Below are positions 1-28,016 of a stretch of DNA of 28,016 nucleotides, piece by piece. Source of the DNA: an uncultured archaeon. Its GTDB lineage: Archaea; Aenigmatarchaeota; Aenigmatarchaeia; QMZS01. Positions within the stretch are counted from its first letter, which is position 1. Each line of letters opens with the position of its first letter. Both the position numbers and the translations under genes were made by a program. The notes beneath the pieces are model-generated. The model ran no database searches. It was not told the DNA's origin and saw only the letters and a program-made list of their open reading frames with translations. The stretch spans positions 1 through 28,016 of the forward strand of contig CAZCGS010000001.1 in assembly GCA_964498505.1 (NCBI GenBank). The letters run 5' to 3'.

Positions 1-2623
1 AATCAATTGGGTTCCAGGAAGGAGGCATACTTCCTATAATTGCGAGCATCACTGGCTCTCCAACTGGGAATTGATAAAATTCCCAACTTGCGGTTAGATT
101 TCCATCTTTATAGGTGGCTGGGATTGCATCTATGAAGAAATTCCTAATCTCGAACCATCCCCAACCGAAGTATTTTTCGGAAGGGTTGTCGGGGTTTTCA
201 ACCTTTATATCAACTCCGTACCAGCCTGGAGGAAGCTCCTTGGTAGGTACAATCTTAATAGTTGCTCCTGAGGTAGAACTAACAACCGCACCCGGAATAA
301 TTAAAGTTTGATTCTGATCTTGAATGTCTATTTCCTTCATCAGCTGGTCGTTTCTCAAATGCTCTACAGTAGCAACCAAGCCTACACAACCGGAACAGGA
401 TTCGGAGCCATAGCTTGAAGCTAAATCGGCATCTATAATGTGAACCTTAAGGGTTATGTTCTCCTTGGAACTAAAGTACCATTTTCCGCTCTCAGGATGA
501 GGCTCCGCCCAAATAAAGTATTTCTTAAGCATGAAATGGGCTTTTCCCGTGCCTTCCTCAATATTACCATAATAATTCGCCTTGAACCTGAATTTTAGGG
601 TATAAAAGCCCTCTTCGCTGGGTGCAAAGAATTTTAGTATTCCTGTTGTGTTATCAAAACTGTCGTTGACCCTATTTCTGTAATCTACATCTTCAAACAT
701 ATCCTTGAATTCAGGAAATTCCTTCTGTATTCCGATGACCTTTGCCTCAAGGATGCTGGATACAGGCAACAGTTCCCTAGTTTTCAAATCCGTTATTTCC
801 AACTTTATGCTAATCGATGTGTTTGGAGCATTAAACCAATATTCCTCTCCGCTATCTCCGACAGGATGACCAGAAGCCAAAATATTTTGAATTCCGAAGT
901 TATCTCCCGCAACCTTTTTCAATCCCTCATGCCTTATCTTTACCCTGTACACTCCAACCTTCGAAAGGTTCCTTATTATAAGGGTACATTGGGTAAACAT
1001 TTGTTTCGGAGTAGAACTCTTCTCCTCTTCCGAAACATTAAAGAAATTCATTGTATTGCTAACATTCATGAATTCGTAATCAACTGTTGAAAGGTAGGAA
1101 TTTCCGTATCTGTCCTTAAGCTCTATCAAAGAAAGCTTCTCAGAACATTCATCCCGAGGAGTTGAAAGATTATCTATAGGAATTACATTTGGTCCAAAAG
1201 GGCCTTCAAATCCTCCGGGTCCGAACAGCATAACCATTATGGTTACATTAGAATTTGGGGCAAAGGAATTTACTTCAAATCCAGGACCTTCCTTTCCCGC
1301 CCTATCCATAAACTCCGGGTTAAAGGCAACAACCTGAAGGGTGCTTGTGACTATTTCAAATCCTGTTAGGAATTCCTGCTTTTGCCCATTATAACTTCCG
1401 ACCAGCTTTACTCCATAAACCCCTTCCTTTTCTGTCTCTTCAAAAATACCGTAATAAATTCCGGATTGGTCTTTGGTAAGGTTTATCCTTACCTTTGTTC
1501 CATCAGGTTTCGTAACTACAGCATAGCATTCTTTAAGTACAAGGGAGTTGTCATTAAAGTCCTTTGCAACGGCATTGATTCTTACCTTTGTTTTCGGTGC
1601 GAAGTCGTGCATTGGTGTGCCGGAAGGATTTGATACATACCCGGAAAATTTAAAGGATTCAACCGTAAATATCATGTAATCCATACCTCCGTTTATTTTA
1701 ATGCTGTATTCTCCGGTTTCACTCGGAGCACTAAAGGAAAATATAGCGTATCCATCGGAATTTGTCAGCTCGGTTTGATTCAAAACAAGGTTGGTTGATT
1801 TGTAAATTTGCAATGAAACCTGTCTATTTCCCAATAAAGTTCTATTCTCATCTTCTGAAACAAGCACAACAAGCAAAGTTATATTCTCCTTAGGGCTAAA
1901 GGTAGATTTTTCAATTGTCCTGGCTAAAAGCAAAGTTTTCCCTCTATTTCCGATTTCCAAAATTTGATATTTTGTATTGTTTAATTTAACGGTATCTCCT
2001 GGCTTTAGGTATTGCTGCTCTAACTCTGAAGAACCATCCTCTGCATCATCGTATAAGGAAAAATTTTTATCGTCATCTACATAAAGGGTATCGAAAAAAC
2101 CTGGATGCTCCTGATCCAAAGTAACGAAATAGTATTCTTTTCCGTTTATTTCCTTGCTTGCAAAGTTTATTCCCGTATTATTCAAAGCAAGCAAATCAGA
2201 TAAATTTCCCTCAGAAGGCAAACTCTCATTTAGGGTAATCTTGTATATCTCGGACGAACTTTTTATAAAGAAGGGAAGCACGAAAGCCCTTTCTCCAACA
2301 ACCCTAAAGTCCAACCTTAAGCTGTCGGAACCGCTCCTCAATAGAACATAGTAATTTCCTTCGGAATAGGAGGCTAAAGGGTGTTCAAAGGAAAATTCGC
2401 CTGAAGGAGAAGTAACCGTAGAAGAAGAATTCAAAAGAGTGCCATCAAAGGAATAAATGCTAATATCTATACTCTCATTTGCTATTTCTAAGGTACCGTA
2501 GACACTTAAATTTTCGGTTTTGGTATAGACTATTTTGGATGTAGAAGCTGAGATTTGATAGCTAAGGGTTGGAGAGACAATAGCTAAGAACAATAAAACC
2601 ACTAAAAAGTATCTTGAATCCAT
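1..2623 (-). CDS. Large secreted/surface protein with tandem Ig/macroglobulin(MG)-like beta-sandwich modules; >874 aa, 3' end runs off the window; absent from the ORF track
   Basis: Manual translation from ATG at 2623 (MDSRYFLVVLLFLAIVSPTLSYQIS..., signal-peptide-like) stays open to position 2. Repeated modules begin F-x-P-x-x-x-I/V and end G-x-Y-x-I/V (STFSPKENITL...GEYSIK, HDFAPKTKVRI...GVYGVK, WFNAPNTSISI...GFYTLK, WYFSSKENITL...GWYGVD). Many N-x-S/T sequons. Confidence 0.85.
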   Translation of the reverse strand, partial: MDSRYFLVVLLFLAIVSPTLSYQISASTSKIVYTKTENLSVYGTLEIANESIDISIYSFDGTLLNSSSTVTSPSGEFSFEHPLASYSEGNYYVLLRSGSDSLRLDFRVVGERAFVLPFFIKSSSEIYKITLNESLPSEGNLSDLLALNNTGINFASKEINGKEYYFVTLDQEHPGFFDTLYVDDDKNFSLYDDAEDGSSELEQQYLKPGDTVKLNNTKYQILEIGNRGKTLLLARTIEKSTFSPKENITLLVVLVSEDENRTLLGNRQVSLQIYKSTNLVLNQTELTNSDGYAIFSFSAPSETGEYSIKINGGMDYMIFTVESFKFSGYVSNPSGTPMHDFAPKTKVRINAVAKDFNDNSLVLKECYAVVTKPDGTKVRINLTKDQSGIYYGIFEETEKEGVYGVKLVGSYNGQKQEFLTGFEIVTSTLQVVAFNPEFMDRAGKEGPGFEVNSFAPNSNVTIMVMLFGPGGFEGPFGPNVIPIDNLSTPRDECSEKLSLIELKDRYGNSYLSTVDYEFMNVSNTMNFFNVSEEEKSSTPKQMFTQCTLIIRNLSKVGVYRVKIRHEGLKKVAGDNFGIQNILASGHPVGDSGEEYWFNAPNTSISIKLEITDLKTRELLPVSSILEAKVIGIQKEFPEFKDMFEDVDYRNRVNDSFDNTTGILKFFAPSEEGFYTLKFRFKANYYGNIEEGTGKAHFMLKKYFIWAEPHPESGKWYFSSKENITLKVHIIDADLASSYGSESCSGCVGLVATVEHLRNDQLMKEIDIQDQNQTLIIPGAVVSSTSGATIKIVPTKELPPGWYGVDIKVENPDNPSEKYFGWGWFEIRNFFIDAIPATYKDGNLTASWEFYQFPVGEPVMLAIIGSMPPSWNPID

Positions 2624-2628
2624 TATTT

Positions 2629-3288
2629 TTATATGATTTTTCTATTTATAAAGATTTTTTCTGCAGGGTTGTTATTGTCGGGAAGTAGTACATTACTGAA
2701 AAAAGGTGCTTTTATCAAAAATGTCTCGTACTCTCCTCCTTCCCCGCTCAAATTGCATCTCGCCCTTTTCAAATCCGAAAGAAAGTCTTCAAGGTTTTCT
2801 TTTGTTATTACCTTCCCCTTCCATCGCTCTATTCCTTCGGCGCATGTTTCGGCAATCAAAAATTCAAATCCGGCATCTTCCACCATTTCCCTTGTTAGCC
2901 TTTCTTCTTCCTTATTCCACAACGGAAAATAGGAAATTAAATTAAGCTCCTCGCAAATGAAATCTATTCTCTGCCTTTGATACTCGCTCCTTATTGCTCC
3001 GCAAATTAAACCTTTTGCATTCTCCTTTTCAACAACCTTCCTTAGGTTTTCCTTCATCTCAACCACCTCCTTTTCCTTCTTCCCCGAAACCTCAAACCTA
3101 TAATGCTTCAAATTTGCATACCTTGCCTGAAGGAAAACCTTCTCCGCCAAAGGATGATGGAACATAAAACTTTCTTTGTTTTTTGGAAGAAAGGTAACGG
3201 CGCAGGAAATTTCAAATCCGGAAAGGAGCATTAAATAATAAGCATACCAGGAATCCTTTCCCCCTGAAATTAAGGCAATAACCCTCAT
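2629..3288 (-). CDS. dph6: Diphthine--ammonia ligase (Dph6/DUF71 ATP-binding family)
   Basis: PP-loop SGGKDS, ESFMFH, GAIRSEYQRQRI, PLW and GEGGEYETF motifs; about 220 aa. Confidence 0.92.
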   Translation of the reverse strand: MRVIALISGGKDSWYAYYLMLLSGFEISCAVTFLPKNKESFMFHHPLAEKVFLQARYANLKHYRFEVSGKKEKEVVEMKENLRKVVEKENAKGLICGAIRSEYQRQRIDFICEELNLISYFPLWNKEEERLTREMVEDAGFEFLIAETCAEGIERWKGKVITKENLEDFLSDLKRARCNLSGEGGEYETFLIKAPFFSNVLLPDNNNPAEKIFINRKII

Positions 3289-4577
3289 GCTATCAATTCC
3301 TCTAAAGCCTTTTTGAATTCCTCCTTTGTTTTTTCTTCATCCATGCTTAAAACCTTTCTATCCCTCATAACAAACCTTCCCCTAACCATTAAATCGGAAA
3401 TTGCCTCTCTTGAGCAGGAAAAAACCAAGTTTGAAATCAAATTTTGGGAGGGGAGAAGGGAGAAATGCTCTTTATTTAGAAAAACCAAATCAGCATCCTT
3501 TCCCTCCTCTATGCTTCCGGAATTAATCCCCAATATTTTAGCTCCGTTTATGGTAACTAAATCCAAAGCTTCCTGGCTGGAGATTTCCGAAGCATTCCAT
3601 CTGAACCATTTTTGGAGTAAGCAGGCCACTTTCATCTCCTCCAAAATGTTTAAAGAATTATTAGAGCAGGCTCCATCAGTCCCCAACCCTATTAAAATAT
3701 TGCTCTCCTTCATCTCCCTGAAAGGAAAAACTCCTCCTGTAGCTAGCTTCATATTTGAAATAGGGCAATGCACAGCCTTTGCATCGGATTTTGCAAGAAT
3801 TGAAATTTCCTCTCTGGTTATCCAAACGCAGTGAAAGGCTATAAACTTCTCATCTAGCAAGTTCAAATCCTTTAAATAATTGACAGGCTTCTTCTTATAT
3901 TCCTTATAGCAATCAAACACCTCCTTCCTTGTTTCTGAAAGGTGAAGGGTGAAAAGCAATCCTTTTTCCCTAGCAATCTCCTTTGCCCTAAGAAGAAGGG
4001 AAGGCGAGCAGGTATAGATGGAATGGGGAGCTATTACAGGTTTTATTAAAGGGTTTCCAGCCTTTATACAAAAGTCCGCAAACTTTTCCGCCTTTTTGAT
4101 TTCTTCTTCAGTTCTTCCTTCCTCTTTAAAATCCATCAAAGCCTCTCCCAAAAATCCCCTTATTCCCGCCTCCGCAACAGCTTTAAAAATGCTGCCCATC
4201 CCAAAATACATGTCTAAAAAGCAGGAGATTCCGCTTTTTATCATCTCCAAACATGCAAACTTCGCTCCTATGTAAAAATGTTTGTCCTTTAGTTTAGCTT
4301 CAACCTTCCAGATTTCCTGTAACCATGGATGAAGCTCCAAATCATCCTTATAACCCCTCAGCAGGGTCATCGGAGAATGGGTATGTAGATTTAAAAAGGC
4401 TGGCAAGACTATTTTATTTCTGCAATCTAAAATTTCGCAATCTTTGGTTGAAACTGAAATCCCTTTCTTTATTTCCTTTATCCTTCCTTCCTCTATCAAA
4501 ATATCGAAATCCTTAAGGATCGTTCTATCCCTATTCTGGGTTATAATAAAACCGCAATTCTTCAGAAGGACCTGCAT
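3285..4577 (-). CDS. mtaD: Metal-dependent amidohydrolase of the MTA/SAH/5'-deoxyadenosine deaminase (MtaD/DadD) type
   Basis: HTH metal motif (NLHTHSPMTLLRG), PHSIYTC, HLSET, HCPISNMKLA and GLGTDGACSNN; 430 aa. The stop overlaps the dph6 start (ATGA). Confidence 0.85.
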   Translation of the reverse strand: MQVLLKNCGFIITQNRDRTILKDFDILIEEGRIKEIKKGISVSTKDCEILDCRNKIVLPAFLNLHTHSPMTLLRGYKDDLELHPWLQEIWKVEAKLKDKHFYIGAKFACLEMIKSGISCFLDMYFGMGSIFKAVAEAGIRGFLGEALMDFKEEGRTEEEIKKAEKFADFCIKAGNPLIKPVIAPHSIYTCSPSLLLRAKEIAREKGLLFTLHLSETRKEVFDCYKEYKKKPVNYLKDLNLLDEKFIAFHCVWITREEISILAKSDAKAVHCPISNMKLATGGVFPFREMKESNILIGLGTDGACSNNSLNILEEMKVACLLQKWFRWNASEISSQEALDLVTINGAKILGINSGSIEEGKDADLVFLNKEHFSLLPSQNLISNLVFSCSREAISDLMVRGRFVMRDRKVLSMDEEKTKEEFKKALEELIA

Positions 4578-4582
4578 AAAAA

Positions 4583-4590
4583 TTTATAAC
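4583..4590 (+). promoter_or_regulatory. TATA box for purM
   Basis: TTTATAAC starting 25 nt upstream of the purM ATG, inside a 30-bp divergent intergenic gap. Confidence 0.55.
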
Positions 4591-4607
4591 AGCAAAAAAT
4601 AATTTTT

Positions 4608-5615
4608 ATGGATAAATACGCAGAAAGCGGTGTAAATATTGAATTAGAAGGAAAAGCTATTAAAAGTTTGGTATCCGAACTGAAAACAGACTTAAATGGA
4701 ATATTTGCCAAGTATGATTATAAATATGGAAAAGCTTTGGGTTTCAGTTCGGATGGTATAGGTAGCAAAATTTTATGTTATCAAGCTATGGGAGATTTCT
4801 CTAACATTGGTTATGATTTGGTTGCGATGAATGTTAACGACTTAGCATGCGAATTTATACCTCCTTTATATTTTGTGAATTGTCTCTCAACAAATAAACC
4901 GGATCCAGAACTTAGCAAAGAACTCGGGAAAAGTCTGAAAAGAGCTTGTGAGCTGGCTAAAGTTATTCCAGCCGGAGGAGAATTTGCCAGTTTGCCTGAT
5001 CAAATAAAAGAAGATACCTTTGATTGGATTGGTTTTGTGTTCGGAATGGAAGATGAAGACAAACATAGGACATACATTAAAAAAAGAAACAATTTAGAAC
5101 CTGGTTTAAATATTCTGGGAATAAAAAGCTCGGGAATTCATTCTAACGGATTAACCTTAGCAAGAAAATTATATGAAGATGGAATAATGGATTTGGATGA
5201 TGAAGTCCCGGGCTCTGATAAAACTCTCGGAGAAGAATTAACAACTCCTACAAAAATTTATTCTCCTCTAATGACAAAACTTAGAGATGATGTAGAATTT
5301 TTTGCACATATAACCGGAGGTGGCTTTAAAAATTTATTAAGAGTGCTACCGCCAAATTTATATGCGAGACTGAAAATTTCAGAGGTCGATCCTATTTTTG
5401 AATTAATACAAGAAAAATTAAATGTACCAGAAAGGGAGATGTATAGTGTATTTAATATGGGAATCGGCCTGGTAGTGGGAGTAAAAGAAGAAAATAAAGA
5501 AAAAGTAACTAGCAAAATTGAAAAGGAAAAAGAAATTTGCCTAGATTTGGGCTCTCTGGTAAAAGGCGAGAGAAAAGTTGTAATAAATAAGGAAATTATT
5601 TTGCAAAAATATTAG
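4608..5615 (+). CDS. purM: Phosphoribosylformylglycinamidine cyclo-ligase (AIR synthetase)
   Basis: YAESGVNI, DGIGSK, AMNVNDL, GGEFA, SSGIHSNG, TPTKIY, AHITGGG and FNMGIG. Confidence 0.92.
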   Translation: MDKYAESGVNIELEGKAIKSLVSELKTDLNGIFAKYDYKYGKALGFSSDGIGSKILCYQAMGDFSNIGYDLVAMNVNDLACEFIPPLYFVNCLSTNKPDPELSKELGKSLKRACELAKVIPAGGEFASLPDQIKEDTFDWIGFVFGMEDEDKHRTYIKKRNNLEPGLNILGIKSSGIHSNGLTLARKLYEDGIMDLDDEVPGSDKTLGEELTTPTKIYSPLMTKLRDDVEFFAHITGGGFKNLLRVLPPNLYARLKISEVDPIFELIQEKLNVPEREMYSVFNMGIGLVVGVKEENKEKVTSKIEKEKEICLDLGSLVKGERKVVINKEIILQKY

Positions 5616-5661
5616 TAAACTTTATGTCTAAAGTCAAGCGTTAATTTCCTTTTGTTTTTAA

Positions 5662-6486
5662 TCAGAAGAAAACTATTGAGGCATAACCTACTATCGCACT
5701 CAAATCCTTAGAGGTGGAGAAAGAGGTATCATAAGAGATTAGCTTTCCCTTCTTGGCACCAAGCCTTTTTAAAATTAGCAAAAGCAGGGTTATTGTTATA
5801 TGACCGCAAACCGTATATCCATTTTCCAAAACCGAATCATAGAACTTTTTAGGGTTGAGCTCAAGGATTAAATTAATAATCCTTCCATCAAGTTCTTTAA
5901 CAAATTCTAACGGATTATCCCAAGAACCCTCAGGCACATAATTATAGGCGAATCCGTAATGGGTAAAATCGCTGCTCGCTATGTAAAATCTATCCCTCCT
6001 GGCTAATATCTCTGCAAGCTCCTCCAAAATGTTGAAGGAAAGAGAAGGTAATTGAATCGGAGTAAAAACAAATTTGTTGTTAAAAAGGTATTGGAGGAAA
6101 GGGAGCTGAACCTCTATAGAATGCTCTGCCTTTATTACTTCTTCGGCTATTTCAACCGCATGCTCCTTAGTTATTTCTTCTACAAAGGGCTTATCTATCT
6201 TTGCAATGCCTAATGGCGTTTGCCAATCCTGGTTAGAGGTTGCTATTATCCCATGGTTCCTATGATCTACCCCTAAAATAACAAATTTTTCGGTTTTGGG
6301 AGTAAAGGATTTGTAGCCAGAGGCTGCAACATGCCCGGAGTAAATATAACCTGCATGGGGAACTATTATTCCCTTCGCATTTTCTATATAGCTCGGCTTT
6401 GCCTGAGAAAATAGTAAATCTAACAAGCTTTGCAATTCCCCTTTCTCAGCCGGATAAAAAATTCCCGCTACTGTTGGAGAACGCAT
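5662..6486 (-). CDS. MEMO1-family protein (AmmeMemoRadiSam protein B)
   Basis: RSPTVAGIFYP, PHAGYIYSG, EHSIEVQLPFLQ, SSDFTHYG, TVCG and VGYASI. Confidence 0.92.
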   Translation of the reverse strand: MRSPTVAGIFYPAEKGELQSLLDLLFSQAKPSYIENAKGIIVPHAGYIYSGHVAASGYKSFTPKTEKFVILGVDHRNHGIIATSNQDWQTPLGIAKIDKPFVEEITKEHAVEIAEEVIKAEHSIEVQLPFLQYLFNNKFVFTPIQLPSLSFNILEELAEILARRDRFYIASSDFTHYGFAYNYVPEGSWDNPLEFVKELDGRIINLILELNPKKFYDSVLENGYTVCGHITITLLLLILKRLGAKKGKLISYDTSFSTSKDLSAIVGYASIVFF

Positions 6487-6506
6487 AAAAAGAAAAATTC
6501 AAAAAA

Positions 6507-6514
6507 GTTATAAA
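6507..6514 (-). promoter_or_regulatory. TATA box for the MEMO1-family gene
   Basis: TTTATAAC at -28..-21 from the ATG at 6486. Confidence 0.5.
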
Positions 6515-6921
6515 ACAGGAATTCCGTATTGGATAGCTGGATTGCTCCTCTTTTTTAACTCCCGCTCTTCCATTCTTGGCAAAACAATCCTCACTCCGAG
6601 TCTTTTCTCTATTTCTTCGATGTTTTTCAATTCCGACCTTTTCCTCAGATCTAGAAATCTTGCTGATAAACCCTTCCTCTCGATATTAATAATTCCTTCG
6701 ATATCCTTATTTACATAATTGAACGTAATAAGATTTGAGGGCGAGAGATAAGAAGATAAATACTCAACCATCTCGGGGTTCTCTTCCAAAGGAGATAGCT
6801 CCAACTCTCCCTCAGCTCCTCTCTTTATTACCCAACTTCCTTCATAGCTTGGGAGTACTATCTTATACTCAACTCTATCTTTCCCAGAAATTTCCTTATA
6901 TGCCTTCATTTTTTCTACCAT
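6508..6921 (-). CDS. Hypothetical protein, 137 aa
   Basis: Fills the gap between the thermosome and MEMO1 genes on the same strand, with a TATA-like box at -26. No family recognised. Confidence 0.7.
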   Translation of the reverse strand: MVEKMKAYKEISGKDRVEYKIVLPSYEGSWVIKRGAEGELELSPLEENPEMVEYLSSYLSPSNLITFNYVNKDIEGIINIERKGLSARFLDLRKRSELKNIEEIEKRLGVRIVLPRMEERELKKRSNPAIQYGIPVL

Positions 6922-6939
6922 TAAATAATATTGAAGAAA

Positions 6940-6947
6940 ACTTTAAA
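6940..6947 (-). promoter_or_regulatory. TATA box for the 137-aa ORF
   Basis: TTTAAAGT at -26..-19 from the ATG at 6921. Confidence 0.5.
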
Positions 6948-6950
6948 TTT

Positions 6951-6969
6951 AAAAACAAAAAAACAAAAA
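6951..6969 (-). terminator. Oligo-T archaeal terminator after the thermosome gene
   Basis: The minus strand reads TTTTGTTTTTTTGTTTTT immediately after the stop at 6975. Confidence 0.6.
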
Positions 6970-6974
6970 TTCAA

Positions 6975-8636
6975 CTAATATTCTCCTCCTTCATACCCTC
7001 CGGAAGGGCCTTCTCCCTTTCCTCCAGATTTTTCCAATTTTCCGGCTATAATTGTATCATCTATTCTCAAAATCATCTCCGCCACTTCTGTTGCAGAGGA
7101 TATTGCCTGCAATTTTACCTTTGTTGGTTCAACCACACCCAATTCCTTCATATCCTGAAGCTCTCCTTTGAAAACATTGACCCCTATCCACTTCTTTCCC
7201 TTTTCGTGCTCGCTTTTCATGTTTACAAGCATCTCTATAGCATCCTTTCCAGCACTTTCTGCCAGAATTCTTGGAATTGTTTCTAAAGCATCGGCAAATG
7301 CATTTATGGCTAGCTGCTCCTTTCCTCCGACTTTTTCCGAGTATTCCCTTATTCCCCTTGCTAACTCAACCTCTATTGATCCTCCTCCGTAAACCACTCC
7401 TCCGTATTCCAAAGCGCTCGCTATTCCCAAAACTCCATCCTCTATACCCCTTTTTGCCTCATCAACCACATGCTCTGTTCCTCCTCTAACCAAAATGGTA
7501 ACAGACTTTGGATTCTTGCACTCTTTAACAAAAATCATTTTTTCTCCTCCGACTTTCCTTTCTTCAACAAGCCCTGCCTCTCCCAAATCCTGCTCAGAAA
7601 TTTCCTTTACCTCGCTTATTATGTTTGCTCCAGTTGCCTTTGCTAATTTTTCCATATCGCTCTTCTTTACCCTTCTTACAGCCATTATTCCTGCCTTTGC
7701 TAAATAATGAGCCGCTAAATCATCAATTCCCTTCTGGCAGAATACAACATTTGCACCAGCCTTCTTTATATACTCAACCATTTCTTTAAGCATCTTTGCC
7801 TCCTGATCAATAAAGGCTTGTAATTGATCAGGAGAGGTTATCTGGATTTTTGCATCCGTCTCCGTTTTATGAACCTCTAAGGAACTTTCTATCAGAGCTA
7901 TCTTTGCATTTTTAACAATTTTCGGCATAGCACCGTGCATAACCTCCTTATCTATAACGATTCCCTTTACCAGCTCTGTATCCTCTATCTTTTCTCCCTC
8001 CTTCTTCTCTATTTTTATGTCGTCTGTATCTATTATTATCTTTCCGTTTTCTTCTTTGGCTACAGATTTTATTGCGTCAACCACAACCTTTGCAAGTTTT
8101 GACTTTGCAGCCTCTATTCCCTTTCCTGTCATTGATGTCTCCGCTATTTTTATCAATATCTCCTCATCATCAATCGTTACCTTTTCTGAGAGGTTGTTTA
8201 AAAGCTCTATTGCCTTATCCTTTGCAAGCCTGAATCCTTTAATGATTGTTGTTGGATGAATCCCTTGGTCCATCAAATCGCTTGCCCTCCTTAACATCTC
8301 TCCCGCATAGACTACAGCTGTAGTTGTACCGTCTCCTACTTCCTCTTCCTGGGACTTCGCTATTTCTACCATCATTTTTGCTGCCGGGTGCTGAATTTCC
8401 ATCTCTTTTAGTATTGTAGCCCCGTCGTTGGTTATTGTTATATCCCCTACTGAATCTACCAGCATTTTGTCCATTCCTCTAGGTCCTAAGGTTGTCTTTA
8501 CTGCATCGGAGATTGCTATTGCAGCGTTTATATTGGCTTTCTGAGCTTCTCTACCAGTTTGCCTTATCGCCCCTTCCGGTAGGATTAGGATTGGTTGAAC
8601 TCCTAACCCGCCAGCACCAGACATTCCGTTTGCCAT
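6975..8636 (-). CDS. ths: Thermosome subunit (group II chaperonin)
   Basis: [32 protein letters not shown] and LRIDD; 553 aa with a Gly/acidic tail. Confidence 0.98.
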
Positions 8637-8642
8637 GTTTCA

Positions 8643-8649
8643 TCACCTC
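8643..8649 (-). promoter_or_regulatory. Shine-Dalgarno site of the thermosome gene
   Basis: GAGGTGA 6 nt upstream of the ATG. A TATA-like TTTAAAAT at 8690-8683 implies a short leader. Confidence 0.75.
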
Positions 8650-8685
8650 ACATAGTATAGTTATAATATTAGTTGGGAGAAAATT

Positions 8686-9171
8686 TTAAATTGATTGGCC
8701 TAGCTTTTTAGCCTTTTTATCGCACCATACCACTCGATCTGCCAAATATTTATATCTATGCTCCTCTGTTTTATCTTTATCATAGATATGGATAACCTTT
8801 ATTCCCTTTAGCACCAAATCATCAGCTATAAACCTTCGATGACACCTAAACCATAACCTTTCAGCACAAATCAGGCAAATCCTTTTCTCTTTTCCCAGCT
8901 CAATTACCTTCTCCAAACCCTTTTTATATTCTTCTGTTTTGGTATATGCCAGATAGCCCTCTTTCCTATACCCTCCGAGCTCCTCCAACCAGATATAGTC
9001 TATTCCTTCTTTAGGCAGGACCTTTTCCAAATTTTCCTTTGAAAACCATGGATATCTTTTAGAGGTGGGAAAGTGCCTCACATCAATAACTACTTCTATT
9101 TTAAAATGCTTTAAAATTTCAAGGAATTCTTCTAAGGCTCTTGTAGATGTTCCTAAGGTATAGATTTCCAT
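8686..9171 (-). CDS. DUF488 family protein
   Basis: IYTLGTS, IDVRHFPTS, YIWLEELGG and CLICAE...CHRRFIAD. Confidence 0.88.
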   Translation of the reverse strand: MEIYTLGTSTRALEEFLEILKHFKIEVVIDVRHFPTSKRYPWFSKENLEKVLPKEGIDYIWLEELGGYRKEGYLAYTKTEEYKKGLEKVIELGKEKRICLICAERLWFRCHRRFIADDLVLKGIKVIHIYDKDKTEEHRYKYLADRVVWCDKKAKKLGQSI

Positions 9172-9178
9172 AAATTTT

Positions 9179-9904
9179 TTAGCATAAACTCTTTAGAAAC
9201 TCTCCGATTTCCCTTATGGATTTCACTCTTGAAAGAAGTTGATTAAAATCTTCTCTATTCCCATATTTTTTACGATAAGCTTCTATAAGCTTTTCATACC
9301 TATTTGGATCTGTTACAAAAGTGCAATCAATTACATGAAGTAAAATATATCTGTTAGTCTCTATTTGTAGTTCATTATCCTTGTCAATAGTGATAAAAAT
9401 CAGTTTAATATATTGAGTATTTTTGGTTTTCTCTAATTCTCGTTTCCAAAAGGCAGTTTCTGTCAATCTTTCCCTTAGGCTAGTTTTGCATGAGACAATA
9501 GCTTTTACCAAATTAGTTCCCTTCTCAACAATAACCATATCAACATCAGGGAAAATATCACTCCAATTACGAATTACAATCTGGTCTCTATGTTGAATTA
9601 ATGCAATATCACCCATTAATACCAAAAGTTTATTACCAAGCCCATTTTTTGCTATCACCTCTTGAATAGATTTAAAGACAGCATACTCATACAAAGAACC
9701 TTTGCATGTTTTCCATGCTTGATCTTTGCCTCTTTGCTCTTTGTAAAATCTGTTAAGTAAATTCCTCAATCTTCTTTCTGCAATAGAATCAAACTCCTGA
9801 ACAGCCCTTAGGTAATCTCCGTTATATTTCTCCTTCGCTATTGTATCATATCCTCTCTTCAATAAGTTTAAAACCTCTTCCTTACATTTAAATCCTCTTC
9901 TCAT
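9179..9904 (-). CDS. Type II restriction endonuclease, BsaWI/CCGG-family-like PD-(D/E)xK nuclease
   Basis: WKTCKGSLYE, FPDVD and AIVSCKTSLRER. Overlaps the MTase gene by 17 nt. GAGGT SD upstream. Confidence 0.75.
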   Translation of the reverse strand: MRRGFKCKEEVLNLLKRGYDTIAKEKYNGDYLRAVQEFDSIAERRLRNLLNRFYKEQRGKDQAWKTCKGSLYEYAVFKSIQEVIAKNGLGNKLLVLMGDIALIQHRDQIVIRNWSDIFPDVDMVIVEKGTNLVKAIVSCKTSLRERLTETAFWKRELEKTKNTQYIKLIFITIDKDNELQIETNRYILLHVIDCTFVTDPNRYEKLIEAYRKKYGNREDFNQLLSRVKSIREIGEFLKSLC

Positions 9905-10730
9905 CTTCTCTTACCTCAAATAGCCTTTTCTGGAACAATTTACCTTCTTTAGTTATACGCATTTTTGCCAACTTGCAATATTTCTCATCTATTTCCACTC
10001 CAATACCTCTACGATTTAATAAAGCACATGCTATAAGCGTTGTTCCACTTCCTAAAAACGGGTCTAATATTGTATCTCCAACAAAACTAAAAAGTTTTAT
10101 ACATCTTTTTGGTAATTCAATTGGAAATGGGGCAGGATGTCTTACCCTTTTTCTACTTTCTCCGGGAAAATTCCAGACACCTTGCGTCCATTCCATAAAT
10201 TCCTCCTTTGTGATATCTGAGATTCCGCCCCTTAATTTAGACCACCTTTTTTTATAAAAGATAATGATCACCTCCACTGGTGCTATCACATAAGGCGCCT
10301 TTGCACTTAGCCAAGATCCCCAAGCAGTTCTCCTTGAAATATTTCCCTCATTCCATATAATTGTAGAAAAATATTTCCATCCTACTTTCTTAGCAATTTC
10401 TACTATATCTGCATATACACTTTGAAATCCAGCTTCTGTTCTTCCCTTACTTTTGTCAAGTGGTATGTTCAGGCACAACCTACCATCAGGTTTTACTAAC
10501 TCTAAAGCCTTTGAAAGCCATTTCTTGGTAAATTCAAGATATTTTTCGTATGGTATATCGTCTTCAAAGGAGTTATAATGAATATCTACATTATACGGTG
10601 GTGAGGTAACAATTAAATCTACAGAATTTTTTTGTATAAGTTCTGTTTTTAAAAAATCATCATTAATGACTATAATTTTATTTTCCCAATTAAAATATAT
10701 CTTATCATTTTTCAAAATACCAAAAGGCAT
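9888..10730 (-). CDS. Beta-class amino DNA methyltransferase (N4-mC favoured by the SPPY motif)
   Basis: Motif IV TSPPY near the N-terminus, HPAPFP, and motif I DPFLGSGTT near the C-terminus. Confidence 0.92.
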   Translation of the reverse strand: MPFGILKNDKIYFNWENKIIVINDDFLKTELIQKNSVDLIVTSPPYNVDIHYNSFEDDIPYEKYLEFTKKWLSKALELVKPDGRLCLNIPLDKSKGRTEAGFQSVYADIVEIAKKVGWKYFSTIIWNEGNISRRTAWGSWLSAKAPYVIAPVEVIIIFYKKRWSKLRGGISDITKEEFMEWTQGVWNFPGESRKRVRHPAPFPIELPKRCIKLFSFVGDTILDPFLGSGTTLIACALLNRRGIGVEIDEKYCKLAKMRITKEGKLFQKRLFEVREDEKRI

Positions 10731-10749
10731 AATCAGATTATACGATTAA

Positions 10750-10757
10750 AGTTTAAA
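10750..10757 (-). promoter_or_regulatory. TATA box for the MTase-REase operon
   Basis: TTTAAACT at -27..-20 from the ATG at 10730. Confidence 0.5.
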
Positions 10758-10759
10758 AT

Positions 10760-12091
10760 TTAAATTTTCTCCGAAAGTTTTTCTTTCAATTTTTCTATCA
10801 AATATTTGGAGGCTAACGCAGGCTTACAATCCTTCACAAGCTCGTAATCCTTTTTCTTCACAATTGAGATTAGCCTTAGATTTAAATCCTGGCACGCCTT
10901 TTTCAGGGCTGTTAAACTCTCGGATTCCGGTCTAAAATATGCGAAAAAAGGTTTTCTATAATTTTTTGCGTGCGCCTTCAAATAATTTTTGATTCTCCGG
11001 TAGGTAACTTTTACATACAATTTTTTTATCTCCTCTGTTTCCCTCCATTCCTCCCAATCATAGGAATTGAAAGGATAGTAATTTACAAACTCTCTCGGAA
11101 TAACTCCAGGAGAGGAAATAGCAATTAAATGCAACTTATTTAAAGCTTCTATCTCCTTCAAAGCTTGCAAAATAGCCCTCCAGGTTTTTGATTTCGGATA
11201 GGGCTTTTTGTAAGAACAAGGTAGAAAAAGGGGGAATTTGCCCTTTGGAGGTTTGTAAAATCTAACAAAAAAATCCTGCCAAACCTCATAATAAGGATGG
11301 ACCAAAAATTCCCTTCCTACTCCCTTTAGCCTTTTCCTTGCCCAACCCGGAAATCTCGGGATGTAATTGAAATTATTAAAATCTATCTCAACTTTTATAC
11401 CTTTTTTTCTTAGGTAGGGCTTTACCAAACCATAAAACTGCTTTTCATCCAAGGGTTTCCATTTTAGGGATATGTAATCCTTCCATAATTCTGAATTGTA
11501 ATGAGGGTAGGTATTGATGATAACAACCTCATCACTGTATTTTTCTACCAACTCAAAGCTCTGCTTTAAAACCTTTTTTTGAAGCTTCCTGTTTTCAAAA
11601 AGTTCTTTGCAGCAATTTACCAGCAAATAGGTTCTAACCTTACATTTTAAGGAATGCAATAGTTTGCACGCCTTAACATAATCCCTTACTCTAAACCCTT
11701 TGTTTATCATCTTTAAAATCTTATCATCTCCAGCTTCCAATCCAATAGCAACTATCAATGTAAACTTTCTGCCGAGCAAAGGGTCCAAATTTTCTTTTTT
11801 TATAAATTCGGGTCTAGACTCTATAACCAACTCCTCTATTTTATATTTCCCCACCACCTTTCCGACCCACTCCAAAAATTCTCTATCGAACTGCTCCTTA
11901 TCCAAAAAACTTCCAGAGGAAAAAATTTTCAGCCTTTTTATTCCCTTATTTTTCTCCAAGAAATTCAGGAGCTTTTTCTTTAAATGCTTCAAATCCTTTT
12001 TTACCTCCTTTCTTCCCCAACCGCAGAAGTAGCACTTTCCCCACCAGCATTTCCCTGATTCCAAAATAATGCTTGCCTCTTCTCTTTCCAT
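10760..12091 (-). CDS. Fusion of a RaSEA-like radical SAM domain and an ArcS catalytic-type DUF5591 domain; putative single-chain archaeosine synthase
   Basis: N-terminal half: CWWGKCYFC, KIFSSGSFLD, IESRPEFI, VAIGLE...INKGF and TYLL (RaSEA/TIGR01210-like). C-terminal half: LFLPCSYKKPYPKSK and ISSPGVIPRE...YPFNSYDW (DUF5591-like). Confidence 0.8.
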   Translation of the reverse strand: MEREEASIILESGKCWWGKCYFCGWGRKEVKKDLKHLKKKLLNFLEKNKGIKRLKIFSSGSFLDKEQFDREFLEWVGKVVGKYKIEELVIESRPEFIKKENLDPLLGRKFTLIVAIGLEAGDDKILKMINKGFRVRDYVKACKLLHSLKCKVRTYLLVNCCKELFENRKLQKKVLKQSFELVEKYSDEVVIINTYPHYNSELWKDYISLKWKPLDEKQFYGLVKPYLRKKGIKVEIDFNNFNYIPRFPGWARKRLKGVGREFLVHPYYEVWQDFFVRFYKPPKGKFPLFLPCSYKKPYPKSKTWRAILQALKEIEALNKLHLIAISSPGVIPREFVNYYPFNSYDWEEWRETEEIKKLYVKVTYRRIKNYLKAHAKNYRKPFFAYFRPESESLTALKKACQDLNLRLISIVKKKDYELVKDCKPALASKYLIEKLKEKLSEKI

Positions 12092-12110
12092 TAAATTTTT
12101 TGAAGGCTAG

Positions 12111-12118
12111 GTAATAAA
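12111..12118 (-). promoter_or_regulatory. TATA-like box for the radical SAM fusion gene
   Basis: TTTATTAC at -27..-20 from the ATG at 12091. Confidence 0.4.
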
Positions 12119-12126
12119 TTTGCAAT

Positions 12127-12565
12127 TTATCTAATCGGAAGATAATCGCAAGGTACGAAAATATCTTTTGAGGCAATCTTCAGTTTTTCATCGGTTGTGT
12201 AAATTTTTGCATCATTTCTATTTTTATATCCCGTAGCCAATAAAAAACAATCTACTAAGGACAAACTAAATTTTTTAAATCTTATCCGGTAGTATCCTGC
12301 CAAAATGGCTGTATTGTTATCTATGCTCATTATCCTTGTGCCCTTTCACTGCTTTAAATCTCAAAATAGATTCGTTTGCCTTTTCTCTGTCAAGTCCATA
12401 CTTCATTAGCAATTGATAATAGGATTCGGCAATAATTGGCTCTATAACGCAACCGGTTTTAATTCCTTCTTGAATTTCTTCCCATGGATGTATCCATTTC
12501 TCCGGTAAATTATTAGTAAGGCAAAGCGTAACGAAGCCGGTATCCAATAAGTACATCTTCACCAT
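12127..12565 (-). pseudogene. PIN-domain (VapC-like) ribonuclease split by a one-base frameshift at 12341-12346
   Basis: ORF 12317-12565 carries YLLDTG and IIAES; ORF 12127-12330 carries LSLVDCFLLA and IYTTDEKL. Removing one base from GTG AAA GGG CAC gives a continuous 145-aa PIN protein (...AVKGTRIMSID...). Confidence 0.8.
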
Positions 12566-12566
12566 A

Positions 12567-12719
12567 TCATTCCTTTTTAGATAAGCATGCTTTTCCTAAT
12601 ACGATTTTTCCTCCTTCATTTACGGCATAGATTACACAACCTTCTTTTTTTGAGATTATCAAAACTTCTCCCGGCGCCAATTTTTCATAAATTGGCTCTT
12701 CTTCTCTTTTCTCCTCCAT
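12567..12719 (-). CDS. 50-aa small protein in the antitoxin position upstream of the PIN gene; absent from the ORF track
   Basis: MEEKREEEPIYEKLAPGEVLIISKKEGCVIYAVNEGGKIVLGKACLSKKE*. The stop lies 1 nt before the PIN ATG. TTTAAAGT at -26. Confidence 0.7.
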   Translation of the reverse strand: MEEKREEEPIYEKLAPGEVLIISKKEGCVIYAVNEGGKIVLGKACLSKKE

Positions 12720-12737
12720 AATTCACTTAAGAGAAAA

Positions 12738-12745
12738 ACTTTAAA
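12738..12745 (-). promoter_or_regulatory. TATA box for the small ORF-PIN operon
   Basis: TTTAAAGT at -26..-19 from the ATG at 12719. Confidence 0.55.
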
Positions 12746-12747
12746 TT

Positions 12748-13863
12748 TCATACCTTCCTCTCAATCAGATAATAAACAAATTCTTTCAAGAGCTCTTTAG
12801 CATTTCCCTCTTTTAACAAAGGTTCTGCCTCCTTCCAAGCCTTAGCCACAATCTCCCTTGCCCTTTTCCTTGCATAGTCTAAAGAACCATACCTCTCCAA
12901 AATGGATATCGCCTCTATGATTTCTTCTTCGGTATTTTCCTCCTTATCCAAAATCTCTAACAATCTTTTTCTGTCTTCTTCAGTTGCCTTTTTCAGGGTA
13001 TGGATAACCATTAAAGTTCTCTTCCCCTCCTTTATATCGTTTCCGAATGCCTTTCCGAAAGCTTCCCTTTCCTTCCCTTTTAAGGCTATATCCAAAATAT
13101 CGTCCTGAATTTGGAAGGCTACACCTATTGCCTCCGCAACTTTCCCAACCTTCTCTACAGTTTCTTTATCTGCATTAGCAAGAATCGCAGCTATCTTAGC
13201 GCTCATCCTTGACAAACAACCCGTTTTGTAAGCGCACATCTGCAAGTACTCTTCCTCGCTAATTTCACTTGCCTTTCCCTTATGCCAGTAAATATCAGTT
13301 CCCTGCCCTACGCTCAAATTTATCATCTCCTGGATAAAGGTTTCATAAATAGCGTTCAGCTTTTTCTCCTCTATTTTACCTTTATTCTTCATCGCAGAAA
13401 TCAAAGGAAAGAAATACAGAAAGTTTCCTGCATTTATCGCTATATCCTCTCCGAAAATTTTGTGGAGGCACGGCTTACCTCTTCTCAACTCTCCTTTGTC
13501 TTCTATATCATCGATTATAATAGTCCCATTATGGATGAGCTCCGGAATTATAACCAAATCCTCCACCAAATCCTCCTTCTTCCCTCCCAAAGCTTCATAC
13601 ACCAGTAAAAATAAAACTGGTCTCCATCTTTTTCCTCCTCTATCCAAAAAATCCCATACCGGATCGGTTAAAGCACCCTGAAATGCTTCCTTGCAATATT
13701 TATACCTGGGCTTTCCTAAAAGCCATTCAAGATATCTCTCCTCTACATTTCTCGGAAAGTACTTTTCTATGATTTTATCTATCTCCTTCCTTTTTTCCTT
13801 CAAAAACTCGATTATCCTGCCCTCCTCTATTTTTATTGGGCTTTGATTATCGGAAGGTTGCAT
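12748..13863 (-). CDS. trans-Isoprenyl diphosphate (polyprenyl) synthase
   Basis: GGKRWRP, FARM DDIED, RRGKP, GQGTD, KTG, SARM FQIQDDILD and DIKEGK. The ATG at 13863 is preferred over the GTG at 13878 because of TTTAAATT at 13892-13885. Confidence 0.93.
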   Translation of the reverse strand: MQPSDNQSPIKIEEGRIIEFLKEKRKEIDKIIEKYFPRNVEERYLEWLLGKPRYKYCKEAFQGALTDPVWDFLDRGGKRWRPVLFLLVYEALGGKKEDLVEDLVIIPELIHNGTIIIDDIEDKGELRRGKPCLHKIFGEDIAINAGNFLYFFPLISAMKNKGKIEEKKLNAIYETFIQEMINLSVGQGTDIYWHKGKASEISEEEYLQMCAYKTGCLSRMSAKIAAILANADKETVEKVGKVAEAIGVAFQIQDDILDIALKGKEREAFGKAFGNDIKEGKRTLMVIHTLKKATEEDRKRLLEILDKEENTEEEIIEAISILERYGSLDYARKRAREIVAKAWKEAEPLLKEGNAKELLKEFVYYLIERKV

Positions 13864-13949
13864 TATTGTGGATTGCACGAAAAAAATTTAAAAAGATAAA
13901 TAGAAAAATTCGGCTATTGTATTATTTAACCTAAGCTTTAGAAATTATT

Positions 13950-15218
13950 ATGCAGAGTTTCATGGAGTTTGTTTTTGTGCTGAGTAGGGCGCCAAGCGAA
14001 TACGAAAAGGAAAAATTGGAAAAATTTGTAAAGACTCTGGTTCCGAAAATTATAAAGGAAAAAAATTCCCTTAAAAATTTGGAAGTTCATTACGATAGAA
14101 TATTTTTGGAATATTGCACAGAAAAAATTCCTGCCCACAGAGCATTACCTAAAATAGTTAAGGAGTTTGAAAATTTTCTACATGAATTTAAGATAGGCCT
14201 TAGAGACTGCTATGCAAAAAGGTACGAGTTAAGATTGAATGTAAAAGGCGAAGGGATAAAAGATATTGAAATCCCTTTCGTAAAATCGTGTAAAGCTATA
14301 GATAGCAAAGCAACCATTGTCCTGGAACTTTTGGATTATTCCTTTTTCAGTAAGGGAAATATGGATAGGTTGCTGAAATTGGTAAAAGAAAAAATAAAAG
14401 GAAAAAGCAAGGAAATAGCTGAAATTGTTGAGGTTCGGGAGGAAGAAAAGGATTTGAGGAACGGAAAGGAAATTCTGAACCTTTACTCCTTAGAAAACCT
14501 GTTATCTCCTGAAATTTCCGGGCTGTATTTTGAAATTAAAAGGGAAATAGAAGAAAATCTGGAGGAGAAAGGATTTAGTAAGGCAGTTATCTTCCCTTTT
14601 AGAAATAAAAAGGAACTCATCCAAAAGTTAGGAAAGTTGAATATAAACCCGGAAGACCTGAATTTTCTGTATATCCTCAACCACAAGAAAAATAAGGAAA
14701 TGGAGAGAATAAAGGATAAGTTTAAAATTTTACTTGAGCTCGATGAGGAGGAAATGAAGGAAAATATTAAATTGATCGGTGTTATGAATTTGGGATACCT
14801 TGAATTGTGCATTCCTTTTTCAGGGAAATTCATCTCAAAAGAAAGCATCCCCCTAAAAATATATTCCGACCCAGAAAAAAGGATTGCTGGAGTTATAATG
14901 AGCTATCCATCCGATGCCGATAATTTTATGGAAGAACTTACAAACTTTTTAAAAGATATTTTAAAAAAATTCGGTTTGGGATACAGGGTAAAAAAAGTAG
15001 GGAATAGAATAGAATTGGAATCAAAGTCGAAAAGAAATAAGTGGATAAGTATTGCCAAGGTTATGCCAAACAAAAATCTCGGAAATCTTTTAAATATAAA
15101 GAGTAATAATGGCTATTTAAGCTGCACAGGTTTCGAAATCGATTTAGAAAATTTATTGATAGCCTATTTAGCCCATCATCCAAGCATCAAAAATGAGAAA
15201 AAGATAAAAATCCTTTAG
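13950..15218 (+). CDS. Degenerate paralog of methanogen-type seryl-tRNA synthetase (SerRS2), predicted catalytically inactive
   Basis: N-domain matches: AHRALPKI...FKIGLR, EIPFVKS and DRLLKLVKEKI. Motif 1-like GFSKAVIFP; IPLKIY. Motif 2 is missing and motif 3 reads DLEN rather than GLER. Confidence 0.72.
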   Translation: MQSFMEFVFVLSRAPSEYEKEKLEKFVKTLVPKIIKEKNSLKNLEVHYDRIFLEYCTEKIPAHRALPKIVKEFENFLHEFKIGLRDCYAKRYELRLNVKGEGIKDIEIPFVKSCKAIDSKATIVLELLDYSFFSKGNMDRLLKLVKEKIKGKSKEIAEIVEVREEEKDLRNGKEILNLYSLENLLSPEISGLYFEIKREIEENLEEKGFSKAVIFPFRNKKELIQKLGKLNINPEDLNFLYILNHKKNKEMERIKDKFKILLELDEEEMKENIKLIGVMNLGYLELCIPFSGKFISKESIPLKIYSDPEKRIAGVIMSYPSDADNFMEELTNFLKDILKKFGLGYRVKKVGNRIELESKSKRNKWISIAKVMPNKNLGNLLNIKSNNGYLSCTGFEIDLENLLIAYLAHHPSIKNEKKIKIL

Positions 15219-15270
15219 CCAAAGATAACCTTCTGCTCTGATAGATTCCTCCTACCCGGTCCATCTATCC

Positions 15271-16023
15271 TTACTCCTCAACCCTCGGCGCCAGGATAAA
15301 AGCTAGTCTTATCTTATCCTTCAGGGAAAATTCTAACCTCAGCGGATAATCCTTGTTGAATTCCAGTTTTACCTTATCTGTAAGCTTCCCGGCCTTAAGC
15401 ATTTTTGAAAGATAATCTATGGAATATCTTGCCTCTACAGGTCCTGGAGTTGATATTGAATAGACATTCGGATTTCCCTCTTCAGCCTTTACCTCAGATA
15501 AACTTGAATCTCCTTCAGCTCTAAAAATTACCTGGTTTTTATCAACCTTTATCAAAACAGAATCGCTTATCAAGCCAGCGTTATCCAAACCCTCCCTAAG
15601 TAAGGAAGGTGTAATCTCAACCTTGGTGTCGAATTTAAATTTGCTTAAATCAGGCAGTTCCTGCTCTGAGATGGAAATAATGGGTAAGTGAAACTCCCTG
15701 GTAGAAGTTCCGGAAAGCACCATAACGAAGCGATCCTCATTCTCATCCAAAGTAAGGATTAACTTGTCTGTTGCTTTTGCCCTCTTTAGGAACTTAAGCA
15801 TGGTCTGCAGGTTTAAACCTATGGAGGTTTCTTTGTCGCATTTATAGCTTTCAAATGCGGTTGGAAACATGACAAAATCAGCTACCGCTATAACAGCTCT
15901 GTCTGGAGCCAGCAATGATATCCCTCCCTTTTCTAACTTGAAGGTTGCCTCATCTATCAACTCGGAAATTGCTATTAAACTCTCCTTCAGCAGGGATATA
16001 TCGTCTAAAACAGCCTTGAACAT
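15271..16023 (-). CDS. pcna: DNA polymerase sliding clamp PCNA
   Basis: 250 aa; ELIDEATF, DRAVIAV, ARYSIDYL, KDYPLRLEF and C-terminal FILAPRVE. Confidence 0.96.
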   Translation of the reverse strand: MFKAVLDDISLLKESLIAISELIDEATFKLEKGGISLLAPDRAVIAVADFVMFPTAFESYKCDKETSIGLNLQTMLKFLKRAKATDKLILTLDENEDRFVMVLSGTSTREFHLPIISISEQELPDLSKFKFDTKVEITPSLLREGLDNAGLISDSVLIKVDKNQVIFRAEGDSSLSEVKAEEGNPNVYSISTPGPVEARYSIDYLSKMLKAGKLTDKVKLEFNKDYPLRLEFSLKDKIRLAFILAPRVEE

Positions 16024-16032
16024 AAATAAACG

Positions 16033-16052
16033 ATATTTAAAAATTTAAATAA
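16033..16052. repeat. 20-bp palindromic promoter-like repeat, copy 1
   Basis: ATATTTAAAAATTTAAATAA, whose core TATTTAAA-AA-TTTAAATA is a perfect inverted repeat. Confidence 0.9.
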
Positions 16053-16122
16053 GATTTCACAAAAATGAGTCATCAAAGACCTATTCTATTAATGGTAAGA
16101 AATAAACCGGAGAAAAAGATTT

Positions 16123-16518
16123 TTATATCTTTTTCTCTTTAAATAGCATATATAAAGATAAAATACTTATAAAAAGTCCAAAAAGCATCATCGCGATTAC
16201 AGCTACTAAACTAATAAAATGAGTATATGCCTGAGTAAATATTAACAAGAAAGGCACTAAAGACACAAGTGAAAGTGCTATTCTTTTGTCTTTTTTCCAA
16301 TTTTTGGTTTTAGAAGTCCAATAAGCCAAATAAAATAACGAAACAAAAAATAATATCATAGAACAGAAACCCATAAAATTCCAATATATGTCAGATTGAC
16401 CAACTGGATATCCAAATGGCTTTAAAAAGGAATAATATACAAACTTTGGAAAGAAGATGCCCAATCCTAACATAAATGATATATATAATTGAAGCCTTCT
16501 AATTTTCCTTTTATCCAT
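16123..16518 (-). CDS. Small multi-pass membrane protein, hypothetical
   Basis: 131 aa with about four hydrophobic segments; AT-rich. Confidence 0.75.
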   Translation of the reverse strand: MDKRKIRRLQLYISFMLGLGIFFPKFVYYSFLKPFGYPVGQSDIYWNFMGFCSMILFFVSLFYLAYWTSKTKNWKKDKRIALSLVSLVPFLLIFTQAYTHFISLVAVIAMMLFGLFISILSLYMLFKEKKI

Positions 16519-16525
16519 AAGAAAG

Positions 16526-16545
16526 ATATTTGAAAATTTAAATAA
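16526..16545. repeat. 20-bp repeat, copy 2 (one mismatch)
   Basis: ATATTTGAAAATTTAAATAA, lying between the two divergent membrane genes. Confidence 0.85.
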
Positions 16546-16556
16546 AAAATAAAACT

Positions 16557-17048
16557 ATGAGCAGCAAAAAATATTCGGGAACTTTGATTTATTTGCTGTC
16601 CGCAGTAATAATGTTAGGCTTGGCAGTACTTGGACTGTACATTACTCCATTAATAATAATTTTGTTTGGAGGAATTTGGTCTTTCTATATTTTCTTATCA
16701 ATTGTCTCTTTAGGATTGGGATTTTTATTCAAAAAATTCTTAGAAAAAAGCAACACCAAAAGTAAAGATTTCGTTATTTTTCCGATGATTTTGTCGACGA
16801 TTGCCATACCTTACTTCGGATTTTTAAAAATAATAGAAACAATGATGGCTCCAATTATTCCTGAAAGCCCATCTGTATATCTCATAAAAAATTTTCCGAA
16901 TACAGATTTAGCCTTCATCTTGTTTTTGATATTTTTCAATTTTTGCTTCCTGTACAAATATGTAAGGCTTTCTGAAAGGAATTACTCTTATCTCTTCCTG
17001 TATGCAATACCGATTATTTTATATTTCGGAATTTCTCTGGCAATTTAA
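16557..17048 (+). CDS. Small multi-pass membrane protein, hypothetical
   Basis: 163 aa with about five hydrophobic segments. The stop codon abuts repeat copy 3. Confidence 0.75.
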   Translation: MSSKKYSGTLIYLLSAVIMLGLAVLGLYITPLIIILFGGIWSFYIFLSIVSLGLGFLFKKFLEKSNTKSKDFVIFPMILSTIAIPYFGFLKIIETMMAPIIPESPSVYLIKNFPNTDLAFILFLIFFNFCFLYKYVRLSERNYSYLFLYAIPIILYFGISLAI

Positions 17049-17067
17049 TATTTAAAAATTTAAATAA
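17048..17067. repeat. 20-bp repeat, copy 3 (identical to copy 1)
   Basis: ATATTTAAAAATTTAAATAA, ending 10 nt upstream of the rpo3 ATG. Confidence 0.9.
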
Positions 17068-17077
17068 AAACTTCTTA

Positions 17078-17659
17078 ATGGATATTAAGGTCCTTGAGGA
17101 TAATAGCCAGAAATTTGTGGTTGAGTTGAAAAATACAACGCCTTCCTTTGCAAATGCTATAAGAAGAATAATAATATCGGAAATTCCTGTTCTGGCGATA
17201 GAAGAGGTTGAGATAAGGGAAAATAACTCCGCATTGCAGGATGAACTGCTCGCAAACAGGCTTGGATTGATTCCCTTAAAATATCCGGTAAATAAGGTAG
17301 AAAAGCTTGACGGAGCAACCTTCTCTCTAAAAAAGGAAGGACCCTGCATAGTAAAGGCTGAGGATATAGTTTCTGATAACAAGGAAATTTCAGTTCTATA
17401 TCCTAACATACCCGTAGTTGTCCTGGCAGAAAAGCAAGAATTGGATTTAAGGATGGTGGCAAGGGTGAATAAGGGTAAGGAGCATGCCAAGTGGCAGGGA
17501 GGAATTGTTGGATATAAGAGTGATGAAAGCGAGAAAAATTTTGTGCTGGAAATAGAAAGCTGCTCAGCCTATACTCCAAAAGAGCTTTTCATAAAAAGCT
17601 TGGAAATACTTAGAGATAAGGCAAATTCCTTTGCAAAAGAGTTTGAGAAGTTAAAATAG
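17078..17659 (+). CDS. rpo3: DNA-directed RNA polymerase subunit D (Rpo3), short form without the ferredoxin-like domain
   Basis: FANAIRRIIISEIP, ENNSALQDELLANRLGLIP and GKEHAKWQ; 193 aa. Confidence 0.95.
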   Translation: MDIKVLEDNSQKFVVELKNTTPSFANAIRRIIISEIPVLAIEEVEIRENNSALQDELLANRLGLIPLKYPVNKVEKLDGATFSLKKEGPCIVKAEDIVSDNKEISVLYPNIPVVVLAEKQELDLRMVARVNKGKEHAKWQGGIVGYKSDESEKNFVLEIESCSAYTPKELFIKSLEILRDKANSFAKEFEKLK

Positions 17660-20600
17660 CTTCCTTTTTGTTAGAAGGATAGCACCGAATAAGGTTAAGG
17701 CTAAATAGGCGTACAAATCAATTTCATCCATTTTATGCATAATTATATTAATGTAGGTCTTCTTTTTAAACAAAATATTGCCAGAAAGGTCTTTAATTAT
17801 TATCTCTACCGGATAATATCCTGCTCTTCCGGCATTCTCTATCCACACATAGGTAGAGTTTGCTCCGTAAGAATCTCCTTGCATCCTAGGTATGGTTAAG
17901 GTAATTTGGGTATTTTTCTCACCAACATCTCCCAACCAAACCCAATTTTTTGCATACCCCCCAACTTCTATGCTTACATTTACTACTTTGCTTTCATTTC
18001 CCGGGTTTTGAATTAAAATTATGAATACTCTTTTATTCTTTGTTCCCAAAGGAACATTCGCTTGCCCCGGCTTCACCAAATAAAGTTCCTTTATTAATTC
18101 TCCGCAATCTATAGTTACTTCCTGATAAAAGTAAGGATTATAAATATCTCGCCATTTATGCTTTACATAAGGTTTATAAATCCCGTACCGGGTAAAATTT
18201 ATCACCATATAAACCCTATGAATGGTGCTTTCATTATCGCAGGAAAGCCTGGAGCTATCTATCAAAGCCTCCCAGTAGTTGGTTAGCCCGTTAAAGCTCA
18301 TATTTTCCCAAGGAATTTCTTCATCTTCTTCCTCTGTGTTTATATTGTACTTGGTAACCCTGAATTTTGCATAGGAATTGTTATCTGAAGCTAAAAACTC
18401 GAATGCCTGAATTTTTTCCCATTTATCGAAATCCATATCTCCAACCAAATAACCTTTAACCTTAATTTCCAAAGGCTCTGTCCTCATCACTATCTTAGGA
18501 ACCTTCCAATCAACCAAATCAATCGCGGCAACCCGGTATGAGACAAATCCTCCTTCGGCAATTGAGAAATTAAGTTTGTTTGGCGTCTGGTTATAAAAAC
18601 TTCCGTTAAAATAAGGCCAGAAGTAATGAAGTTCGGCTGTATAATTATACAAACCTAAAACCCAATGGCTTTTTCCTAAAAAGTAAGAGAAATTTCCAGT
18701 TTTGTTCTTAGGTAAATTTACCCAGGAAGTTGGGTCAGAATAGTTTAACGATACATGCAATTCTCTTGTAGGATTTTGGGAAGCTCTGGAAAATACCATT
18801 ATCCTTGTCTGGTTCCATAGCCTTCCGTGCCATCCTAAATTTCCATTGTTTGTAAAGTTTATCACATACCACACATTGTCCAAAGGATTCACCCATTTAT
18901 CCTTATCTGTTATGTTTATCGAATTTATGGTTCCGTTGAGCGTAATATTATAATCAAAGTATCCTGAGACATTATATTCGTTGGTTATTATGTATCTCAG
19001 GGAAGTCGTCTTATTCAGAAGTTTTAAATCGAGAATAAAGCAAGAAAAATTATATCCACTTAAGTTGCAATCGTCAGAAGAGAAAGGTTTTATTCCGCAA
19101 GACTCTATAGAACCGTTATAGGAACAATTTTGAGCGGAGATTTTGAACAACGGTTGGTTATTGGAAATTAGCTTGGCTTCCCCTTCTGCATAGGCAAATG
19201 TTGTATTGTTTATTATCTCAAAATCCCCTATTATTATATCCTCAACCTTAAACAAATCATTGTTTGTATCGAAATCGGAGATTACCTTCAAGCTGGAATT
19301 ATCCCTAACAATTATCTCCAAATCAAAGTACCCCAAATCTCCATCCGACATGGAGTTCGGAGCATTGAACCAGCACCTTGCAAAAAAAGTCCCTGTAGAT
19401 TTATTTGTAAGGTTCATTTCTTTATCAACACAATTTGTTACAGTATTTCCTCCATAAGTATTGCCTTCATCACTCCTAAATCTTAAGGTAATATAAAGCT
19501 TTTCTGAATCGCTGTAAATAGCATCCAAATCCTTTGCGGTTATGTTGAAATACATTATATCTGCGGTTTGAGGTGCATCCTTATTTCTATCTATGATTTT
19601 ATTTCCGTCCTTATTTCCGAACCAGGTAAGGTTTATACCGTAGGGCGGAGAATTTATTATTTTGTACCAGGAATCATAGCAGCTTTCACCTGGAAAACAA
19701 ACATCTAAAGCATCGGCCCAAAATTCTCCGTAAGAGTTATCATTGTCCGAATCAACATTTGTATCTCTAATATGCGGTATTATATTTAAAATTCCAGGCC
19801 CGAAAAGATATGCCTCCTTTTCCAAGGATAGGGTTTTCTGCTCTGAAACATCTAACTGGAACTCCGGAGTATCTAAAGTTTCCTCTGCCGAGCTTCCCGA
19901 AAAGTTAGCTCCAATAACAGCATGTTTTAAATCATAATCCGGCTCTGCCCTAACAGTTATATTAACCCTTGCTGTTTGGTTAACTCTAAGGTCATGGGTC
20001 AGAGAATGGGCTATGATTGCATCTATTTTTATTTCTGGGGTAGGGACTAGCTGGATGTATTTTACATTAGAAGAAAAATTTTTAATCGTAAAATTGTTAA
20101 TAGTAAAATCATCATCACTAGGAGAAGATGTTTCACCAATATAGACATGAGCGCTTCCATTAACATAAAACTCTATCCAGCCACTTGGCAAAACCCTTTC
20201 AAATTCAAAGGTAATGCTAAAGTTTCCCTTTGCATACCTTCCGTCCTTAGGACCTAAGGCAAAGCTTGCATTTTCCCATCTCGTCTCATCATAATCAGAA
20301 GTTATGTTAGAAAGCCAGTAATAGCAGGGAATTGTTGCGTTTGCTTTTATTATTTCTGCCTTTATTTTAGGCAACCCTGCTCCTATCCCTCCATCCAAAT
20401 AAGGAGGACCTGAGCTTTTGGCCATGCAGAATATCTCCCTTTTAGTGCTTAGCCGGGGTTCTAAAGAGCCTTTAAACTCTATTACAAAATCTCCGTTAGT
20501 GTCTGTGGTTGTTTCCTGATAGGTATTTGAGTTCTCACCATAATCAAATTGGGAAGAAAAGTTGTTTCCATTTAAGGAGCAATGAACTTTAGCATTAGAC

Positions 20601-22789
20601 AAAGAAGAATTTCCAGAAATCTTTTTTACCTTTCCCTCTATTTTAACATGATTCGTCTTTTTTGTTGGAATCGAAAAGGTTATGGAAAGGTCGTTAACCT
20701 TAAAAAGGTCGTCCTTGGTTACGGAATCGGTTAATCCTTCTTTATCCTTAGCCACAATCACAACATCATAATAGCCTAGCTCCGCATCATCCTTAGGGTT
20801 ATAATCATGATAGCAACTCCAGTTATTTGCGTCTAAGTAAGAGCATGTCATCTGGACCGAGTTTACAGGATTTCCATTTTGATCCTTTGCAATTGTTGTC
20901 CCGTCCGGTTCATAGATTGTTATATAAACTCCCTCCATATCCCAATTATTCTGATCATAAACCTCCACCGATACCCTAACTTTATCTGTTGTCCCTGAAG
21001 TTTCCTTATCCCTATCTATTTCATCATAATCTACCTCAACAAACTTAATAGCAGGATAGGCATACCACTTTCCAGAGTTACAGTACTCCTTTACTCCATC
21101 TCCGTCTATATCGCTTGAGGTTCCGTTTAAATAACAAGCATTATTCCAAACACAATCATCGCTATGGGCGCAACAGGCTTTAGTATCGCCCGAGCAGAAG
21201 CAGGCACTTAAATTGCAGGAGCAGGTTATAGCATATTCGTTAGCATCGTCTCCGCAGCAAGTATTTGGAGAGGAAGCACAATCTCCGCTAGAGCAACCCC
21301 ATTGCCAGTTTAAAGCACATGTCCCACAAGTGTTGGAATTTGTATCTGGATCATAATCCTTGTAAGTGCAAGATTCATACACCCCATTCCCATTTACATC
21401 AAGTACAATCGCCTCTTTGTAAATAGCGCCAACTTTTCCAGCACCAGAGCAATAATCTGAAATTAGACTTCCAGCAGACTTGTTAGTGCAATAATCAGGA
21501 TTTGAGTCGGAGCAATACCCTTCTTTCCCAGGCTTGCAGTATCCATTTATTGAAGAATCATCCCCATCGCTATCAAACGCTGCAACATCATAGTCCCTGC
21601 AATCTTTTATTCCAGTAATATAACTGCTCCCACTTGCACAGTATTCAGTTAGATTGTACCCACTGCAACTATCATAGTAGGTATTATAAGTACAAGAACC
21701 GTCAGAACAGGTAATATAATCATATATGTATCCTCCGGTTGTATAATCCCAGCAACCATCAGATTCATAAGTATTCTTTAATGCGCAATCTTCCACAATT
21801 GGACCCCATACATAAGTACAGGTGCTAGTATTTGGAATTACATAATAATCCTTATAAGCTCTAATCTCAGAGCCGTTACAGGTATAACTGCAAATATCAG
21901 ACCAATCGCAATTTTTAGTTGAGCAATATTCTGTTGTGTAAGTACAACTGCCTGCAGAATTTACATAATAATCTCTTTCTTGAGAAGAAGGATCGCTACC
22001 ACAGCCTTCTATATTTCCTCCGCCATACCATCCATCATAAGGATCATCACAGTCTTTTATTGAAGTAACTGAATATGTGCAAACACCGTCAGAACAAAAA
22101 TAATCCCAGTATTCTGCAGTTGGGTCATCCATATTTGAGCAACCAGGGCCATAATCTCCATAGTTACGCCAACCATCATAATTATCACAATTTGTGCAAT
22201 TCCCTGCATAATCGCAATTTCCGGAGCCATCACAATAACCCTGGCAGGAGTAGTTACCACCTGCACCATAACCGTTATCTCCAAGGGTCGAGCATTTAAA
22301 TGTAGGATTGCAAAGATGGTCCGAACCAAGGTTGGTATGGGTACAATAGGCACTGGGCTGTCCCGGATTCTTGCAAGTATCTTGAGTACATGGCTTACCA
22401 TCATCGCAATCGCTATCATCAAAACAAGCTATTTCCTGGCATTGGCAGGAAGCATCGCAGTAGTAACCGTTTTCACACTTAGAATTGTTTGGAGTAACTT
22501 CCCAACCAGAGTCTGTGCAGGAGCAATCGCAGCATCCATCGCAACCTGCCGGCTTATCTTCGGAATTTGCGTAATAGCATGCAGAAACACCCCAATCCGG
22601 AAAATAAGTGCAATTAGTAAAACCATAGCAACATTTATTGCTATCCCATGGTTTTATTGTAGAAGAAGGACATGAGATAGAGGAGCAGCTTCCCGAATAT
22701 ATCCTGCAAATATAATCGCATTTCGATATGTTCAAAAGAAGCAAGAAGCCGATAAAAATCAAAATTAGCCTTATCCTACCTCGAACCAT
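17651..22789 (-). CDS. Giant (1712 aa) membrane-anchored surface glycoprotein: signal peptide, Cys-rich N-terminal region, Ig-like modules, C-terminal TM helix plus basic tail
   Basis: Hydrophobic N-terminus; about 550 aa rich in Cys/Asp/Tyr; duplicated Ig-like module; many N-x-S/T sequons; ends YAYLALTLFGAILLTKRKLF. Confidence 0.88.
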   Translation of the reverse strand: MVRGRIRLILIFIGFLLLLNISKCDYICRIYSGSCSSISCPSSTIKPWDSNKCCYGFTNCTYFPDWGVSACYYANSEDKPAGCDGCCDCSCTDSGWEVTPNNSKCENGYYCDASCQCQEIACFDDSDCDDGKPCTQDTCKNPGQPSAYCTHTNLGSDHLCNPTFKCSTLGDNGYGAGGNYSCQGYCDGSGNCDYAGNCTNCDNYDGWRNYGDYGPGCSNMDDPTAEYWDYFCSDGVCTYSVTSIKDCDDPYDGWYGGGNIEGCGSDPSSQERDYYVNSAGSCTYTTEYCSTKNCDWSDICSYTCNGSEIRAYKDYYVIPNTSTCTYVWGPIVEDCALKNTYESDGCWDYTTGGYIYDYITCSDGSCTYNTYYDSCSGYNLTEYCASGSSYITGIKDCRDYDVAAFDSDGDDSSINGYCKPGKEGYCSDSNPDYCTNKSAGSLISDYCSGAGKVGAIYKEAIVLDVNGNGVYESCTYKDYDPDTNSNTCGTCALNWQWGCSSGDCASSPNTCCGDDANEYAITCSCNLSACFCSGDTKACCAHSDDCVWNNACYLNGTSSDIDGDGVKEYCNSGKWYAYPAIKFVEVDYDEIDRDKETSGTTDKVRVSVEVYDQNNWDMEGVYITIYEPDGTTIAKDQNGNPVNSVQMTCSYLDANNWSCYHDYNPKDDAELGYYDVVIVAKDKEGLTDSVTKDDLFKVNDLSITFSIPTKKTNHVKIEGKVKKISGNSSLSNAKVHCSLNGNNFSSQFDYGENSNTYQETTTDTNGDFVIEFKGSLEPRLSTKREIFCMAKSSGPPYLDGGIGAGLPKIKAEIIKANATIPCYYWLSNITSDYDETRWENASFALGPKDGRYAKGNFSITFEFERVLPSGWIEFYVNGSAHVYIGETSSPSDDDFTINNFTIKNFSSNVKYIQLVPTPEIKIDAIIAHSLTHDLRVNQTARVNITVRAEPDYDLKHAVIGANFSGSSAEETLDTPEFQLDVSEQKTLSLEKEAYLFGPGILNIIPHIRDTNVDSDNDNSYGEFWADALDVCFPGESCYDSWYKIINSPPYGINLTWFGNKDGNKIIDRNKDAPQTADIMYFNITAKDLDAIYSDSEKLYITLRFRSDEGNTYGGNTVTNCVDKEMNLTNKSTGTFFARCWFNAPNSMSDGDLGYFDLEIIVRDNSSLKVISDFDTNNDLFKVEDIIIGDFEIINNTTFAYAEGEAKLISNNQPLFKISAQNCSYNGSIESCGIKPFSSDDCNLSGYNFSCFILDLKLLNKTTSLRYIITNEYNVSGYFDYNITLNGTINSINITDKDKWVNPLDNVWYVINFTNNGNLGWHGRLWNQTRIMVFSRASQNPTRELHVSLNYSDPTSWVNLPKNKTGNFSYFLGKSHWVLGLYNYTAELHYFWPYFNGSFYNQTPNKLNFSIAEGGFVSYRVAAIDLVDWKVPKIVMRTEPLEIKVKGYLVGDMDFDKWEKIQAFEFLASDNNSYAKFRVTKYNINTEEEDEEIPWENMSFNGLTNYWEALIDSSRLSCDNESTIHRVYMVINFTRYGIYKPYVKHKWRDIYNPYFYQEVTIDCGELIKELYLVKPGQANVPLGTKNKRVFIILIQNPGNESKVVNVSIEVGGYAKNWVWLGDVGEKNTQITLTIPRMQGDSYGANSTYVWIENAGRAGYYPVEIIIKDLSGNILFKKKTYINIIMHKMDEIDLYAYLALTLFGAILLTKRKLF

Positions 22790-23367
22790 ATTTTATTTTT
22801 AATTCCATAGCCTAAAAAATCTTTACATCGGAAGGAAAATAGAGGTTCTTTAACAAAAAGCATGGTGCAGTTTCCTAAGGTTGAGTTCCAAAATTCAAAA
22901 ATTTCATCTCTATCGGAAGTGTTGAAAGTAAAATAAACAGTTTTTCCGGCTTGGTCAAACTCTGCCTTTATATTATCTTTGCATCTCCAAAATGATTCGG
23001 TTCCGCATTCGCAATCAAGGATGGATGAAATTCCTAAGGAGTAAAATTTTAAAAGATAGGTAAGGTTTTGAGTTCCCTCAATGCTCGGCTTTCCATAAGG
23101 ATTTGCTTCCTCTTTATTTCTTCCCGCAAATACATAACCGAAACAAACTTTTATTCCCTCTCCATTGCAAAGGTAGCAAACTCTTTGGTTTTCAATCTCC
23201 GCACCCTTAGGAGAGCAATTAATTCCCCTTAGGTAAAGGTTAACATATCCATCCATGTAGGAGGTAAATTTTAATTCCTTAGGACCTTTTTGAAGCTCGG
23301 AATTCAATTTCAAGCCTATCAAAAAGAGAAGGAAAAATAGTAAGGCCAGAGCAATCTTTTTTTCCAT
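22771..23367 (-). CDS. Secreted or N-anchored Cys-containing hypothetical protein, 198 aa
   Basis: MEKK followed by a hydrophobic stretch. Overlaps the giant gene by 19 nt and starts 3 nt after the rpl40e stop. Confidence 0.78.
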   Translation of the reverse strand: MEKKIALALLFFLLFLIGLKLNSELQKGPKELKFTSYMDGYVNLYLRGINCSPKGAEIENQRVCYLCNGEGIKVCFGYVFAGRNKEEANPYGKPSIEGTQNLTYLLKFYSLGISSILDCECGTESFWRCKDNIKAEFDQAGKTVYFTFNTSDRDEIFEFWNSTLGNCTMLFVKEPLFSFRCKDFLGYGIKNKIWFEVG

Positions 23368-23370
23368 AAT

Positions 23371-23550
23371 TTACTTCTTCCTTCCTTTAGAAATAGGCCT
23401 AAAGCTTCTGCTTGCCTTACAATATCTGCAAACAATTTTCTTCTGCATGATTTTCTGAGGGTTGGCTCTAATCCTCCTTTTGCACTTGTGGCAAACAAAT
23501 ACATTTTTATAAAGCCTGTTTATAACCTCTTTTGCCAAAGGCTTTGCCAT
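23371..23550 (-). CDS. rpl40e: 50S ribosomal protein eL40 (L40e), 59 aa; absent from the ORF track
   Basis: MAKPLAKEVINRLYKNVFVCHKCKRRIRANPQKIMQKKIVCRYCKASRSFRPISKGRKK*. Zinc ribbon CxxC...CxxC, basic, ending in RP. TTTAAATT at -27. Confidence 0.88.
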   Translation of the reverse strand: MAKPLAKEVINRLYKNVFVCHKCKRRIRANPQKIMQKKIVCRYCKASRSFRPISKGRKK

Positions 23551-23569
23551 AAAACTTAGAAGAAGGGAA

Positions 23570-23577
23570 AATTTAAA
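23570..23577 (-). promoter_or_regulatory. TATA box for rpl40e
   Basis: TTTAAATT at -27..-20 from the ATG at 23550. Confidence 0.6.
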
Positions 23578-23583
23578 TTAGTT

Positions 23584-24201
23584 ATGGAAAAGGCTGAGTT
23601 GATTGCAAAGTTAAAAAGAGAGGGGGTTTTGAAATCTCCAGAGATAATTAGGGCTTTTGAAAAGGTGCCAAGGGAAAGGTTTGTTCCCGCAAAGTATAAA
23701 GGGTTAGCTTATGAAGATATTCCGCTACCTATAGGCTACGGACAGACAATTTCCCAGCCAACAACCATAGCAATAATGCTTGAAGCTCTGAAGGTAAGGA
23801 AAAGGGATAAGGTGTTGGATGTAGGTTCCGGTTTGGGTTATTTAGCTGCTTTACTTGCTGAGATTGCCAAAGAAGGTAAAGTTGTGAGCATAGAGATAAT
23901 CCCAGAACTTTGGAAAAGGGCTAAGGAGAATTTAAGAAATTACAAAAATGTTGTTTGTATCTTGGGGGACGGAAGTAAGGGCTATGAGAAAAAGGCTCCT
24001 TATGATAGAATTGTTGTGTCTGCTGCAGCCAGAAAAATTCCTAAAGCCTTGATAGAGCAGCTAAAGGTTAAAGGTAGAATGGTAATTCCTGTTGGCAATC
24101 TTGAATGCCAGCATATGTATCTAATTGAAAAATTGGAAAAAGGTAGGATAAGGAAAAATTCCTTGGGCCATTTTGTTTTTGTGCCGTTAATTGAAAAATA
24201 A
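23584..24201 (+). CDS. pcm: Protein-L-isoaspartate O-methyltransferase
   Basis: VPRERFV, AYEDIPLPIGYGQTISQP, VLDVGSGLGY, APYDRI and FVFVPL. Confidence 0.96.
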   Translation: MEKAELIAKLKREGVLKSPEIIRAFEKVPRERFVPAKYKGLAYEDIPLPIGYGQTISQPTTIAIMLEALKVRKRDKVLDVGSGLGYLAALLAEIAKEGKVVSIEIIPELWKRAKENLRNYKNVVCILGDGSKGYEKKAPYDRIVVSAAARKIPKALIEQLKVKGRMVIPVGNLECQHMYLIEKLEKGRIRKNSLGHFVFVPLIEK

Positions 24202-24210
24202 ATATTAATT

Positions 24211-25188
24211 ATGAAAAAAGTATTCTGTGCATTTTTTACAAACCTGGATTTCGGGGTTAGGAAGCATAGGATAAAAATTCCCGAGGATATGTACGGAAAG
24301 GAGGTTACAATTTCAAAAAAGGAATTTGGCAGAATGTTTTTAAAGATAGATGAAGGAGAGATAAGGATTGGAGGGAATGCTGGTAATGCAGCCTTAGCCT
24401 TAAATGACTTAGGATACAAAGTTATTCTTTCATCTCCATGCAGGAATGAACTGCTTATGAAATTGCTCCAAATTTACCAAAACATTTTTGTGTGCAAGGG
24501 GAAAAAGGAGGTTAGACCGATAAAGGCTATAGAAAGGCATCCCCTTTACCTGCACCTAATCTTCAAAAAGGGGAATGAAAGGGCTATATTTACCTATGAT
24601 GAAATCTCGGAAAATTTTGTCCTTGATCAGGATTTTTGGAATAATATAGGGAAGGCAAAATACCTTTTCCTTTCTGGCTTTCATTTGATAAAGGAAAGAA
24701 GGTACAAAGAAAAAATAGATTGGCTGGTAGAAAAATTGAGGAAAAGCAAGGTAAGGATTCATTTAGAATTCGGATATGGTTATAAAACGATGATTAAGGC
24801 GTTTGAAAGGTTGGTTGAGGAAAACTTATTATTTTCGTTCGGTTTGGATAGGGAGGAGCTCGAATTCTATTTTAAAAACAATTTGGAAAAGGTTTTGGAG
24901 CCATTCTTTGAAGGAAAGGTTCAAAGGATTTTGTTTCACCGAAAAGAATTCTGCATAGTTGCGAGCAGGCATTCCTTCAAAAAAGAGAAAAAAATCCATT
25001 TGGAGGCAAATAAATACACTACAGGCTTGGTTTTGAGAAAAAAAGAGGAGCTCGTGCTTCCCAAAAAAGAATCGAAAGTTTTGGAACCAAATGTCTATCT
25101 TTTCTATAACTTTTATTCCAAAAACCCTGTATTTAGGGCCGGACTTGGAGATAGGTTTAGTGCGGTATGGTTTATAAAGGGAATTTAA
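24211..25188 (+). CDS. ADP-dependent glucokinase/phosphofructokinase family protein, compact form
   Basis: AFFTNLD, RIGGNAG, LSGFHL, IHLEFG, FGLDREEL, ILFH and NPVFRAGLGD. Confidence 0.78.
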   Translation: MKKVFCAFFTNLDFGVRKHRIKIPEDMYGKEVTISKKEFGRMFLKIDEGEIRIGGNAGNAALALNDLGYKVILSSPCRNELLMKLLQIYQNIFVCKGKKEVRPIKAIERHPLYLHLIFKKGNERAIFTYDEISENFVLDQDFWNNIGKAKYLFLSGFHLIKERRYKEKIDWLVEKLRKSKVRIHLEFGYGYKTMIKAFERLVEENLLFSFGLDREELEFYFKNNLEKVLEPFFEGKVQRILFHRKEFCIVASRHSFKKEKKIHLEANKYTTGLVLRKKEELVLPKKESKVLEPNVYLFYNFYSKNPVFRAGLGDRFSAVWFIKGI

Positions 25189-25198
25189 AAATAAAATT

Positions 25199-25525
25199 AT
25201 GATCTACAAAATCACCGGTATTAGTAAAAGTCTAAAACCAGACTCAAAAAGAGTCTTGGTATTTATTCTCTCACTTTTAATAGTATTTCTGATATTGCCT
25301 GCTTTAGGTATATACACACCGTTCTGGCATTGTGGCTGGGGCTGGGCTATTTCATGCAATCTTGTAAGTTCTGGAATAGGTTTCCCTTTTGTGTTTTATT
25401 CCTATAGTCAGGAAATTACATATTTTAGAGTAAAATTTCTGCTCTACGACTTGCTATTTTGGTATGTTGTTTCATGTTTGATAATCTATATTTATGAGAA
25501 TAAAAAATACCATGGCGCTCCTTGA
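25199..25525 (+). CDS. Small membrane protein, hypothetical, 108 aa
   Basis: Hydrophobic segments and a GIGFPF motif; in line with the pcm-kinase-htpX run. Confidence 0.65.
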   Translation: MIYKITGISKSLKPDSKRVLVFILSLLIVFLILPALGIYTPFWHCGWGWAISCNLVSSGIGFPFVFYSYSQEITYFRVKFLLYDLLFWYVVSCLIIYIYENKKYHGAP

Positions 25526-26345
25526 TTACCTTAGGTTTTCCCTGCTTTTGGCTTTGCTAGCAGGGATTCTGCTTTGGATCGGTTATTACCTTGCTGGACC
25601 TTTCGGTTTAACCCTTGCTCTGATTCTTGCAATTGCCGCAAATTTCTTTGCCTATTTTTATTCTGATAAAATCGTCTTGACAATGTACCATGCCAAACCT
25701 CTGGCAAATAAGGAAATTGATGAAATTGTCGAGGAGCTAAGCAAGGAGGCGGGGATTCCAAAACCAAAACTTTATTTGGTGATGGAGGAGCAGCCAAATG
25801 CCTTCGCAACAGGAAGAAATCCAAAGCATAGCGCAATAGCCGTTACCTCCGGCTTATTAAAAGTTTTGAATAGAGAAGAGATAGCTGGAGTTTTAAGCCA
25901 TGAAATAGCCCATATAAAAAACAGGGACATTTTAATTTCCAGCATAGTGGCTACCCTGGCAGGAGCAATTTCATATTTAGCAGAGCTTCTCTGGTGGAGC
26001 TCCCTGTTCGAAGGGGAAGGAGAAGACGGTAAAAACCTACTTTTTGCCCTACCTGTAATTATTTTAGCTCCGATAGCCGCCTTGCTAATCCAACTTGCAA
26101 TTTCAAGAGGGAGAGAGTTCCTAGCTGACGAAACAGGAGCGAAAATCAGCAAAAAGCCTTTAGCATTGGCAAGCGCTTTGAGAAAAATTGCGGGCTATGC
26201 TAAGGAAATGCCTTTTTCTTCAGGTTCAAAAGCAACCTCCCATTTATGGATAGTAAACCCTTTCTCTCAAGATTTTCTTGCAAGGCTTTTCTCAACCCAT
26301 CCTCCGATTGAAGAAAGGATAAAAAGATTGGAAAAGCTAGCTTAG
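25512..26345 (+). CDS. htpX: Zinc metalloprotease HtpX (peptidase M48)
   Basis: PNAFATGRNP, HEIAH, REFLAD and FSTHPP. The second ATG (25512) is the likelier start. Confidence 0.95.
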   Translation: MALLDYLRFSLLLALLAGILLWIGYYLAGPFGLTLALILAIAANFFAYFYSDKIVLTMYHAKPLANKEIDEIVEELSKEAGIPKPKLYLVMEEQPNAFATGRNPKHSAIAVTSGLLKVLNREEIAGVLSHEIAHIKNRDILISSIVATLAGAISYLAELLWWSSLFEGEGEDGKNLLFALPVIILAPIAALLIQLAISRGREFLADETGAKISKKPLALASALRKIAGYAKEMPFSSGSKATSHLWIVNPFSQDFLARLFSTHPPIEERIKRLEKLA

Positions 26346-26387
26346 TTTCCTTGTTTCCTTATAAATGCCTTTTAAGGAAACAGGATT

Positions 26388-26984
26388 ATGAGAATTCCGA
26401 TCAAAAAGGAAAGGGTTTTCAGGGCAATAATCCTAAGGGAAAATTTCGGTTTTAAGGAAATTTTGAAAGAAACAGGACTCTCAAAATCTTTTGTCTCAAA
26501 AATACTTTCAGAGCTCGAAGAGGAAAATCTAATTTTGAGCACCGGAGAAAAGTTTAAGGTTTTGGATAAAATAGAGCTGATAAAAGCTTGGGCTTCCCTA
26601 AAAAGAAAAATCCTATTTAGCCTGAAACCTTTCAAAATTTTTATGTTTGTAAAGTCAAAAATAAAAGAGCTTAAAAACTATGCTATTTCCGGAAGCTTTG
26701 CGGAAAGCTTAATAAACCATCAAACTCGAGGAGAGGAAATGGTTGTTTATGTTCCGAAGGAAAAGTTGGAGGAAGTGGTAAGAATTATTGGAAAATACAA
26801 AAGTAAAAATCCGAACATCTTTATTTACGGTTATGATTGGCATCTATTTAAATACTCTTGGAAGCTTAGGGGATGGAGTTTGGTTTCGATTCCTGAGCTG
26901 TGCGCAGATTTAATAGCTCTAGCAATCCATGCTGATGTAGGATTGGAGTTGTTTAAAAGATGGCTATCCCAATCAAAAAGGTGA
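26388..26984 (+). CDS. Winged-helix regulator with an AbiEi_2-like (type IV TA antitoxin) C-terminal domain
   Basis: HTH GFKEILKETGLSKSFVSKILSEL; LIKAW, YAISG, VVYVP and LVSIPELCADL. Confidence 0.65.
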   Translation: MRIPIKKERVFRAIILRENFGFKEILKETGLSKSFVSKILSELEEENLILSTGEKFKVLDKIELIKAWASLKRKILFSLKPFKIFMFVKSKIKELKNYAISGSFAESLINHQTRGEEMVVYVPKEKLEEVVRIIGKYKSKNPNIFIYGYDWHLFKYSWKLRGWSLVSIPELCADLIALAIHADVGLELFKRWLSQSKR

Positions 26985-26988
26985 AAAA

Positions 26989-27060
26989 ATGCTTGTAGAG
27001 AAAGAAATGGCTGGGATATCATTTCAGGAACTTAAAAAATTATGGAATAAAAAATCTTAA
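26989..27060 (+). pseudogene. 23-codon ORF with an SD site; possible remnant of the downstream partner gene
   Basis: GGTGA directly upstream of ATG; encodes MLVEKEMAGISFQELKKLWNKKS*. Confidence 0.3.
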
Positions 27061-27097
27061 AACCAGTTTTCTGTCAATTTTAAAATAAAACCAAAAA

Positions 27098-28016
27098 TCA
27101 TTCCGGACAAACATAGGCAATAGCCACATAATCTGCAGTGCTGAGAGGATTACTATAAGAATCTGCAAAAGTTACATCAGTAAAGGCAGATTTCAAGGTG
27201 GTAGTTAGGGTTGCACAATTTCCTACTTTGGTTGTAGTTACATTTGCCTTTCTTAAACAATGCCTTGTTGTTGGGTCATAGATTGGATGGTCGGCAGGGC
27301 AGTAAACGCAAACAACCTCATCCTCCTTAATGAAAACCTCTCCCGGGTCTGCTGGAGGACACCTAGGCTCTGCATAGCAAAGATTATGCTCTTCATCATA
27401 GTCTGGATAATCTTCTGGGCAATATGCCACCTTAGCGGAAGCTCCAATATTTAGTCCATCAGCCCAGGCTTTGTAACTTACCCAATTAAGTACAACACCC
27501 TCTAAATTTCTTGCACAAAAAGTAGCCTCGGATTTTGTTTGTGGAAAGCCTCCACTATTCCATATTGCACAATCATCTCTCCTATCGCCAAGGAATGGAC
27601 AAGGAAAGTAAGGAGGGTCTTCACAACTACCATAATGTATTCCTTCTCCTTTTACTTTTGCATATAAGTATCCTCCATCGCTATATGCATCAGTAACACA
27701 GGTTGAACTGTAATCTGATAAAGTACATGACACGCTAACTTCATCTACAAGAGCACCAGAAGCATTCTTTGGCTTTGCTATTTCACGCACAGGATCAGCT
27801 CCAATTATTAGCTTTATTGGCGGGTTACCGCCATAATCGCAAACCGTAATTTTTACATCGCAGTTTCCCTTTGGTAAAGAAATTGGAACCGAAGAAATTC
27901 CGTAGTTGTTTGCATTGTCTCTCAGAACAATTACTCCCTGCAATGGCATTCCTCCAACTCCACCTCCAGCCAGCAAATCTGCAGCTTCCAAACCATCAAC
28001 CTTGTCAGCGTTTAGT
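27098..28016 (-). CDS. 3' part of a Cys-rich extracellular protein with a fibre-type LNADKVDG motif; 5' end off the window
   Basis: The frame stays open beyond the TTG at 27991 to the window edge (LNADKVDGLEAADLL). C-terminal CP-x-D-x-P-x-YD motifs. Confidence 0.8.
   Translation of the reverse strand, partial: LNADKVDGLEAADLLAGGGVGGMPLQGVIVLRDNANNYGISSVPISLPKGNCDVKITVCDYGGNPPIKLIIGADPVREIAKPKNASGALVDEVSVSCTLSDYSSTCVTDAYSDGGYLYAKVKGEGIHYGSCEDPPYFPCPFLGDRRDDCAIWNSGGFPQTKSEATFCARNLEGVVLNWVSYKAWADGLNIGASAKVAYCPEDYPDYDEEHNLCYAEPRCPPADPGEVFIKEDEVVCVYCPADHPIYDPTTRHCLRKANVTTTKVGNCATLTTTLKSAFTDVTFADSYSNPLSTADYVAIAYVCPE

Follow-up and report, generated by a model that had tools for sequence, protein, structure and literature searches.

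To our knowledge, the last steps of archaeosine (G+) synthesis are biochemically understood only for the euryarchaeal two-subunit ArcS-RaSEA system and for QueF-like. The ArcS-RaSEA complex was reportedly first presented by Yokogawa et al. in 2019, and the radical SAM enzyme QueL is said to cleave an exocyclic C-N bond in the side chain of a 7-deazaguanine. In the ArcS-RaSEA complex of T. kodakarensis, the alpha subunit is the lysine transferase and the beta subunit is the radical SAM preQ0-Lys lyase (PMC11298593). QueF-like and Gat-QueC are alternative archaeosine synthases of Crenarchaeota (PMC5699537).

The window analyzed in this study, a stretch of 28,016 nucleotides from an uncultured DPANN archaeon of the Aenigmatarchaeota, contains a single uninterrupted open reading frame of 443 amino acids, with no internal stops. 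A preliminary description had presented it as a fusion of a RaSEA-like domain of about 240 residues and the DUF5591 core of ArcS, and both halves matched the HMMs named there, TIGR01210 and PF17884. The following features were assigned:

10760-12091, minus strand: whole gene, RaSEA-like::ArcS-C1 fusion (open reading frame list; stop codon at 10760-10762).
11357-12091, minus strand: radical SAM domain, RaSEA-like with a queuine-lyase-like fold, residues 1-245 (TIGR01210, PF04055, VIA-align).
12023-12049, minus strand: [4Fe-4S] motif C15-x4-C20-x2-C23, CWWGKCYFC (translation, conservation).
11288-11356, minus strand: connector, residues 246-268 (conservation; alignment with canonical RaSEA).
10763-11287, minus strand: ArcS C1 / DUF5591 domain, residues 269-443 (PF17884, phmmer, VIA-align).
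11180-11221, minus strand: ArcS signature P291-C-x3-K-P-Y-x2-S-x2-W304, PCSYKKPYPKSKTW (translation, conservation).

In Pfam, Radical_SAM (PF04055) covered residues 17-158 with 40.7 bits, above its gathering threshold of 29.5, and DUF5591 (PF17884) covered residues 271-372 with 55.3 bits against a threshold of 26. The best NCBIfam family was RaSEA, TIGR01210, with 102.4 bits and an E value of 2.7e-29 over residues 7-194, the match spanning only positions 17-210 of the 313 in the model; Elp3, MnmL and other NCBIfam families reached at most 30 bits. The ArcS models NF040592 and NF053620 matched residues 268-373, the C1 region only, with 48.3 and 45.3 bits, and the C-terminal half was matched by phmmer to AF0587 (2q07) with an E value of 3.9e-7. 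No match to TGT, TGT_C2 or PUA was obtained anywhere in the protein with Pfam and NCBIfam. The AF2 model had a mean pLDDT of 95.5 and a pTM of 0.91, corresponding to one compact two-domain unit. VIA-align superimposed model residues 3-242 on the queuine lyase 6p78 (Z 18.3, 22% identity) and gave Z values of 15-18 towards many radical SAM structures, in keeping with the partial TIM-barrel fold of this superfamily. Model residues 269-443 were superimposed on AF0587 (Z 14.6, rmsd 2.6 A over 138 residues, 25% identity). This C1 match came from the wide VIA-align search; with Foldseek and the whole model, the best 50 matches were all radical SAM proteins. The presence of two complete domains is supported by these comparisons of the predicted fold.

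Neither half scored as a full member of its named family. The 102.4 bits towards TIGR01210 lie below the RaSEA equivalog cutoff of 212.15, whereas P0126, P0127, P0129 and P0130 scored 226-343 bits. The RaSEA loop, G-C-x-W-x4-5-G-G-C-x-M-C-G, is not found in the fusion; the cysteine triad is invariant but is spaced C-x4-C-x2-C. Proteins passing the RaSEA cutoff (P0131 lies at the cutoff) have C-x7/8-C-x2-C, so the preliminary description was right in calling the cluster motif tighter than in RaSEA. The x4 spacing was seen in 75 of 75 readable loci and occurs in QueL and Elp3 as well. In the alignment with canonical RaSEA, the C-terminal Cys-rich segment (NCxKC ... CxC) is absent from the fusion, and the chain runs instead through the connector, with conserved G257, L263, H265 and P266, into C1. 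For ArcS, the 48.3 and 45.3 bits compare with cutoffs of 440 (NF040592) and 600 (NF053620). Canonical ArcS, as in P0280, consists of a TGT-like N-terminal domain, C1, C2 and PUA; the fusion has C1 only, with the C1 fold of AF0587. Since both curated equivalog cutoffs are failed, the fusion is, by sequence, a distinct family and a member of neither RaSEA nor ArcS.

The architecture is widespread and not unique to the window. More than 275 homologous proteins share it, forming a family of 420-470 amino acids in DPANN, TACK and Asgard archaea, and over 100 of them align end-to-end with 98-100% query coverage and 43-55% identity. The fusion is encoded in 143 species-representative genomes, one complete isolate genome included, and the cultured Ignicoccus pacificus (DSM 13166) carries the gene, of the Trp type as in the window, together with another DUF5591 protein of 267 residues. 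When the C1 half alone was used in word-index searches, the matches were limited to three short or fragmentary proteins; the N-terminal half gave few matches, usable canonical RaSEA sequences among them. Compared with the orthologue in a sister genome, pN and pS were 0.08 and 0.72 for the whole gene, 0.09 and 0.76 for the radical SAM half and 0.065 and 0.69 for the C1 half; by this measure purifying selection acts strongly on each half. The preliminary description had named an assembly artefact as an outcome that would overturn its reading, and the sequence comes from a metagenome-assembled genome of about 0.7 Mb that is fragmented (81 contigs) and 84% complete. However, the same single frame in all these proteins and genomes, the lack of stops, the selection on both halves, the invariant catalytic motifs and the high pTM speak against a chimeric assembly, a two-gene read-through or a gene with one inactive half, and the idea of an artefact or decaying gene can practically be dismissed. 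Fusions of ArcS-C1 and RaSEA exist in other arrangements too: P0208 has ArcS C1-C2-PUA followed by RaSEA, P0155 has C1 followed by RaSEA, and P0142 is an ArcS-C1/RaSEA fusion with an insert. Such alternative orders lend Rosetta-stone support to a putative role as archaeosine synthase.

Conservation was examined across 87-120 homologues. The cysteine triad, SGS, ESRPE and GLE are conserved in the N-terminal half and PC-x3-KPY-x2-S, SPGxxP-E and YPF-YDW in the C-terminal half. The triad is kept in 118-119 of 120 homologues, the remainder being alignment gaps, and is invariant in an alignment of 87 sequences (A1), whose 42 invariant columns are all present in the window protein. SGSF, ESRPE, GLE and KG are invariant columns common to the fusions and canonical RaSEA (alignment A2), and the C1 core residues are common to the fusion and canonical ArcS P0280. 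C292, K296, P297, Y298 and S301 are invariant in the 120 homologues; of the signature PC-x3-KPY-x2-S-x2-H, the window protein has P, C, K, P, Y and S, and Trp at the last position. This deviation, pointed out at the outset, is real, as both P0280 and AF0587 end in His. Of the 120 homologues, 85 have His and 35 have Trp at residue 304, with about four changes on the tree, and positions 324, 422 and 424 covary with the split. From this distribution, Trp304 is a clade-level variant of the fusion family and not peculiar to the window gene. Because it covaries with residue 324, residue 304 is probably a packing position; in DUF5591 proteins at large it can be H, W, Y or I, which speaks against a part in catalysis. 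The view that His304 is indispensable for catalysis finds no support.

The same features bear on the product. An enzyme in this position downstream of ArcTGT on tRNA could use another amine donor or another radical reaction and form a product other than archaeosine, which possibly differs between His-type and Trp-type enzymes. Such a product would fit a radical SAM domain below the RaSEA cutoff, with an x4 in place of an x7/8 loop and without the Cys-rich tail, a queuine lyase and not a RaSEA as the nearest solved structure, and His and Trp clades with covarying residues. We nevertheless consider it unlikely: the residues common to the canonical ArcS C1 and RaSEA cores are all kept, RaSEA is clearly the closest family, residue 304 varies outside the fusions as well, and the queuine lyase match may mirror availability only, because a deposited RaSEA structure is apparently lacking. 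On a bolder proposal, the fusion family would install an undescribed 7-deazaguanine derivative, and not archaeosine, at tRNA position 15 in DPANN, TACK and Asgard archaea. The queuine-lyase-like domain without the second Cys motif of RaSEA and the two C1 subtypes may form a basis for this, and the fusion might then be docked on ArcTGT, its own RNA-binding module being absent. We find this proposal distinctly unlikely.

The preliminary description had advised that the genome be searched for arcTGT and for separate arcS and RaSEA genes. A full-length ArcTGT was present, with 381 bits against a cutoff of 350 and with C2 and PUA, and the fusion was the sole RaSEA-, DUF5591- or ArcS-like gene among the 81 contigs of the 84% complete genome, which leaves no separate arcS or RaSEA in them. 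Among 151 genomes of the phylum, ArcTGT was present in 18 of the 19 with the fusion versus 4 of the 132 without it, counts that are not phylogenetically independent. ArcTGT lies within 5 kb of the fusion in 13 fusion-bearing genomes of the phylum and, in a set of 80 loci spanning many phyla, within 6 kb at 25; in two Thermoproteota loci it adjoins the fusion on the same strand. In the genus of the window organism, the two genes are on different contigs and not adjacent. ARAGORN detected no more than 3 tRNA genes across all 81 contigs, too few for a strong check of G15; both tRNA-Val have G15 by manual register. QueF or QueF-like and QueD gave no match in the 84% complete genome, and the sole QueC-like match, on contig 4, was rejected as evidence of preQ0 synthesis, as it is ThiI (408 bits). 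Since QueC and QueD were not found while ArcTGT and the fusion are kept, preQ0 is probably salvaged by this archaeon.

The missing QueC and QueD, and with them the need to salvage deazaguanines, would also suit an enzyme that acts on free preQ0 nucleoside, nucleotide or base, with ArcTGT then inserting a G+-type base. The lack of PUA, C2 and TGT-like modules fits this route, as do the queuine lyase, the closest solved fold, which acts on a free base, and canonical ArcS, which accepts preQ0 nucleoside and its 5'-monophosphate (PMC11298593). However, canonical ArcS does not use preQ0 as the base, its Km for the nucleotide is very high (433 uM), and free preQ0 nucleotides are unknown as metabolites except from tRNA breakdown (PMC11298593). 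The fusion also occurs in lineages other than DPANN, such as the cultured Ignicoccus, and is therefore not confined to reduced genomes. The free-substrate route is improbable.

A DNA methyltransferase and a BsaWI-type endonuclease follow the fusion gene on the same strand, 29 bp downstream. This neighborhood raises the possibility that the fusion modifies DNA, placing a dG+-type mark like the phage and virus ArcS2, perhaps in connection with these genes; standalone DUF5591 (ArcS2) with DpdA2 produces dG+ in DNA (PMC10516641). The restriction-modification pair is, however, an ordinary methyl-based type II system. Neither the otherwise syntenic locus of the sister genome nor any of the 89 other loci has it, which makes it, by gene order, a local insertion. 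The sole TGT-family gene found is a bona fide ArcTGT with C2 and PUA, a second, DpdA-like copy was not found, and the partner conserved across phyla is ArcTGT. A link to the adjacent genes was accordingly rejected as the main reading, and modification of DNA by the fusion is very improbable.

The fusion is probably a single-chain archaeosine synthase with two active sites, which would act after ArcTGT has inserted preQ0 and complete G+15. The candidate minimal archaeosine synthase of the preliminary description is in this way supported by the HMMs, the folds and the link to ArcTGT, its function being a prediction from sequence. What was established directly is the identity of the domains, the conservation of their motifs, purifying selection on the gene and its genomic link to ArcTGT. 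ArcTGT would first insert preQ0 at position 15 of the tRNA. The C1 domain, with Cys292, Lys296-Pro-Tyr and Ser301, would attach lysine through its amino group to the preQ0-15 nitrile, giving a preQ0-Lys amidine adduct. The radical SAM domain, with SAM and a [4Fe-4S] cluster on C15, C20 and C23, would then generate a 5'-deoxyadenosyl radical, and cleavage of the lysine C-N bond by this radical would leave the formamidine of archaeosine. This mechanism is modelled on the ArcS-RaSEA complex of T. kodakarensis, from which we infer the substrates, lysine as donor, the product and the order of steps. Location of both sites in one compact unit may allow the intermediate to be handed over. As the TGT-like N-terminal domain, C2 and PUA are all missing, the fusion would either recognize the modified nucleotide and the D-arm directly or work alongside ArcTGT. 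Activity without a PUA domain appears feasible, because ArcS of T. kodakarensis accepts even the 5'-monophosphate of the preQ0 nucleoside for lysine transfer and does not need the L-shape (PMC11298593). Against the synthase reading are the scores below the RaSEA and ArcS cutoffs, the altered cluster loop, the lack of a Cys-rich tail and of an RNA-binding domain, and a signature motif that ends in Trp where canonical ArcS has His. The separation of the gene from arcTGT in the genus, the 84% completeness of the genome and the non-independence of the co-occurrence counts also weigh against it.

If the synthase reading is true, it would explain how the pathway is completed in a large part of archaeal diversity, namely in DPANN, Methanomethylicia, Culexarchaeia, Korarchaeia-like lineages, many Thermoproteota and some Asgard archaea. 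The TGT-like, C2 and PUA domains of ArcS and the Cys-rich tail of RaSEA would then be dispensable for the chemistry. Retention of ArcTGT and the fusion in a genome of about 0.7 Mb in which QueC and QueD were not found also implies that these symbionts probably salvage preQ0. A compact, thermostable and confidently modelled scaffold of 420-470 amino acids would be at hand for structural study of the sites of lysine transfer and radical C-N cleavage; according to the 2024 ArcS paper, structural work is still missing (PMC11298593). The papers covered by a literature search contained neither a description of the fusion nor a biochemical or genetic test of any member; this agrees with the preliminary description, which knew of no characterized fusion of this kind, and a prior mention outside these papers is possible.

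Of the known systems, QueF-like and Gat-QueC catalyze the step proposed for the fusion, from preQ0 to G+, and likewise occur patchily among archaea, in a pattern that complements ArcS; their folds, a T-fold and QueC with GATase, are unrelated. QueL from Clostridium spiroforme has the same C-x-W-G-K-C-x-F-C cluster motif with x4 spacing, and its structure, 6p78, with the free base queuine bound, is the closest solved one to residues 3-242. QueL is, however, a standalone bacterial enzyme of about 250 amino acids with no C1 domain, and by sequence the fusion matches RaSEA better (102 bits towards TIGR01210 versus 38 bits towards 6p78). AF0587 is a 306-residue chain, of which the DUF5591 region is the part matched by the fusion, and it presumably also carries C2/PUA. 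AF0587, a split ArcS piece, and the phage and virus ArcS2 (PMC10516641) have the C1/DUF5591 fold and signature motif in common with the fusion and show that C1 exists without a TGT-like N-terminal domain; unlike the fusion they lack a radical SAM domain, and ArcS2 works with DpdA on DNA. The ArcS-RaSEA complex consists of two subunits, whereas the fusion is one chain, radical SAM first and C1 second, without the TGT-like N-terminal domain, C2 and PUA of ArcS and without the C-terminal Cys-rich segment of RaSEA. The fusion further differs in its x4 loop (x7/8 in RaSEA), in scores far below both curated cutoffs and in the Trp that ends the window motif. Both systems combine C1/DUF5591 (PC-x3-KPY-x2-S) with a TIGR01210-like core (ESRPE/GLE/KG), both have ArcTGT as the preceding enzyme of the pathway, and in both the two activities are physically coupled.

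The fusion of a RaSEA-like radical SAM domain with the C1 core (DUF5591) of ArcS was read from the following features, both motifs translating exactly as quoted in the preliminary description.

10760-12091, minus strand: fusion ORF, a single uninterrupted frame of 443 aa
residues 17-158: Radical_SAM domain (Pfam, 40.7 bits)
residues 271-372: DUF5591 domain (Pfam, 55.3 bits, cutoff 26)
12023-12049: cluster motif CWWGKCYFC
11180-11221: ArcS motif PCSYKKPYPKSKTW

The two-part architecture proposed in that description was borne out, as each half matched its named HMM family (TIGR01210 and DUF5591). RaSEA (TIGR01210) was by far the best NCBIfam model for the N-terminal half (102.4 bits, E 2.7e-29), with the Elp3, MnmL and B12-radical SAM families at 30 bits or less, and the C-terminal half matched both NCBIfam models of the ArcS alpha subunit (48 and 45 bits). 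The claimed absence of PUA and TGT-like domains also held: no TGT, TGT_C2 or PUA match was found anywhere in the protein by Pfam/NCBIfam profile search. The AlphaFold2 model (87-sequence alignment; mean pLDDT 95.5, pTM 0.91) confidently predicts a compact two-domain unit. In a VIA-align comparison of the model with 48,161 PDB representatives, residues 3-242 were most similar to queuine lyase (6p78; Z 18.3, 22% identity), with numerous radical SAM enzymes ranking next. Residues 269-443 matched AF0587 (2q07), a split ArcS piece, with a Z of 14.6 and an rmsd of 2.6 Å over 138 residues. The same two entries headed a sequence-level PDB search, and the C-terminal half is therefore a complete ArcS C1 domain and no fragment.

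An assembly or gene-calling artefact was excluded, since homologues are widespread, both halves are constrained and the model is confident. At least 275 homologues were found by word-index search of 5.8 billion proteins. Among the 120 matches listed, lengths were 401-486 aa and query coverage 84-100% (most 98-100%), nearly all carried both Pfam domains, and named sources were Nanoarchaeota, Aenigmatarchaeota, Micrarchaeota, Altiarchaeota, Methanomethylicia, Culexarchaeia, Asgardarchaeia and Thermoproteota. When one genome per GTDB species was scanned with a sequence pattern, 143 species were found to encode the fusion, among them cultured Ignicoccus pacificus DSM 13166, whose genome is complete. 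Exhaustive HMMER searching of 1.84 billion representatives at 50% identity yielded about 13 clusters of full-length fusions. Against the sister-genome orthologue (84% identity) the nonsynonymous proportion was 0.08 and the synonymous 0.72 (saturated), with equal constraint on both halves. Many connector residues were invariant or near-invariant among homologues.

Of 120 homologues, 118-119 keep cysteines C15, C20 and C23 of the cluster motif, the rest being alignment gaps. SGS, ESRPE, GLE and K131 were likewise conserved in the N-terminal half, and C292, K296, P297, Y298, S301, S326-P-G, P332, Y339-P-F, Y344-D-W, E351 and R366 in the C-terminal half. The cluster motif had been described as tighter than in RaSEA, and this was found to be so. 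Four RaSEA proteins that pass the TIGR01210 cutoff (P0126, P0127, P0129 and P0130; 226-343 bits) have G-C-x-W-x4/5-G-G-C-x-M-C-G, that is C-x7/8-C-x2-C, and they also carry an NCxKC...CxC segment at the C-terminus. In the fusion the motif is C-x4-C-x2-C and this Cys-rich tail is missing. The x4 spacing, common to queuine lyase and Elp3, was present in all 75 fusion loci with both motifs readable in one frame, and is thus a family character.

The terminal Trp of the ArcS motif (position 304) is real and not specific to this gene: among 120 homologues 85 have His and 35 Trp, and named loci gave 67 His and 19 Trp. On the ML tree the residue switches about 4 times, against about 30 when the assignments are shuffled. 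Its strongest covariation is with position 324 (Ala accompanying Trp, Val/Met accompanying His), and it covaries with 422 and 424 too; the bulky-with-small pairing with 324 points to a packing role. Elsewhere in DUF5591 the equivalent residue is also Tyr (in the second C1 protein of Ignicoccus) or Ile (in the database protein P0155), with the Cys, K-P-Y and Ser of the motif unchanged. From these alignments we infer that the canonical His would be dispensable for ArcS-type chemistry. The main sources of Trp-type proteins are Culexarchaeia, Methanomethylicia, Korarchaeia-like Thermoproteota, Thermofilaceae, Desulfurococcales (including Ignicoccus) and one Asgard genome, and the majority of DPANN members are His-type. 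The window protein and that of a genus-mate are Trp-type, on a long branch (support 0.93) beside a clade with TACK/Asgard source-named members in the tree of 120 homologues. Within its own family, only this genus had fusion and ArcTGT in the phylum survey; the pathway could have been acquired laterally by the genus.

Co-occurrence with ArcTGT, which makes preQ0-tRNA, was counted in 151 genomes of the phylum, a fusion being scored if full-length with E < 1e-80. The fusion was present in 19 genomes and ArcTGT above cutoff in 22; 18 had both, one (G046) the fusion alone and four ArcTGT alone, these genomes being related and not phylogenetically independent. The association is nevertheless seen across ten or more families and in several phyla. 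Neither DUF5591 nor RaSEA was found in the four ArcTGT-only genomes, and nothing scored as high as the canonical RaSEA cutoff in the six genomes searched (these four, G046 and the window's own). The four, three of one genus (G021, G063, G070) and G094, have ArcTGT frames of 462-491 aa against the usual ~570 aa, and may stop at preQ0-tRNA or take another route. In 13 of the 18 genomes with both, the two genes share a contig and are no more than about 5 kb apart, several as adjacent divergent pairs. ArcTGT was 6 kb or less from the fusion in 25 of 80 named loci from many phyla; in two of these, from Thermoproteota, it directly follows the fusion in the same orientation. Other arrangements were found: P0208, a fragment, joins ArcS C1-C2-PUA without a break to a canonical-type RaSEA (truncated, yet scoring 202 bits), P0155 (680 aa) has C1 then RaSEA, and P0142 (635 aa) has radical SAM, a ~190-aa insert and C1, in the order of the window fusion. 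Such repeated and independent fusion is Rosetta-stone evidence that the RaSEA and C1 modules work together, like the characterised complex. I. pacificus (CP006868.1) encodes ArcTGT besides the fusion, and two further proteins at separate loci:

L102:1114-1917, plus strand: standalone 267-aa DUF5591 protein, motif PCSKVKPYRDSFMY ending in Tyr, with a class I/II aminotransferase gene immediately downstream
L104:1447-2310, plus strand: additional 287-aa truncated TGT-like protein

As had been proposed, the window's own genome (686 kb, 81 contigs, 84% complete) was searched for arcTGT and for separate arcS and RaSEA genes. Its sole TGT-family gene encodes a 569-aa ArcTGT (TIGR00432 381 bits, cutoff 350) with TGT, C2 and PUA domains. 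The fusion was the only TIGR01210 and the only DUF5591 match; no separate RaSEA, ArcS or standalone C1 gene was found in this genome by profile search, and tblastn matched the fusion gene and ArcTGT only. The fusion thus appears to be the sole protein for the steps after preQ0 insertion. QueF/QueF-like, QueD and YhhQ gave no match (QueE and GTP cyclohydrolase were outside the search), and a weak QueC-family match was rejected, the protein being ThiI. Because neither QueD nor a genuine QueC was found, the organism appears to insert salvaged preQ0. Retention of ArcTGT and the fusion despite the missing QueD and QueC implies such salvage, presumably from a host via a transporter. Whether or not introns were allowed for, ARAGORN reported no more than three tRNA genes across the 686 kb, two for Val and one for Arg. 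Either most tRNA genes escaped assembly or binning, or they are non-canonical (split or permuted).

The fusion gene is flanked by a GGPP synthase gene, and downstream, starting on the same strand, by genes for a DNA methyltransferase, an endonuclease, DUF488 and a thermosome.

9179-9904, minus strand: BsaWI-type endonuclease, overlapping the methyltransferase by 17 bp
9888-10730, minus strand: N4/N6 DNA methyltransferase, downstream of the fusion on the same strand
12317-12565, minus strand: 82-aa ORF, missing from the sister locus (L021/L007)
13950-15218, plus strand: 422-aa protein matching methanogen-type SerRS in the N-terminal tRNA-binding domain only (PF18490, 40 bits)
17651-22789, minus strand: 1712-aa ORF without a Pfam family at E <= 1e-4

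Phage ArcS2 has a DNA-modification role (PMC10516641), and the restriction-modification neighbours would suggest the same for the fusion. This was rejected: the sister genome has PCNA, SerRS-like, GGPPS, fusion, DUF488 and thermosome in order without the pair, and none occurred by the fusion at 89 other loci. The pair is therefore a local insertion and no partner. This type II pair and the 82-aa ORF are recent insertions on either side of the fusion gene. The 422-aa protein (NF002120 41 bits, cutoff 611) resembles a SerRS paralogue in which no catalytic core can be recognised, and the 1712-aa ORF probably encodes a large surface protein.

The fusion itself being confirmed, archaeosine synthesis is the best explanation of its function, and the protein is probably a single-chain archaeosine synthase. 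In T. kodakarensis, ArcS moves lysine onto preQ0-15 to give preQ0-Lys, which ArcS-bound RaSEA converts to archaeosine (G+) (PMC11298593). ArcS requires neither an L-shape nor a long RNA; preQ0 nucleoside 5'-monophosphate is a substrate, the free base is not, and the D-arm speeds the reaction (PMC11298593). As ArcS accepts the monophosphate without L-shape or long RNA, a bare C1 domain is plausibly enough for the first step. By analogy, the C1 domain would form the amidine adduct of lysine with preQ0, with Cys292 as a possible nucleophile, similar to the thioimide chemistry of QueF-type enzymes. Cleavage of the lysine C-N bond would fall to the radical SAM domain in the next step. Queuine lyase, too, cuts an exocyclic C-N bond on a 7-deazaguanine side chain, which would fit this lyase assignment. 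Without C2 and PUA, the fusion may read the D-arm directly or act beside ArcTGT at the buried position 15.

Standalone C1 proteins have already been described (PMC10516641). No description of a RaSEA-C1 fusion was found in the literature searched, and an earlier mention in Yokogawa 2019 or Phillips 2010, 2012 is possible. In databases the family is named only 'DUF5591 domain-containing protein', 'radical SAM protein' or occasionally 'archaeosine synthase'. A single-chain synthase would be useful and readily testable for specialists, and only modestly surprising given the known ArcS-RaSEA complex. The fusion proteins are a conserved family of their own. The proposed synthase would work like ArcS plus RaSEA, yet belongs to neither curated family: compared with RaSEA it scores 102 bits against a cutoff of 212, has a different cluster loop and lacks the Cys-rich tail, and compared with ArcS it scores 48 bits against a cutoff of 440 and lacks three of the four ArcS domains.

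Follow-up and report, generated by a model that had tools for sequence, protein, structure and literature searches.

The locus described here raises the question of why an archaeon would keep an intact gene for a SerRS-like protein whose catalytic residues appear to have gone. It lies in a window (the whole 28,016-nt stretch of DNA analysed) from a genome of 686 kb in 81 contigs that is 84% complete. The gene, at 13950-15218 on the forward strand, is an intact ORF with an ATG start encoding 422 aa, and this start agrees with the N-termini of 14 orthologs in the family alignment A1. The initial annotation had noted both the intact frame and a TATA-like box upstream, and both were located, the box as a consensus match only within the 71-bp spacer 5' of the gene. 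A polyprenyl synthetase gene lies upstream in divergent orientation and a PCNA gene lies downstream in convergent orientation. A look for RNA-seq evidence turned up no listed RNA run. The protein is referred to here as pseudo-SerRS2, and it and its orthologs as the paralog family.

13920..13929, forward strand: TATA-like box TATTATTTAA, about 25 nt 5' of the ATG, a candidate promoter for a leaderless mRNA (consensus match only)
13950..15218, forward strand: complete ORF of pseudo-SerRS2, 422 aa plus stop, aligning end to end with type-2 SerRS by hhalign

The methanogen-type (type-2) SerRS is a rare form of SerRS, whose globular N-domain binds tRNASer and tRNASec by their D/T-loop elbow and long variable arm. 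Residues 37-150 of pseudo-SerRS2 match the corresponding domain family, PF18490 (tRNA_bind_4), with an E-value of 4.6e-10; the score, 40.1 bits, is above the cut-off of 25. The match to NF002120 is confined to the N-terminus (E 1e-10), and its 40.9 bits fall far short of the equivalog cut-off, 611; genuine type-2 SerRS relatives within the class reach 416-492 bits. Neither TIGR00415 nor NF005479, the model for amino acid:[carrier protein] ligases, matches pseudo-SerRS2. Single-sequence and word-based searches reveal the relationship faintly. A phmmer search of the PDB with pseudo-SerRS2 as query weakly matched the SerRS of M. barkeri and M. kandleri, an exhaustive single-sequence HMMER search gave eight weak matches, mainly to genuine type-2 SerRS, and word-indexed homolog searches returned one match with the protein and two with the profile, the candidate list being saturated by K/E-rich words. 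An ESM Atlas feature search yielded weak leads (score <=0.86) to truncated clusters resembling class II aaRS.

Family profiles give a far clearer signal. A profile of 15 paralog orthologs (A1, a shallow alignment of 15 rows) finds 3w3s in the PDB with an E-value of 1.9e-20 and 2cim with 6.5e-14. When A1 was aligned by hhalign to nine genuine type-2 SerRS (A2), the match ran from N- to C-terminus over 409 columns at 99.92% probability (E 7.3e-35). The landmarks from which the relationship was originally recognised, namely KIGLRD, MDRLLKL, GFSKAVIFP, IPLKIY, KWISI and the C-terminal strand, all align where they had been placed.

The predicted structure points the same way. An AlphaFold2 model of pseudo-SerRS2 built on the 15 rows of A1 has a mean pLDDT of 61, and the single-sequence equivalent has a mean of 37. 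Confidence is highest in the N-domain (pLDDT 75-94, except residues 101-120 at 59-68) and in residues 310-375 (70-87); residues 210-309, which include the former active-site and ATP pocket, fall below 40 on this shallow alignment. Foldseek ranks 2cja, 2cim and 3w3s at the top (E 1e-17), followed by SerRS-derived carrier-protein ligases. With VIA-align, the two type-2 SerRS reach Z-scores of 15.3 and 15.2 across residues 1-422, and many class II cores reach 12-15 across residues 166-420 (170-200 residues at about 3 A). A match to an unrelated fold, which would have told against the original reading, did not appear. The fold and profile matches therefore confirm the observation and the end-to-end relatedness: pseudo-SerRS2 descends from a methanogen-type SerRS. 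It has in common with the enzymes of M. barkeri (2cim/2cja) and M. kandleri (3w3s) a two-domain architecture, the PF18490 N-domain and a class II core, and differs from them in being about 90 residues shorter and in coexisting with a type-1 SerRS. A predicted homodimer (2 x 422 residues, alignment A1) scored 0.36, against a mark of 0.42 and a best control of 0.38.

13950..14399, forward strand: N-terminal tRNA-binding domain, residues 1-150, the best conserved part (from PF18490, pLDDT, invariant columns and dN/dS)
14400..14507, forward strand: linker, residues 151-186, of low model confidence, matched in the hhalign alignment by a helix-rich linker in type-2 SerRS
14508..15215, forward strand: degenerate class II aaRS catalytic-domain fold, residues 187-422 (from VIA-align and Foldseek; residues 210-309 of low confidence)

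Comparison with the nine enzymes of A2 indicates what the catalytic domain has lost. Invariant among them are C302, R332, E334, R343, F347, R349, E351, C461 and R468, which make up the AQC cysteine, the motif-2 signature R-x-E ... G-G ... R ... F-x-R-x-E, the cysteine of G-C-x-G and the motif-3 arginine. The zinc ligands of type-2 SerRS are reported to be Cys/Glu/Cys (Bilokapic et al. 2006), which agrees with the invariant C302, E351 and C461. In the paralog, 19 columns comprising the first motif-2 strand and loop are deleted between D307 and P308, and the ATP-binding class II arginine is lost with them; the deleted block reads S-G-P-S-Y-R-W-E-S-G-G-x-H-G-L-E-R-L-N in the genuine enzymes. The second strand of motif 2 persists as EKRIA, compared with EFHRIE, and the zinc-ligand Glu has become Ala. 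The initial annotation correctly recognised that the motif-2 loop was gone, but the replacement by about 10 unrelated residues that it described is in fact a clean 19-residue deletion followed by the remnant EKRIA.

14571..14597, forward strand: GFSKAVIFP, aligned by hhalign to the type-2 motif-1 region G-F-x-E-I-x-L-P-K
14805..14819, forward strand: LCIPF, vestige of the AQC-P-PF segment carrying the first zinc-ligand Cys (family alignment)
14847..14891, forward strand: IPLKIYSD / PEKRIAG, site of the 19-residue motif-2 deletion (D307/P308, by alignment)
15117..15152, forward strand: LSCTGFE-IDLEN, aligned to L-W-T-G-C-x-G-I-G-L-E-R, with Gly at the second zinc-Cys and Asn at the motif-3 Arg

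Motif 3 has changed from GLER to IDLEN (residues 397-401), bearing out the DLEN first read from the sequence, and 13 of 14 family members have Asn in place of its arginine, the other having Lys. At the second zinc-Cys position the source genus has Gly and the other genera a deletion; the first zinc-Cys is retained in the source genus only (in LCIPF) and is Glu in the other three. With this Cys, EKRIA and the Gly at the second zinc-Cys position, the source genus therefore keeps more ancestral vestiges than the rest of the family. The adenine-stacking Phe of type-2 SerRS is also gone, and motifs 2 and 3 are separated by a shorter insertion than in that enzyme. Adenylate formation in class II synthetases requires both class II arginines. 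Because both arginines and the zinc site are absent, and no member of the family has a plausible ATP or zinc site, the paralogs are very probably catalytically inactive, and the proposal of a catalytically dead paralog is upheld on sequence grounds.

Serylation in this genome is likely to fall to another gene. A type-1 SerRS (SerRS1) encoded on contig 28 scores 522.7 bits to TIGR00414 against a cut-off of 301.65, and is full-length, covering positions 1-418 of the model with the coiled-coil tRNA arm included. The search for an active SerRS that had been suggested as a check thus gave a clear answer: the paralog is not the sole SerRS of its genome. SerRS1 is present in 16 of the 17 genomes of the GTDB family. 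The paralog is likewise found in 16 of 17, across all four genera of this one Aenigmatarchaeota family, at lengths of 390-425 aa and with no internal stops in any member; where a match read on into a stop, this was the natural terminator of the gene. NCBI labels one member a hypothetical protein. Among the 301 class genomes sampled, with the paralog called at >350 bits to A1, none was found outside its GTDB family.

Genuine type-2 SerRS (about 510 aa) are encoded in 15 genomes from four other families of the class. At least nine of these have no detectable SerRS1, and two, from one genus, have both enzymes. Type-1 and type-2 SerRS are almost mutually exclusive in the class. Methanosarcina holds both SerRS types. 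The simplest history, we infer, is an ancestor with both types in which the type-2 copy then lost catalysis. The deletion and the Arg-to-Asn change common to the paralogs argue for a single origin of the family.

The paralog has nevertheless diverged widely, and a functionless relic of the displaced SerRS2, now decaying, would account for some of what is seen. The unrooted paralog tree is a three-way split with long stems (1.2-1.4 substitutions per site), identity between genera is about 20%, and the paralog's rate of evolution is about double that of SerRS1. The pattern of substitution, however, is far from neutral. In genome pairs whose dS is not saturated (0.4-0.7), the paralog shows a dN/dS of 0.12-0.17, and SerRS1 one of 0.056-0.069 in the same pairs; by domain, the ratio is 0.05-0.10 for the N-domain of the paralog and 0.13-0.22 for its C-domain. 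The paralog is therefore maintained by purifying selection, strongest in the N-domain, and is not decaying. These values, together with the intact frames in 16 of the 17 family genomes, support the original suggestion that the gene is maintained, for which dN/dS had been named as a check. With frames intact in 16 genomes of four genera, all of them very small (<1.3 Mb), and tRNA-contact residues invariant, we give a decaying relic very little credence.

Conservation is concentrated in the part of the protein predicted to meet tRNA. The family has 11 invariant columns, all but one of them (P187) in the N-domain; of eight near-invariant columns, four (P234, P289, Y305 and I383) are in the C-terminal half. 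The tRNA-contact residues of the M. kandleri complex (3w3s; PMC3711452) were transferred to the family through the profile alignment. In that structure Arg93, Val94 and Gly95 are packed against C56 in the elbow of the tRNA (3w3s; PMC3711452), and these residues correspond to K81, I82 and G83 in the KIGLRD segment of pseudo-SerRS2, in which G83, R85 and D86 are invariant across the family.

13983..13985, forward strand: Ser12, equivalent to Ser14 of M. kandleri SerRS, which contacts tRNA C56; invariant in 15 of 15 (profile alignment, PMC3711452)
14190..14207, forward strand: KIGLRD, residues 81-86, with K81/I82/G83 equivalent to M. kandleri Arg93/Val94/Gly95 (profile alignment)

The elbow contacts are kept. 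The equivalents of M. kandleri Ser14 and Gly95 are Ser and Gly, respectively, in all 15 sequences, that of Arg93 is Lys or Arg in 14 of 15, and that of Val94 is Ile, Leu or Phe. The equivalent of Arg90 is Arg or Lys in 13 of 15 (His in pseudo-SerRS2 itself), and those of Lys82 and Arg69 are Lys, and Lys or Arg, respectively, in 12 of 15 each. Some extra-arm contacts have changed (the equivalents of Arg72, Glu75 and His150), the segment carrying Arg40 is missing from the family, and the residue equivalent to Glu86 is Asn in pseudo-SerRS2. ARAGORN found no tRNA in the window and three in the 686-kb genome. Matches to Rfam RF00005 number 11 in genome G000 and eight in the 96%-complete genome G006, and no tRNASer set emerges from these inventories.

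Given the invariant N-domain columns and the kept elbow contacts, a tRNA binder is the best-supported reading. On balance we favour pseudo-SerRS2 being a type-2-derived pseudo-synthetase that has no catalytic activity and specifically binds long-variable-arm tRNAs, with tRNASer the likeliest. In the mechanism we propose, a type-2 SerRS copy in a family ancestor that also had a type-1 SerRS would have become a pseudo-synthetase. Seryl-adenylate formation would have been lost through deletion of the motif-2 arginine, the motif-3 Arg-to-Asn change and the dismantling of the serine-binding zinc site. The class II fold would have stayed as a scaffold, and the globular N-domain under the strongest constraint. 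Bound tRNASer might then be held, protected or presented to SerRS1, to a tRNA-modifying enzyme or to the translation machinery; another candidate role is recycling close to the ribosome, which has been proposed for the SerRS-ArgRS of methanogens (PMC10817482). Tentatively, pseudo-SerRS2 could be a stand-alone tRNASer adaptor that remained when the type-1 SerRS displaced the type-2 enzyme and that hands tRNASer to SerRS1, a modifying enzyme or a ribosome-associated recycling complex, although we hold this with clear reservations.

A precedent for a SerRS acting in the choice of tRNA is available. Human SerRS selects tRNASer for the methyltransferase METTL6 through variable-arm binding (PMC11479938). 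The SerRS described there differs from the paralog in being a catalytically active type-1 enzyme.

It is also conceivable that the pocket has been remodelled and that the protein is still an enzyme, using Ser-tRNASer as a donor or carrying out an ATP-independent reaction on tRNA, with the N-domain recruiting the substrate. The class II fold is retained, and a K-G-K-S-G hairpin and the motif-3 remnant L-E-N are conserved in most members; purifying selection on the C-domain (at the values given above) and the L-E-N remnant could mean a function beyond scaffolding. However, P187 is the only one of the 11 invariant columns outside the N-domain, just four of the eight near-invariant columns fall in the C-terminal half, and conservation in A1 reveals no polar catalytic constellation common to all four genera. 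With neither class II arginine, no zinc site and no adenine-stacking Phe left, the sequence also speaks against it, and we regard a remodelled enzyme as improbable.

The binding partner of pseudo-SerRS2 might instead be a protein. It could serve as a protein-protein scaffold, either as a subunit of an ArgRS/P-stalk complex or as a SLIMP-like heterodimer partner, with tRNA binding secondary. Both ArgRS and ribosomal P-stalk proteins are documented partners of the atypical methanogen SerRS (reviewed in PMC10817482), and purifying selection acts on the whole paralog and not on its N-domain alone. SLIMP, a SerRS-like insect/metazoan mitochondrial protein, is a paralog of SerRS whose active site is ablated and whose tRNA-binding domain is kept by selection; it forms a heterodimer with SerRS2alpha, which has lost its own arm, so that the inactive subunit provides the tRNA arm (PMC10570016). 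SLIMP resembles the paralog in its SerRS descent, ablated active site, retained tRNA domain and selection, but it is of type-1 origin, has a coiled-coil arm and works in animal mitochondria, whereas the paralog is of type-2 origin in an archaeal host. A SLIMP-type heterodimer pairs with an active partner devoid of a tRNA-binding domain, and the arm of SerRS1 is complete. Since SerRS1 keeps its own arm, complementation in the style of SLIMP is not needed here, and SerRS1 and the paralog also differ in structural type. Gene order offers no candidate partner either. Polyprenyl synthetase and PCNA genes flank the paralog in the source genus, a thermosome gene lies upstream at three g2/g4 loci and an ABC permease gene lies beside it at one g3 locus, with no conserved neighbourhood or syntenic partner gene across the family loci compared. 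As conservation also peaks at the tRNA-contact residues rather than in the class II core, we consider a scaffold unlikely.

The classic example of an aaRS paralog without catalysis is HisZ, a regulatory subunit in ATP phosphoribosyltransferase (PMC9437257), and the HisZ structure 1z7m is among the fold matches of pseudo-SerRS2 (Z 12.5). Like the paralog, HisZ is a class II aaRS derivative without catalytic activity that is kept for binding. It is, however, bacterial and HisRS-derived, keeps its amino-acid site and has no tRNA role. By analogy pseudo-SerRS2 would be an allosteric subunit sensing serine for a metabolic enzyme, but the zinc-dependent serine site is destroyed, the tRNA domain that would be superfluous in a HisZ-like protein is the best conserved part, and no gene for a metabolic partner was found nearby; we see scarcely any likelihood in this reading. 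The parallel with SLIMP and HisZ that had been drawn for this protein therefore holds for its descent from an aaRS with loss of catalysis, for the presence of an active SerRS elsewhere and for selection; the resemblance to SLIMP is only partial, as SerRS1 keeps its arm.

Binding of tRNASer by a catalytically silent protein thus remains our preferred reading. By its architecture, the paralog stands opposite another group of SerRS descendants. The amino acid:[carrier protein] ligases (including Bll0957; 3mey, 4h2s) likewise derive from type-2 SerRS, and their C-terminal sheet superposes on that of the paralog over 103 columns at 2.3 A. These ligases have lost the N-domain and kept ATP binding, zinc and catalysis, whereas the paralog has done the reverse. 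That opposition had been suggested from the sequence, and it stands: PF18490 is present, motif 2 and the zinc site are gone, and there is no match to NF005479. The same type-2 ancestor has been split in opposite ways.

The only SerRS paralogs named in a 2022 review on the duplication of aaRS genes are SLIMP and the carrier-protein ligases (PMC9437257). Our literature searches likewise found no archaeal pseudo-synthetase and none derived from a methanogen-type SerRS, in keeping with the claim that no archaeal example had been described. Described pseudo-synthetases include bacterial HisZ and animal-mitochondrial SLIMP. The paralog preserves a halfway stage in the replacement of one synthetase by another, with the displaced enzyme repurposed and not lost, and its retention stands out in genomes of this size, where useless genes seldom persist. 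If it does bind tRNASer, it would be a natural, minimal and catalytically silent module recognising tRNAs with long variable arms, and a handle on tRNA management in DPANN archaea. If the adaptor reading is also correct, it would be the first dedicated tRNA-presenting pseudo-synthetase in archaea. Beyond the assembled genomes, near-identical DNA occurs in 20 hydrothermal-vent and marine-sediment metagenome runs.

Type-1 and genuine type-2 seryl-tRNA synthetases (SerRS1, TIGR00414; SerRS2, NF002120, with catalytic motifs present) are nearly mutually exclusive within the sample of 301 genomes of the Aenigmatarchaeota class. Of these genomes, 268 carry SerRS1 and 15 carry genuine SerRS2, with no SerRS1 detected in at least nine of the latter; the two genomes that encode both belong to a single genus. 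The pattern looks like repeated synthetase replacement within one DPANN class.

The genome from which the window comes (G000, 84% complete) yielded no genuine type-2 SerRS. A genuine-looking type-2 SerRS fragment is present in a second genome of the same genus, G001 (L018 / L025; contig C49, positions 1-1184). It scores 416 bits against NF002120 and its catalytic motifs are all intact. The contig bearing it is 2.7 kb long and cuts off the 5' end, and in the tree the fragment adjoins the SerRS2 of G025, a genome of another family. The fragment is either on a mis-binned contig or from a third SerRS gene of the window's genus.

Two of the three degenerate SerRS2 paralogs from genus g3 carry a Pro/Glu-rich C-terminal extension (L014:1240-2655 and L017:1369-2802), of which approximately 45 and 75 residues are visible, both being truncated by the contig end; the third, at L011, has a normal C-terminal end. 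In the library of representatives at 50% identity, two short proteins, P0004 (215 aa) and P0005 (171 aa), comprise hardly more than the N-terminal tRNA-binding domain of type-2 SerRS. They could represent either fragments from contig edges or tRNA-binding domains that stand alone.

Detectable tRNA genes are very few in G000 and in the 96%-complete genome G006. ARAGORN identified three in the whole of G000 (686 kb), and the Rfam tRNA model gave 11 matches in G000 and eight in G006, several of them 100-190 nt in length. Either the genes are unusual, with introns or split genes, or they are absent from the assemblies.

Upstream of the paralog, the window encodes the following:

8689-9171: DUF488 protein, adjoining the type II restriction-modification pair
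9182-10730, (-) strand: BsaWI-like endonuclease (PF18643) and N4/N6 DNA methylase (PF01555), together forming a type II restriction-modification pair
10763-12091, (-) strand: radical SAM domain and DUF5591 (ArcS-type domain) in a single ORF, two genes upstream of the paralog

The radical SAM-DUF5591 ORF may encode a tRNA-acting fusion protein of the archaeosine pathway. An ORF matching it in length and position is present on the same-genus contig L066, and its linkage to the paralog is not kept in the other genera. Three g2 and g4 genomes (L058, L059, and L065) have a thermosome (Cpn60/TCP-1) gene immediately 5' of the paralog and in the same orientation, an adjacency that we regard as synteny only. 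Within the restriction-modification pair, the endonuclease gene overlaps the methylase gene.

Follow-up and report, generated by a model that had tools for sequence, protein, structure and literature searches.

The stretch of DNA analysed here (the window) comprises 28,016 nucleotides and forms contig 1 of G000, a genome bin of 685,944 bp in 81 contigs (37% GC, 84% complete) from a small-genome archaeon of hydrothermal vents. Two conserved genes flank the locus of interest, pcna on the left (15271-16023, minus strand) and rpoD on the right (17078-17659, plus strand). The pcna product (250 aa; Pfam PCNA_N and PCNA_C) is 96% identical to its orthologue in G001, a sister species of the same genus, and the rpoD product, RNA polymerase subunit D or Rpo3 (193 aa; Pfam RNA_pol_L and RNA_pol_A_bac), is 85% identical to the G001 orthologue. 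Between these genes lie three copies of one 20-nt sequence, R1, R2 and R3, which delimit two single genes, A and B. The minus face of R1 (16033-16052, exact copy) would serve as the pcna promoter, and its plus face is orphaned and aimed into the 3' end of gene A. Next comes the 70-nt 3' tail of unit A (16053-16122, minus strand), which carries minus-strand T-runs past the gene A stop and is missing from all empty alleles described below. Downstream of R1 a 25-codon open reading frame can also be read on the plus strand (16066-16143); it is probably spurious and probably not a gene. Gene A itself (16123-16518, minus strand) encodes a 131-aa protein with 3-4 hydrophobic helices and is a strict orphan. 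R2 (16526-16545, one mismatch, G at 16532) is read as a divergent promoter, since genes A and B lie on opposite strands (minus and plus, respectively): its minus face would drive A and its plus face B. Gene B (16557-17048, plus strand) encodes a 163-aa protein with 4-5 hydrophobic helices, whose C-terminus is shortened by 7-15 residues exactly at R3. The plus face of R3 (17048-17067, exact copy) would serve as the rpoD promoter, and its minus face is orphaned and aimed into the 3' end of gene B. The whole interval that is present in some alleles and absent from others measures 1015 bp (16053-17067, or equally 16033-17047, as 20 nt fit either side of the joint).

Both genes are poor in GC (gene A 27%, gene B 31%) compared with flanks of 39-41% (rpoD 39%, pcna 41%), and neither has a significant match in Pfam. 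Each interval thus holds one AT-rich gene for a small multi-helix membrane protein, as an earlier sequence-only reading had proposed, and the same reading was right that the second gene's stop is flush with the repeat: the gene B TAA occupies 17046-17048 and its last base belongs also to R3.

A search of the window and of the whole genome located the 20-mer, ATATTTAAAAATTTAAATAA, where that reading had placed it, exactly at 16033-16052 and 17048-17067 and with one mismatch (A>G at 16532) at 16526-16545, all three copies in direct orientation and spaced by 493 and 522 bp. Its description as palindromic held for the inverted arms TATTTAAA and TTTAAATA, of 8 nt each, and had to be qualified in that the symmetry is imperfect and turns about a central AA, the 20-mer reading A-TATTTAAA-AA-TTTAAATA-A. 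Identity between the copies exceeds these 20 nt, since a G at -1 is common to copies 1 and 2 and AAA at +1 to +3 is common to copies 2 and 3; the duplication therefore measures 20 nt exactly and 21-24 nt when flanking bases in common are counted.

The position of the copies relative to the surrounding genes resembles that of a promoter. In archaea the core promoter is an AT-rich TATA element whose centre lies some 26 nt before the transcription start. Across G000, regions upstream of genes are AT-rich between positions -29 and -15 (counted from the ATG), with T at -27 to -25 and again at -19 to -17 and A in between, at -24 to -21. This profile leaves no room for a leader, and we read it as typical of leaderless mRNAs transcribed from TATA promoters. 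Divergent genes stand close together, 46 of 102 pairs having spacers of 22-58 bp, and the spacer sequences are heterogeneous. At the locus, the repeat centre lies 17.5-21.5 nt from the ATGs of pcna (16023), gene A (16518), gene B (16557) and rpoD (17078), in agreement with the 17-22 nt given before. Measured from half-site centre to ATG, the distances are 26.5 nt (gene B) and 25.5 nt (rpoD) for the left half-site and 24.5 nt (pcna) and 22.5 nt (gene A) for the right one; with this geometry, transcription of each gene would depend on the half-site farther from it and begin at its ATG or right beside it. The 20-mer thus appears to be composed of two back-to-back, inverted TATA-like half-sites that together would form a bidirectional core promoter. 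Of the earlier proposal of a bidirectional TATA element, the placement at four ATGs and the register with the genome-wide signal stand, while promoter activity and leaderless starts at the four genes are predictions from that geometry. Symmetric archaeal TATA elements do initiate bidirectionally in P. furiosus, as seen by dRNA-seq (PMC6640164), and the element described here, likewise symmetric and AT-rich, is predicted to act in both directions. In P. furiosus one TATA serves starts 49-50 bp apart (PMC6640164), whereas here two half-sites lie 10 bp apart and the predicted starts are about 40 bp apart.

The 20-mer is confined to this locus. No further match with ≤3 mismatches was present in the window (0.17 expected), and three matches were reached in 0 of 100 shuffles. 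In the whole G000 genome the three locus copies were the only ones at ≤1 mismatch, with one extra site at 2 mismatches, so the sequence is not common at unrelated promoters. In this genome, all-AT 20-mers are very rarely repeated exactly, and local non-coding direct repeats of at least 14 nt are few. When 589 crude promoters were compared with the 20-mer in register, 0-1 mismatches were found at four promoters of this locus, 2 at none and 3 at six, with a median of 8; among 173,166 promoter pairs, eight lay within 2 mismatches, two of them at this locus. Because no other of the 589 promoters comes within 2 mismatches and repeats of such 20-mers are so rare, the three copies are genuine duplicates. 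That three strong promoters converged independently on an AT-rich consensus, the alternative kept by the sequence-only reading, is left with a negligible probability: the 20-mer does sit in register with the genome-wide promoter signal and looser variants do occur at the six promoters with 3 mismatches, but the void at 2 mismatches, the median distance, the extension of identity to 21-24 nt and the presence of exactly one copy in the empty allele all speak against it. A scan of 20 relatives found one exact copy in G001, in the same place; of the other 19, two had a single copy with one mismatch and 17 had no copy. The bare 20-mer also occurs in at least 120 stretches of GTDB genomes and in 72 of IMG/VR, always as single copies in unrelated AT-rich organisms; we dismissed these occurrences as evidence of cassettes and regard them as isolated chance words.

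Removing the interval between the outer copies had been predicted to leave a 39-bp divergent pcna/rpo3 promoter, and such empty sites were found in the sister species, in many conspecific contigs and as a joint across the 1015 bp. In G001 the pcna-rpoD spacer measures 38 bp and contains exactly one exact 20-mer, and homology to G000 ends at the repeat edges. Among contigs of other assemblies that encode an identical PCNA or RpoD protein, nine were filled with three copies, and the G variant of R2 was present in all filled alleles. Five others were empty, and the empty form reads CAT, AAATAAA(C/T)G, the 20-mer, AAACTTCTTA and ATG, making a 39-bp site. Six contigs from slightly more distant strains were empty with an exact copy, and one more (L353) was empty with a 21-nt variant of the repeat, R'. 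Altogether, the empty site was present in at least ten conspecific or near-conspecific contigs.

Precise empty and filled alleles co-occur in single samples. In sample ERZ27248082 the two forms lie on separate contigs. Among Logan contigs, run X3 contains the 1015-bp skip (16032>17048) at a depth of 11 with cargo contigs at 3-5, and run X4 contains the empty form at a depth of 26 with cargo at 2-6. Several contigs end inside R1, which is expected because the site branches there. Within the G000 population the A+B block acts as a single 1015-bp indel, and alleles with only A or only B between exact repeats were not seen. Skips of 493 or 522 bp, circles and back-joints were likewise absent from four runs, searched in Logan contigs, which drop rare variants, rather than at the level of reads. 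Of the excised junctions and circles that the earlier reading had proposed to look for, the 1015-bp joint of X3 was seen and circles were not.

Beyond the empty and A+B forms, different cargo was found between the same two genes. In three contigs of a sister lineage with 98% PCNA identity (the L325 lineage), the order is pcna, R', gene B, a different promoter, a 507-aa gene, another promoter and rpoD. Gene B is there a pseudogene with one or two frameshifts, gene A is absent, and the 507-aa gene, absent from G000 and G001, encodes a zinc-ribbon/multi-helix protein. In L325 the repeat can be recognised only weakly after gene B and before rpoD, and seriality is less clean there. Gene B without gene A in this lineage means that A and B are separate indels and that the site accepts further genes; the two are independent units, as the earlier description of two one-gene cassettes had held. 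A fourth allele (L050) runs from 207 nt of unrelated, stop-rich DNA, cargo X, straight into the 20-mer and a normal rpoD right flank. This junction is also a loose end in run X4, and L050 and X4 are possibly one sample. Cargo X had no match in G000, the fetched loci, 21 relatives or viral contigs, and no Rfam match. Four states therefore exist between the same conserved genes, namely empty, A+B, the gene B pseudogene with the 507-aa gene, and X, so that relatives supplied both the empty sites and the different cassettes that serial capture had led one to look for. Junctions fall exactly at repeat edges in at least four contexts (R1 to the A tail, R' to B in L325, B to R3, and X to the repeat), and other cargo is present at the same boundary. 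In run X1, a contig that is not in G000 carries two 20-mer-like words 197 bp apart, at similar depth.

The explanation that we consider probable is that a promoter target of 20-24 bp was duplicated with each of a series of gene insertions, that precise loss occurs between the copies, and that the site is a hotspot receiving differing cargo. Under this explanation the 20-mer would be the core of a compact bidirectional promoter common to pcna and rpoD, which would produce essentially leaderless mRNAs. In one sublineage the 20-24-bp target would have been duplicated twice in direct orientation, with one membrane-protein gene per duplication, gene B entering first and gene A second. Because the duplicated target is itself the putative bidirectional core promoter, pcna, A, B and rpoD would each retain a half-site some 22-27 nt ahead of the start codon. 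In turn, precise loss through recombination or slippage would become possible between the direct copies, which is why the 1015-bp block would segregate as present or absent. Candidate routes for the duplication are staggered breaks with fill-in, that is, insertion with target duplication, or recombination of DNA already carrying the 20-mer. The proposal that the locus is a live hotspot of gene gain and loss at which every gene keeps its predicted promoter is largely borne out by these allele and repeat comparisons.

The origin of gene B is informative about the direction of change. Gene B has nothing useful in Pfam or the protein atlas, and gene A has no homologue in 41 related genomes or among 5.8 billion proteins. 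Homologues of gene B with 63-71% identity occur in other lineages, at a full length of 179-183 aa, divergently beside polB and without flanking repeats; more distant homologues in another genus have 192 aa. In both G000 and G001, polB is preceded by the TBP gene, not by gene B. The G000 protein ends in ...ISLAI, 7-15 residues short of its homologues, and the first base of R3 completes its stop codon. Such a shortened end looks like a scar left by illegitimate joining, and it favours capture over an arrangement of long standing.

On a tree of pcna and rpoD, the empty state characterises the root (G001), the branch after it (L353) and the crown throughout, with the arrangement of gene B and the 507-aa gene on one branch; the AB form is a tip nested in a clade (support 99/99) whose empty alleles are about 0.5% distant from it. 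An ancestral empty state requires two changes on this tree. At the within-species level, pcna gives a poorly resolved tree in which AB and empty alleles are intermingled. Comparison of the two filled lineages gives 95.1% identity for gene B and 91.5-92.4% for up422, pcna and rpoD, although gene B is a pseudogene in L325; this is suggestive, without being decisive, of a later exchange of the gene B unit between lineages. From parsimony and the shortened end of gene B, we infer that the empty state is ancestral and that the change was gain, not loss, though one early gain may have been followed by several losses, since deletion between direct repeats is easy.

These data also bear on the reading that loss is all that is occurring, with R-A-R-B-R, or at least R-B-R, old in the clade, the empty sites produced by independent deletions between direct repeats, and no capture at present. 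Deletion between short direct repeats is common and needs no recombinase, the whole 1015-bp block is all that is seen to come and go in this population, and gene B sits in the same place with the same shortened end in two lineages 8% apart. Yet at least 3-5 independent, identical losses would be needed on the tree against two gains, and the two deepest branches, G001 and L353, are empty with both original flanks. Gene A is an orphan limited to one tip haplogroup, gene B is less diverged than its flanks, and the original tripling of the promoter would still call for an explanation. We regard loss alone as unlikely.

Somewhat less likely again is a dedicated site-specific system, in which the 20-mer is the attachment site of a recombinase encoded in trans, integron-like or IMEX/Xer-like, and circles of one gene plus one 20-mer integrate and excise. 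The edge-exact junctions in at least four contexts would suit such a system, as would a site that is palindromic and unique in the genome, and serial integration would give three direct copies with units in either orientation. Tyrosine recombinases are encoded in 21 of 41 relatives, but the G001 copy looks broken, and G000 had no match to PF00589 (tyrosine; 14 of 14 controls positive) or PF00239 (serine), although the control searches succeeded; a trans-acting enzyme could be missing from a bin that is 84% complete. A Pfam profile search bore out the sequence-only reading that the window encodes no recombinase, and the follow-up search for a tyrosine recombinase in the genome came back empty. 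The central spacer of 2 nt differs from the 6-8 nt of tyrosine recombinase cores. The 20-mer hairpin has a folding energy of -2.4 kcal/mol, which does not surpass that of shuffled sequence (z between -0.8 and 0.4), and no attC-like fold or Rfam match was found for it; at 20 nt the repeat is indeed unlike attC, as had been remarked. No circle joints appeared in the Logan contigs, and the shortening of gene B at its junction looks like an illegitimate break and not like a clean att exchange. The earlier idea of serial capture that regenerates the promoter therefore survives in part: empty sites, independent units, other cargo and the gene B scar support it, while its suggestion of an active, dedicated mechanism finds no recombinase, no circles and no single-cassette alleles in the population.

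Other machinery was sought at the locus and in the bin. The insert contains genes A and B only, with no mobility gene, tRNA or Rfam element. IS elements, MITEs and casposons differ from the locus in target duplication (2-15 bp against 20 nt here), and their marks are lacking: no terminal inverted repeats were found at the unit ends, TnpB-like matches in G000 were under the family cut-off, and the only Cas1 in G000 belongs to an ordinary cas operon, cas1-cas2-cas7, on contig C69. CRISPR adaptation and casposons do duplicate a palindromic repeat. A link to this Cas1 was set aside as only remotely conceivable, given the ordinary cas operon, the absence of a CRISPR array from the bin and units of 473-502 bp that misfit a spacer ruler. 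A cruciform or hairpin role for the palindrome was likewise discarded, as its fold is no better than that of shuffled sequence.

A more specific reading, about as doubtful as a dedicated recombinase, is that capture is targeted to promoters: the 20-mer would be a landing pad, maybe marked by bound TBP/TFB, where single genes and even fragments are inserted and the element is copied each time. If this were so, newcomers would be expressed at once and essential neighbours would never be silenced, the copies would later permit clean excision and transfer between lineages, and further products would be the C21 gene and the gene B unit found in two non-sister lineages. C21 is a second repeat-bracketed accessory gene in a divergent spacer; a look-up of the C21 neighbour protein, made to see whether the population is polymorphic at this place, yielded no record.

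Cargo could also move by allelic exchange only, as in a minimal mobile element, through homologous recombination in the flanking genes and with no recombination role for the 20-mer. The four cargo states between the same conserved genes and the interspersion of AB and empty alleles on the within-species pcna tree are what recombination predicts. Such exchange explains spread, not origin, and it leaves the three identical direct copies, the edge-exact junctions and the single copy at the empty site unexplained; as a complete account it is very improbable. As the mode of spread it is compatible with duplication of the promoter target at each insertion.

Duplication of the target with each insertion has precedents in bacteria. 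Nobusato and colleagues reportedly described insertion with long target duplication in 2000. Restriction-modification genes were found inserted with duplications of more than 30 bp (46-423 bp), by a mechanism that is unknown, and no archaeal case survived the authors' screen (Furuta et al. 2010, PMC2853133). The locus resembles those insertions in that genes lie between direct duplications of a chromosomal target, in that this target occurs nowhere else in the genome and only once in a related strain's empty allele, and in that the insert lacks integrase and transposase and is below the genome in GC (PMC2853133). It differs in its archaeal host and in its cargo of small membrane proteins, in a duplication of 20-24 bp that is under the >30-bp criterion of Furuta et al. 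(PMC2853133), in the serial duplication of the same target twice, and in a target that would be a bidirectional core promoter of which every copy would be used. Bacterial insertion with long target duplication appears to be the closest phenomenon in print, and the pattern described here fits it.

Other known systems fit less well. An integron carries an IntI tyrosine recombinase beside its array, attC sites of 55-140 nt that fold as single strands, and mostly promoterless cassettes in one orientation behind a common Pc; archaeal integrons with gene-cassette arrays are said to have been described. The locus is like an integron in its single-gene units, split by a recurring site beside a fixed platform, in their presence or absence and in an order that suggests serial addition. 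It is unlike one in that no IntI is encoded in the window or in G000 (84% complete bin), the site is a 20-bp AT palindrome and not a folded attC of 55-140 nt, and A and B are divergent, each 22-27 nt from a repeat half-site, with no common Pc. Neisseria minimal mobile elements, which reportedly move by homologous recombination in their flanks without target duplication, similarly hold differing cassettes per strain between one conserved gene pair and lack mobility genes, whereas here copies of the target border the cargo. A further likeness lies in IMEX elements at dif, CTXphi among them: these reportedly encode no recombinase, enter a palindromic site that is unique in the host and restore it, and serial integration yields site-element-site-element-site (PMC4246890). 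Against this, G000 has no Xer-type recombinase (no PF00589), dif has arms of about 11 nt and a centre of 6-8 nt compared with arms of 8 nt and a centre of 2 nt here, and the site would be a promoter and not a chromosome dimer resolution site.

The small-genome (DPANN-type) archaea have very compact genomes with few recognisable mobile elements, and their surface and membrane gene content varies greatly between strains. To our knowledge, it is poorly understood by what means genes are gained and lost in genomes packed this tightly without harm to essential neighbours. As a natural example the pcna-rpoD locus is clean, and the same samples contain alleles that are filled, empty or hold other cargo. 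There, accessory genes have come to lie within the 39-bp promoter that two essential genes would share, and copying of this promoter means that none of the genes would lose its putative promoter. With this finding, insertion with long target duplication would reach beyond bacterial restriction-modification genes, to archaea and to ordinary cargo. With a 20-bp site, known junctions and populations that contain both alleles, the locus is also a concrete substrate that can be used to find the responsible enzyme or repair pathway.

Variable cargo lies on both sides of rpoD, because a strain about 95% identical (L351) lacks both the gene for the 1712-aa Cys-rich surface protein and the adjoining 198-aa gene, which lie downstream of rpoD within window interval 17659-23370. 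In that strain, an interval of 213 bp separates rpoD from the PCMT gene that comes next. Near the boundaries of this downstream segment, we found only an 8-bp microhomology, CTTCCTTT.

A second accessory insertion was observed inside a divergent promoter spacer elsewhere in G000, the genome bin that holds the window (C21:4957-7011, locus L343). Here, a core gene lies directly beside AlaRS in the same-genus sister species genome G001, whereas in G000 the two are separated by two genes, encoding an unknown protein of 189 aa and a 428-aa Schlafen/AlbA_2-HATPase_c_4-HTH protein. Perfect copies of a 28-bp direct repeat, TTAACTTACTTAACGAACTTAACGAAAG, lie on either side of the gene for the 428-aa protein, at C21:5587 and 6948. 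As for gene B, the plus-strand accessory gene of the filled allele, a homologue is the conserved divergent neighbour of polB in other lineages (L334, L337, L339), across a spacer of 27-31 bp; in the window's genus, it is a TBP gene, not gene B, that stands before polB (G000 C37, G001 C26).

Several other repeats were found in the bin. The perfect palindrome TAGTTTACAGTGTAAACTA occurs at C10:2029, 2237, 4965 and 5061 and at C62:2908, being repeatedly intergenic on one contig, and AAAATGAA-rich tandem repeats lie beside it at C10:2049-2200. This palindrome is operator-like and may mark the regulon of a local transcription factor. A GC-rich repeat family (GGGGGCGAAGCCCCCTTCC, GGGGGTTTGGAAAGGG) within the otherwise AT-rich genome is found at many contig ends, often there and near tRNA-like words (for example C3:57, C23:746-860, C24:4374-4510 and C74:1946-2065). 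On C3, C5, C10, C28, C31 and C42, 100-N scaffold gaps are flanked by perfect repeats of 55 bp with a spacing of exactly 155 bp; these were rejected as biology, since they are artefacts that scaffolding created from k-mer overlaps. The window encodes a type II restriction-modification pair, a BsaWI-like endonuclease with an N6/N4 DNA methylase (9179-10730). The C-terminal part of Cas1 is encoded with Cas2 and a Cas7-like gene at C69:2-1938, but the G000 bin yielded no CRISPR array.

The architecture of the G000 genome is extremely compact and predicted to be leaderless. Genome-wide, an AT block lies at -29 to -15 from the ATGs, and start codons are only 22-58 bp apart in 46 of the 102 divergent gene pairs, with a peak at 25-31 bp, a spacing that implies crossed or overlapping TATA elements. 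Two words resembling the 20-mer, the inferred bidirectional promoter word, also occur 197 bp apart on a 5360-bp contig of sequencing run X1 that is absent from the bin. The depth of this contig matches that of the window (20.8 vs 19.7), and it could be an unbinned part of the same genome carrying a related promoter pair.

Each of the outer 20-mer copies, R1 and R3, has one face that is left unused in the filled allele; the plus face of R1 is directed into the 3' end of gene A and the minus face of R3 into that of gene B (window 16033-16143 and 16950-17067). If these predicted faces were active, antisense RNA to both accessory genes would result, possibly acting as a built-in damper on the cargo.
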